From contig NC_135263.1 of the NCBI RefSeq assembly GCF_964204865.1, forward strand, positions 1,736,001 to 1,800,000: DNA of 64,000 nt, given 5' to 3'. The first letter of the stretch is position 1, and the number at the start of each line of letters is the position of its first letter. The DNA comes from Styela clava. Taxonomy: Eukaryota. Positions 1-64,000 of the stretch are shown piece by piece. The position numbers and the translations under genes were made by a program. Below the pieces are notes generated by a model. It did not search any database and was not told the origin of the DNA. It saw only the letters and a program-made list of their open reading frames with translations.

Positions 1-23
1 GAAAAAATACCAAAAATCATTAA

Positions 24-524
24 TCTTCGCGGGAGAGTTCGTGAACTACTAGCGTTGACAATGTTACACATCGTTGCTATAGTATCATTACAGTCAGTGG
101 ACACGGACGGATCGACCAACACAATGGGACAGCCATGCAATACTACAAATCTACCACATATCTCAAGATAAACCTAATTTTAGCCAAAGTGGTGAAAGTG
201 TGATTTTGACGCTGGTAATCACAGTCAAGAGTATGATTTTCCAATTCCGACTCTTGGGAATTTTAAACTTTGACTACAGCTCGGGAGAGTTCGTAAATAC
301 TCCGGTGCTCCGGTGAAAATCCTTCAAATGACATTTCTGCGCGCGAGTTCAGCTTCTATTTCAACAATCAGACTAAATTAACCACCGTCGTCATGTGAAA
401 ATTCGATCGAAAAGTGTCGTCAATTTAACACAATAAAAGCCTAAATTAATTTCGCTCGGCGGTCCCACATAAAACGGTGTTTTACATTGTTAAGGGTAAG
501 AGTTCACGAACTCTCCCGCGGAGA
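24..524. mobile_element. TTAA-target MITE (piggyBac-like target site)
   Basis: 24-bp TIRs TCT(T/C)CGCGGGAGAGTTCGTGAACT with 1 mismatch, flanked by TTAA at 20-23 and 525-528. An internal copy CGGGAGAGTTCGT lies near 282. Confidence 0.75.
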
Positions 525-1002
525 TTAAGGGTTCGAATTACCCCAAGGTTTCCCGACCATCGGGGGCGAACCTGACCCCGGCTGATTTATATTACGTTAA
601 CTGTCAAAAAAAAGTTGTTAAATTGATCACAATTTTTGTGCTATGTTTGGCTTTTATTTGCTAAATAATGATAGTTAATTTAAGATTCGGCATGGAACAT
701 TGAAAATCTCGGTAAAAATCTCGTGCCCACTGCCTTGCACATGATGGGGTAAATGAGGTAGACAATGTCGAGACGGAGAAAATACTGGTATTTTGCTACG
801 CTGATGATCCTTAATATTGGTCTCTGATCAAGTAATATTTTATAGCTATCTTCTATATGTTTCGTGAAAAGCATATTCCTGATTTTACTAATATTGTACT
901 TATTGAATTTGGACAATTCTATATAACATTTACTTTGTTGAGTTAGCTTGTTCTCCTCGGATTAGAATAATTTTTTATCTGGTATTCATTCTAAGAATTT
1001 AT

Positions 1003-1239
1003 GGCGCTCCCGAAGTATGCGAACCAAGATGGCGGACATCGGAACGTAACATGGGTAACAGGTTAGGGTCAGGCGATAATTTTTTTTCCAATTTTCCCTA
1101 TTTTAGTCCTATTATCAGTTCGAAGACTAGCCAAGAGCCTCACGTAGTATTTATAGCTAAAATTATGGCCTAACCCTAACCTAGTACACATATTACATTC
1201 CGATGTCCGCCATCTTGGTTCGCATACTTCGGGAGCCCC
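1003..1239. mobile_element. Merlin-like MITE family A, long form
   Basis: GG...CC termini, long TIRs (CTCCCGAAGTATGCGAACCAAGATGGCGGACATCGGAA), perfect 8-bp TSD GAATTTAT. Confidence 0.85.
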
Positions 1240-1587
1240 GAATTTATGACGATTTCAGCAACGAAGCACCTTACCCGAGCCGGTTCTTCCAAAAATAGTA
1301 GCCCATTACATAGCGTTAGATATCGATGCTTATGCTTATACAGGGCCTCGTTGGAAGAAAAATACACGAATATAAACGTATATATAAATATAAAGTCCTA
1401 GAGGGGTGGGTATGGCTTGCTATATGATCAAACCATCTTATCGGGTTTCCTTTATCACGGATAAAATTGTGACGTTCCATCCTGAGGAAGTTGCAAAAAT
1501 CCCACAGGTGTCAATATTCTGAAAAATAAAGTAAAGAAAAAAGATTCAGGTTGCTTTTACAGGGCCTCTCCCATATAATTCATACAA

Positions 1588-1906
1588 AAACGAGAATATC
1601 GGTCAGAGACCGAAGACCTATCGATCGAAGGTTAGGGGATCCCCCAAAACAGCGCTCTTACTCCATAGTGACACCTTGTGTCCCATCACTAATTAATTAA
1701 TAACTCGCTAATTATACGACATAATTCGCCCAAAATCAATAGGCTCCTGGTCCGAGATAAGATGAATGCACATGCAAAATGTGCAGCAGATTCAATCTCG
1801 CCTTCGTGAGATATCGCGTGAATCTAACAGACAAACAAACAGAAAAACAGACATACAGACAGACAAATACCTATCAACATACTTACCGATTAAAATCGAT
1901 AAGTAA
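1588..1906 (-). mobile_element. Helentron-associated (HINE/DINE-1-like) non-autonomous element
   Basis: On the - strand: 5' hairpin TTACTTATCGATTTTAATCGGTAAGTA, a (GTCT/GTAT)n microsatellite, and a 3' subterminal inverted repeat/stem GGTCTCTGACCGATATTCTCG ending in a T-run. No TSD. Confidence 0.65.
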
Positions 1907-1974
1907 AAATCATAGATATCAGGACTGTATTGGATAACCACAATAGAAGTCATGGCTCGTTTTATGAATAATTA

Positions 1975-2272
1975 AGCCGTCATATCGGCATTCATCTCCC
2001 CCTTAATAGATACGAAAACACTGCACTAATGAATTTTTACCGTAATAATAAATACTCAATACGCAAAAATACCACAGGTGTCAACAAGCTGACCAAGATT
2101 TTATAAAGATAGAAAAACATTTCTAATAATATCACCAAATGATTGAGTCGTCTTATCGGCATTCGTCTCCCCCATAACAAATACGAAAACACTGCCCTAA
2201 TGAACTTTTGCAAAAATTCCACAGGTGTCAACAATTTGACCAATTTTTTAGAAATAGAAAAACATTTCTAAT
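1975..2272 (+). repeat. Degenerate tandem duplication, 2 units
   Basis: ATCGGCATTC..CTCCCC…TACGAAAACACTGC…CCACAGGTGTCAACAA…AGAAAAACATTTCTAAT occurs twice; a fragment also lies near 1494-1520. Confidence 0.8.
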
Positions 2273-3236
2273 TCTGACCCATTAACTGTGACACATTCCG
2301 AGCGTTAAAAATTGATTTTAAATCCCCCAAACACCAGTCAGTCTTACTCAACTATAATCCTAAAAGATTAAATTTTATAAAGTCAAAGCGCGGTAATTAT
2401 CTCCTGTTACTCCCGCGTAAATTATCACGTGATCAAGCTAGGGCAAATAACATTTTTAAATGAGGCTGTAGAATGGGTGTTTGGCGAGTTTTAATGAAAC
2501 TCCGCCTCTAAAAGTCCCGACCCGCGAATATCCTTCCGTTTCTAATGAAGGAACGTTACGCATTACGCAGGTCCTTACATACCAGTAGCCGCTTGTTTAG
2601 TGCCTTTTTCGGAGTACGAGTGGTGTATCAATCCAATTATGTGAATTAATAAATATGTGAACCACTCTTGCCTGCAAGTCCTAGCATTTTTTTAAATTAT
2701 CACGTGTCCACGCTCGACCAATTACAAAGCAGCATTACTTATCAGACAAAGTAATCCTTTTGGCCTAGACCTGATCCAATTGAAGGAAGTGATTACAGGA
2801 AGCATTTTTGAAATAATTGACCCGTGGCGAAATGACCCTAGTTTTACTTGAACACAAAATTATAAATTTTAGTGCAAAAAGTTAGTTTTAAGGATTAAAA
2901 TTGTTTTCGTAAGTTTTTAACTTGTTTTTCAATTTTGATGGGAAATTCCAGCCAGTCATAATTAGGGTTCCGCCGGCATTAAGATGTCCGCAACTGTGTT
3001 AACGCAGTGGGATAGTGATTAGAGAAATGGTTCTCAGCCGTTTTTTTTTAAATTTTTTTGCATAAAAATTCCCTTTATTAACTTTTTTATTCAATGAAAA
3101 ACTACAAAAACAAAAAACTATGTCTACAATAAGAGACACCTTCACTTTGATAATTAGAATGAAAAATGACCTCTCAGTAGCAAAAACAGTATTATTATTC
3201 ATTGCTATTAAATTAAATTTTACTATAGTAACACAA

Positions 3237-3439
3237 GGTTCCATTACATTTGAATCCACGTACATTTGAACCCATGACAATTGCACCTGCATACTATTGC
3301 ACCTATGAAATTTTTTTTGTTTCACGGATAGTTAAACCCATACTAACCCTAACCCATGGGTAATAGCACCCGCATATAGATTGAACCCGTGGATATACGC
3401 ATGGGTTCAAATGTACGTGGGTTCAAATGTACGGTCACC
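3237..3439 (+). mobile_element. Merlin-like MITE family C
   Basis: GGTTCCAT...GGTCACC termini, subterminal arrays of TACATTTGAACCCA, central CTAACCCTAACCC; perfect 8-bp TSD TAACACAA. Confidence 0.85.
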
Positions 3440-5182
3440 TAACACAAATAAAACTAAATTTATCAATAACTTGCAGTTTTGTAATAGGTTTGAGGTTCAC
3501 CTGAAAGTGTTGCTGTGGCCCACATCGGGCCATGGCCCACTGGTTGAGACCGATGGGTTCAATATATTGGTATCTCGGGCTAATATTTCCGGGTTCAAAT
3601 CTCGTGTTCATCGAAAATGAGGAAAGAGTATTTAACACTATAATACTGTTTGTATATGATTGTACACAAGGTTTCAGAAATCCAGGCAGTATTGCACAAA
3701 TGTTTTTCTAGTCTAGAATATGTTTCAAATGGTCTAAAATCTGTTTGTTCCTACATCGCCCTTCAGAAAAACAGCAAATACAATCAACATCGCAAATCTC
3801 GTACTTTTTCCCGCCGTATCTGCTCATACAGTGCAGAAATGAATAAAAATATGGTAGAATACTACGTTTCAAAATTGAAAACGGGCATGAAATAAACGAA
3901 AAAACGCAATTTTTCAGCTTGAGGAAAACATCAAATATGGTCGTCACCGAACAGCGCCAATATCGTATCCATTTCGACAATAATGAAGATTTTCTCAAGC
4001 CTGTTCATTTCAATCTTTACTCCATATAGCGAAATCGGTAATTTCTCTCGGAGAAAACACTTTACGATTTTTCGAGCTGAAATAATCATACTGTACCGAA
4101 CAGCTTCAATGTTTCAACATAAAACAGTAAAAATTGGAGCATTTCATACATTTTCACACTTTTTATATTAATGGCCAATAAGACAGCAAAAGAAGAAGAC
4201 ATTATTTTTCATCCGTCTTACCTTCAATATTCATGTTCAATATTTAATTGAATATAGATCTTCGCAGCTTAGGCAATTTTATTGAAAAAAACTAATTATA
4301 CTGAATTAAACACGTTAAAATAATTTTTTTTAGCTCAAAAGAAAACAGAAAATTTAGCTGCCATTGACAAGCGAAAAACTCGAAATATTTTTCCGAAGAT
4401 GACGAACATTTGCTCTCAAAGGTGAAAAGTTAAAATTCGTCATTCAGCGAACAGCTTAACTGGCCAATAAGAGGGTCGCAAACCTAAAAGCTAAAATGAC
4501 CTAAATCCCAACGTTAAATATTGGCTAAAATTTTAATCCGGCTATAATTTACATTTTATCCCAAATTCGACGCAGTTGGCACGTAATGTTACCAGCCCCA
4601 CACGAATGTTTAAATTCTTTTTGGTTGACGTCATTCTTATGACGTAAGGAGAATTTCTGATAACATAATCTGTTTTTTACTTTTAAATGTAATTCTCTAC
4701 CTTGTGCCACCTTGGAAGCTTTGTAATTGTATATTTCCTGAAATCAATGTGACGACATAAATACCACATGAATGATTGTTTATTTGTCAACAATGGAATG
4801 TTTTGATTTAAAAAGTATTTTTGGATTTGCCATATATGGGATTGATTCTTATCCTTAAATTTCAAACTTCAAAATTTGTTTTCTTTTTCTCTACCATAAC
4901 CAATGATTGTTTATTTGTTAACAATGGAATATTATGATTTAAAAAATTACTTTGAATTTGCCATTTAATGTTATGTTTAACTGATCATTTATGAAGGAAA
5001 CTTACTATTCCCTTTTTTTTCCTTTTTGTAGAACAGCCATGTGGGATGGTGCGGTATAAATGGCAAAAAAACAAAGTCTGGATCAATCATGAAATAACTT
5101 TATCTATTGGGGTGTTAGCGATCACTGTGATAATGTCAAAAGAAAATAGATATATATAAATATTTGATATTAATAATGCAAA

Positions 5183-5372
5183 ATTGACTTCATAATGCAA
5201 AAATATAAAGTCATAATACCAAAATGCCTTCACAATACATACGATCGAACGTCACATTATAAAAAAACATGACGTCACAATACAAAAACCTATGACGCCA
5301 TAATAATAATAAAACATGACGTCATATTACAAAAACTTGAGTCGTTATACAAAATATGGCGCAATAATACTA
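5183..5372. repeat. Degenerate 20-24 bp minisatellite with TGACGTCA core
   Basis: About 9 units resembling ATGACGTCATAATACAAAAAC. Confidence 0.7.
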
Positions 5373-6024
5373 TTCCCTCGCCCCATGTCGGAAGCGATAG
5401 CCAAAGAAGCCCCCATCCACCCTATTTGCATATTGGAGTCCTATGTTAACGTCAAAATTACTACTACCGACCTTAGGCTGATAAAAATCTGTTGCTTGAA
5501 AAGTAATAAAGTTGTTATGTTTACAAAACTGTCTAACATATGGTTGGCTTTCAAGATTATTAGATCATAATAAATGATGAAAGGTGGAATGCCAATTGAT
5601 TGTTATGTAGATAACGTCATAATGGAATCAATGTAAATAAATTGTTACGTTGATAGACGCATAATAAAACCATTGTTATTCATAATATCAAGTTTAAATA
5701 TTTTCATATAACGTTTATACGCATGGAACACACTTAACTTGAACGATATATACACATATTATTTTTGGCCATCCTTGTTTGATCTAAATATGGTGATTAT
5801 CTCCCGCTGGCGGCAAAAATGCGCGGGAAATGATTAATTATGAGATAACAAAGATTGTTGCCAAATTTAGTCGTGTGTAATTTCTGATGGATTCCCTCAT
5901 CTGCCCAAATCAAATTCGTCAGAACGCAATTCCAATCTATCCGAATGGTAGCTCCTCAAATAGCGTTAGAATATCAGTGGCTGACTGTATAAGGCAGGGT
6001 GACCTAAAAATATATTGAACGATT

Positions 6025-6137
6025 GGGGCTCCGGAAGTATTCGTACCAAGCTGACGCACAACCTGAACAACCCTAACCTGGTACACATACTATGTTCAGG
6101 TTGTGCGTCATCTTGGTACGAATACTTCGGGAACACC
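6025..6137. mobile_element. Merlin-like MITE family A, short palindromic form (about 112 bp)
   Basis: GGGGCTCC...GGAACACC, almost entirely inverted repeat; TSD GAACGATT/GAACAATT. Confidence 0.8.
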
Positions 6138-6604
6138 GAACAATTTTGACTTGGACGTTTGACCAGGTTCATAAACTCTGGCACACAACCCTTATTTTAT
6201 TTTTTCAATTCTTCACTCCGAGCAAGGCTGTGGGCAAGGCACCATTACGTTAATTAACGACCATAAAATGGCGACGCATTTCGGTTGCGCACACAGGAGA
6301 GGCTATGAAGGGTTTTGAGGATCGGACCACTCTTGCTTACGCGGGGTTTGTACATTCGATGTACATTGTACATTCGATGTGACGGTCCGCTAACATTGTA
6401 ACTCTCCAAGTATGATCAGCTGCTTCTGTGCAGAGAAGCCTTTTTCTTGGCGAATATGTACAAATACCAAATAAAAATGATTCTATAACTTTAGCTCGTA
6501 TCGTTTCTGAAGCTGCAGGACCTGGTTGGAAGTGTGGAAATGTGGAACGCCTCATCAAAAGCTTCCTCAGGGGCGTACCCATAGGTAGGGGTTACGGGTT
6601 AAAA

Positions 6605-7060
6605 CAGGGGTGGGCAACATGCGGCTCGCGACGAGATTTTGACCGGCCCGTTGACTGTATCCAACCACACTCTGTAATGTGGTCCGACGCATTATTCCTG
6701 AAAGTTGTCGATCGCTCTACACTCACCACACTGTCAGTGCGAGTTGGTGAAATAAACGTTTGCGTTAGAACACTTGTTAAACAAACAATATAAGGTCAAA
6801 GCAGAGAGCGTTGTAAACATTCCCCGCTACTGTTATCAGTTATATTTGGAACCTAAATATAAAAAGATTTTAGAAATTACATTTTATATTAATATTAGGT
6901 TTTATTAACCATAAAATATCCCAAGAAACGTAAAGTTGACAGAGAGTGTCGAGCATTTAACAAAGATTGGATACCGAAGTATTTTTTGTAATATTCCGGC
7001 CCGCCGACGACTTCATTTTCCCACATCTGGCCCGCCGACTAGAGAAGTTGCCCACTCCTG
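6605..7060. mobile_element. hAT MITE
   Basis: CAGGGGTGGGCAAC...GTTGCCCACTCCTG; perfect 8-bp TSD GGTTAAAA. Confidence 0.85.
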
Positions 7061-7262
7061 GGTTAAAACCTAGGAATGTAAATAAGCATTTGTGTCTATA
7101 ATCCAACCCAATCGATTTTGGCATCTTGGTAAGAATATATATGTTCGCATGATTATTTCATGTCTGTTGTGTCGCTTTAAGTTATTTTATTTGTTGTTTG
7201 ATTAAAAATAAAGTCACAGTCAAACCTCAAGATCTTCTGAATTTTAGCGAAATTGATGGAGT

Positions 7263-7471
7263 GGCGCTCGAGTGTGTACCAATATGAAGATAACTAATTT
7301 TGTTCGCTTACTTTACATCAAGTTGTGTAAAGGGACTGAAACTCATGGGCAGGGGGTATATTCACTTAGTTAACACAGACAGTCCCCTAACTCGTAATAG
7401 AACTAAAATAAGATAAATCGGAATAAAATTTTGCCTTAACCTTAACCTGGTACACACACTAAGGGAGTATC
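7263..7471 (+). mobile_element. Merlin-like MITE family B (asymmetric)
   Basis: Shares the body …CATCAAGTTGTGTAAAGGGACTGAAA…ACACAGACAGTCCCC… with the other B copies; the right half matches family A. Confidence 0.75.
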
Positions 7472-7997
7472 TGACAAAAAACTATAAAACATAGCAAATA
7501 GAACATATCAAGTGGTCTCACATCCTCAATTAAAGAAATCCCCATAAAACAGTGCAAATATTGTTCCCTTAGATTTCGCGCCAGTCGTAATTTTTAATGT
7601 CTTCCTTAGGGCGGACGTACTCGAAATTATATTATAATAGTGACGTAACAGAGTACACATATTTTGACGCGACAATGCATATATTGTGACGAATAATAAA
7701 CTTTCTCCGCCCATTGTTTAAATGGTTCTATTTCCTCTGAATCAACTATTCAATAGGTTACTAAAGTACGTTGACCCCGAGTTGAGGACAAATCCGTAAA
7801 TTAAATTCAGCGGAATTTTATGATCTGAATTTATGAGAAAAATATTTATTGACAACGTTTTTGTAGCGACGAAGGAAAATGGACGGAGGCAAAAAGCTTT
7901 TGTGCGAGTTTGGGGCAAAAACGCCAAGAACTTTTCCCGACCGTTCCGACATTTGGATAGTATTGAGAAAATCTCTCAAAACTGGAAAGAAAACAAC

Positions 7998-8224
7998 GGG
8001 GCTCCCGAAGTATGCGAACCAAGATGGCGGACATCGGAATGTAATACGTGTATAGGTTAGGGTTAGGCCATAACATTAGGTATAAATACTACGGGAGGCT
8101 CTTGGCTAGTCTTCGAACTGACAATAGTACTAAAATAAGGAAAATTGGAAAAAAAATCATCGCCTAACCCTAACCTGTTACGTTCCGATGTCCGCCATCT
8201 TGGTTCGCATACTTCGGGAGCACC
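7998..8224. mobile_element. Merlin-like MITE family A, long form
   Basis: Same TIRs; perfect 8-bp TSD AAAACAAC. Confidence 0.85.
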
Positions 8225-9331
8225 AAAACAACTCTACATTAACTAAACAATCGTCATACTGTTAAAAATGAACCAAAATTAATGTAATTTCAAAGTTATT
8301 GTATCGGTCTACGTTTCGTGAGTATACATGTGCAAACTATGGCTCGCGGAACAAATCCGTTTTTACATTTTATGTAAAGATTGATTGATGATTCTCAACC
8401 TTCTGCGGCCATGGTCCCTTTTCAGAGTCTTTTCTGGCTCATGCCCTCCCTGCTTATCATTCCAGTGGAAATTATAGTGTTATTTTGATTGGTAGACTAC
8501 AAATCCCATTATGATAGAACAATTCATGCTCGCAAAGTGAAAACACTCTGTGAAATAACCTTATCAAGCAATGGAACTTGGAAGAACAGGGAGGATTTTG
8601 TAGATGAAAAAGTGAAAACAGTTTTGCGCCTAGTATCGTGGCTACCTCCAGCTGCTCTGTGGCCCACCGGCGGGGCCACAAGCCCCGGATTGGGAACCGA
8701 TGTTTTAATCAAATACGGAATCACGATTCAACCAACTTCACTTCACGACTATTGCGTGTACAAAATATACATGCTGACCCATACATACACATACTCAATA
8801 GCGTACCCGGCCTAAAATTTTGGGGAGTGCAAAAAAATTTTTTTTTGTATATTGGTGTAATACGACGTTCACTCGTGCTTAACGCTCCAAACATGGCTAT
8901 ATAAAAGTAGTCTTTGATATCTAGCATTATTTTATGGAATTTATCTACAGACGTTCGCTGCCGAAGTATCCAAACCGTATGAGCGCGCTTTTTCTTCTAT
9001 CTCGTTTAGTTTATTTGGTGAAACGAATAATAATCATAGCAAGCCAGGGAATGTCCGGTTTTTAGTAAATCACTCAAGAATAGAGAAAATGGTATTGAAA
9101 AAATCGTATGAATTTATTATTATGAACCAACTCACATTGTTTCGCACCTTACTTTGTTCCTGAATTCCGAATAAATTTACGCCTATTTTTAACAGCATAT
9201 TATCAGCAGACAAAAATATTTATTTCCGAAATGATTTCATTCGTGATTTGCGCCATGATAACAGTAAAAGTTCACTTTGAGAAAAATGGTAAATTATGAT
9301 GGAATTTCCATGCCTTCGTAAGGATCACCAC

Positions 9332-9521
9332 AGTACTCACGCAGTGTGCATAATTTATTCCGATTTTTCCTATTTCAGTTCTATTACGTATTCGAGGACT
9401 GTCTGTGTTAGCCAAGTGAATATACTCCCTGCCCATAGGTTTCAGTCACTTCACACAACTTGATGTGAAGTAGCGAACAAAATTAGTTACATCCATATTG
9501 GTACGAATACTTCTGAGCGAC
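9332..9521 (-). mobile_element. Merlin-like MITE family B
   Basis: Reverse-complement copy of the family B body. Confidence 0.7.
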
Positions 9522-9749
9522 GTATACTTTTAGAATAAAAGTCATTCAATATTCTTAATAATCAACAACTGTATTATTTTTTGTAAATATTTTTTACGTT
9601 ATGTGAAAAATAAATTATGACATCATGTTATCAGAGGGGTAGACAATTAGTTGTCTGAGTGGGCCATTCACAGATAACAAACAGGTTACTGGGCTGTAGG
9701 TTTAAAACTCAATATAAAAAAAACTATGAATGAAAACAGTACAAAATCT

Positions 9750-9860
9750 GGACCTCCAGAAATATGCGCACCAAGATGGCGCACAACCTGTACATAGTAG
9801 GTGTGTACCGGTTAGGATTTAGGTTGTGCGACATCTTGGTGCGCATACTTCTGGAGCACC
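9750..9860. mobile_element. Merlin-like MITE family A, short form
   Basis: GGACCTCC...GGAGCACC; perfect 8-bp TSD CAAAATCT. Confidence 0.85.
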
Positions 9861-10481
9861 CAAAATCTAGTCCAACAGCTAGGCTTAAGATTATACCAAA
9901 ATAAAAAGCATAATGTAACAATCGGGGTCATTATGACGTTATTTTCGAGGGAAATTTATATCCATAAAAAATATAGTCGTACTTTCTGCAGGCACAAGTG
10001 GGCCGGATAAAATACCTCGGTGGGCCGGATCCGACCCGCAGGCAGCAATCTGCCCACTCCTGTGTTATGACGTCACAACTTTTTACTTATCATTCCCCAA
10101 TTTACTTTGTACTTCTCTCTCGCATTCAAAACCTCTATAAATGAAACATCAATAATGACAGACACGAACATGCCTAACGCGAATTTTATCCCAAGTTCAA
10201 AGCCGACGCACATTCTTCCTGTCTTTGAAACGACGAATTACGTGTCATGCAACCTGACCCGGAACGCGACCGGTGCCAAATATGCTCCCTTGCTATTCAA
10301 GCGTGACTAAACCGCGTTCTGCTGACTGTTACAAGTGAGATAATCCGCAATTGCTAAAAGTTGAGGCAAGTTTATAGATTTTCGTAAAACATTGTCCAAA
10401 TTTATGAGTAGATAATGTGGATTAAAAGAGTTTCATATTATGCCCATTTAAAAGTGTTATCGCCCTGTTGCCATTATGGCC

Positions 10482-10997
10482 CATTGTTCTTCAACCTTTT
10501 TTATCGTGGTATACCTTTTACAATTTTTCAAGAACTTTGTATACCTTACAAATACCAATGTTTATTCAAGGCCTAAATAAACAATGAACTTTAAGCACAT
10601 ATTGCAATGCAATATCATCATGCAATCTAATAGGCTAGTGTCCGCAAGTTATAAATCTGACTGACGTACTTAGCGTAAACGGGAATAATGTTCAACGTAA
10701 ATCAAACGAAGTGCATGACAGCCGAAATCACCAACCCAGACACGTGACCGCATTATCTATATAATTTGTGATGTAACAATGTGCTCACGTTAGTTCTATG
10801 CGTAAACGACGTTTTATATTTCATGTACGCCCCGTTTGCATTGTTGTCTCCGCTTGAATATTTTATAATTTCTTATATTAGATTCCAGATTCCCTGATTT
10901 AGGCTGTACACCCTTTGTATACCTTTAATTAGTTGTATACCCAACTTATGGCCCGGTATACACTTGGGTATACCGTACACCCGGTTGAAGAGCACTG
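10482..10997. mobile_element. hAT MITE
   Basis: CATTGTTCTTCAACC...GGTTGAAGAGCACTG TIRs; CATTATG on both flanks. Confidence 0.65.
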
Positions 10998-11254
10998 CAT
11001 TATGCTGCTACGTAGACTTAATTTATCGAAAGCCTGGATCTTTTGTACGAAGTGCCCATCACGAATGCGAGATTTGAGAAAAGCATTCATGCCACATTTT
11101 AAAATTATAAAAAATTTTTTGACTATCCAGTTAGGATTGGTGTTGGGGCAAGGAATGATTTAAAAATTTAAATTTCCAGTGCGATCTGCATTTCTAATCC
11201 TAACTGAAGAATTATAATTTTCCCTATTTTGACGGTTGGCGGGGGTTGTTTTTT

Positions 11255-11435
11255 GGCGCTCCAGAAGTGTGTGTACCAATGTGGAGGTAACTAATTTTGT
11301 TTGCCTACTTCACATCAAGTTGTGTAAAGGGACTTAAAACTTTTGGCAGGGAGATATTCACTTAGCTAACACAGACAGTCCCCGAACTCGTAAAAGAACT
11401 AAAATGAGGAAAATCGGAATAAAATTATGACCTAA
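11255..11435 (+). mobile_element. Merlin-like MITE family B, 3'-truncated
   Basis: GGCGCTCCAGAAGTGTGTGTACCAAT start followed by the family B body. Confidence 0.75.
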
Positions 11436-11868
11436 TACGAAAGTACTTTTTTTTGAAGGTGGCTTTGTACAAAAGATTCGAACGCCTCGCTAGACGTGCA
11501 CTGGCAATCAAAATCCGACAACGGCCTTTCTCTTAATTCCTGTTTTTTTGCGATGTGTCAAGAGATACATTGTTAAAAGGGCAATTTTCCACTTAAGACA
11601 CCGTTACATTCGTTGATTTTGAAAGGAGTCACGCGTTTCGACACGCTTTATGATTGTCAAAATCTTTTGCTCGCTAAAGACGACTAATGATCCGCGAAAT
11701 ACCAGCCTTGTTTACCTCGGTTTGGTTCTGAAACAGGCTCTGCACTATACAAGTAGTCGATTACGCGTTGGGGGGGAAAAGCTCGATTTTTTCTTTGATT
11801 ATTTAGCGTTCTCAATTTATTACGTTATGGGTAATGAAAAATGGTGTGTCATGTGCGTTAAATACAGA

Positions 11869-12088
11869 CAGGGACATAGCCAGGGGAGGAGTTGAGGGTA
11901 GGAAACCCCTTTTAAAAATGAAAAAAAGGCATTTTTCGTTATCATACATCGTAATTTTTCGCAGCTTGAGACGATTTCTAGACCCTCACGATCCTGGAAG
12001 ACACACGGACCCACTCACTGTCTCGGTATACCTTAGCAATTAGGAATTTCACAACCCCACCCCTCGGAAATTGTCGGCTACGCCACTG
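11869..12088. mobile_element. 8-bp-TSD MITE (hAT-like)
   Basis: CAGGGACATAGCC...GGCTACGCCACTG; flanks AATACAGA/AATATAGG. Confidence 0.6.
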
Positions 12089-13199
12089 AATATAGGCACA
12101 ACTACTAAAAAGCAAACGCTGGTAATTTTCCTAATGCCTGGATAGCTACCTTATATGGCGTTTTCATACCTTAACAAAGTTTAAGAAGAGGCCGCTTGAC
12201 ATAAAGGGCTATTTTCATTAGAAACGTGAGTTATAATTTTTCAATACCTTTCAAAGGTAAAATTTGTAACCCAAAATAAGGACAATCATCATTTTTATCC
12301 AGTCTAAAATTACCATTATTGTTGTTGTCTTTCACGTTCTAAGCCATAAAAGCAGACCCTGATATTTTAAAAGCATTCGCCGCAGACCACATTTTGAAAC
12401 CATTTAAAATCTTTTTAAGTCTGTGATATCTATTCTTGTTCGTCTATCCTGCAGATGAAAACTGTTAATACTAGCTAAGGATGGCCCGGGTTCAAATGAC
12501 GTACTTTTTCTATGGGCCAAACGAGGACCAGATATAATTGGAAAGCAGATTTTTGTCTGAGATTTTACACGTTTGACACTTTAATTTTCAAACGTCCGTT
12601 AAATTACCTACTTGAAGAAACGAGACGAATCTGAAAGTCTTGGGATTTGCAGTTATGGGTGTGTGTCGACGGCGCCATGTTTAATGATTTTTCAAATGTT
12701 TTTTTTAATGAAGGGGTGTTAAATTTATATTTTTACAACGATGATTTTTTTGTGCGGGTATTATTTTTTATATTTGGAGTGAAATTTTTAAACTATAAGA
12801 AGCTTTTCCGGATATTTCCACGCCTTCACCCGAAAGAAGGCTCTAGGTAAGGCAAACGCAATATTTCAAACTTACTCTAAATTACGTACTTTAATGTACT
12901 AGTAACTAAATGATACTGAAAGTCCTCAAATTTGCAGTTAAGGACTTTGTCGGCGGCGCCATATTTTATGATTTTCATAAAGTTTTTGTAGGGCGTTGAT
13001 TTTTATTCATTGCTGGCTCCTAACATAGGCACTTGGTCGCCACTAATACAAACATGTAAGATTTAAAAAAAAACACCCCGCAGCGTTTTTAAAACTATTA
13101 AATTAGTAGTTATCTACTTGTGGTTAAGGTTCGCAATGATTTAAAAATTCAAATTTTCGGCGCAATTGGTATTTCTAACCCGAACTTGATAATATCACA

Positions 13200-13345
13200 T
13201 TACCCATCGATTTTAATCGGTAAGTATGTTGATAGGTATTTGTCTGTCTGTCTGTATGTATGTCTGTTTGTCTGTATGTCTGTCTGTATGTCGGTATGTC
13301 TGTCTGTATGTCTAATTGTCGGTCTCTGACCGATATTCTCGTTTT
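13200..13345 (+). mobile_element. Internally deleted copy of the same HINE-like element
   Basis: Same 5' end and 3' end joined directly through an expanded TGTC/TGTA microsatellite. Confidence 0.7.
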
Positions 13346-13644
13346 TGTTATTTGAGCCCTGGCGTGGATTGTTTTTTGACGAAGGCTTTGTAATAGAGAT
13401 CCGTCACTTGCACTAGAATATATTGAAATTGCAAAACTAGATAAAGTTTGCACGAGGTATATATACGGTCATATACGCCCTTCCATCAAATATCACACTT
13501 TTACCACGGTAAACCATCAATTTATCCAATAAACGGTATTATTATGCACGCACGACTAAATCTAACCAATGTAGAACAACTGAAAACACCTGTACCTTTT
13601 TGCAATAGTAATCAAAATTTGATTTATCATCAGTTTTTGTTATA

Positions 13645-14130
13645 ACAGACCGTTTTGAAAGCGCCTTATATTCGCCCCATGTCTGATCTTTTTTGGGTTA
13701 TAAACCCCCCAACCCCTCAATCTTCTTGTCTGTTTGTATTACCCTGGTCACCCGGTATTACCTCAATCCTATAATTTAAAATATGTGAAGCTCATACGTG
13801 ACGACTTTGAGGTTTTAGATGAATCTCACATGGCAATGAATTTCAACTTCTTTCGCTCGGAAGTAGACTCGGTACAAGCAGCCAATGATATACAAGGATC
13901 CACCTAATTTTGAGAATAACCTATTCGGCATTTGCTACCCAATTCCTCACACTTGGGTTAGGTGGTGAAAAAAATACTTAATTTTTTTTCGTTTTTGCCA
14001 CAACAGACCGTTTTGAATGCTCCATATTCGCCCCATGTATGTTTTTTCGTGGCTTAAACCCCCTAATTTTCTCGTCTGTTTATATTATCTTGGTCTCTTG
14101 GTATTACCTCGAGCCTATAATTTAAAGTAG
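13645..14130 (+). repeat. Direct repeat of about 130 bp (13645-13780 and 14003-14127)
   Basis: ACAGACCGTTTTGAA…ATATTCGCCCCATGT…GGTATTACCTC…CTATAATTTAAA occurs twice. Confidence 0.8.
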
Positions 14131-16622
14131 GTAGCTTATGCGATAATTTCATAATTTTTAAATTTCATTTTTTACTATAAATCTTAGTTTAATATTCCAT
14201 ACTCCATACCAATAATAAAATGTTGTTTTTGAGTTCAAAATGACGAAAAATGTTCAAATAATGTGGTTTTATTGGAAATTTGGACGCCTGAAAAACGGTT
14301 AGAACAGAATTCTTGAGACGGGCAGGAGAAAGAAAAGCAAAACAAAAGCAGCGACTAACAGGCAAGCAAAATTCAACCATTATTCATGTCAGTGCGATCA
14401 TGACTCCTGGAGAACTTATAATATTGAATCGAAATTTCTTGCGATATTTAAATAATACAGGGTGTCCATAAAATCCTAAATTTTTTTCAAGTTGCAATAG
14501 GAATTTATATGTGTTGTTTTGGCTCTTGCATATGTATTGAATGGAGTAAAAATACTTGAACAATTACTGATTAAAAACAACAAACCTGGTTATGATATAT
14601 TGAGAACTGACTTCATAAAAAAGTGAAATTGTGAAGAGACTGTATTTAAATTCCGAATATTAGCTGGAGACAATTCATAAAATTGTCTGACGTATCTGAG
14701 ACACGGTGTTTATGAAACTTTATATGTCGTTGCATAATTTTGGGGTTGAAACCTGTAATTTACAGTTTTCATAAATTGTATACAAACAAAAACATGGTAA
14801 ACGCGACAACTACTAATTTGGGGCAAAACTCGGAAATTTGAAACGTTTAAAATAAAATGGGACATTTGGCATTCCAAGATTTCTAATTGCCAAGCTAGAC
14901 CATATCAAGTAGCACTAGCGGGTCATAGTTTTCAATCGTCTTAAGGGTCTAAAAATCGTTTTAAACGAGGAGAAAATTGATATGTATGATAAAGATTTTT
15001 TTTTCACTTTTTGAAAGGGTGGAGAAAATATTTAGTCCAGAATGACACAAAAAATATTAAAGTATTAGACTTCATTAGTATGAAAATGTCACGTAAAAGT
15101 GTTCCCACTATTAAAAAAAATATATTTGGGGGGAAGATTGCTTCCTGTAGGACTCACGAAAAAGACTAAAGTTCATTAAATGCAAAAACAAAAGTAAATC
15201 ACTCGAATCACGAGAATAACCAAATGGGGATAAAATACAATAAAAATCAAGTCAATTTACTCAATCAGGAATATTCACGAATTGTTTTTTTCAATATTTC
15301 AAGTGAGTCGACTTCAACACCCCGTGCCCTGGGTACATCTCTGTAAATAAGCAATGCCGGACCCTTTCGACGTAGTATTCCTCAACGAATCATTGACTGA
15401 TTTTAGCCCTGCTCGAAGTAAATACGTGAAAACGCCTGTTTCGCACAAAAAAAAAGAAAAAAGTCAATTTTACTGTTTTTAATTAAACGTTTACCTCAAC
15501 AGGCTTCAAAATCTCGGCATAGAAATAGTTTGCTTTCCTCTTTCATTCACCTGTGACAAAACAAAGCCCAAACAATTGCATCATTCTGAGTTTATTATGA
15601 CAATATAATCCTGTTAGAAAAAAATTGGAAAATGTATAAAGTTGGTGGGTTAGTTATTCTTGTATCAACGCTTTAGAGTGGTTTATCAGTGGCTCTCAAA
15701 CTTTTTAACCACGCCCCCTTTTTAGAATTCGTCTCGCGCCCCACCTCAAAAATAACCAGCTAACGAAAAGCTACAAATAACAGATAGTGAGGCGAAAGTA
15801 TGTTTTATTCAAAAAACACATCGAAAATACGCGGATGGATTATAAATATTGAAATATTGGGGGGGGGGGGGGATTCCCGCTGGCCACGCCCTTGTTATTT
15901 GAATCAAGCAATTTGGGTTCGAGTTGGTTCGCTTCGAAGGTTCGAGTGGGGTTCGCCTCGAATATTCGAATTCGGACATTTCAGGCGACACACTACCAAG
16001 CCCAATTAAGAATGAAAATTCGCTCTGAGTTCAACTTTCTAGATTACATTCTCCCTAAATGACGCAAGACGGACCAAATAGCATCGGGTCAGAAGTGACG
16101 TCTTTCCAGAGAGTGATCTTGTAATAAATAGTATTTAAAGCTTGTTCGGATTCTTGTTCGTAGGGAAAACACTTCATAACCAAACCTAAAAATCAGTAAA
16201 ACTATCGAGTATATTTTGTTCCAAATATTCAAATACGGGTATTAAACTAGCCTATAAAGCCTAATATCTCCAGAAATGTTCAATATTGAATGAAGATATT
16301 CTCTGAAGGAGCGTAGCCGAGCGAGGGGTGGGATTCTGAAATACCTGATTGCAAAGTTATCATTATTGAGAACTCTCTTGGATTTCAACTTTCCCGGTTA
16401 CATTTTCTACTAATGACGCAAGACGGCCCAATTGTATCGGTTCATCGCCCGCGAAGTGACGGCACCCGCCTGGATGGGATTTATTATAATTAAGGAATAA
16501 AAATATTTAACATTGGCAAGGTGCGTGAAACCGCATTTAAGGTTTTCACTCCTAACAAGGCTTGGAACAAGCAATAAATAAAATCGGAGAGTCAAAAACA
16601 TATTCAATAAACATAACATCTT

Positions 16623-16858
16623 GATACTCCCAAATTATGTGAACCAAGATGGCGGACACCGGAACGTAGTATGTGTACCAGGATAGGATTAGGCCATAAT
16701 TTCAGGTACAAATACTACGAGAATCACTTAGCTAGTCCCCGAACTCGTAATAGAACTAAAAAAAGGACAAGTGGAATAAAATTATGCCCTAACCCTAACC
16801 TGGTACACATACTACATTCCGGTGTCCGCCATCTTGGTTCACATACTTCGGAAGTATC
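16623..16858. mobile_element. Merlin-like MITE family A, long form
   Basis: Same TIRs; TSD AACATCTT/AACATATT. Confidence 0.8.
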
Positions 16859-18097
16859 AACATATTCGTTAGCTTCCTCAAAGCAAATTGTTAAATATTA
16901 CTGATAAAGAAGTTCCATGAAAGCGCTGACGTGTAATTTGATAATATGCTATAAGTTCTAATAGTTAATGCCATATTTCCATTACCGCCTTGTTGTCATA
17001 TATCGAGCTCCATAACATCAAAAGTTTGAGAACCCTTGGTCTAAATAAAATGACCCCAGTAGTAGATAATAGTTGCCACAGGACTTTAGATAATAGTTGC
17101 CACATGAGAAATTAACAAGCTTGACGTGAGTGGTAATCTAGTTTGACTCTGAAAAGGGGTCAAGGTAAGCAACGTCTTCGAAATAAAGACGACCCGCGTA
17201 GCTAATTTTTAGATCGTATGACCTCTGATTTCAATGGCCGCCCGTAATTTTGCTTAGAGATAAGCGTCATTTACATAAGAGGTGTTCTCGACTTCGCCTT
17301 GAGCAAATTATTAAAAAAAAATTATGCAGAATATCATTAAAAAAAGTTTCTTCTTGCGCTCGTTAAGGTAAAAGGCAGAGTCTGCTGGATTTTTCACTTC
17401 ATTGACTCCGATTGTTTACAGTCAATAACACGGTTAAAATAACCTTTTACACATTTTACAGTTATGTTTGTTTGTTTATTATAATTTGCGGTTGCAATTA
17501 CTTAGGTACCTCACAGCTATATTTTTAGTCGGAAATGCTCCACGCTTCACTGATTTTTCCGCTACGGATGGGTGAACCAAAATCCGCCATATTTTTACCC
17601 CCGTGACCCCGTCTTTGTATTCACTGTTTGTTTGTTATTAAACGCTAAATACATTCCCGAACGCTAAGCCCTACTGACGAGTTAGAATTGGTTATTTTAA
17701 AGAGAGAGAAAGGCGAATTAGAGGGGGATAATTAATTCAAAAGAATAAAGAAATCAAAATGTTCATTTTTTAATTTCTCAAGACAACTTGCTTATCACAA
17801 GGTCTCACACAATCATACAGAAGTAAAGAAGACTCATCTCCAAGATAGAAATAAAAATTGAGAAAAAAGGTCACATCACAGTCGCTCAATCATTGGATGG
17901 AAACTGGAATTACCACTTAGAGTTAGGAATGCAGATTGCCATGGAAATTCAAATTTTCAAATTCAAATCGTTTCAACCCGAACCCAAACTTGATAATTAC
18001 TAATTTTTTTTAAACATGGCTGGGGTATTTTAAAAAAAAAGAATTGTTCAAATCTCGCATGTCAAAGCCTAAATCCTAAGCAGCATATACAACTCGC

Positions 18098-18310
18098 GGT
18101 ACTCCCGTTATATGTGTACCAGGTTAGGATTAGGCCATACTTTATTCCAATTTTCCCTCATTTTAGTTCTATTACTAGTTCGGGGACTGTCTGTGTTAGT
18201 CAAGTGAATATACCCCCTGTCCATAAGTTCCAGCCCAGTTACACAACTGATGTAAAATAGGAGAACAAAATTATTTACGTCCATATTGGTACACATACTT
18301 CTGGAGCGCC
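18098..18310 (-). mobile_element. Merlin-like MITE family B, full length
   Basis: GGTACTCC...GGAGCGCC; TSD CAACTCGC/CAACTCTC. Confidence 0.8.
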
Positions 18311-18640
18311 CAACTCTCGGCCACCAGCGATGCTTAAGTTGCGTAAATACCTTTCAGAGCCAAAACTCGCTGTTTTGATCATTTGATCTCGTTGTTTATT
18401 TATTATTAGACGCTAAAAATAGGGAAACTCTGAAACCTGCGAACGAATGTAAATAATAACAGCTGCTGAGGGGAAACGCTAGACTTAAAATTGCGGTTGG
18501 GACAAAGTATTTGGCTCTTTATAGGCTTAGCCAGCATGCGTCGTTTACCAAAAAAATTTACCATCTCCACAAAAAAACAAAATTGGACTGTCTACGTCCT
18601 TGTGCTGGCTGTTGATATGTAAAATCGAATGCAATTTAAA

Positions 18641-18828
18641 GGTGACCGTTTACATTCGAACCCATGTGTATATCCGCGAGTTCAATCTATATGCGGGTGC
18701 TGAAACTCATGGGTTAGGGTTAGTATGGGTTCAAATATCCGCAAAACAAAAAAAATTCCATAGGTGCAATTGTCGTGGGTTCAGATGTACGTGGTTCAAA
18801 TATACGTGGGTTCAAATGTAATGGAACC
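18641..18828 (-). mobile_element. Merlin-like MITE family C
   Basis: Reverse-complement copy of 3237-3439; no clear TSD. Confidence 0.8.
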
Positions 18829-19081
18829 CAAAACGAAAAGATTCGGGTCCTCCCTAAAAATCGTAGCTTCCTACGCATCAGTGGACGCTTTCACAGAACC
18901 TTGTTTAGAGTGTTCCTTTCCTAAGAATAGCTGATTCTAGCTTTTTCGTACAAAATATATTTTATGCGAAATCTATTGAAAATAGGGGCAGGTGTTGCCG
19001 AATTGACAAAATACCGGCGTTTCCAAAAATAGTGGAGATGTCAAAACAGCTGCTTTTAGCTTTCAATTTTTTGTCCTCTAC

Positions 19082-19269
19082 TTTGAATAAGTGCCCATAC
19101 CTTTGCTCAGAGATGAGTCTTTTTTTACTTCTGAGTGAGTACCCGTAACTTTGTTCAGACATGAGTCGCCTTAACTTCGGAGTGAGTGCCGTTAACTTTG
19201 CTCAGAGATGAATCTCCTTTGCTTCTGAGTGAGTGCCCGTAACTTTGCTCAGAGATGAATCTCATTTGC
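19082..19269. repeat. Minisatellite, 4 x 47 bp
   Basis: Unit approximately TTCTGAGTGAGTGCCCGTAACTTTGCTCAGAGATGAATCTCCTTTGC. Confidence 0.9.
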
Positions 19270-19852
19270 TTCTCATTTGCGTCAGCGTTTTCAAATTTGC
19301 CCAGAGCAAATTTATAAAAATATCATTATGCCGAATATCATTAAAAAAAAGTTTTATTATGCGATTGTTAAGGTAAAGGGCAGAGTCTATTGGGTTTCAT
19401 GCTTCATTGATTCCGATTGTTTACAGTCAATAACACGGTTAAAATAACCTTTTACACATTTTACAGTTATGTTTGTTCATTTATTATAATTTGCGGTTGC
19501 AATTACTAAGGTACTGTACAACTATATAGGATTCCGGCGTTTCCAAAAATAGTGAAGACGTAAAAACGGTTCATAATTGGCTGCTTTTAGCTATAAATTT
19601 TTTGTCATATTTTCCGAAATTTTTTTTAATTATCCACACCCACAATGTAATTTGTACAAATTGAAGACAAGTGTTCATGATAGTGACCCTAATCACCAAG
19701 GCGTTCACGCTGAAATATTGTTCACCTCATTTATCTCTTGTTTATTTATTATTTCACGCCACAAAATAACTGAATGCTGAGCCATGCAGATTTTCCGAAT
19801 ATAAACAGAACACAAAAGGGTGGGCGTGAGGCATAAATTCGTGGTTGTACGC

Positions 19853-20237
19853 CAGTGGTCGGCAAACTATATATACTCGCGGGTCAAATATACACATTTC
19901 CGGTAGCGCGGGCCGCAATATTTCCGCTTTCGAACAATTGTTACATTAAAATTTAAATCATGGCGCATTCGCACTTTCTATTGCTGTGAATTTTGGAATG
20001 TTCGACCCGAATTTCCCTCCGTTTCCCAGACCTTTTTAAATTTTAAAAATCAAAATTACCTCGAATGACATACAACTGACGGTCCTTGTTACAGAACAAG
20101 CGCTGTACAGCAACACTTGTTATCACATAAATCTGCGTAGAGGCAATAATAAATTTAGAATCAATTTTTGTTTCATGTATTTAATGTCGGGTCGTTCGAG
20201 GGCTGCAACAAATTAGCACGCGGGGCGCCGACCCTTG
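19853..20237. mobile_element. hAT MITE
   Basis: CAGTGGTCGGC...GCCGACCCTTG; TSD TTGTACGC/TTGTTCGC. Confidence 0.75.
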
Positions 20238-20321
20238 TTGTTCGCTATCTTTAAGATTATCAGCAAGTGTGGGATGCATCACCATGATTCCATACAGTTT
20301 CGGTAGTTCTTGGTATTTCAG

Positions 20322-20460
20322 TGTGGCCTCCGGTGTGGCGTGGGTTTGCAGGTTTGAATCCCGTGGTGATAATTATGTGCGAAAAGATTGCTGGACTCCT
20401 CGCCACCGTAGAGTAGTTCACGTAACCGTTTGTCCGTTACGGCTTCCTCCACCACCAAGA
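20322..20460 (+). mobile_element. Probable tRNA-derived SINE fragment
   Basis: GC-rich island with a B-box-like GGTTTGAATCCC (20351-20362), no cloverleaf, and a body ending GGCTTCCTCCACCACCA. Confidence 0.45.
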
Positions 20461-21441
20461 AAAAGCTGTTTTAGGAAAATGTCAAGTGCATTCTTGATTT
20501 CCAAATTTTGTTTGAAAGCCTCAAAAGTACCAATTTCTTCGTGTTATTTTCAAATAAAACTTAGTAATATATGAAGGCTTTGAAACCCCCGCTTTGAAAC
20601 CCCCGAGTAATTACTTTAGAATGCCAGCAAAATGACTGATTTTTTAATATTTGATTCTTAAAGAATTTTAAACTTCTAAGCGATACAACGGGTGTTAAAT
20701 GGATCATTGAGTAAGTTATGAATACAGACATTGTTTCAAAACATACTACTGTAAAAATGGTAAATTCAAGACGATTTAAACAAAACAACGAGGACTACTA
20801 AGCTTATATTTTTTTAAGAATATTTTTACTTCATTTAATACATCTGTGAGGGCCGCAACAAATTGATGGCATCGAAAAAATTCTCTTCCCAATTTTAAAT
20901 TTTTTTAAAGACTCAATGGACATGCTATATAATGATTTAGCGAGCTAAATACTGTAGCTGTCAGCTTTGGCACTATTTCAGTTTCTCATTTTCAAATCTG
21001 GTGAAATGTCCCAAGCCCTCAACTGAAATGCAAAAAGTACAAAAAGGCAATCATTGGGATGCTAAGAGCTCAATATATAGGCTTGTCCTTAAAAATATAG
21101 AAGCAGAGAAGACTATCAAAGCAATATTGAACTGAAATATTTTTTTAAAACCAATCTTCAACCAAAGTAATTTGCTCCTCTTTTTAACAGTATAACACAA
21201 TCTTGAATTTGTCTATCAAAGAATTGCAATAAAAATCTTACACATTTTAATGCAACATACATATCAATTTACGTAATTTCACCTCTTTTTTAACAGTATG
21301 CTTTATCCTGAGTATGTTTAAAACAACAAGAGTTTCTGGTTACATATCCAACCTGTCGAATACTCACGAGTTTGTGGGTAGGTGATTTGTGTGTGGTCCT
21401 ACAAATTAGGCGAGTACGCATAACGACAGTATTGTATGAAT

Positions 21442-21746
21442 CAGGGGTGAGCAAGGTCTTTGAACCAGAGACCAACAATTTCGCCTACCTACGCTGACGG
21501 GCCATATAAGTGTGACATAAAAAGTTACATTTTATGAACAATATTTACAGTGCTACAAAGAAAGTGTGGAAAACGATATGCTTCGTGCTGAAACTAAATT
21601 AACAGCAATCTCAACAAATTCATTGAGGTATTTGAGCTAAAACATCAAAATTTGATTTCAGTTTGGTAGTGGCAGCATCAGGCGGGCCAGATTGAATTAC
21701 CCAACGGGCCGGATTTGGCCCGCGGGTCGTACTGTGCCCATCTCTG
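21442..21746. mobile_element. hAT (Charlie-like) MITE
   Basis: CAGGGGTGAGCA...TGCCCATCTCTG with subterminal GGGCC/GCGGG motifs; flanks GTATGAAT/GTCTGGAT. Confidence 0.7.
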
Positions 21747-21874
21747 GTCTGGATTGTGTAATATTGCAATCATTTCGGTTCCCCAAATTACCCAGTTTAC
21801 ACTAATTTTGTGTGGGGAAGTCGTTGAGGTTAAGATCCTCAATCGTCAAAATAGTCCCACGAAATGCTTTAACC

Positions 21875-22205
21875 CAGTGGTTTTTAAACTTTTAAATCAC
21901 GCGCCCTTTTTAGAATTTGTCAAGTCTCACGCCCAATCTCTAGCTAGCAATAAGCTACAAATAATAGATAGTAAGGCAAAAGTATGTTTTATTCAAAAAA
22001 CACGTTGAAAATATTTTCAAAACGTTGATGGAAATCATGGAATCGCAATCTCTTATTAATATAGAAACGTAAATACCCAAAGTAAGGCTGGCAAGATCAA
22101 ATCTAACAAATATTGTTATTTTTAATCAGCTTCACGTGCCATGAAAAACTTGTCTGCGCCCCTTCCCTCCTTTGAGGGGCGCTCTCCACGATTTGAGAAC
22201 CACTG
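21875..22205. mobile_element. hAT MITE (related partial copy starts at 15687)
   Basis: CAGTGGTTTTTAAAC...GATTTGAGAACCACTG; about 150 bp of the body matches 15687-15835. Confidence 0.7.
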
Positions 22206-22309
22206 CCGCCACTAGGCCCACGTCGTGTCTAATTGGTCCAAGTGAGTGCGGCATTTTTCGGACAGGGATACGAACAAAGTAATGCTGTGGAGTTCAGAGA
22301 ACTCATGAA

Positions 22310-22632
22310 TAGAGCTGGACATTTTCGAATACCTGATGATTTCAGAATAAAATCGAATATTTTTTTGAATCAAATCTCGAATACTTGGTAGTCAATAGGA
22401 GATATGTAATTGTATGCGATTTTTTAAATGTAATTCGTCATGTCATCAAATGCGTTACTGAAAGCATATGTCAAAATTGCATTTAAAAATAGGTTACAAT
22501 AAAAAAAAAATTGAGTAATTCACCTCGACCATTGGAAGAAAGTAAAAAACAAAATAGTGGCGATCCCAAATTTTGCTCTGAACCGATTCGAATAATTCAC
22601 TATTCGAATCGATTCGAATATTCCCAGCCCTA
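22310..22632. mobile_element. hAT MITE with TAGGG-type ends and TTCGAA subterminal arrays
   Basis: TAGAGCTGG...CCAGCCCTA; TSD CTCATGAA/CTTATGAA. Confidence 0.8.
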
Positions 22633-23441
22633 CTTATGAACTTATGGTAATGCCTGGCTAGTTAGAGCTCGAAACCCCGATTTAGTATGAATATAAAGAT
22701 ATGGCAACTAATAGTATCAATCATATTTCATGAAGCACTCGGAATAATGTTCATTGAAAAACGGAGGACCACTGTCTGAGACCGCCTACAGCCAGAGAGA
22801 CTCACATTCTCAACCAGCTATATTATTTATAATAAACCCCAGTCCACATCAATAAATATCACTTCATTTTGGACATAAACTGGATTTTCAATGCCTATTT
22901 CCGCGTTCACTGTAATTTACCGGGTCAAGTTCAAAGTTCACGAAAGCTCTCGATCATAATTATTTCGCTTCTTTTGCACACCGGGCCATTAAAAGCATAT
23001 ATTTCATGCAATTCGGAATATTATCTCAGCTGGTATCCACTATAATCGATCATGAATTATGTAATTGGAAAATTGCTCCCGGTGACGTCAGAAGGGATTA
23101 AAAATTCCGGTTTACAGGCCTATAAGTTGGCGAACAAAATTTTTTATTTTCCTCAAACCTTTTTTAAGTTTCACTAATTTTTGTTTTATTGCCTTCAAAC
23201 TCAATTCATCAAACCCCGAAGGATTCAACTAAATGTCAACATTGGGTAGGCGATGCTGATACTGAACCCCCTCTTATTCCCCCCCTCCCCCCCCCCCCCA
23301 AAAAAAATGAAAAAGCTACAGTATTTATGTATCGTTACACGCTTTTTGTGGGTGCTCGCAAGATTTTAGAAGCCGTTTGCACTCCGAAACCTCCAGACTG
23401 CAACGCTAGGATGGTTAGGTTCAACATTCTAACATGTGAGC

Positions 23442-23814
23442 CAGGAGTGAGTAACAGGCGGCCCGCGGGTCACAACTCGGCCCGCTGAGCTTTTGGTGTG
23501 GCCCTTTTGTCAACACTGAGACTTTTCCCCGTCAAGCATAAATTCCTAATCTGGCAGTTAATTTTAAAAGGCGTTCACGTGGGTAAAAACACATAATGTT
23601 TTTGTCTCTGCGTTAAATCTTTCGCCGTTTCGTCCGGTGCTTTTATTGCTGTAATTTGTTAAGTACATGGGAACTAATTTTTTTGTGCGCCCAGCCCGGT
23701 GCATTCATTACTGCAATGCTGAGCGATAGCCGTGTTCTTTTCTTTTTGTGCGACCTAGCTATGTATGCCTGGAGTTGATTAAGGCCCACCGACAATGAAT
23801 GTTGCTTACCCCTG
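23442..23814. mobile_element. hAT MITE
   Basis: CAGGAGTGAGTAAC...GTTGCTTACCCCTG with GGCCC subterminal motifs; no clear TSD. Confidence 0.6.
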
Positions 23815-24346
23815 TCGTTGCGCTTAACTATGCCCGCGTGCGTAATGCTTAGTCTACGTAATCCGACAGATGTATTTATCGCATAGAAAACTTGAGTAAC
23901 CTCGAAAACCGGTCAATTTGACGTCTTTTTTTAACGTCTTGATGCAATCATCAGCTGTGAAATTTTTTTCAATAAGTTGAAGCGAAAAGCCAGGTATTAC
24001 CGGTATCTATTTGCACAGCTTGTCGCCTTAATCTATGAAAATATTTTGACTTGATATTCGTGGATTTAGGTCGTTAAAAGACGGGTCATGTGTCTTTTTA
24101 AAAAGGTTTTTGCGTCTTTTTATGCCCTGATATAGGCCATGTGAAGTTTATATTAACCTAATGAAAAATGCAGTAAAATGAGTGTAATTTTTGAGGTGCA
24201 TGCGATGCGATTTTTTTTCTATGTCGAAACTAAATATAAAGAATGTTGTTGTTTTTACTCACAAAATTTCTGATTTTCTCATATTTTAGATTCGGTTGAG
24301 ATGGCTTACAAATTAGGAGGAATACCCAGATCTAACTTATCTTAAC

Positions 24347-24722
24347 TAGGGCTGGGTATTTTCCAATATTTGGGGATTTAACAATCAAATCGAATATTAT
24401 TTTCAAATCGAATCGAATCTCGAATACTTGAAACATATGTAATTGTTTGTGTTTTTTTATTGTGATGGATCCTCCAGACACATGAATCAGTTAAAACACG
24501 TTCGCGGAGTGTTCACACACAATACGAAACAGGTTTCATCAATAACTCATTTAAAAAAATGTATTTTAAGATAGGCCTGAATAAAAAATCAGGAATTCAT
24601 CTCGACCTGCATTCGGACAAAAAAAAAATAGATGTCGGCAATTCAAAATTTTCGTCTGAACCGATTCGTAAAATTCACTATTCGATTCCATTCGAAAATT
24701 CGATTCAGAATGCCCAGACCTA
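24347..24722. mobile_element. Second copy of the TTCGAA-array hAT MITE
   Basis: TAGGGCTGGG...CCCAGACCTA; flanks ATCTTAAC/ATCCTAAT; aligns with 22310-22632. Confidence 0.75.
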
Positions 24723-25901
24723 ATCCTAATCTAAAGATAAACAAAATCAAAGAAACAGTGGTGTGGTAATGGCGCGGTAGTATCCAAAGGAATACGAGGA
24801 TATAAGACCAATGTTAAAAAAAAATTCACTCCAATCACCCACTTCTATATACAGAAACGACGGGATGTTTTTATAAGTGGCAGTGTAATCGTTTCTTTTT
24901 TTTAATTAGTCCAATGATGGCGATATGAAAACTAAAGTCGTGTTTCACATTGAAAGTTGAGACCAAAAACACCGCATAATTTTTGTATCAAAAATTAACT
25001 GATTCGAATAGAAATGTAAGCTGTTACCGATTTCACAGGTTCGTGAGTTAAATTTCTAATTGCCAAGTAAGACAGTAAGACATAACAGCCACGATCACTT
25101 CGGTATCATCTTCACAATTACGCGGCAAGATGATGGGCATAAGATTAGATAGTGACCGTGTCCCAACCAGGTAGACTAACACTGTGATCACCAGGCCCTC
25201 ACTCCTATACGACAATATATAATGAACGTAACGCGAAATACTCAAAATGCCCGTGATGGCGAGTTTCGGAAATATTTTTCGCTATTACAGCGATTCGTAG
25301 GCTATAAACAGACCCGATACGTTTCGATGTTGATATGCGACACTGTTTATTACGCCTGTGAAAATGGGGAAATGTTGTCATAACTTTAGGATTTATATTA
25401 TATGTGGCTACCAAAGTCGATTGACCGGGGGTCAAAATGGGAAGGATATTCGTGGACCAGAAGAGGGCCCGCAAGGCCCGACACCCGCACCGGTACATAT
25501 AATTCAGCTACATATATATAACTGAATTGTACGAATGTACACGTGCTTAAACTGTGATAATGACGTAACAATTGGCGGTATCTAAAACGCATAAAGAAAA
25601 AAGTTTTGAACCATTTTACTCAAGTTTAGCGGACCACATTAAATCGCTACGCAGGCCGTAATTGGCTCGCCAACCCCGGTTTTAGGAACCACTGATTTAT
25701 AACGACAATAATGCGGCGTCAGAATCGAGTTGTATTACAATCTTCACAAGGCAGCTCATTTAAAATATAGCATGCAATCTAAAGTTGAAAATTGCACCTA
25801 AGTTTCCTTAGTATACATCTCTCTCGTTTTCGAATTGGTAAAAACGATTCAACATGCCGTATAAAACACGAGACGGAAAATGAAAAAGCTGGTCAAAATG
25901 C

Positions 25902-26137
25902 GGTACTCCCGAAGTATGTAAACCAAGATGGCGGACACCGGAACGTAGTATGTGTACCAGACTAGAGCTAGGCCATAATTTCCGGTACAAACACTACGGG
26001 AGTCGCTTGGATAGTCCCCGACCTCGCAATAGAAATAAAATAAGGAAAATTGGAATATAATTATGGCCTAACCCTAACCTGGTCCACACACTACGTTCCG
26101 GTGTCCACCATCTTGGTTCACATACTTCGGGAGTACC
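25902..26137. mobile_element. Merlin-like MITE family A, long form
   Basis: GGTACTCC...GGAGTACC termini; perfect 8-bp TSD CAAAATGC. Confidence 0.85.
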
Positions 26138-26534
26138 CAAAATGCAGTTACCAGATTAACGTTTCCATTAGCATTTGAGTCATAACTATAATACATACCG
26201 TACTATAACACAATCCCGTAAGATAAATTTAACCCTTTTAGGCTTATGAAGTCTATTATATCCCAGAATAGCGTCCATTAGACATTAAAAGTGTTTATGT
26301 TAAACATACCCAATATAGTGAGATGATATCAGCTGTTATCATTATGAAATTGTCCTTTTCAAGTTTTGAAATCAAAATTACATAAGAACGCGTAACAAAG
26401 AAAGCAGGAAAAAATTATTTAAAGACTCAGTGAAACCTCATTTATGTTTATGACGCAAATTTCAATTGAAATCCGTGAACATTTCACTTTTCAGTAAGGA
26501 AAAAAGCTTTCAAAAGTATCCCGTGCATTTTTGT

Positions 26535-26680
26535 TAGAAAATTTTTGACTGTTTTTGCTGGTTTTCTCGGTATTTCATCGTTTTTGACTGTTTTTGCAAG
26601 GTTTTTCACGTTTTTTCACTGTTTTCGCACGCATTTTGTGTATTTTCATGTTTTTAGCACGTTTCTGCAAGGTTTATGTT
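26535..26680. repeat. Low-complexity array of about 10-bp units
   Basis: Repeated GTTTTTGACT/GTTTTTGCA-type units. Confidence 0.7.
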
Positions 26681-27177
26681 AAACGCCGCTAATTATGACA
26701 CAAATTTCATTAGATTGATAGAATTCTATTTTTAGTTCGGAATAAGTCTCTAGACAAGCGACATGTACATACAGGGTGTCCAAAAAATTTCGCCGGATTT
26801 TATTATATTAACAATTGAAAGTCTAAATGAATTTTATTGTACGATAAATGAGAACTACATGCACAATAAGACCTCTCTATTCAGGTTGTGCGCCATCTTG
26901 GTGCGCATACTTCTGGAGGTCCCTCTTAATAAACGTAGACATAAATTTTTGTACCTACCTATTAAACCCTGTGCATATTAACATCAAAGTTCCGAAGCGA
27001 ATTGAGAAAAAAGCTAAACAATATTTTTCAAGAGTTAGTGAAGCCCTAGATCTGTTTATAATACAAATTTCAGTCGATATCCAAGAATAAACCGACCGAA
27101 AAATATCAAATAATAAATTGTTTCCCGCTCTCTGGCCGATGTTTACAGTTAACACATTTGAATCAATGACCCGCTTT

Positions 27178-27632
27178 GGGCGTTTCAGAAGTGTGTGTAC
27201 CAACTAATTTTGTTCGCCTATTTTACATCAAATTGTTTAAGTAAAGAGACTAAAACCTATTGGCAGGAGGATATTCACTTGGCATTTTTTTTGTATAATG
27301 ACGTAATACGACGCTCAATCGTCTCTTTTGTTCAAGAATGGAGTAAAATGTCCCTTCCCCTGTATCTGTCACTCACCCTGCGCGAGACTTTGTGCAATCG
27401 TCCCCTGCTAGGTAGATTTACCATATGATCTGGTTCAGCCGGGACAGTCCCAATTTTGACAAGCTGTCCGGGCCGGTAGATTTAAATGTCCCGGTTATGC
27501 AGCATGGCTGTCATAAAAATAATTTTATTATTTAATATTGGTACAAAATTTGGCGCTCCAAATGTGTGTGTAACCATATGAAGGTAGCTAATTTTGTTCG
27601 CCTACTTTCCACCAAGTTGTATAAGGAGACTG
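27178..27632 (+). mobile_element. Two 5' fragments of MITE family B (about 27178-27283 and 27552-27632)
   Basis: Both match the B left end (…CTAATTTTGTTCGCCTA…CAAGTTGT). Confidence 0.65.
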
Positions 27633-30324
27633 CCAATAAACCCAAATATTTCGGTTAATTTATAATTGATTCAATCAAAGCTCTCAGAGTAGTATTTGTG
27701 GCGCACGCTGATTTTAGGATTTTTAAAACTCTCCTTTCAACGACAAAACGCAAACCATTTCTGTTTATGAGACGAATTTCATACGATATCCGTGAATAAT
27801 CGGACCCGAAAATATCAAATGTTTACACTTAACACATCTGCATCAATATACCACTTATGCTGATGATACTATAAACACTGGGAGGTGTAATTCAACACTC
27901 GGAACAGTTTTGGGTTCAGTCGAGCAGAATAATAAATTTTTTATCTATTGAAAGAATGCCTTCTTCGTTATTATGAAATGTTGGACATCTTCAATTTATT
28001 GCCTCGACTTCGTCATTTTTTTATCAAAGAGTCAAGTCATTTAAATACGTAGCTGTAAATATTGTACCGCGCCTCAGAAAAAAATGTGTGAAAATGACTC
28101 TAAAAGTTCCAAAATTTTAGTTCAGATTCAAAACTTTTACTTTTGATTCCATTGAATATTGAGCTAATGATGCACTACATAAATGGGAATGTGGACTTCG
28201 CATTGGGAGTCTTGTGCAGAGCAGGGGCGGCAAGGTTTCGAAACCCCTCGACATCAAAAATGTAAAAAGCATTTTTCTGTGTGATACATTTTGTGGATTG
28301 AAACGCTTCGTAGACATTCAAGACTCTTAGAAAAATCCTCGTTTTCCGACCTCCGGTCGGACCTTCTGGCTGTTACGGTCTAACTCGGCAAGTAGAAATT
28401 TGGCTCATGGACTTGTGAAACCGGAAACAACTTACAATCCTATTCAAATCCGGCAATTTTTTTAATACAAAAACTATGCGGTCTTTTTGGTCTCAACTTC
28501 AAAATTCAAATTTGAAATACGACTTCAGTTTCTATACCAGCATTGAAATAATTAGAAAAACTCTTTACAACGCCATTCATAGACGACAGATCGGAAGCCT
28601 GATTCGACACAGAACGCGCGCGGTCCATCAGAAATTTTTACTCAAACGAAAAGGTATTTTCACTTCAAAGCTGCTAAAATGAAGTTTTTTACCGACGTTA
28701 AGCCCCAGAAAATAGTTTGATTAAAACTTTAAACCTGATCGACTTACCAATTTACCATACCGTTAATACAATGGTTATTTGTTTCGGCATGGTCAATTGA
28801 TTTACCGGCTCTACCAGTTTGGTTTACCGGATTACCAATTTCAGATATCTCAATTTACCAATCAACCAAGTTCAATGACTTCTAAACCTAAATTATACGC
28901 ATGGAGTAATATATGAATGTCTAAAATTAAGGACACGTCACAGATTCAATAAGCATGAGCGCTGAAGCGTCAAGAGATAATGAAAAATACTTAAATGTTC
29001 ATTATAATAGGTTGGGAATCGGTTAACCGATCTTGGATGGTTACCCGTTAACGATCACAGAAAGTTAACAATTACCGATCTTAGGTGCTGGTTAACGGGT
29101 AACCTATGTTAGATGATTAACGATTAAAATGAATTTTGATCGGCAACTGCCACAATGGACAATCGGTTTATTGTTATTAAGTGGTTGACGGTTACGTTAA
29201 ATTTTACCATTAACCACTTTATATTTTGTACTATATGAAATTTAAGTTAGTCTCAATATTATTGTGAAAGCACAAAGCCCTAAACCCCAAATCCGCTGTA
29301 AAACCACTAATTGGGATAGTTTTGAGAAAAACGTTCGACTTTAAAATTCCGAGGTTTCAAACAAAACGATTTTCTGGGGCTTAACTTCAGTGGAAAACGT
29401 TAATTTTAACCGCTTTGAAGTGAAAATACCTTTTTGTTTTCGTTTGAGTAAAAGTTTGTGATAGGGTTCGTGCGTTGTGTGTCGGATTAGGCGTCTATTT
29501 GTCTACAAAGGACCGGGGATTCGATTTTAGCCGTATGCAGTCTGTATGGGCCGAGATTCGGATCCGGATTTGGATTCAAGTTGAATCCATGCATTTTTAA
29601 GACTCGTATTCGAAATAGAGTCCACGCAATTTTCACCGATTTTTTAATCAATTTTACATGCTGTTACTAATTGAAGCCTACGTTGTGCACTTCTAAAATT
29701 AGTACAAAGAATAACTAGTTGAAATTAGGTGATCGATTGCCTAAGATCTCATAAAAACACACGGAAGATGCATCACCGGGTCTTACCCCGAAAATTCGAC
29801 CCTTTTCCTTGCTAGTGATCTCATCGTGAAGGATTACAAACTAAAGTAATTCATTGTTATAAACATTTCTCTTGTATGATAATATTATAAGACTCGTCCC
29901 ATCCCCTGTACCTAATTCGCAGAGGTTCATGCGATTATGTTCTTGGAATATTGTGGTATCATAAAACCCGTTATACTTTTTAGTTCGGCGGGGTTTCTGA
30001 AATGAGGTAACATGTTCTTAGCGAAAGCAGCAATAAATATATAGGGTGTCCATGGAGTTTTAAAAATTTGCAAAATTGCAAAGAGAATTTATCGATACCA
30101 TATATTGTTCTGGTCCTCACTGATGTATTAAATGAACTAAAAATACAATTTTTGATTAAAAAACAATAAATATGGTTAAGATATATTGAGAACTGACTTC
30201 ATAACAAAACTGAAAGTGTAAAACTTTGAAGGTACTTTATGGTCATCTGTACAGAACATGGAGTTGAACTGCTTCTACTGGCATATTCCTACATCTTTAT
30301 AGATTAATCCACGGATGTGCAACC

Positions 30325-30437
30325 GGCGCTCCGAAAGTATTCGTACCAAGATGACGCACAATCTGAACAACCCCAAGCTGGTACACATACTATGGTCAGG
30401 TTGTGCGCCATCTTGGTACGAATACTTCGGGAGCGCC
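30325..30437. mobile_element. Merlin-like MITE family A, short form
   Basis: GGCGCTCC...GGAGCGCC TIRs, aligns with 6025-6137; no clear TSD. A half copy lies at 26881-26922. Confidence 0.75.
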
Positions 30438-31546
30438 CAAAAACTTTGGTTAATGATCATGTGACATGCATTGTTTGCTTCGCACAAGCTGGCTGTTAGG
30501 ACATTGTAACGTAATAATCATAGACTAAATATTTGGAATCAGTTTTTATGCTTTGCAACGTAAAGAAATTGGAATTTCTTGCACGTACATGATTTAACAG
30601 AATTTTAAACTCGTCTCGCGAGCCGCACACCTATTCAAAATTGGCAATTTTCCGCGGGCCGCATTTGGCCCGCGGATTGCACACCCTTGGATTAAATAGC
30701 TATTTGCATTTCCAAGGTCACCTGTAAATTTGCTCAAAGATCAATTACCTTTATTTATGATCCTATGAGAGAAGGGGCATGACTTCGCATTGACAAATTT
30801 CTCTATAAAAAATGTTGAAATATAAGCCAGTATGTTACGGTATCTCCTTGAAATAGTTTTTAGTCATTTATTTTTTAAAGACATATAATTCCCTTCTTGA
30901 TTGGAAAATTAGGAGATTACTGTCTTATCCCCCGCCCAACAAGATTAGATTTTGTTCCTAGATAAAACGTTTTTTGAATTATCTCAAATCAAAGGCTTTA
31001 GGTAACTTTTTTCTGATGTTTTTATAACGAAAATGTTCATATTTTTTGCTATTTCAAACTGCAGAAACTCAGGGCCGTACTCGATATGTAACAAACTACG
31101 TAATAACAGTGTCAACCGTTCATCCTCTCGTGCAGTGGTGCCCAAACTTTTTTGTTGAATTCCTTCCGCCGCCTATGAAACTCCTTATTTCTCTCTCACT
31201 ATACATAAAAAATGCTTATTTATTCAATCTTCAATGGAATTTCCAATATGGTTATACACAAGTCGCAATCCCGCTTTACAATTTATAATATGTGTATAGA
31301 TAAGTATCATCTTAGTACGAAAGAACTAATAAATACAGGTAACACCACAGCAAATACAAAGCAAAATTCGACCCAAAGACCGTAGCCATACCAAAATTTT
31401 GTGAGGGTATGATAACTTTTATGAATATTAACGTAATACGACGATTACTTGTGTATTTTTGTTTGAACGGTGCCAGATAAAGGGAGCACAAGATTTATAA
31501 CAATATCTTGAAGAATTTTTCTACAGACTTACTTACTCCTATCCTA

Positions 31547-31696
<150 letters not shown>

Positions 31697-31883
31697 CTAT
31701 TGAATCAATATTTATTCCAAGCGGCGCGTACGATTCCCATTCAAGAAAAGCGAGAGAAATTGTTTTGTTTGGTCGCCAACATGTGCGTGATCGCTTATCA
31801 GTGTTCATTCATTGCCCACGCTTGCTAGTGCGTTAGTAAATAGCATTGCTCACGAGGTGTAAGGCAGGCTTTTTACTCTAGAC

Positions 31884-32117
31884 CAGGGGTGTGAAAGCAA
31901 CTATAAAACACAAGAGGGCCAAGATACAAATAACTGGGTGAAACCACGGGCTGCACCTTCATTTAAAATAAGCTTTCGAGGGCATTGTAACATCATAGGC
32001 ATAGATAATAAATTGAAAGCGATTGGAATTATTAGCACGTACCAGATTAAACTAAATTAAAAACTCGTTTCGCGGACAATTCAAAATTGACATTTCTCCG
32101 CAGGTTGCACAGCCCTG
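31884..32117. mobile_element. hAT MITE
   Basis: CAGGGGTGTG...GCACAGCCCTG, inserted after CTCTAGAC; the 3' part resembles 30610-30690. Confidence 0.6.
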
Positions 32118-32922
32118 TTGTAAACAACGAGACGATTTAGTTACCTAAATTTCTTTTTATTTCCATTTATTAGCTCAGTGGTTTCCAACCGCGGTTTCGT
32201 CTGTACAGTCCAGGGATTCCACAAGTTTGCAAATGTACATATAACATTCATTGTATGTATATCGCCCTAATATCATCAAATATCAATTAGGTTTCGCAAG
32301 TCCTGGCAGGAAAATTTGCAACACTTCATAACGATCATTTTGTATGCCAGTATTACGCTATATATATTTATAGTTTATACAATTCAGACGATAAAAGACA
32401 ATACAAGGCAAGGTGTATGTATGCTTATTTGCCTCAAATAAAAAAAAAACATTTGCATAATAAATGAACACAAAAAGGATGTAGTAGTACATTTATGTCT
32501 CGTTGTTTAAATTGGTAACATTCTCGAATATCTGTCTTGCGTGTCTATTATTCAGCGCGATAGCAGCATCGGCACACGCCTACTAGGATATGAATATTCT
32601 GGCTAGTAATGCTCCAGTGACTTTTAGTACCAGAAGTCGGATGAAACTGGTAACATATTTTACCCAATTATAGTAAGTTTATCTTGGCGTTTTGTTACAT
32701 CATCATCAATCTAAATTTAGCATTATGATTACATAGTTGAAATATTTCCCGCTATGTTGATAAAATAATACTAACCCAGGAAGTAACAAACCGTGAACGC
32801 TATGCCGGACAATGGTATTTTCATAATCTACGTATTCCAAGTTGGATTCTGCTTTAATCAAATGTTCAAAAAACTTTATCCTCATAGTAACTTCTGACAT
32901 TTGACGGGTCGCCTGTAACATA

Positions 32923-33294
32923 CCGTGTTCCCCCGAAAATAAGACTTGATTTTTGAAAATGATTCGATAACGCGAAATTTTTAAATTAAAAAATTTATGA
33001 ATCTAGTGACTTGCAAGACATTCAGGAGAAAGAGGATATATAGGTTATTGTCGTTTTTGAATAATCTATGTTTAGTAGTTTTTTTTTTTTTTTTTTTTAA
33101 ATATAAACGTGTTATTCATAACTAATTGGATATCGGTTTTCATATTTTGTATTAAAATCTCGCAATTTTACACTTTGTAATTTTGTTTTTGATAAATAAA
33201 AATAAAAGTCATTCCCCCCAAAATAAGCCCTAGTGTTATTTTTCGAATAAAATTCAAAATAAGACACTTAAGTCGTATTTTTGGGGAAACACGG
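32923..33294. mobile_element. pogo/Tc2-like MITE (Tc1/mariner superfamily)
   Basis: TA|CCGTGTTCCCCCGAAAATAAGAC...GTCGTATTTTTGGGGAAACACGG|TA. Confidence 0.8.
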
Positions 33295-33713
33295 TAGCTT
33301 ATATATTTTAGTCTTCTTTACTTTTGAGTAAGCGTGCGTCCTTGTTCTCTGCAAATTGTCTTGGAATATTATTATAATTATTTTACTTATTAAGATATAG
33401 GTATTTTTTTGTACTATTTTCGATCATTTTAAAATTCGCGACTTAATTTCAAAACAGGCAAGCTATACCGGTATATTTAACTCGCCCAGAACGGTATGTT
33501 GGCATGAGCTTAGTCCGGACGTAACGTTACTCGCCTTACTAGAGTACAATTTCAAAACATTGTGTCGTCACACATATTTGTCAACCACGTAAATTGAGCT
33601 TTTTACTCATGTCAAATTTGATAACTACCAGGCGATAACTGACTAAAAGGTCTCGTGCGAATGGGTAATTGATTCACGGAGAATGAAAGAAGATTTAGGG
33701 GCATTCACTGACC

Positions 33714-34166
33714 CAGTGGTCCCCAAACTGTTGGCCACGATGCCCTTTAGAGGGTAGCTTGAAGATTTTCCGAGGTTGCCTTCCGTTGAACGTACAATAC
33801 CGCACACAGCACAAGTCGCTCGGATTTTAGTCGGGAAATTTGCTATTTTAAAATATTGAATGACATTACATGCCACTCTATTGCCTTCTTCACAAGTTGT
33901 CTTTTGTTAGCTTGGGGGTTATCATAATTTGGGTAAGAACCAAGGGGTGGCACGGATATGCTGCTGTTCCCCTGTCCATCGTGTACCGCCACACCAAAGT
34001 TCCAAAAACTTACAGACGACATACAGTAGCATGTTCTTATTAAAATATTTGAAAAAATATACTGGTTTTTGGAATCGCTGTTCTTTCCTCATTGTGAGGT
34101 CGCAAATATCTATAATTTTTAATTTTACAGTAATTGGGGTCGCGGAAAGTAGTTTGGGAACTGCTG
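33714..34166. mobile_element. hAT MITE
   Basis: CAGTGGTCCCCAAAC...GTTTGGGAACTGCTG TIRs. Confidence 0.65.
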
Positions 34167-34785
34167 CATATTGGAGCAACGTCAGTTTGGGCATATTATT
34201 AATACGCAAGAAGCTATGGAATCAATTTCTAACAGCCTGTCATTAACGTATTGACCCTAATTAACAGAATCTAGTTCAATAAACATGTTAAGGACTATTT
34301 TGACGTAATAATATCTGCGCACATAGCGATTTTATTACATTATAATCGATCTAAATTTTACTTTGTGTCGACTCAATTGATATAATTGAATTTCACGCTT
34401 GGGATTTTGACATCATAATAAAAAAATTCAAATTAGAATTACGCCATATACATTGTTACTTAGACGTGGGAAATACATTTTACGTATGATTTTGATTTCG
34501 AATATATATATCAATTTGAATTGTAATTAACTTTTACCGAGTTTCATATTTCATTCTGAGTAAAGCTCCTTGTCAAGTATTTCAAATAACTAAGGTAATA
34601 CGAGCATTAACCTATTTATAATTTGGATGATGTCGTGATGAAAAATCTTAAAATAGTATTCTGTGAAGGAAATGACTGCATGAGGTCATGAACGACCCAA
34701 TATGGCCACTGTCAATACGCAGTACGGCTATATCGCCAATACAACCTTATACGTGTGTGATGTCTAAAACATACTGTCTAATATA

Positions 34786-34991
34786 CAGGGTGTCCATAAG
34801 TCCCTTTAAAATTTCAATTTTGTTATAAAGTCAGTTCTCAATATATCTTAACCAGATTTGTTGTTTTTAATCAGTAATTTTTCAAGTGTTTTTACTTCAT
34901 ATAATTCAAATTTGAGGGCCAAAACAATATACGGTATCGATAAATTACGTTTGCAATTTAATAAAAAATTTAGAACTTCATGAACTCCCTA
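34786..34991. mobile_element. Tc1/mariner MITE, CAGGGTGTCCATAA subfamily (other copies at about 14458-14650, 30042-30249, 38754-39044, 39270-39408)
   Basis: TA-flanked CAGGGTGTCCAT TIRs and a shared body (GATATATTGAGAACTGACTT; TTTATCGATACC). Confidence 0.75.
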
Positions 34992-37834
34992 TACATCATT
35001 TGTAATATATTGGGACAAATAAGTCCGCACCGTACCATGGGATGCGCATGCTCTAACTATATTGGGTTTGCAGATTGACCATGTGCCTTCGTTCATACCC
35101 AGTATACTGACGTACCCCGTCACGGGGCTACACGTTGTATTATTACTTCGTTGTGACTTTTTACGTCTGTTCCAATACTTTATAAGTAGAATGCCTACAG
35201 TGCACATACATCATTAGTAATATGTTGGGACAAATGAGTCCGCACCGCACTATGCGATGATCTTGCTCTAACTATATAGATGTCCTATACTTTAATATAG
35301 CAAAATTTGTGATACTTATTTTGAGGTCATATTGAAGAATTGGCGCTTACAAACTGGTTTACATGTTTGACACCAACATTTTTCATCGAATGCCTTCATT
35401 TAGCAATTGAGCAAACATAGATATCACTTACGCAGTTTAAAAAATAAAGGCCTAAATTCCGTTACACTCAACGGCACAAATCTCCTGCCATGAAAACCAA
35501 TTTACTTATCAATCGTCACAGCTGATAAAACTTTACAACCAGTTTTCAATCGTGTTTTAAGAGATTTTGTTGAAAGGCTTGAGATAGCGGGGATCAATAA
35601 AAAACATTAAAATGGCTAGGAGTGCTCTAGGGTTACAAGGAAAAAGACGAATGTTGGAATTTGGACTAAAATTTATTCGAAAAAATTACCAAAACGCATA
35701 ACTTTACTGAGAGGAGTCTCCTAGATTTCTGAGTGATATTACTCAAAGAAAATTTTTCCACAAGCGATAATTCACAAAATCAATCCTCAGCTGAGATGAT
35801 ATATCATAAAACCGTGCTTAAGTAAAATGCGTAGGAAGAAAAAACAGCAATTTATCCGCGTTGGTCTGAAATAGAAATTCATAATAAAAAATTCTTATAG
35901 TTTCATTCTCACGCATGGATCTACCTACTCCCTTTTAGCAAGATGACAAATCCTAGCATCGGTTTAGACTTTGCCGGAAATGAATGAAAACTATGAATTT
36001 AAATCAGATAAACTATTCCTGAAGGCTTTCAATAGATCGCTGTTCAACATTTTCAATTAACAGAGTGCAGTGGATTTCGACCAGGGTTCCTCCAGTACAG
36101 TACAGGGGTTCCGCAAGTTTACATCAAAATGCAAAAGTCTATATTATTAAATATACTCAAATACACGGAGGATATATGTGTTTCACTAGTACTCCGTATT
36201 GACCTCCAGGTGTTTCGCGTCAAATTGTTGTTCCGCATTTAATTTTTTTTTTTTTATAATACCAAACATAAGCGAATAAACAAATATATTCAATGCACAG
36301 GTCCGAGTCTCTGTAATGTTTCATTGCGAATACACCAAAAAGTATGAAAACCACTTACCTGGGGGTTCAAGCGATAAATAAACTATACTGACATCGCAGG
36401 TTAGAAATCTCAAGTTCAAATTCCATGTTCACCACCTCACTGGGTGAAATCAATTGGGTAGGAAATTCCGAAACAGAAACGTACCAACGTAAAGCTTACA
36501 ATAAAATATAAGTATTTCAAACTCAAATGATAGAATGTGTGATTGAGGTACGGCACAATTTGTTTATTCATTAGAAAGCTCAGAACATGGCTCTGAACTT
36601 GCAGCTGGGTCGGGTTTATATTTTTCTTTTCTTAAAAAGGCCACACATATTGTTTGTTACACTATTCTAAGTTTGAGACTTTGATAAAGTCGTCGAAATA
36701 GGGACTAGACATATTGCAGATGCCTTATCGACAAGGAATGGGTCGAAAATAGAGCGGAAGACTATTTCAATCTGTTTATTGTGACGAATACCAGATCCAT
36801 TATGACAGTACAAAGAGCGATTGAATGAAAATGGAGATTTAATTATGACAGAATAACCGGGTCAACGTTGTATTACTTTACTTTCAATAAAACTTTTGTT
36901 TAGCCACGCTCGATCTGTACATAATTTGCCCACTCAAAGTGAACATTTCTGAATTATTCTGAATTTTTTATTTTCCTGAGGCATCACAAGCTGTCATAGT
37001 GATATAACCAAAAATGGAATTGCCGTTTTAAGTCAATAGGTTGCCTCCTTAATTTTAGGAAGTTTTGATAAAACAACATTTACTCTACAATTCAGAAACT
37101 TCTTTTTTTAAATATTAGCTTTTACGGAAATAAATAATTTTTTTTATTTTTGAAGAGTCAAAGACGTATACACGTATGTGGCGTAAATTTAGTTTCGTGT
37201 AGTAAGTAGAATGCAATAGAATACTACACAATAAAACGGCGGGACATTTGGGAATAAAAGGGCGGCCTTTTGAAGACCGATTGTCTGTTCTTTGTTACGT
37301 TATAAATTGCAAAATGAATTTCTTTGTTACGCAACAATCAGCCTAATTGTTAAATTCTCGTCGTCCTAAAAGCAATGAAATTCGCCACATGTTGCTATAT
37401 TCACCAAATGGTACAATTATTCCCGCCTTTTCAAAATTAGCCATCCACTTTGTGACGTCATAGAACCGTATGTTACGTAGCCTCCTTTACATTTGGGAAT
37501 ACTAGATATGATATTAATTGACATCTGGTAATGCGTTAACTGATTTTTGAAACTCGCTTTAATTGAAAACACATTTTCTTCCAAATTAGTTAATAATAGC
37601 GACAGAGATAAATGGCTGTCGATTCGATTTTTAAAAGACAAGCTACTTATCCTCCTATGGTTTTATGCTGATGGGCGTTTAGTTCTGTAGCTAGAATGAG
37701 GATGGTTATTATATGGGATTCAAGAGTCTTGCTGTTCAATAACACAAATAGTCTTGCTTCACACAGAGGAAGTCTGACTTTGGCCAGACAAAACATAAAC
37801 ACCTTGCGTTGTTGTGCAGCAATACTTTTCAATT

Positions 37835-38069
37835 GGTGACCGTACATTTGAACCCACGTACATTTGAACCATGTACATTTTAACCCATGTACATTTGAAC
37901 CCATGTGTAGATTCGCGGGTTCAATCTATATGCGGGTGCTAAAACCCATGGGTTAGGGTTAGTATGGGTTCAAATATCCGTAAAACAAAAACAAATTCCA
38001 TAGGTGCAATAGTATGCCGGTGCAATTGTCGTGGGTTCAAATGTACGTGGGTTCAAATGTAATGGAACC
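37835..38069 (-). mobile_element. Merlin-like MITE family C with expanded subterminal repeat
   Basis: Reverse-complement copy with four TACATTTGAACC(C)A-type units at one end; flanks TTTTCAATT/TTTTTAATT. Confidence 0.8.
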
Positions 38070-40059
38070 TTTTTAATTCATTCGGTATTCAATGGTTTAT
38101 CTTGTCTATATGAAACGGAGTCGCTTAATTATTCATTAAAGATTGATAACGAAAAGTTTTATGCACATTTGGGGCGGAAAGTTTCAAAATTGGTGAAGGG
38201 AAGATTGTATCAAAAAAGTTAGAGAACCACAACTGAAACCAAGACAAAAGGGCGGTAAAAAATAACGATTAGCGCTAATATTACCAATAATATTTCAAAC
38301 CGGTGTTCCCGCCTCATTTCCACTTACAAGACACGTGACATAATGACCGGAGCAATGCAATGGCTTTGTTTAGCTAGGAGATTAATAATGGCGCCTCAGA
38401 CACAAGTGTATTTGTGATATCATAGACATGTTGACGTTCAAAATTAGTTCAAATACTTTTAAGCTTTGTTTATATTTCATATGATTCGTATTGAATAAAC
38501 AAAACATTGTGATATCATAGACCAACTGACGTCATAGAGGTGGATTTGTTACACAATAATACAAACAAAACGATTTATTTTGCATTATCGTCACGATTAA
38601 AGCGATATTTATAATATTTTTGGTGCCCTGTTCGGAGCGAGCTGAATGTAGCTCAAAGAAATGCCCGACTCGGACGGCACTTTTCAATCATCGTATTTGC
38701 TTGTATAATGAGCAAACGGCCACATCTCGCTTATAACTGTAAATCCATACATATAGCGTGTCCATAAAGTCTTGTCATTTTTATAAATTGCAAAGGGGAT
38801 TTATCGATACCATATATTGTTTTGGCCCTCACAGATGTAATAATTGAGGTAAAATACTTAAACAATTACTTATAGAACAAACCTGGTTAATTGAGATATA
38901 TTGAGAACTGACTTCATATCAAAATTGAATTTGTAAAAGTCATAGTCAAATTTAGTTTTTCTCATTCAGTAAAAAATAACATACGAAATTAACAAAATAC
39001 AAAACTGAAAACACATTTTTAAAAAGAACTTCATGGACATCCTGATCAGCAAAACTCTTGATTCACTTATAACGACCACGTATGTTGTGTCATAATACGA
39101 TAGTGCCCACTTGAAAGAATGAATCAAAAGAGTGATTATTTGCATCACAATGTGATCCTTTGTTTACGACATAATTATCTTTTGTTCGTCAATCTTGCTA
39201 CATAAACATGTACACATTTTCGGAATAAAATGGTGTCTTCACAATCTGAGCTAAAATGACCAAAGTACGCAGGGTGCTCATAGAATCCTGTTACAATTTC
39301 AATTTTGTTATGAAGCCAGTTCCCAATTTATTATATATAGCTCAATAAACCAGGTTTGTTGTTTTTTAATTCAGTGTTTATTAGAGTTTTGCTTCATTGG
39401 ATACACTATAAAGTTGGATGGAAAGTTCTATGGAAAAAACACAAGTTTTGTGCAGCAAAGCGTCCTACATTACTGAAACTTTTGAGTACAATCATACGGA
39501 AACAGAAGCTCAATTGTTAAATAATTTTTTTTATTCTCCTAGCAATTGAGATATCTATGGATTCTGTTTTTTTTTTGTATATTATATTGTTCTGTTTTAA
39601 AAAAGATTGCAAAACACCAATTTAAAAGTTAGCATTTACAAATATGTAGCCTATGGACTTGCTTTGACAAGAAAATAGCCATGTTTTATCTCAGGGATTA
39701 CAGAAATATGCGATGTTGGTTTCCTCAGTGTGATATATATAGATTTTCACTCATGTTTGAATAAGATTGACATTTGCCAGAACATAGAATTATATCAAGC
39801 ACTCTATGAAAGTAGCAGAAAGTTGAAATATGCTGAGATAAATAATTTTGAAATTAGTAGAATTTTTTTTAAATTTTGGTTTCTTTTGGTCAGAATCTGC
39901 AGTTGGTAACATTGGGTTTTATTGTAATTAGTTGCAAAATCCCAAGATTACAAAAATTAACTGTATTTCAGAAAATTTAGAAAATGATATGTTTTATGTT
40001 TCATAATCAACGTATATAATATATATATATATATAAAGTATAAAACCAATAATAAAATA

Positions 40060-40980
40060 TTGAATATTTTCAGATTGCAACAAAAAATTCGGATCCCTCG
40101 TTTATTTTAATTAAGTTAGCGTGAGTGGGTTGAAAGTGTTTATATACACGCCACTGGTTTGAAAATTTCCAGAATTCAGTATTTAATTGGCGCCTTTTGG
40201 GGGATTTAAAAATATGAATTATTTGGAAAGTATTTTTCGTCGTTTACTTCAAGCACACACAAGAATAGGATGAATTGTGTTTATATACATATGTCAGTAT
40301 TTTGAAAATTCGCAGCATTGGCTATTTGCACAAAGCAGGCAGGTTGAATAGCCTTCATATACAACGTATATAGAAATAGCCCAAAACTAATAAAAAGATT
40401 AATTTCAAAAATTTTTTTTCATATTTCGGATCAGTTTGAGTTACGCACATTCAAATAGAATGATTTGTGTAATACATGTCAGCATTTTGAAAATTCACAG
40501 CACTGGGTGTTTGCTTGGCGTCGTTTTGACGAGGCGCAAATATTTATTTCGAAATTTTTTCCAAATTAGGATCGTTCGCTTATTTTAACGCACACGACTA
40601 GGTTGAATAGCTTTCATATACAACGTATCTGCCAAAAGTTTAATACAACTGAAATAACTGACTTTTTCGTGATATTTAGAAAATATTTCTTAAATATTGG
40701 ATTTGTGAATTTCAAGTTTCGACAACAAATAGTATTCATATATAAGTCAGAAGTTTGAAAATTCCCAGCACTTGGTATTTGCTCGGCGTCTTTTAGGCGA
40801 TTCGCAAATATTTATTTCGATTTTTTTTGCAAGTTTCGGACCTCTCGTTTATTATAAGGTCAATCAATTCCATTATTTTTTGGGATCTGTAGTTTATTTT
40901 AAGTGTGGTGTGTGTTTATGTCCATGTCAGTGTTTTAAAAATTCACAGATATGGCAATTTTGCAAGGCGCCTTTTAGAGT
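40060..40980 (+). repeat. Old degenerate tandem array (about 5 units of roughly 160-270 bp)
   Basis: Recurrent GTCAG..TTTTGAAAATTC.CAGCA..GG.TATTTGC near 40140, 40295, 40480, 40748 and 40927. Confidence 0.7.
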
Positions 40981-41767
40981 ACAAGACCTCAGGGCGATAA
41001 AAGCAGCAATACTTTTATAAACTTATACAAAAATAGAGACACGGAAATTTAATTCGCGTCCTTGCATTACAGATCCACTAGACTTGCTCAATGAGAAAAG
41101 TAGTTAAAACCCAATCAATAGTTACTCACAGGTGTGTTACCCTCTTGATCACTTCGAATAGTCAACTTGGTTCTTCCTACAGCAACCTTGCGTTGTACAC
41201 ATACGAATCCACCAGTATAAAAGCATAGAAAACCCAATCGAAAGTCACAATTGTGTTATACCCTTAATCATTTAATAGCTATCTCAACTCTTTCTACAGA
41301 ATGCTTGTATTTGTATTGTATGCGTACGGATACACCAGCGCAAAAATAGTGGGAAGTACACGAGTATTCCCTTCTGGTAGATAGGTTGAGTTGTAATATT
41401 GAAGCACTTGAAAAATAAAATCAAACAAACTTGAAGCATAGATGACCCATACCTCAATAACAACACCTATCTTCGACTCATGCATGGTAATAACCGTAAA
41501 AGATTACTGTTTATTTTACAATTACTTCAAAATTTAAATTATTTTTCGATTTTCCTGAAAAATTCAATTATAATCCATTAAAAAGAGTCAAATTTAGAAT
41601 TTCTATAGTATTCTTGCATTATATACATACACATCTATCACTTAAGCATAGAAAAAGAATGAGTAGTCGGTTCCATAAAAATCCAATCGATATATTCACT
41701 CTATGTCGTTTAATATGGTAATATGATTTCCCAGGAACCAAGATCTCTACGAAAGATTTCCGACGTT

Positions 41768-42680
41768 GGAACTCGTGAATAAATATATATTCAACTTCCA
41801 TTGTAATTCCCAGCTTATCCTTCCGTGAAAGCAAGTTGAGGATTAAGGAAGAATTAAACGTCGCAAATCAGGAAGGAAGAGAGGAAGCGCCGGATACTTT
41901 ACGCGTAATAGAGTGAGAGGAAAAGTGAGATTACTGTTAAAAATGTTCAGAAATTTTACAGAAAATATAAATATTTATTCAATATGGTCAGACATAGTGG
42001 TCAGACGTTTATAAAAGATGTCCAAAAAATTTCGCTCGATTTTATAGTAACAACAATTTCTTTGTCTTTGTTTATCGATAGTCCTTATTGTGCTTATGTA
42101 GTTCTCATTTATCATACAATAAAATTTGTTTGAACTCTCAATTTTTATTTAAATATGGCAAATTTTTTTGGATACCTGTATATATCGAATACATGAAGTA
42201 TACCTAGTGCGGTGCGTGATTTAAAGAGAAAACGCCGGAATGCGGTTAAATATATTCATAAATTTATAGTATATAAAAGACTTGCGCTATAGATTTAGTT
42301 TCTGCGGGACTAAAAACCTTACAGAAATATATTTGTGTTAGTGTACAGCAAGACGCTTCAATCACTTATAAAGACTTGTTTTCAATTTGAATTTTGATTA
42401 TTCCTGCATCTAACCAGATTTGTTTTTATAAATAATTATGATATATTGAATTTCACTCTAAACGAGAGTTTCCCTTTGTGGGAACTCGTGAATAAATATA
42501 TATTCAACTTCCCTTGTAATTCCTGACTAATCCTGCAATGGAAGCAAGTTCGTGATTAAGGAAGAATTATCCGTAGTAAATCAGGAAGGGAGAGAGGAAG
42601 CGTCGAGTAATTTGGAGAGAGAGAGAGATGACTGTTAAAAAATGTCCGAAATTTTATAGAAAATATGAGTATATGGTCTG
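41768..42680 (+). repeat. Direct repeat of about 200 bp (41768-41990 and 42481-42680)
   Basis: GGAACTCGTGAATAAATATATATTCAACTTCC…GATTAAGGAAGAATTA…AAATCAGGAAGG.AGAGAGGAAGCG occurs twice. Confidence 0.8.
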
Positions 42681-42841
42681 ATATGTTGGATCAGTTGTTA
42701 CCAACCTCGCAATTCAGGGGGGTGGGGGGTGAGGGCTCAATTTAAATAGAGAGAGATCACGGTTAAAAATGTTCAGGGATGGTATATAAAAACAGGTTAT
42801 CGACCTATTTTGTCTTGGTGTATTTAGGGAAAGGTTATATG

Positions 42842-43322
42842 CAGGGATTCCATCGATCTGGGACCCAAAATAAGGACGACTGGAAAAATTTCTGCATTGT
42901 GAGCAGAAATAGCTGGCTTTCCTATGAGCTCCAGGTTAATGTCACGATTACAGACGTCACAGAGTGCGAAGCACTCACCCTTCAAGCTCCGTTTAACTTT
43001 GAATTCTTCCCCGTACTCACGAAAAACGTTCTTACGTTTGCTCATTTGTAAATTTAGGCTAAAATAACCACCACCACGACGAAACCTATGGATCACCACA
43101 CTAACAATGCTTCATGCCTATCTGTGCCTTGCCTCTTTGTGTTCCAAATAAAATTGTATTGCTTTTACGATGCCACAATAAAGCTTTGGCGATAAGACAA
43201 ACAACACAAAGCTTCTTTTATAAAGTCCAAATAAGACAAAATAAGGACACGCAAGCCAAAAATAAAGACGCAAGCTAAAAATAAGGACAAACCTTTGAAA
43301 TAAGGACGGTATGGAATCCCTG
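42842..43322 (-). mobile_element. Internally deleted hAT (Blackjack-like) transposon retaining a BED-finger transposase N-terminus
   Basis: Perfect TIR CAGGGATTCCAT, perfect 8-bp TSD GTTATATG, subterminal AAATAAGGAC repeats. The - strand encodes MSKRKNVF…FALCDVCNRDINLELIGKPAISAH (C-x2-C…H). Confidence 0.8.
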
Positions 43323-44434
43323 GTTATATGCAATTCCAGGACCCGAGTCTAAGTCAATTAAGAGACAAATTTGGATCAGTCGCGCGATACGAGAATTTGA
43401 CTCCCAACTCCTGATAAACTTTACAACCCAGCCGTTCGACTTCGGGTTGTCCAAAATTTTACCTTCGAATTACTACGTGAAATTTAAAAATGCGACTCCT
43501 CAGCCATGGTTGTTAAGTGGCATTGTATGTACCAGAAATGCATTCGACTCGACGTAGTTTATTAACAACAATCCTTATTCTGAGGATCAACACGAGAAGG
43601 GTATTGAATCAAATAACGAAAATGAATTACTGGAGAATTACCGTTATATTTGCCAGTTTTTATATAGTATGCATATGAAATTAATAGAGGAAGTGAGACG
43701 AATAAATATGAGGGTTTGAGTCGCAACATCCTGCTTATGTGTAGCAAAGCAAGCGCAACAGTCAATGAGCGAACGATACGGCTTTTCTAGTGGTTCGAAT
43801 ATCAACTCATACAATAATCCATCGGGGAAATACGAAATGGAAGCACTATTTTTCGGATCATTTGTACAAAGCCCGCGCCACTAATACAAAAATGTGAGAT
43901 TGAGAATATACCAATGTCTGTTACCTAGACAATTGCAATCACAATAACATTTAAAATAAACAACAACACTCTCAGAATAGAGACGGATTACTTTTTAAAC
44001 AATTATATCTCTTTCGTGGGCAGCAATATGGCGCATGTCCCTTGTTATCGTAATAATGGAGTGATTATGATTTTCCCCCGCCCAGACATTTTGACAACAT
44101 TTTAATATGACGTGACAATAATCACTATTTTTGTGACAGGAAACGTCATAATCGATATTAAATCATCTCATTGTTTATGTTAAATAGGATGTTACGCAAC
44201 AAATACAAGGGAGCATAATCAAATACATGAACAAGGATATCGAAATAAAGTGCTCTCAAATTTTATAAAAAATGTTCCCATTATTTGAAATAAAACAACA
44301 AAATTTTGGATAAAATTCCGGGTCCCATAGCACTCAGTAATAGCAATCTGTAGGCTTTTTCTATCACCACCACCAGTGACAGAGTGAAATTGATTGATGC
44401 AGTAGTTGAGGTGTTTTTTCACAACAATAATATA

Positions 44435-44559
44435 TCAAGAGTCTTGCTGCACACTAACACAAATATATTTCTGTAACGTAGTTGAACTATGTATGTCTGA
44501 AGAAGTCAGACGAAACGTTACAGAAATATATTTGTGTTAGTGTGCAGCAAGACTCTTGA
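44435..44559. repeat. Perfect 45-bp inverted repeat with 35-nt loop containing a hammerhead-like core (Penelope-like pLTR remnant)
   Basis: Arms 44435-44479 and 44515-44559 are exact reverse complements. CTGAAGA (44497-44503)…GAAACGTT (44512-44519). A third degenerate copy lies at 42319-42368. Confidence 0.8.
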
Positions 44560-47500
44560 ATCACTTAAGATAGCTATCCTTACTCTTGTTACAGCATCCT
44601 TGCATTATATGCATACGGATCCGTCGGCACAAAAGCATAGAAGAAGGATAAGTAGTTAGTTTCGAGAAACCAAATCATTAGCACAAATAATATATCAAAT
44701 CGATCATATGTACACTTGTGCCGAACGAGCCAGCTCGTAACTTTGTTATTGATTTTACATTCCCAAATTATAATCTTGTACTTGCTAATGCGATATCCCC
44801 CACTCACACTTCCTCGTAGACCTTATAATCCAATGTAATGCAAACTTATGTAGGAACCTGTTTCAACTTCCTTTCCACGCGTACTGTTAAAAATATAGTA
44901 AGGCATACTGTAATTTGACTATGATTTGAATGGTTCGCATATTAGGCATTTTTTCATACCATACGAGAAATGAGATGCGCAAAACGGACAAAAATGTCTT
45001 CAAAATTCAAATGTTTGACACCCTTTGAAGTTGCTCAAATAACGTCAAAAGCTATAAAATATCTTTCTAGGTAGATTTTGCAAGCGCTTGATTAAGCCAT
45101 ATATCCTCGTTATCAAAGCTTCAACGCAATACATTTACAAAATGTTTCATTTACGTGGAACGGGAACACGGTATTTTGTGCTTAGTGAAAAACAAAATTG
45201 GGTCTTGTAATGGTCTTCTTGCGCTTTAAAGGTATTATTATGTCATAATATTAACTTGTCATAATATGACGCCACATCTCATTTTCTAATAATTTTTTCA
45301 CCCCCCTCATATCAAGCCTCGAATACGTCTAGCGTGTTCAATACGACTCCAATTCTCATTACATCATTGGCCAAATGAGACAATCTGTCAGAAAAATATG
45401 TTTAAGTATAGATAATCTAGTATTATATCATATCATAACAAATACCATATTTCGATTTTCATTCATAAATTACAATTAAGTCTAATTTTACGAATGACGA
45501 CTCTTGGTCTATGATGTTACAATATTTTATTTGTCCATTATTAATCACAATGGATCATCTGTCTGTGGTAAATTATTGATAATTAAATACACTTGTTCAA
45601 TCATTGAGACATAAGAATACTGACCCAGACACGCGTAGTGAGTGTCACCTGCTAAAGTAAACAAGAATTCTCTTGAAGGAGACGGGTTCATTACACAGCT
45701 CATTATATCAATTGTTTTGGGCAGCAAAAATGGCGCGAGTCTCTTGTTTACGTAATAATGACGCCAATTGTTGTTTTCCCGCGTCTGATATATTGACAAT
45801 CGTTTAATTGGTCATGGGTATTATGTCACAATGCTCAGGTGCATGTAATAGGAAATGTCATAATCGACATGAAATCAACCTATTGTCGTTTTTAATTCGC
45901 ATTGTTACGCATCAAACGCAGGTGAACGATAAAATTGACAAAAGAATTCTTAGCGCTTTTTACAAATAAACTTTTTGAAATATTCACAAAGTTGAAGAAT
46001 AATTAAATTTATCACTTGTTAGTATTATGAACAATAGTTTCTTCTCCGAATATGACGATAAAATTGATTTCTAATTATGATATAAATTAAAAATGAATGG
46101 TTTGCTATTGCAAGTTTCTTTCGGCAATTACGAAGGGGCCAAAAATAAAACAGAACTCAGAACATGTTCTTCAGAGAACATAACTTTTCCACAAAGCGTC
46201 CTGGATTAGTAAAACTTTTGCGTATAATCAAACATAAATTAGGTGTTAAATAAGTTTTCTTTATTTTCGTAAAAGTAAACAAGAAGTTCATCCTTTTTTA
46301 ATGACCTGCGTCATTTTTTAGGCCAACCTATAGATTTAAAAAATGGTTTAACACCTTGAGCGAGAAATCTCCATTATTTCTATTAAAATTGACCGCTAAA
46401 ATATTCACATTTAAACCTAACGCATCATGAATATTTTGGGGCAAATAATCTCTGACGTCATACATTGGTTGATAAGGCTAAGTCTGACGCAGGCGTTAAC
46501 CGCTGATGTGTGTATGCTATATTGTTGAAAGACTTCAAATTGAAATGGTCTTTCTATTTTAAAAGAACGAGTCTGCAGATTGTGTATATAGCAAACTTAG
46601 AAGAATAAAGTTGGCTCGCTCATTTCTAACTGTAAGTTCTTTTTTTGCCAAATAAATTCCTATGCCGAATTTTTGTATCGAGATTTTAATGTCGAATCAG
46701 TATAAGTTGCCCAAATTTTTTGTATTGTGATTTAACAGTTTCATTTTTCTGGATCCCCACAATTTTAAATGGCAAAGTAAAGAATTAACATGCAAAACCA
46801 TACGTTTATCAGAATTTCGTTTTTCGTATAAAATCCAATTTATGTCAATTTATAAGTAAGCGTGATGGTCTCCCGGTTACAGCATTTCACCGTCGCTGTT
46901 TGATGATTTTTGACCCCCCATGTCTTACTAAGGGTAAAATAAATTATGTGGGTAATAACGAACAGTGAACATTTCCACAAATTTAATATAGTATCACCAT
47001 ATTAGGCCACCGCCTAACCATGGGTGCAGTGAGGTGAACATCAAAAATTCCAATCCTTTCAGAAATAGTAGATTGGTATAAACTATTGGCTGATTGCGAA
47101 AAGCCATTTTCATGTGTAAAATCATCTCATAAAAAATAATTGACCTATACTAGTGTTATCAACCATTTCATGGCTTGAAGTTAATACTCTTTCAGTTTCT
47201 GAATTTTACTTTCAAATGTAAATAAGTAGACTTATGCAACGTTAATTACAAAATCATTCCAATTTGAACGCAGATTCATTTCGCGCATCAATTTTTACTT
47301 GTTCTGCATTTTGAGCAGTTATTATGGCGCAATAATGACATTTAAACTTCGCCAAAAACACATCAAATGTGAAATTCTATATTTTAACACGTTTGGGCAG
47401 TTTCCAATATCCAAAACACAAAAATCGCATTACTGAGTTACGCCGACACTTCAAAGCAAAAAATTGATTTTTCGATCCATTTTCCCGCCAAAATAACCGC

Positions 47501-48322
47501 AAAAAAGCTATTCGTATATGATATAATAATGCATCGTTAGAAATATTACACCATTATGAGTATCAAGTAAATTAAATGTACAAACCCAGGTGCAAACTAT
47601 GGCAAATTGTACACAAGGTGTATATATAAATTTTACGATCGTAAAATTGGCCCAAAATTTGAACAAGAACTTTCTTTGGGGCTCAAAAAATATTATATAA
47701 AAATATCTATATATACATACATCGTTTTGTTAAATTGCCGGGAGGCCGGGCTAGTTTAAATATTGCTCAACAGGGACAAATTTTGAAAGTGTGAAAGCCA
47801 AATAATACACTTACAGTATGTAGCGGTATGGCCACACAGTTGTGGCATTGCAAGTCAAAAAATAGACAAGTATGACTAGTGTTCAGTAGCAATAAATTTT
47901 GATATGAAATAGTAGAAGCCAAGTTCGAGAGTTTCAAGACCGAAGAGTTAAAAATATTAATCCAATTTAAAATCAATATTCACCAAAAGATTCTAGAAAG
48001 GGTACAGAAGTATAAATAACAAAAAAGTACGTTTTCCTCATTTTTTTAAAGTTTTGTTTTGGGATTAAAGCCCTCGAATTAATATACAGGTATAACGAAT
48101 CTATATACTGTATATATATATAGCCCAAGCTTGTATAGTCTGGAAAGTTCCAGTAATTTGACCAAACCGGTCACGCTATTGGCCCATCAATAAAGATAGT
48201 TTTGAGTAATCGACGCGTCTAACACTAAGACACGTGAGATAACAAAAGATAAGAAACTGGCCAGGGGATTACAGTTGGTCAGTCCTCAGATAAGGTTGAA
48301 CACTGGAATGTCCAATTTCAAG

Positions 48323-48550
48323 GGTTGTTCTGTAGTATGCGAACCAAGATGGCGGACACCGGATCGTAGTATGTGTACCAGGTTATGGTTAGGTCATAAT
48401 TTCAGGTACAAATACTACCAGAGACACTTGGCTAGTCCTCGAACTCGTAATAAAACTAAAATAAGGGAAATTGGAATAAAATTATGGCCTGGTACACATA
48501 CTAAGTTCCCGCGTCCGCCATCTTGGTACGCATACTTCAGCAGGAGTACC
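48323..48550. mobile_element. Merlin-like MITE family A, long form
   Basis: Diverged TIRs; perfect 8-bp TSD ATTTCAAG. Confidence 0.8.
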
Positions 48551-51500
48551 ATTTCAAGAATATTGTGCTGATTTAGACAAGTATCATCTTTTTACAAGGT
48601 GTTTTCATGTCATCACTTCGAACAAGGTTCTGTAACAGTATGTTCCCAAGCTTTTCATCTTAATTGGGGGGGGGGGCGAATTTAGGGGGTGGTAGATATT
48701 TTGTTATCAGTGATGAAACTATTTGTAACCAAATGTTTAGGCCAGTACGAAGACAAATAAAAATATTTTCATTATCAAGCTTGAAATATTTTCTTCAAAA
48801 TGTCATTGCTAGTTAGAGACTTATTTTTATATGGCCGCCTCCCTTATATGCGTTAATTAACCAATTTCACAAATTCCATATTTCATTCTCAAAACAATTT
48901 TTCTATTTTGATCATTTTATTGAAAAAATACCTTATAATAAGATAAAGAATTTTATTTATAAAAAGGTCAGACTAAAATGGCATTTGAGGCCTTAATGAA
49001 CCTAGCTAATAAATTCCATAATTTTGTTCTCAAAACAATCTATTTTGATAGTTTTGCATCCAGCATTGTGGCTCCAAATTCTTGACCCCAACGGCACTAA
49101 ATTTTACATATCTTTACCTTCGAATATAATCGGCCCTTTTCCTACGAATTGAACAGAAGCGACATTCTAATTGAGTAGTTTTAACTAACTGTATGATATC
49201 TATGTTTATCTTGAATATAGATAAGCGACTACATCCCTGATATAATGAGGATATATACCCGATAAGATATCTTGTTTATTTACTGATAATAAAAGCGTTA
49301 GTTGTTGATAAAACATTATGTGTATATAATCTAATATTTAGTGAATCATATATAAGTAACCAAGAGTTTCAAGATAGGTATATTATTGGAAAAAGCAAAT
49401 TATGATCTGTACTCGTATTACTAATAGTTTTATATAATATATTCTCATACATATTTAGACAGAAACAACAATTAGGTGTTATATATTGGATTTTGTATAG
49501 AATGGCGTATTACAGCATTTCTAACCGAAGAATAGGATTGTCCTAGAAAAGAAATATTTTACCATCTATTTGCGTGTAGTATTACTAATATTTGACGGGA
49601 CTTTAATAGTATCGTAATAAGTTTTCATGCACATATTTTATAACAGGAGGATATTGAGTGGTTACATATGCAACCTTGTTGAGATTTGTTCGGGTACGTG
49701 CAAATCCAACCAGCGCTGCAATGACGAACAAGTTTATAACCAATTTAGTGAGTTAAGCATCAACGTAAGTCAACTAGAATAAACCAACAGAATTTATGAA
49801 TCCAACCACTGCTCTGAAGAAATGGCGAGGAAGATTTTCAAATCGATTGGACAAACTATTTTAAATATCCGACTAGCAGAATCCACAATATTTTGGTCAT
49901 AAATAACAAATTAAGCACCTGCAATTTTGAAGGCACGTAAGATATTTTTATGGAAAATTGAAATGCGGACACCATCGCGCTACCGTTTGTTTAGGGAATT
50001 AATAATTCTCGAAGCATTTGTTATATTTCAATGTAATTTAAATTCTGACACCATTTATTATCATACAGTGCTATGCTTATTTGCGCAGAATAGGAATGTA
50101 AACATAACTGGTCCGCTAATTAAAATTCGCCAAAGTAAATAAACTATGAGGAATCCTCACATATGGTATTAATTAAAATAAAATACTAATTTGAAATTCC
50201 CAACCAATACGCGGATTTAACACTTTAACAACGGGTATCGGTTCCACTATAGTGTTAATTAAAAAGTACATAAGCGTGGAAATCGCACCTAACGTTTGTC
50301 AATTTCAAAATGGAATTATACACAGACCGACATAGTGTTAACTTCTGATCTTGGGAAGTTTGTATTAGCTTAGTGTCGCTTCCGTCAGATTGGGGGCCTG
50401 TTCGCTTTACGGTTACGATAGGAGAGAGATAGTTTCAGAAAGAAACGAGAGAATGAAGTGAATAAAAGAAATAAACTAACGGGTGGTGAAAGGGAGAGAA
50501 AAAATGCGAGAGAAGTATTTATCGCCTGTATCAGATGCATTACTAATCAGTTGACAGTTGAAATCTTTTAGTGTCAGTTCGCAAGAGTCCGCGCTATTTA
50601 TTTCAAAGTTATATATATATATATCTATAAGTATTTGTAGGGTAACCTATAAAATTGTATAGACTATGGTTAGATTGTACCTATAAAGTATTTCAATATT
50701 AAATTGATTGGGATAGTGCATGTTTTCAGCTTTCAGTTTTTTTAGTGACGAGACTGCTTTTAAATATAATGGGTTTAAAATCGCTAACGTGAGCTTTAAG
50801 CAAAAAAATACTGAATTGTACTATGTTTATTGAAATTATCACGGATGTGTAATTCAGAAGAATGCTAAGTAGCTAAATGACTTAATTTGAAGTTCGGCTA
50901 AAAAATTTAATTACTTGAATTCCGCATGTTTTTGTCGAGGTGCGGTACATGAGCTTCGGTCATGGCTGCTTGATAATTCGGCCTGTGTGATGAATCAATG
51001 AACGCTTTATTACGTCAGAAATGAAAACTTGAGTGTCTTGTTATGAGGTAATAATATCTTTTTAACGTGAATAGTATTGAATTTAAAAATTTAAAAAAAG
51101 TGATTGAATAAGATTTAAATAATGAGTAAAGAATTTTAAGGCCGTACCGGTACGTTACACTCGACAGAAACTAGTTTCAAAAAAAGAACTTTTGAGTTTT
51201 GAAATACCTTGGATAAAATGCAGAAATGTGCAGCGCTCTTTTCCAGTTTTCCGTATGCTGTTAGGCATGTCTTGTATTCTGGCATTTCAACATACAGACT
51301 ATTTGATATGTATTATATGGCATTTTACTATTATTATTTTTAAACTTTTATTTGGTTTAAGTCGGCTTCGTCCTAAAAGCATTGATATTTAAATAGGAAA
51401 ACTCAAACGCAATCGCTTGTAGAGAGCATAAGACAATATAATGAGATAATTCACCTATCCATCCAGCCATCACTCAGTTCAGCAGGTTTGCAATTCCTGA

Positions 51501-51799
51501 ATTCAGAAATCGTTTACCATTCTAAGTTCAGCTAGAAATAAACAAAATTGAGCTTGATTCTATAATTTGAATATTTTTACGTTCGTAACCCACTAAGTGT
51601 CTTAAAAACTAAGTATCCCAGTAAATGATATTAGCGAATTTCGGGAGAAACCAATTTTAAGGATTTTGGCATTTTTGTCTTATTATACAATTATCCTAAT
51701 TGGCGTTAATTTAAAATTGAAGTTCTGTGGTTAAAAAGGCGGAAATCTATTGTCAAAAGTTGTTTAATTGATTTTTAGAAAAACTTAAATTTACCAATA

Positions 51800-51818
51800 A
51801 TTACCTTTCAATTTTCAG
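51800..51818 (+). promoter_or_regulatory. Splice acceptor 36 nt upstream of the start codon (cis 5'-UTR intron or trans-splice site)
   Basis: TTACCTTTCAATTTTCAG| with AG at 51817-51818. Confidence 0.6.
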
Positions 51819-51854
51819 AAAAGTAAAATAGTCGAAACTAAATTTTTATTTAAA

Positions 51855-52662
51855 ATGGTTTACTTCAATTTCAACATGAGGAAGGTACTTAAATTTTTAT
51901 TGCTTACGGCCGTTGTATTTTATCTCCTCGACGCCGGAGTCGATGCAGGAAAATCCCGTAGACGAAGAAAAAAAGACCGGCGTTCAAAACGTACCGACGC
52001 CGAAAAAGAAGCGAGGCGAAACCGCAAGGAACGAAAAACACGGGAAGAAAACTTCGGTACCGAAGTGAATGAAACAAAACAACCCTTTCCTACTTTAGTA
52101 CAATTATTAAGGTTACAGCAATTGCAAGGACATAAAGATAAACTTGAACGGCCCAAGATTCAGCCTTATAATTATGAGGAATTCGCTGACACTATGGTGC
52201 AACGATACATGGATAAACGAAACGAGAAGCCGACCCAATCTGAAGAAATCGCGACTGTCCTTCCAGTTGTAAATGCTCGCGTTGATTTCCTAATAAAACG
52301 AGAAAAATCGAAACATTTTTACGAGCCAGATTTGACAACAAGCAGTGTCCCTGCTACTCAATTGGGACTCGTTACTGTCCACTCAGCACGCGGGAAATAT
52401 GGGCTACATTCCCGCCCTGACCCAGTATTTGGACGCTTGATTCATGTTATAGATGCTGAACGCTCCAATTCAAACTTTGGGTGCGGTACGGCTATTGCTA
52501 ATAAGCATGAAATTCCCCAAAATGGCGAGCCATGGATCGCCCTTATCCAGCGAGGACATTGCGCATTCTTCAGAAAAATCAAACTTGCCGAACGCAACAA
52601 TGCATCTGCCGTCATAATCTACGATCACAAGGAGGGAGAAGTCCCGAAAATGAACACGATAG
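51855..52662 (+). CDS. Coding exon 1 of a secreted/cell-surface PA-domain protein related to the Goliath/GRAIL (RNF130/RNF149/RNF150/RNF128) ectodomain
   Basis: Longest ORF in the window, with ATG in AAAATGG context. It encodes a hydrophobic signal peptide (…KFLLLTAVVFYLLDAGVDA) and the motifs GKYGLHS, FGCG and PWIALIQRGHCAFFRKIKLAERNNASAVIIYD, which match the Goliath-family PA domain from recall. Donor AG|GTAAGA at 52662/52663 is phase 1. The ORF-track tail KNIYIFQT is intron read-through. Confidence 0.9.
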
Positions 52663-55600
52663 GTAAGAACATTTACATATTTCAAACTTAACTAAATGAA
52701 AACTTTAATGGCGACGTTTCGCGATATTTATTTTAATACTATAATGTTCGTTCATTCAATACGGCTTTACGGTTACGACAATATTCGTTCAGCTATATCT
52801 CGCTCAAATTGGACTTGTTGCGTTGCTCACGGCTTCACGTTCAATGTTTTTGACCGGGTTTTCATTCCTAACACTTCAAATTTGTCTTGATTTAAAAATA
52901 TCTGATAAAAATAAATTCAAGGTTTGTTTCAATTTACAAATACTTAACAAAATATATTTTAGAGTGATATTTCCAATTACCCAAAGTTTAAACAAATCGT
53001 ATGAATAATCATTCCTACAACTGCTCTTAAAAATTATTTGCCGGAAATAACTTACTTTTCTTCCGAAATAAGGTATTATTTACCGGGTCCTATTTCGTTG
53101 GCGTGTTGAATAGCCCCCGTCACGCCGGAAACATAACACCTCTTCATGGCGTTTCTGGCCTATGTATATTAGGGGTAAAATCTTATCTAAAACTTGCCCC
53201 CGCTCTATACCGCTGATTCAGATTTTTTTTAGAAGAAAAGTAAATTTAACTTGCTTCGAAAGATAATTTATGCGTCGTTTTTTTTTTAAATTCACTCCGA
53301 ATAAGGCTCAGTACAAGAAGCGGGTATTGGCACATTTCGTTCAATGATCCATAATATTCACAAATTTTGCTAAATTCGACTGAAACAACAAAAAGTAAAA
53401 TAAAATTTCAGTTCTCAGCGACACCGAATTGGAAACTTTCTAGTCTTGCATGTAATCTCTTACTAGGAGTAAAAATATCAATCAAATTAACTTCAAATTT
53501 CTGATATTACTTTACGATTTTTTTAACGGTCTTGTTTTGACAAGACGTGGGTGATAGAGCATGTCTATAGGAACGTGTCTTAATCATACTTCAAAAGATT
53601 AGAAATTGTTTAATCACCCGCCCGTCAGATTTTTTTTAGGTTTTGAGAGTTTTAAAATTTGTAATATTCGTAGGGAAAATACATGAAAGTTGAAGTTTAC
53701 TGCTCACAGTTTTTTTTATAGTAAGTTGACTATGTTTTTCAAATCAGATATATAAATCTCGTTAATGAGAATATAGAGGGTGTCCAAAAAATATCATCCG
53801 ATTTTATAGTAACAACAATTTAAAATTTCTTTGTATTTGTTTATTAATAGTTTTTATATCAATTATCTTATATTAATGGTTCTCCTTTATCATACAATGA
53901 AATTTATTTAAACCTATAATTGCTGTTGTTATTACTATAACATCGGGCGAAATTTCTTGGGCACCCTGTATTATATATATAGTTAAAAGTGACTTGCCTT
54001 TACTTTCTATTCATTAAGTTTGTCTGTATATACATTCGAAATGCTGGCTAATCTATAAATACCCAGTCTTTAGAAGTATTTTTCGGTTAGAATAATTTGA
54101 TTTCATTTTTTTTATGTTTTCAATTTATTGAACAAAACCATTAAACACGGCGCCAACGACTTGATTTGCAATTTAATTTGGTTTCCTTCAAGCGATTCGG
54201 TGGCGTCCGCGTTCTGTAATAAACTTTTATGATTAACGGTAAACGAAACGATATTCCCGCCCATAAAATTTGATTGTTATATTACCACGCGCAAACGAAT
54301 ATGGGTTAAGCACATTGTTCCATCATAAAACATGCGTGATCGCTTTATTACGTCAAAATCGGATTACTTAACCCATATTTGTTAATATAATTTGGAATAA
54401 GTTGCCATAATTAAATAAACAAGGAAAGGGCAAACGGAGGCCAATAACAAGAGCATAACACTAATAACCTTTAGCTAATTATAAAAATCAAATTTTTACT
54501 ACCAAATATTTTTACCTGCCCCCCCCCCCCCCCCCTCTCCCATTTTTTCGACTTAAGTATCCTATATTCTGCTTTGCCCACACAGCTTTGTATTAAGTAG
54601 GACGGCATATACAGGTGTTTAATATATTATATATACATTCTTTGATGTTGCGTATAAAGCTGTGTAAATAGATATACCCGCGTATGAATATATTATAAAG
54701 TAGGGCAGGCTGACAGTTTGATTTCACTTTTTGTGAGAAGCTGTATTTGCGTATAGGAACGTAATAGTAAATAGTATTGGAATGTATAGTATTGGTATAC
54801 AACGTACTTTACTTCTATCTAAGGAAGTATGCGAAACCTTTCTTTGAGCAAATTTGAAAAAAAAAGAGTTTGTATGTGCATTTTGTATTAATTAAATTAT
54901 ACGATTTTTTTACATAAAAATAGACACAATATGTAAACCAAATCGGGTCCTCGGGTGGCTCGGGCCTCACACGTGGTTTTACATCATTATTCAAACTTGT
55001 CCGTATATAGTGATGTGACCTTTAAGCGTGAAGAGACAATTTGACTTTGGCTTCAACCAGCGGCTTGGTTTAATAATTCCGCGTATATTCAGTGCTGTTT
55101 TGCTTGCAACAGAAGTGTTGCAACCTTGTTTTGAGCGGACTTGTATAAAAGAATATGCGTTCGCTAGCAATATTGTACATATATTTTGCTTATAATGAAT
55201 AATCTAAAATGAAGCCTTTTCGTATATATGGTTTATATTCGTAAAGTATCTGGAATTCCTTGTTATATAGTCGGCCGCGCACCACATAAACACTTATATG
55301 ATACACTTATACAAATCTCCTTTTACCACTCGGTATCTTTTGATGCAACGTATATTGGACAGATGGAAATCAGGGAAAGTTGAAAACAAAAAACTTTTTT
55401 GATATCACACACTTGAATAAATCTCTTAGATACATAGATATATGTCGATAGCTCATTTTTCTAGGAACGGATTAAAATATTGAGTCGTGAAGTGTTTTTC
55501 AGTGAATATCAAACGGCGATGTAGTTTGATGATTTTTGAGGGGATTTAGGAATATATGTCAATGGCGTAGTATCTGTTAATCTACCCAAACAAGTTTATT

Positions 55601-57856
55601 TTGCATTTTCGATCAGCGTCGAACAACTGAAAAAATCTAGATAAAATAAAATGATTATCTAGTGAAGTTATTCTTAAAATGGCTGATAATATATGTATAT
55701 TTAGAAAGTTATAATTTAAAATTATGTAATATAAGTGAATGTCTAAAAACAATTATATTTTCGGCTTTATCATGCAAAAATTGAATCAAAGTAAGTAAGG
55801 GCATTCTTTAATATTCGAAAATACAATGCAATGCGTGGGGCAACGATTTTAAAGTATGTAGAAGATATACACGCAATATACATCATTCAATTGTCGGTAT
55901 ATGCAAATATCGTGTATTTGAATTTGAATACAAAAGCGCGGGAAAGTAAATAATTATGAATTCGGAAGGATTAGTGTTCGCATCCGCCAAATCCTTTCCT
56001 ACTTGGCGGATAAGAAAAGGCGCGACTTCAGGGATTATGCAAATCGCCTTTAGCATTATAATCCCTTTATGTATATTCACCTTTTACATGAGCTCTCCCT
56101 TTAAACAATAAGCCCCTCCCTTTAAAATTCAATAATCTTGACCTAGTTGATTATGATTTAACAATAGTTAATTATGATCTAACAATGGATTCGCAAATTA
56201 GCGTCTCCGCTGGGAAATTTTGTGGCGAAAATCGGGAAACTAATTGTGGCGTAATAATTAGCGATATTGAATATGAAAGCTGTCTCGTTAGCGGAAGCGC
56301 CGCGGGAAGTTGTTATTACATTGATAATTCTTTCAAGAAGTGTTTAAATAACTTAACAATGATGACATTAGCTTAGGAGTCTTTATCCATCATCCCTACC
56401 TTTTTTTATTTATGTGGTTATGTGGGGCTGGCAGAGTAGGGATGCTTAAGCCATTATCTCGACTTGAGTTTAACTCGCCAACTTTGAAGCTTATTTTAAT
56501 CCACTGAAGGTTAAATTACAAACGAAATTTCCTTACTGCGTCGTAAAAAACGAAAAATGAGAAATATTTTTACGTAATTTAAGTGACTTTTGCGCAACAA
56601 ATATAAAACTATACACAGAGTTTAATAATATGTAACAGCAAACAGTGAACTCAAAGGTTACGCGCCACAAACGCTCAACGCAAACTTTGCTATCTTGTTC
56701 TGTTTGTATTTAAGCTTTAACACGATAATCATGCACCCGTCGCGTGACCCGCACCTTCATATTCGTTGATATAAATTGACCCCAAAAATGTTATTTTGGG
56801 GCTTTAGTGGCAAGGCTTTAAATATAAATACCATAATTTAGTAACATACACTTTTAAATCCAAATCGCAAATTAAAAAAAATCGTAGAATAACGAGTGCA
56901 AGCGAACTGAAGTTGTTACTTTATTTATAACTTTAAAATTTGGAATTTTTCGAAGTATTGACCGACGCCGAAAATATACCGGATCTGTACATTTAAATAC
57001 CTTCAAATAGAGGATTTGGCCATGCCATGCATGGTTCGGGTCTAAAACATTGTATTTTGATTATGTTTTAAGTCAATACCATACATGGCCGATTATGGCT
57101 ATTCGCTCTGAAGGCGCTAACAATTAACAGAGCTCATTAGCCTTAAGCAAGCCGAGTTATCTATGCAATGTTTATCTTAAGCCCACAGAAATGTCTAAAA
57201 TATGATTAATGAGAGAAATATAGTGCACTTATGTAATTAAATACTGATATGTGGGTCGATAAATCATATTTTGATTGTTTCGGCGGAGTCCGCCCTTTCA
57301 TCTTTGAAAACTGGCATTGTTTCGATGACATACGCGATGAAACAAATGCAAAATCATGTTCAATACAAGTTTTGAACCAAAATATCAATCCCATAGAAAC
57401 GAAGGCTAATTGGTTACTTCTTAACCACTTTCATTTAGCATTAATTCGTTGGCGTCCGCGCTTTCATTGTTTTTGTTACGACTACGTCTGCCCATTTATC
57501 TTACGAAATATAAAATCATAGTAAATCGCCGACGTTTGCGCTTTCAATATTTTCAGTTTTGTTTGTTTCGTTCACGTCTGCCCTTAGTGTTTCGGATTTT
57601 GTTTACTTATCAACACATTATTAATTACTAGTAATTCGTTCGCGTCCGCGCTTTTGATATATTTCAATTTTATGTTTCATCTACTTCCGCCTTTAATATA
57701 GCTGTGGATATTATTTACTTTTGAACACAATGGTAAGATGTTGTTTATTTTTCTCACGAAAACGACACTCACATATTTGGATTTATTCCATCACGTTGTT
57801 AAACGACACTTCAGCTAAATTTTATCCAGCCTAAAAATTTTGTTTTTCGTTCACAG
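52663..57856 (+). other. Phase-1 GT-AG intron (5194 bp) of the PA-domain gene
   Basis: GTAAGA donor and polypyrimidine-CAG acceptor; the reading frame is preserved across the junction. Confidence 0.85.
53776..53968. mobile_element. Tc1/mariner MITE, CAGGGTGTCCAAAA subfamily, intronic (other copies at about 42014-42178 and from 26772)
   Basis: TA|GAGGGTGTCCAAAAAAT...ATTTCTTGGGCACCCTG|TA; body GATTTTATAGTAACAACAATT shared with 42014-42178. Confidence 0.75.
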
Positions 57857-58113
57857 GAACCAATATCGTGTCTCTCGCAATCAGCAAACACGACGGACGT
57901 AAAGTAGCCAGACTCGCCGACAGCGGGACAAAGGTTGTCGTTAACATTGATGTCGCGATTCCAACGTCAGACAGCACGACAACACCAGACAATTCAGTAC
58001 ATGAAAGGTTACTTTCCACAGAAGGAAATTCATCTGTGACGAACAATGGAGCTATTATTACAACATTGTTTGCTGCTATAATTGCAGTTTTATTTCAAAC
58101 AATGACGTCATAA
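57857..58113 (+). CDS. Coding exon 2 (terminal): end of PA domain, Ser/Thr linker and hydrophobic C-terminal GPI-signal-like tail
   Basis: Acceptor TGTTTTTCGTTCACAG| at 57856. The phase-1 junction gives G|GA ACC AAT ATC GTG (…MNTIG-TNIVSLAISKHDGRKVARLADSGTKVVVNIDV), in frame with ORF 57868-58113 and completing the PA fold. TAA at 58111-58113. The spliced CDS is 1065 nt, 354 aa. Confidence 0.85.
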
Positions 58114-58189
58114 AACGGATTATTACGTCAACAGACTCATTTCGAACGCTTCCGCATTGATATCGGAAACGAACGAACTAAAAAACTCG

Positions 58190-58340
58190 AATAAAAAGAG
58201 TTTCGAATCGAACTCCGAAGTAACGAATTATCTCAATTAATCCGAATCTCAACGAATACGAACTATCACACGAGTATCCGAATTTTGCATGCTACAGGAT
58301 TATATCAACATCTGCTTTTCTAACTTTCTGGAAGAATAAA
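58190..58340 (+). promoter_or_regulatory. Candidate polyadenylation signals of the PA-domain gene
   Basis: AATAAA at 58190-58195 and 58335-58340, downstream of the stop codon. The hexamer is common in AT-rich DNA. Confidence 0.35.
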
Positions 58341-59797
58341 GCAAATGCAAAAAGGTAAATATTCATTTAAATAATTTTCTCAAATATCAAACCTCGTGCC
58401 CACGTTCCACCCAGGGTGTACTAAATTAGCTACGCAATGTCAAACCGGAAAGATTCCAGTTTCCCAAAATAGTATCCGCCTTTGCATAGCTCTCGGAGTG
58501 AAATAGTCTTGTAAATAAAAAAAATTAAATGGGTGTACTGAGAGCACATCCTAATAACTTAAGTAATTCATCAGATAATTAACATCCAATGAAATATTAA
58601 GTAATTTATTCTTAAAAGGCTTAAGAAAAAAAAATTGAAGGTGAATTATCCTAGGTCCACCCAGGTCACGTATAGTTATTGCGTTAAAGCTTTTATTTAA
58701 TTAAATTCTTTTTTCTTCTCAGGAATAAAAATGCTCGAGTCCGCTATGATCACCCACAACGTTCAACTAATACTTGAAAAAGGATTTAAAGACCAATAGA
58801 CATCCCCGCCGTCTTATCAAACCCCCAATTTCGTGCAACAACTGAGCTTGTAGAAGCGTCGTATTTCGATGGATCCATCATCAATGAAGCTTCTCTCTTT
58901 TTATCGAGGAGTCGCCAACCCCACTCCCCCCCTTCAGAAAATAAAGAAGGGAAAATTGTTTTACTCAAATCACCCACGACAGAAGCCCCCGTTTCGTGCT
59001 ACAGCTGAGCTGATAGAAGCGTTTAATGAATTCGCCATTTATCTAATAATATATAAATATCAAAAATAAAGAAAAGACAATCGTTATACAATAATTTACT
59101 CTCCGGTATTCGTCGTAAAGAACGACACACAAATCCGCGCGCCTCTCGGTCCGATTTTACAACGAGCGTTGACTACATATGAAAATTGCTATAAAATATG
59201 ATGCTTTATAGTTAGTGCCTGGTATTTAGAGTTGATATTCTTCCAATTTTTTCGGGGTTCCCCCTCCCTGATTTTTTTTTTCTCAATTCACATTAATTTT
59301 GAATTTTTACTTTTTGATTGAAATAACATACTATTGATTTTTATTTTATCAAAATTTTATTATTTTCAACGTTAAACTACTATTCCAACTAGACAGACAA
59401 TATCGTCAAATTATCATCATATCATACATGGTCGTAGATTGTAATTCACATTTGAATCTACGTATGATGTCATAATAGTCTGCCGATATTTTCAAATCTA
59501 TGGATTCAGCCTAAAGACGCATCAAACTTGTATTTTTATTTTTTTTTGAATTTTTCGCCTTTTTTGTTAGTTTTACCGAATTTTTTACTTTTACGATGTT
59601 CCTCCCTCATTAATTATATTTCGCACTGTGTATTGTGACGTCATGGTGTTATTGTTATTACTATTCTTTCACGCATTATTTTGTAATAAAATATTTCACA
59701 ATTCACAATACATTTTCAATTGCCATATTGTTTGTGGGCGGGGCTAGGACAAAGATAACATAGTAGGTGGTTGGCCTTAAGAGTGTACTTGGAAAGC

Positions 59798-60011
59798 GTT
59801 GCTTCAGAAGTATTTATACCAATATAGAGTGACTAAATTTGTTCGCCGACTTAACATCAAGTTGTGTAAAGGGACTGAAACCTATGGACAGGGGGTATAT
59901 TCACTTGGCTGACACAGACAGTCACCGAACTCGTGAAAGAACTGAAAAAGAGGAAAATCGGAATAAAATTATGGCCTAACTCTAACCTGGTACACATAAT
60001 ACGGGAGTACC
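59798..60011 (+). mobile_element. Merlin-like MITE family B, full length
   Basis: Family B body ending in ACGGGAGTACC. Confidence 0.75.
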
Positions 60012-60446
60012 TGAAGAACATTTATCCTAAAATGGTTAACAGTGATTTCCCCACACCCGTATAGAGATTAAATCCCCTAAAATTTCAAACAGCCGCCTGA
60101 TTTAGAGATATGAAAACACACTGTAATTCCTACTTATGTATAATTGTATTTGAATATCCAGAGAGTGGCGAATATACCAGTGCAGATGGTCACTCAAGTT
60201 ACAAATAGTTTCATCGCTAATAACACAATTATTACCCATCCTCTAAATTAGTATTTAAAATATATATTCAATATTTTACTATTTCAATAAGTAAACGAAT
60301 CATTCGCGGAACCCCTAGGTTACTCTCACAGAGCCCTGGGGCTCCGTATGGAGCGATTTGAGACCCTATGTTCTGATGTATAGCTCCCAAATGAGCATAT
60401 ACGTGTGCCATTTGTATCATGCGGGAAGAAGGGTAGTTTAGATATA

Positions 60447-60615
60447 TAGGGTGTCCATAAAGGCCCGAAGTTTATTAAATTGCAAAGGGAATTTATCGAT
60501 ACCATATATTGTTTCGGCTTTCACAGATGTTTTAAATGAGGCTTCAACAATTACTGATTGAAAAACAACAAACCTGGTTATATTGAAATTGTAAATGGAC
60601 TTCATGGACACCCTG
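60447..60615. mobile_element. Tc1/mariner MITE, CAGGGTGTCCATAA subfamily
   Basis: TA|TAGGGTGTCCATAA...TCATGGACACCCTG|TA. Confidence 0.8.
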
Positions 60616-60647
60616 TATACGACAAATATTTAGCTTGCGATGAAGAC

Positions 60648-61015
60648 GTGTGTTCTTGGCGTATCTTGGTCTATATTTCGCACATACACTTGGCATGTAG
60701 AAAAAACTAAAAGAAACATCACTTGGTAAGATGAAAACTATTCAGACGTTTACATTTATTGAATTACGCGTTTAGCAACACCATAGCGCCCTCTATATTC
60801 AGTTTACACTCAATCCACAAAATCTATCAAAGTGTGTTCTTGGCGTATCTTGGTCTATATTTCGCACATACACTTGGCATGTAGAAAAAACTAAAAGAAA
60901 CATCACTTGGTAAGATGAAAACTATTCAGACGTTTACATTTATTGAATTACGCGTTTAGCAACACCATAGCGCCCTCTATATTCAGTTTACACTCAATCC
61001 ACAAAATCTATCAAA
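60648..61015. repeat. Tandem duplication, 2 x 184 bp, apparently identical
   Basis: 60648-60831 is repeated at 60832-61015. Confidence 0.95.
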
Positions 61016-62386
61016 GCATATTTTTGATGAGTTAGCAAAACTAAATTACAGTAAAATTAGAGCAAATTTAACTGCATTGATCTCACAGTAAATCTGGAAA
61101 ATGTAATGTCAAATCACGGAGCACAACGGTCGCAGAGTAACCTACAATTTATCTAAGCTCACGACATCTGGAAACCATCAATTACTGAGAGTCAAACAAG
61201 AAAAATTCTTTCGTGAAATTTGTGCGAAAGCGACGAAACAATAGATATCGCTTTGTTAACTTTTACGGGTACAAGTTTTTACTAACCGATCAAATTTGTT
61301 GGGGAAAGCAAAATAAAACTAGTTATAAATTATAGTATTCAAGGCATTTTGTAAAGTATACACCCTCTTTGATTTGTCATGTTCATGTCATTTGCGGCTT
61401 GTTTTCTTACCCTTTAACAGCATTTTATGCCAAATTTCACTCGGATCTTTGCACTATTCACCATTTTTTATACCATAAGAATTATTAACAACAGGAACAA
61501 ATCTTAACATACCTTAGCGCGTGATTTAAAGTGAATAGCCACCCTAAAAATCTATGGTACTGCTATACATCTCTTTTCAAAGCAGGGCACTGAAATGGGA
61601 GCATAAATTCATCCTTATTCCTAATTCGCTTTTTAGAAAGCAGTCTCTACAGTGAGCAGTCAAAGTTGTTTGAAAAACAGAACACTAAAATAAACTTTTA
61701 CTATAAATAATTAAAGTAATTTATGAAATATAAAAAAGCAAGTATCCAAAATTATCAAAGTTTTTTTCTGTTTCTAATTGAGGAATATAAACATATAAAT
61801 TGAGTGATCGATTCATTACACTCTTGGTAAGGTTTGGTAAAGAGCATCTTGTGGTTGCTGCTTTTCGAAAACTGATCTGCGACAAAACCGATATATGTAC
61901 GTGACACAGCGCTCTACCAACTTGAACGGGTACAAATTTTAAGTAAAAGCTCAAATTTGTTTGGGAGAAGCCCTCCTTACCTACAAAAACTTGTAAAAAA
62001 TATTCAGAGTTTGGCATTTCATGCACTAACTTATAAAATAACAATTCAACGACAAAATTTACTATCTGCGAAAGTAAACAAAGTTCTAGTGAAGGGGTAA
62101 TATATATTGTATATATTTTTACCTGTCTCGCTGTTTTTCATTAATTTGAAGCGTCCGTGTATTTTTCGATTTGTCTCCACATACTTTCATTTGAGACGTA
62201 CGTCGACACTACTTCTATATTTTTTTACAGTATTCTATAACAAATTTCACTCCGATCACAGAACGCAATCACCATACGTGATATATATATATACCTAAAT
62301 AGTATGAACAAGTAAAAGAAACCTTTTCTAGTACCCCCCCCCCCCCCCCCACTCTTCAAAAATAACAAATTAGTAATCATCTAGTT

Positions 62387-62962
62387 CTGGGGTTCCCAAG
62401 CTTTTTTTCAGGACGACCCCAAAGACAACTTTCAAGTGTCCAATGCGACCCCAGGTCAATATATATGTTTTGTAAGTACCGGTAAAGAATTTAGTCTATC
62501 ACAGCTATTTCTACACTAATTTTTGTTTACTGTAAGTAAATCAAAACTCCTAAGAAGACAAGAGTGTTCATTGAATTATCTGATTTATATTTAAATTTCC
62601 GAAACACTACTGAAAACTAACGAATAGAGTTTAAAAACGCGAAAACAAGGTAATGTTTACGACCACGCCTGAAAATCTGTCTGAGCGGATGCGAAAAGGC
62701 AGCATTGTTACGTCACTTTTTGCATCTTAGTGATTGGCCAATGTCATGAAGTATCCAAGGAAGGTCCATAGAGCGATGTCCATGAGCCTGTTTTACATAA
62801 GCTATGGTACAAACAGCTAAATATAACATGGTTTGTTAAATCTTAGATGTTTTGTGCATCCATCCTCTACCAACCTTAGCAACCCCATGACCTGTTTGCG
62901 ACCCTATCTACTTATCACTCCGACCCAATTTGGGATCGCGACCCCTGGTTTGGGAACCCCTA
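62387..62962. mobile_element. hAT MITE
   Basis: CTGGGGTTCCCAAGC...GTTTGGGAACCCCTA with CGACCC subterminal motifs; perfect 8-bp TSD ATCTAGTT. Confidence 0.85.
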
Positions 62963-63248
62963 ATCTAGTTGGTCTTAAGGCTGGAAATGATTTGAATTTG
63001 ATTCCAGCGCTATCTGCATTCCTAACCAAAACTGGACAAAGTGAGTGTCATACATTAGTGGATTAGTGTGTGGGGGATAACTGGAAACGGCCTGAAAAAA
63101 GTGTAAACATAAACTTTATTTTCAGTAAGCATCACAAGCCCTCATAACACAGATCTCATTCCGCGATAGAGCTTTTTCATTTAATCAAATAGGACAGATT
63201 ATTTTGACCGGTAGTACAGGCTCTTCTTGCGAGAAAAAACTTTATATA

Positions 63249-63323
63249 CAGGATGTCCTGAAATAAATGAAACCCATTACTTTGATTACCAATTTTGGGG
63301 TTCATATGTTTTGGGACACCCTG
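63249..63323. mobile_element. 75-bp Tc1/mariner mini-MITE
   Basis: TA|CAGGATGTCCTGAAA...TTTGGGACACCCTG|TA. Confidence 0.7.
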
Positions 63324-64000
63324 TATATAGCCAATGAGACCATCCAAATAACCAATTTCCGATGGCATATTTTAGAGTTGTAAAGTTTGCTTATAGTTTA
63401 GCTATGCTCAAGGTATGCTTTACTCGACTATAAGTGCGACTAAGCTCCGAATAACACAACGATGAAACGCAGCCAATTTCATGCTTTGAAACGAATATTT
63501 GATTAACTATACCCAAAATCGACATGGACTTGTAACCGGACAAGAGGTTATAGTTTACCATATTATCGAAATGTCTTATCGGCTTTCCCCTCCCACGATA
63601 AATATGAAAACCCCAACCTAAGTAGAGATCCGACGACGCCAAAACAAGTAAATAATGCCATCCGATACGTACAATCTGCAGAAGTAGATGACAGCTAATC
63701 AGCTGAGTTTTGTAATCATTACCAAATAAAACAACAATAAACAATCTTTGGTGTGTCGACAACCTTTCCAATTTGTGCAAAATTCCAATTCCAAGCGAAT
63801 ACACCAGGGGTTTAGGCAGGTATATTTTTAATTGCCGAGTTAGACCGTAACAGACAGCGGTTTCAATTCTCAGCAGCCTTGAGGATCTAAAAAGCGTTTC
63901 CGGCTACAAAAAATTGCTATACATAGTGGGGAAAAATGGCTTTACTCTTCAAAGGGGGTAGGCGAGGGATGCCCGTAGAGGGGAACTGCATAAAATATAG

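What the first reader, a model, noticed from the sequence alone, without database searches (positions are those of the whole stretch)
51855..58113. RING-less, probably GPI-anchored Goliath/GRAIL-type PA-domain protein
Seen: the spliced 354-aa product is signal peptide + pro-region + PA domain + Ser/Thr linker (PTSDSTTTPDNS) + small-residue cluster (EGNSS) + short spacer + hydrophobic tail (AIITTLFAAIIAVLF) + QTMTS-stop. It has no cytoplasmic domain, and I found no RING-H2 coding sequence in the remaining 5.9 kb. Established: PA domains with GxYGxxS and WIAL(I/L)xRGxC motifs belong to PA-TM-RING E3 ligases (Goliath/RNF130, RNF149, RNF150, GRAIL/RNF128), where the PA domain is the luminal substrate-recognition module. 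The small-residue/spacer/hydrophobic-end pattern is the GPI-attachment signal. Inference: this is a ligase-dead, lipid-anchored derivative that could act as a decoy protecting receptors from the true ligase, or as a stand-alone surface receptor.
Basis: partly seen in the sequence, partly recalled or inferred. Interest (0 to 1): 0.8.

Follow-up and report, generated by a model that had tools for sequence, protein, structure and literature searches.

The report
RING-less Pen-1-type PA-domain surface protein
A sea-squirt gene encodes the binding domain of a ubiquitin-ligase family without the ligase part and probably carries a lipid anchor; it is real and expressed, but it belongs to an ascidian family (Pen-1/Rnf149-related) whose missing RING domain is already in print.

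Summary
Window 51855-58113 (+) carries the coding part of Styela clava LOC120327794. In three RNA-like runs from three studies, one contig each joins 52662|57857 (GT..AG); a DNA-like run does not.

The protein has a signal peptide, a polybasic stretch, a PA domain, a disordered linker and a C-terminal hydrophobic tail. The PA domain scores Pfam E 2e-10, and its best solved match is GRAIL/RNF128 3ICU. No RING was found in the protein or in 45,887 bases downstream.

It is not a new kind. It sits in a supported clade (95/96) with Halocynthia HrPEN-1, Phallusia PEN-1 and the Ciona proteins. For Ciona Rnf149-r/Pen-1, Vitrinel et al. 2023 already reported the missing RING. They also tested the "natural dominant-negative of Rnf150" idea and ruled it out.

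What seems new is the GPI reading. A small-residue site, spacer and terminal hydrophobic tail occur in 9 of 9 family proteins with complete C-termini, against 1 of 46 RING-bearing relatives. This is a home-made rule, not a trained predictor.

The transcript also splices on, but only to a non-coding 3'UTR exon (58723-~59096).

The parts
51818..51854 (+). minimum 5'UTR
   Evidence: X1 record 1 (1357 nt) has its position 583 at window 52400, so it starts about 51818.
51855..52662 (+). coding exon 1 (residues 1-269 plus the first base of Gly270)
   Evidence: Translation. 100% identical to NCBI protein P0001. Donor GT at 52663. Junction seen in three runs.
51855..51947 (+). predicted signal peptide (residues 1-31; h-region FLLLTAVVFYLL 14-25; ...DAGVDA|G)
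   Evidence: 12-residue h-region found. The cleavage site is my reading, not a predictor's. The motif YLLDAGV(D/E)A is shared with P0002, P0003 and P0006; P0007 has a close variant.
51948..52052 (+). polybasic stretch (residues 32-66), holding RSKR|T, a furin-type site by consensus
   Evidence: 20 K+R in the 50 residues after the h-region, against 4-8 in three RING-bearing relatives. RSKRT is shared by P0001, P0002, P0003, P0006 and P0007. Cleavage is inferred.
52257..52662 (+). PA module, first part (residues ~135-269: leading strand 140-148, GKYGLHS, WIALIQRGHC, NASAV)
   Evidence: Pfam PA on exon 1: E 8.6e-9, profile positions 4-62 of 95. AlphaFold2 pLDDT 94-98 for residues 171-300 and a strand at 140-148.
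52663..57856 (+). intron 1 (5194 bases, GT..AG, phase 1)
   Evidence: Joint 52660->57855 'cut +2' in X1, X2 and X9; absent from X10, which covers the intron. Thirteen partial family proteins (P0002-P0004, P0010-P0018, P0025) end or lose similarity just after the same ...T-x-G, i.e. genomic ORFs read into an intron at this position.
57857..57963 (+). PA module, second part (residues 270-305)
   Evidence: On the database protein P0001 the Pfam PA match spans residues 194-284, profile 4-93 of 95. The 3ICU alignment covers query 176-302.
57964..58023 (+). disordered Ser/Thr-rich linker (residues 306-325)
   Evidence: pLDDT under 50 for residues 312-331. Three of the five non-synonymous differences between individuals fall here.
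58024..58047 (+). candidate omega region G-N-S-S and spacer V-T-N-N (residues 326-333)
   Evidence: The home-made rule gives omega candidates at 326 (GNS) and 327 (NSS).
58048..58113 (+). hydrophobic tail GAIITTLFAAIIAVLF (residues 334-349), QTMTS, stop 58111-58113
   Evidence: 16-residue uncharged run, mean Kyte-Doolittle 2.55, ending 5 residues from the C-terminus. Modelled as a helix 333-353.
58114..58354 (+). 3'UTR, part within exon 2
   Evidence: Contigs of X1, X2 and X9 run through the stop codon up to 58355.
58355..58722 (+). intron 2 (368 bases, GT..AG) inside the 3'UTR
   Evidence: The contigs' loose letters behind 58355 match window 58724-58753 with 2 mismatches; 0 matches expected by chance. 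GT at 58355-58356 and AG at 58721-58722.
58723..59096 (+). non-coding exon 3 (3'UTR) with AATAAA at 59065-59070
   Evidence: X9 record 20 has 374 nt beyond the junction.

Best explanation
This is an expressed three-exon Styela clava gene (LOC120327794). It encodes a 354-aa secretory protein of the ascidian Pen-1/Rnf149-related family. The parts in order are a signal peptide, a polybasic stretch, a GRAIL/RNF150-type PA domain, a disordered Ser/Thr linker and a C-terminal GPI-attachment-type signal. It has no cytoplasmic part and no RING, so it cannot be a ubiquitin ligase. Most likely the tail is exchanged for a GPI anchor in the ER. The PA domain would then be displayed on the outer face of the cell, or in the lumen of secretory and endocytic compartments, as a non-catalytic binding module (a co-receptor, or a competitor for what PA-TM-RING ligases bind). 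Shown here: the gene model, expression, the PA fold, the absence of a RING, clade membership and conservation of the tail anatomy. Inferred: signal-peptide cleavage, GPI attachment, surface location and binding role. My sub-probabilities: real RING-less Pen-1-family gene 0.95; GPI-anchored 0.6; acts through PA-domain binding outside the cytosol 0.7.
For: Gene model and RNA. The junction is in one contig each of three runs from three studies, and the DNA-like run lacks it. PA domain: Pfam E 2e-10. PDB sequence match to RNF128 3ICU: E 1.2e-5 over residues 176-302. AlphaFold2 pLDDT 94-98 over the PA core. Foldseek top hit 3ICU: E 3.7e-11, TM 0.70 normalised by target length. No RING: 8 of 8 family proteins match only PA above Pfam's cut-off and no RING family at E <= 0.1, whereas 2 of 2 controls match zf-RING_2. 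There are 0 RING-H2 pattern matches (one full and two half patterns, six frames) and no tblastn hit better than E 0.61, using six RING-bearing queries, in 45,887 bases after the stop. The nearest RING-like hits on this chromosome lie at 5.5 and 12.9 Mb, and the window at 1.74-1.80 Mb. Family: the clade of 9 tunicate RING-less PA domains has support 95/96. It holds HrPEN-1 (Q8MXW0), Phallusia 'RNF150 (PEN-1)', Ciona intestinalis LOC100175825 and C. savignyi H2ZIF4. GPI-type tail: the rule fires in 9 of 9 family proteins with complete C-termini (8 genes plus one allele), in 0 of 7 chosen controls and in 1 of 46 RING-bearing proteins held. The tails are 13-17 uncharged residues where unbroken (two shorter runs in the Ciona proteins) and end 3-6 residues from the C-terminus. 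The TM runs of six RING-bearing relatives are 26 residues long and nearly identical. Established knowledge (recalled): a hydrophobic segment this close to the stop is still inside the ribosome when translation ends, which is the usual situation of GPI signals. Function in a relative: loss of Ciona Rnf149-r disrupts pharyngeal-muscle fate (PMC10219245).
Against: No trained GPI predictor and no experiment was available; my rule is home-made and was tuned by eye. The Ciona and Phallusia tails end in NER, NKR and TEKR, which could also be read as a stop-transfer flank of a membrane helix. AlphaFold2 draws a 21-residue helix at 333-353, long enough to span a membrane. The stop codon lies 241 nt upstream of the last exon junction, a layout that in vertebrates can trigger nonsense-mediated decay (recalled). 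The runs are labelled RNA only as a guess, and contigs cannot show rare isoforms. The decoy idea, tested against Rnf150 in Ciona, was negative for that phenotype. Five of the nine listed coding differences between individuals are non-synonymous; that list was cut by the tool.
Confidence: 0.6

Rival explanations
1. The same gene and family, but the tail is a true transmembrane helix. The protein would be a type I membrane protein with a 5-residue cytoplasmic stub and no GPI anchor.
For: AlphaFold2 models a 21-residue helix at 333-353. The Ciona and Phallusia tails end in basic residues NER, NKR and TEKR. MAFFT places the tail in the same columns as the TM helix of RING-bearing relatives.
Against: The uncharged runs are only 13-17 residues, against 26 in the RING-bearing relatives. 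Small-residue tripeptides sit 4-11 residues upstream in 9 of 9 family proteins. The tail sequence is not conserved, only its character. The window protein's own tail, QTMTS, has no basic residue.
Confidence: 0.2
2. It is a soluble secreted precursor. The polybasic stretch is cut by proprotein convertases and the PA domain, or peptides from the N-terminal part, are released. The tail would be only a transient or shed anchor.
For: RSKR|T fits the furin consensus and is shared by P0001, P0002, P0003, P0006 and P0007. There are 13-21 K+R in the 50 residues after the h-region in 12 of the 14 family proteins scored, and 8-9 in the other two.
Against: No peptide motif is conserved in residues 32-135 across the family beyond basic character. 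The region has mixed confidence in the model and gave no hit in the ESM Atlas. Cleavage at RSKR would remove only about 15 residues and would not by itself release the PA domain from the tail.
Confidence: 0.1
3. It is a decaying, truncated copy of a PA-TM-RING ligase gene, or the 354-aa form is a minor isoform of a gene that normally continues to TM and RING exons.
For: The stop codon is 241 nt upstream of a further splice junction. The contigs cannot exclude rare isoforms.
Against: The same RING-less build is kept in at least 8 genes across several ascidians, and in a second S. clava gene with two PA domains. Full-length spliced forms occur in short contigs of other species (P0006 and P0007). 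All three RNA-like runs carry the stop codon. No RING was found in 45,887 bases downstream. The true RNF150-like gene lies about 11 Mb away. The Ciona relative has a loss-of-function phenotype.
Confidence: 0.03

Closest known systems
Ascidian Pen-1 / Rnf149-related (Ciona Rnf149-r KH.C2.994; Halocynthia HrPEN-1 Q8MXW0; Phallusia 'RNF150 (PEN-1)')
   Same: The build is the same: signal peptide, polybasic stretch, one PA domain, no RING, C-terminal hydrophobic tail. The proteins share one clade (95/96) and the same intron position after ...T-x-G. The missing RING is published for Ciona.
   Different: The window gene is a paralogue, not the Pen-1 orthologue. HrPEN-1 pairs with domain 1 of S. clava LOC120332810 on C17 (96/96), while the window gene groups with P0006 and P0007 (95/95). 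The window subgroup has its own N-terminal signature, YLLDAGV(D/E)A...RSKRT. Whether its mRNA is postplasmic is unknown. In the paper's main text 'GPI', 'transmembrane', 'signal peptide' and 'secreted' have 0 occurrences; 'membrane' occurs twice, in figure legends about a marker.
PA-TM-RING E3 ligases (GRAIL/RNF128, Goliath/RNF130, RNF149, RNF150)
   Same: The PA domain has the same subtype (best solved match 3ICU) and carries the GxYG and WIALIxRGxC motifs. It nests among RING-bearing proteins that their sources name RNF150 or goliath. The hydrophobic segment follows the PA domain at a similar distance.
   Different: There is no cytoplasmic region and no RING. The tail is 16 uncharged residues, not a conserved 26-residue helix. 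There is an extra N-terminal part of about 100 residues with a polybasic run.
Short RING-less PA proteins of lophotrochozoans (Littorina XP_070197716, 194 aa; Batillaria KAK7489823, 213 aa; Lingula XP_013392849, 252 aa, named 'RNF130')
   Same: A PA domain is followed by small residues and a terminal hydrophobic tail. My rule fires in 9 of 9 such short proteins examined.
   Different: They lack the polybasic N-terminal part. Five of them (not Lingula) form a separate clade with support 100/99. A single origin with the tunicate family is not rejected (AU p 0.225).
PRADC1 (secreted PA-domain-only protein of vertebrates; recalled, not tested)
   Same: It is a secretory-pathway protein whose only defined domain is PA.
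   Different: As I recall it, PRADC1 is a short soluble protein without a hydrophobic tail. No protein named PRADC1 appeared among the 33 proteins whose source names I saw. No direct comparison was made.
GPI-anchored decoy receptors such as TRAIL-R3/DcR1 (recalled analogy only)
   Same: The ectodomain of a signalling family is kept, the cytoplasmic effector part is lost, and a lipid anchor replaces the membrane helix.
   Different: The protein family is unrelated. Decoy action is not shown here, and the one test in Ciona (against Rnf150) was negative.

Membership tests
PA-TM-RING E3 ubiquitin ligases (Goliath/GRAIL group) | Luminal PA domain of the GRAIL/RNF130/RNF150 subtype | tested here: met
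   Pfam PA E 2e-10. 3ICU is the best structural match, E 3.7e-11. The domain nests among RNF150- and goliath-named proteins.
PA-TM-RING E3 ubiquitin ligases (Goliath/GRAIL group) | Transmembrane helix followed by a cytoplasmic region | tested here: not met
   The only hydrophobic segment after the PA domain ends 5 residues before the stop.
PA-TM-RING E3 ubiquitin ligases (Goliath/GRAIL group) | Cytoplasmic RING-H2 domain | tested here: not met
   No RING family at E <= 0.1 in P0001, while controls P0040 and P0005 match zf-RING_2. No RING pattern or tblastn hit in 45,887 bases downstream.
Ascidian Pen-1 / Rnf149-related | Groups with HrPEN-1, Phallusia PEN-1 and the Ciona proteins to the exclusion of RING-bearing relatives | tested here: met
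   9-row clade with support 95/96, present in 98% of 200 bootstrap trees. 19-row clade with support 98 in the wider quick tree.
Ascidian Pen-1 / Rnf149-related | PA domain as the only defined domain, and no RING | tested here: met
   8 of 8 family proteins. Stated for Ciona in PMC10219245.
Ascidian Pen-1 / Rnf149-related | Direct orthology to Pen-1 itself | tested here: not met
   HrPEN-1 pairs with the C17 gene LOC120332810 (96/96). The window gene forms its own group with P0006 and P0007 (95/95). Deeper branches are unresolved (49/21, 65/0).
Ascidian Pen-1 / Rnf149-related | Maternal mRNA localised to the posterior pole (postplasmic/PEM RNA) | not testable with these tools
   This needs in situ hybridisation on S. 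clava eggs and embryos. The runs are coded and kept as contigs.
GPI-anchored proteins | N-terminal signal peptide | tested here: inconclusive
   12-residue h-region with basic residues before it and ...VDA|G after it. No SignalP was available.
GPI-anchored proteins | C-terminal signal: small omega and omega+2 residues, a polar spacer, and a hydrophobic tail reaching nearly to the C-terminus | tested here: met
   G326-N-S or N327-S-S, then VTNN(G), then a 16-residue tail 5 residues from the end. The rule fires in 9 of 9 family proteins, 0 of 7 chosen controls and 1 of 46 RING-bearing proteins. The rule is home-made.
GPI-anchored proteins | Anchor attachment shown (PI-PLC release, loss of the C-terminal peptide) | not testable with these tools
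   This is an experiment. No published test was found in three searches.
PRADC1-type secreted PA-only proteins | Short soluble protein with no membrane tail, grouping with PRADC1 | not tested

The most novel reading that the evidence does not exclude
The whole Pen-1/Rnf149-related family, including the Ciona gene needed for pharyngeal-muscle fate, would be GPI-anchored PA-domain proteins on the outside of the cell. Rnf149-r would then act at the cell surface or in the endocytic lumen, possibly beyond the cell that makes it, and not as a cytosolic 'ligase-like post-transcriptional regulator'. Similar RING-less PA proteins with terminal tails in gastropods, and one in a brachiopod, would make the conversion of PA-TM-RING ligases into lipid-anchored ectodomains a recurrent evolutionary route.
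Probability: 0.45. Interest if true: 0.55.

Novelty: new member of a known kind. Interest (0 to 1): 0.35.

Why it matters
On its own the gene is an annotated but uncharacterised paralogue in a described ascidian family, so the find is modest. Its value lies in what the family comparison adds. Every complete member carries the anatomy of a GPI-attachment signal. That places the PA domain outside the cytosol, and the main text of the one functional paper on the family does not contain the words GPI, transmembrane, signal peptide or secreted. If true, this changes where to look for the partners of Ciona Rnf149-r in heart versus pharyngeal-muscle fate choice: surface or luminal ligands, and possibly effects on neighbouring cells. 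It also gives a cheap test (PI-PLC release). The RING-less relatives in molluscs and a brachiopod, named RNF130 or RNF150-like by their sources, show that 'ligase' names in databases can be wrong for such proteins.

Tried and rejected
1. Hidden RING or TM exons. A pattern scan (one full and two half RING-H2 patterns, six frames) and tblastn with six RING-bearing proteins over 45,887 bases after the stop found nothing better than E 0.61. A genome-wide search with P0005 placed the RING-like hits elsewhere.

2. Tail as a relic of the ancestral TM helix. MAFFT puts the two in the same columns. Local alignment scores against six TM segments are not above shuffled tails: shuffles reaching the observed score numbered 841, 175, 272, 104, 21, 539, 161 and 719 of 1000, the window protein being 841. 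Rejected as evidence; only the position is shared.

3. Independent origin of the lophotrochozoan RING-less proteins. The best tree and 98% of bootstrap trees keep them apart from the tunicate clade. The AU test does not reject a single clade (p 0.225). Left open.

4. Purifying selection from differences between individuals. Of nine listed coding differences, 4 are synonymous and 5 non-synonymous. The tool's list was cut (50 not shown), so I drew no ratio.

5. Exon 2 alone against Pfam gave nothing significant.

6. The ESM Atlas gave no usable hit for residues 27-135.

7. Pseudogene and minor-isoform readings were rejected (see the rival explanations).

8. Literature. Three searches for GPI together with Pen-1, postplasmic or PA-TM-RING terms found no such text. 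The library lacks most subscription journals, and the original HrPEN-1 and Ciona Pen-1 papers were not found in it. Supplements are closed: Figure S5 and Table S3 of PMC10219245 (domain architectures) may show a signal peptide or membrane segment that I could not see.

Full report
WHAT IS THERE. The window is G000:C18:1736001-1800000 of Styela clava. Exon 1 (51855-52662) and exon 2 (57857-58113) are separated by a 5194-base GT..AG intron in phase 1. A search with exon 1 alone returned NCBI 'uncharacterized protein LOC120327794 [Styela clava]' (P0001, 354 aa). It is 100% identical over exon 1 and carries exon 2's residues after ...MNTIG. That database protein was then used by id. The exon-1 ORF is the longest ORF of the 64-kb window.

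EXPRESSION AND 3' END. I laid contigs of three RNA-like runs from three studies (X1, X2, X9; 'RNA?' is the tool's guess) and one DNA-like run (X10) on window 52400-58399.
- Each RNA-like run has one contig that joins 52660->57855 (cut +2, GT..AG). These runs have depth in only 8, 5 and 5 of 30 bins, almost all of it on the exons.
- X10 covers 30 of 30 bins and has no such joint.
- All three RNA-like runs read through the stop codon and then leave the genome at 58355. Their loose letters match window 58724-58753 with 2 mismatches, against 0 expected by chance.
- So a second intron (58355-58722, GT..AG) lies in the 3'UTR, and a third, non-coding exon starts at 58723.
- X9's contig has 374 nt beyond that junction, which ends about 25 nt after an AATAAA at 59065-59070.
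- The stop is 241 nt upstream of the last junction.
Transcripts do splice onward, but only to an untranslated exon inside the window.

THE PROTEIN. The parts in order are:
- A signal-peptide-like N-terminus, with a 12-residue h-region.
- A polybasic stretch, with 20 K+R in the 50 residues after the h-region.
- A PA module. Pfam PA scores E 2e-10 on residues 194-284. AlphaFold2 gives pLDDT 94-98 over residues 171-300, plus a leading strand at 140-148.
- A linker with pLDDT under 50 (residues 312-331) and a terminal helix at 333-353.
By sequence, the solved relative that covers the whole module is the RNF128/GRAIL PA domain, 3ICU (E 1.2e-5, residues 176-302). By structure, 3ICU is the top hit (E 3.7e-11, TM 0.70 by target length, 24% identity), ahead of plant VSR1 and ZNRF3 PA domains.

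NO RING. P0001 and seven relatives match only PA, while the controls P0040 and P0005 match zf-RING_2. In 45,887 bases after the stop (the rest of the window plus 40 kb fetched), no full or half RING-H2 pattern occurs in any frame. Six RING-bearing queries give nothing better than E 0.61. S. clava's own 'RNF150-like' protein (P0040/P0156) is on the same chromosome. The hits I take to be that gene lie at about 12.92 Mb, roughly 11 Mb from the window.

THE FAMILY. A search of 1.84 billion representatives gave 331 hits at E <= 0.001, of which 8 were at E <= 1e-30. The close hits are all RING-less. The informative ones are:
- Two full-length relatives, P0006 (358 aa) and P0007 (372 aa). They come from unnamed 1.7-2.9-kb contigs, so presumably from transcripts.
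- A second S. clava gene, LOC120332810 (P0008, 482 aa) on C17. Its three exons encode two tandem PA domains and a similar tail.
- HrPEN-1 of Halocynthia roretzi (Q8MXW0, 315 aa).
- From a second search: Ciona intestinalis LOC100175825 (314 aa), C. savignyi H2ZIF4 (307 aa) and Phallusia mammillata 'RNF150 (PEN-1)' (326 aa).
In a careful tree of 42 complete PA domains, the 9 tunicate RING-less domains form one clade (95/96). I left out the partial rows, P0009, and all other RING-less rows of unknown completeness. Within that clade the window protein groups with P0006 and P0007 (95/95), and HrPEN-1 groups with domain 1 of LOC120332810 (96/96). The window gene is thus a paralogue of Pen-1, not its orthologue. 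Thirteen partial family proteins stop or lose similarity right after the same ...T-x-G, mostly with 'GK' as expected from reading into GGTAAG. The intron position is therefore conserved.

WHAT IS IN PRINT. I read passages of Vitrinel, Vogel and Christiaen 2023 (PMC10219245) through 'find': the introduction, section 2.2, the discussion and the methods. Of its bioRxiv version I saw only the search listing.
- Ciona Rnf149-r (KH.C2.994) is the postplasmic RNA Pen-1. It has a PA domain but lacks the RING.
- The authors hypothesised it to be a natural dominant-negative of Rnf150. They ruled that out because loss of Rnf150 gave no phenotype and no rescue.
- Loss of Rnf149-r disrupts pharyngeal-muscle specification.
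- The words GPI, transmembrane, signal peptide and secreted do not occur in the main text; 'membrane' occurs twice, in figure legends about a marker.
That HrPEN-1 was first described as a posterior-localised maternal mRNA is my recollection, supported only by this paper's sentence.

THE GPI QUESTION. I wrote a simple rule:
- omega residue in S/N/G/A/D/C;
- omega+2 residue in G/A/S;
- a spacer of 4-11 residues;
- then 12 residues free of D/E/K/R with mean hydropathy above 1.6.
It fires in 9 of 9 family proteins with complete C-termini (P0001, P0006, P0007, P0008 and its allele P0153, P0154, P0175, P0176, P0177). It fires in 0 of 7 chosen controls and in 1 of 46 RING-bearing proteins held (P0073). 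The tail sequences differ, but the pattern recurs: GNSS-VTNNG-tail here, NGA-ISNNG-tail in P0007, GGA-MTYHRN-tail in P0006, SNAG-tail in HrPEN-1, and GSGS-spacer-tail in both Ciona species and Phallusia. By contrast, the TM helices of six RING-bearing relatives are 26-residue runs and nearly identical. This fits a signal that is selected for its character only. It is not a trained predictor, and a short-stub type I membrane protein remains possible.

WIDER PATTERN. Short RING-less PA proteins with similar tails also occur outside tunicates: Littorina saxatilis (194 aa, named 'RNF150-like'), Batillaria (213 aa) and Lingula (252 aa, named 'RNF130'). Five of them (not Lingula) form their own clade (100/99), apart from the tunicate one in the best tree. 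A single origin is not rejected (AU p 0.225).

VERDICT. The remaining new element is the family-wide GPI-type signal, which is a prediction that can be tested cheaply.

Noticed in passing
window 58355-58722 and 58723-~59096: A 368-base intron sits inside the 3'UTR and a non-coding third exon follows it. The stop codon is therefore 241 nt upstream of the last exon junction, a layout that in vertebrates can trigger nonsense-mediated decay (recalled).
   Followed up: partly
L003 (G000:C17:9817494-9820739, minus strand): A second S. clava family member (LOC120332810, 482 aa) has two tandem PA domains in three exons. Each domain is split at the same ...TIG|T position, and the protein ends in a similar tail, so this looks like an internal duplication of exon-sized units.
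   Followed up: partly
window 53800-53999 (intron 1): The DNA-like run X10 shows summed contig depth 166 here, against 3-12 in the other bins. This is probably a high-copy repeat.
   Followed up: no
window 60648-61016: A perfect tandem duplication: period 184, 2.0 copies, 100% matches.
   Followed up: no
window 54521-54538 and 62335-62352: Two long homopolymer C runs of about 16-18 bases, read. X10 shows a 7-base deletion at 54517.
   Followed up: no
window 54190-54215, 57440-57470, 57530-57560, 57630-57660 (intron 1): Short similar units of the type ...TTCG(T/G)TGGCGTCCGCG(C)TTT... recur several times, seen by eye. They may be a dispersed or degenerate tandem element.
   Followed up: no
proteins P0036, P0092: Public records name RING-less PA proteins of 194-252 aa 'RING finger protein 150-like' (Littorina) and 'E3 ubiquitin-protein ligase RNF130' (Lingula). 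These names imply a ligase activity the proteins cannot have.
   Followed up: partly
proteins P0019, P0026, P0033, P0064: Another RING-less group has a PA domain, a TM helix and a conserved short cytoplasmic tail (...RRSKYIRNKNR...VYTLQE...). Lamellibrachia satsuma KAI0237963 is one member. They cluster together in the quick tree.
   Followed up: no
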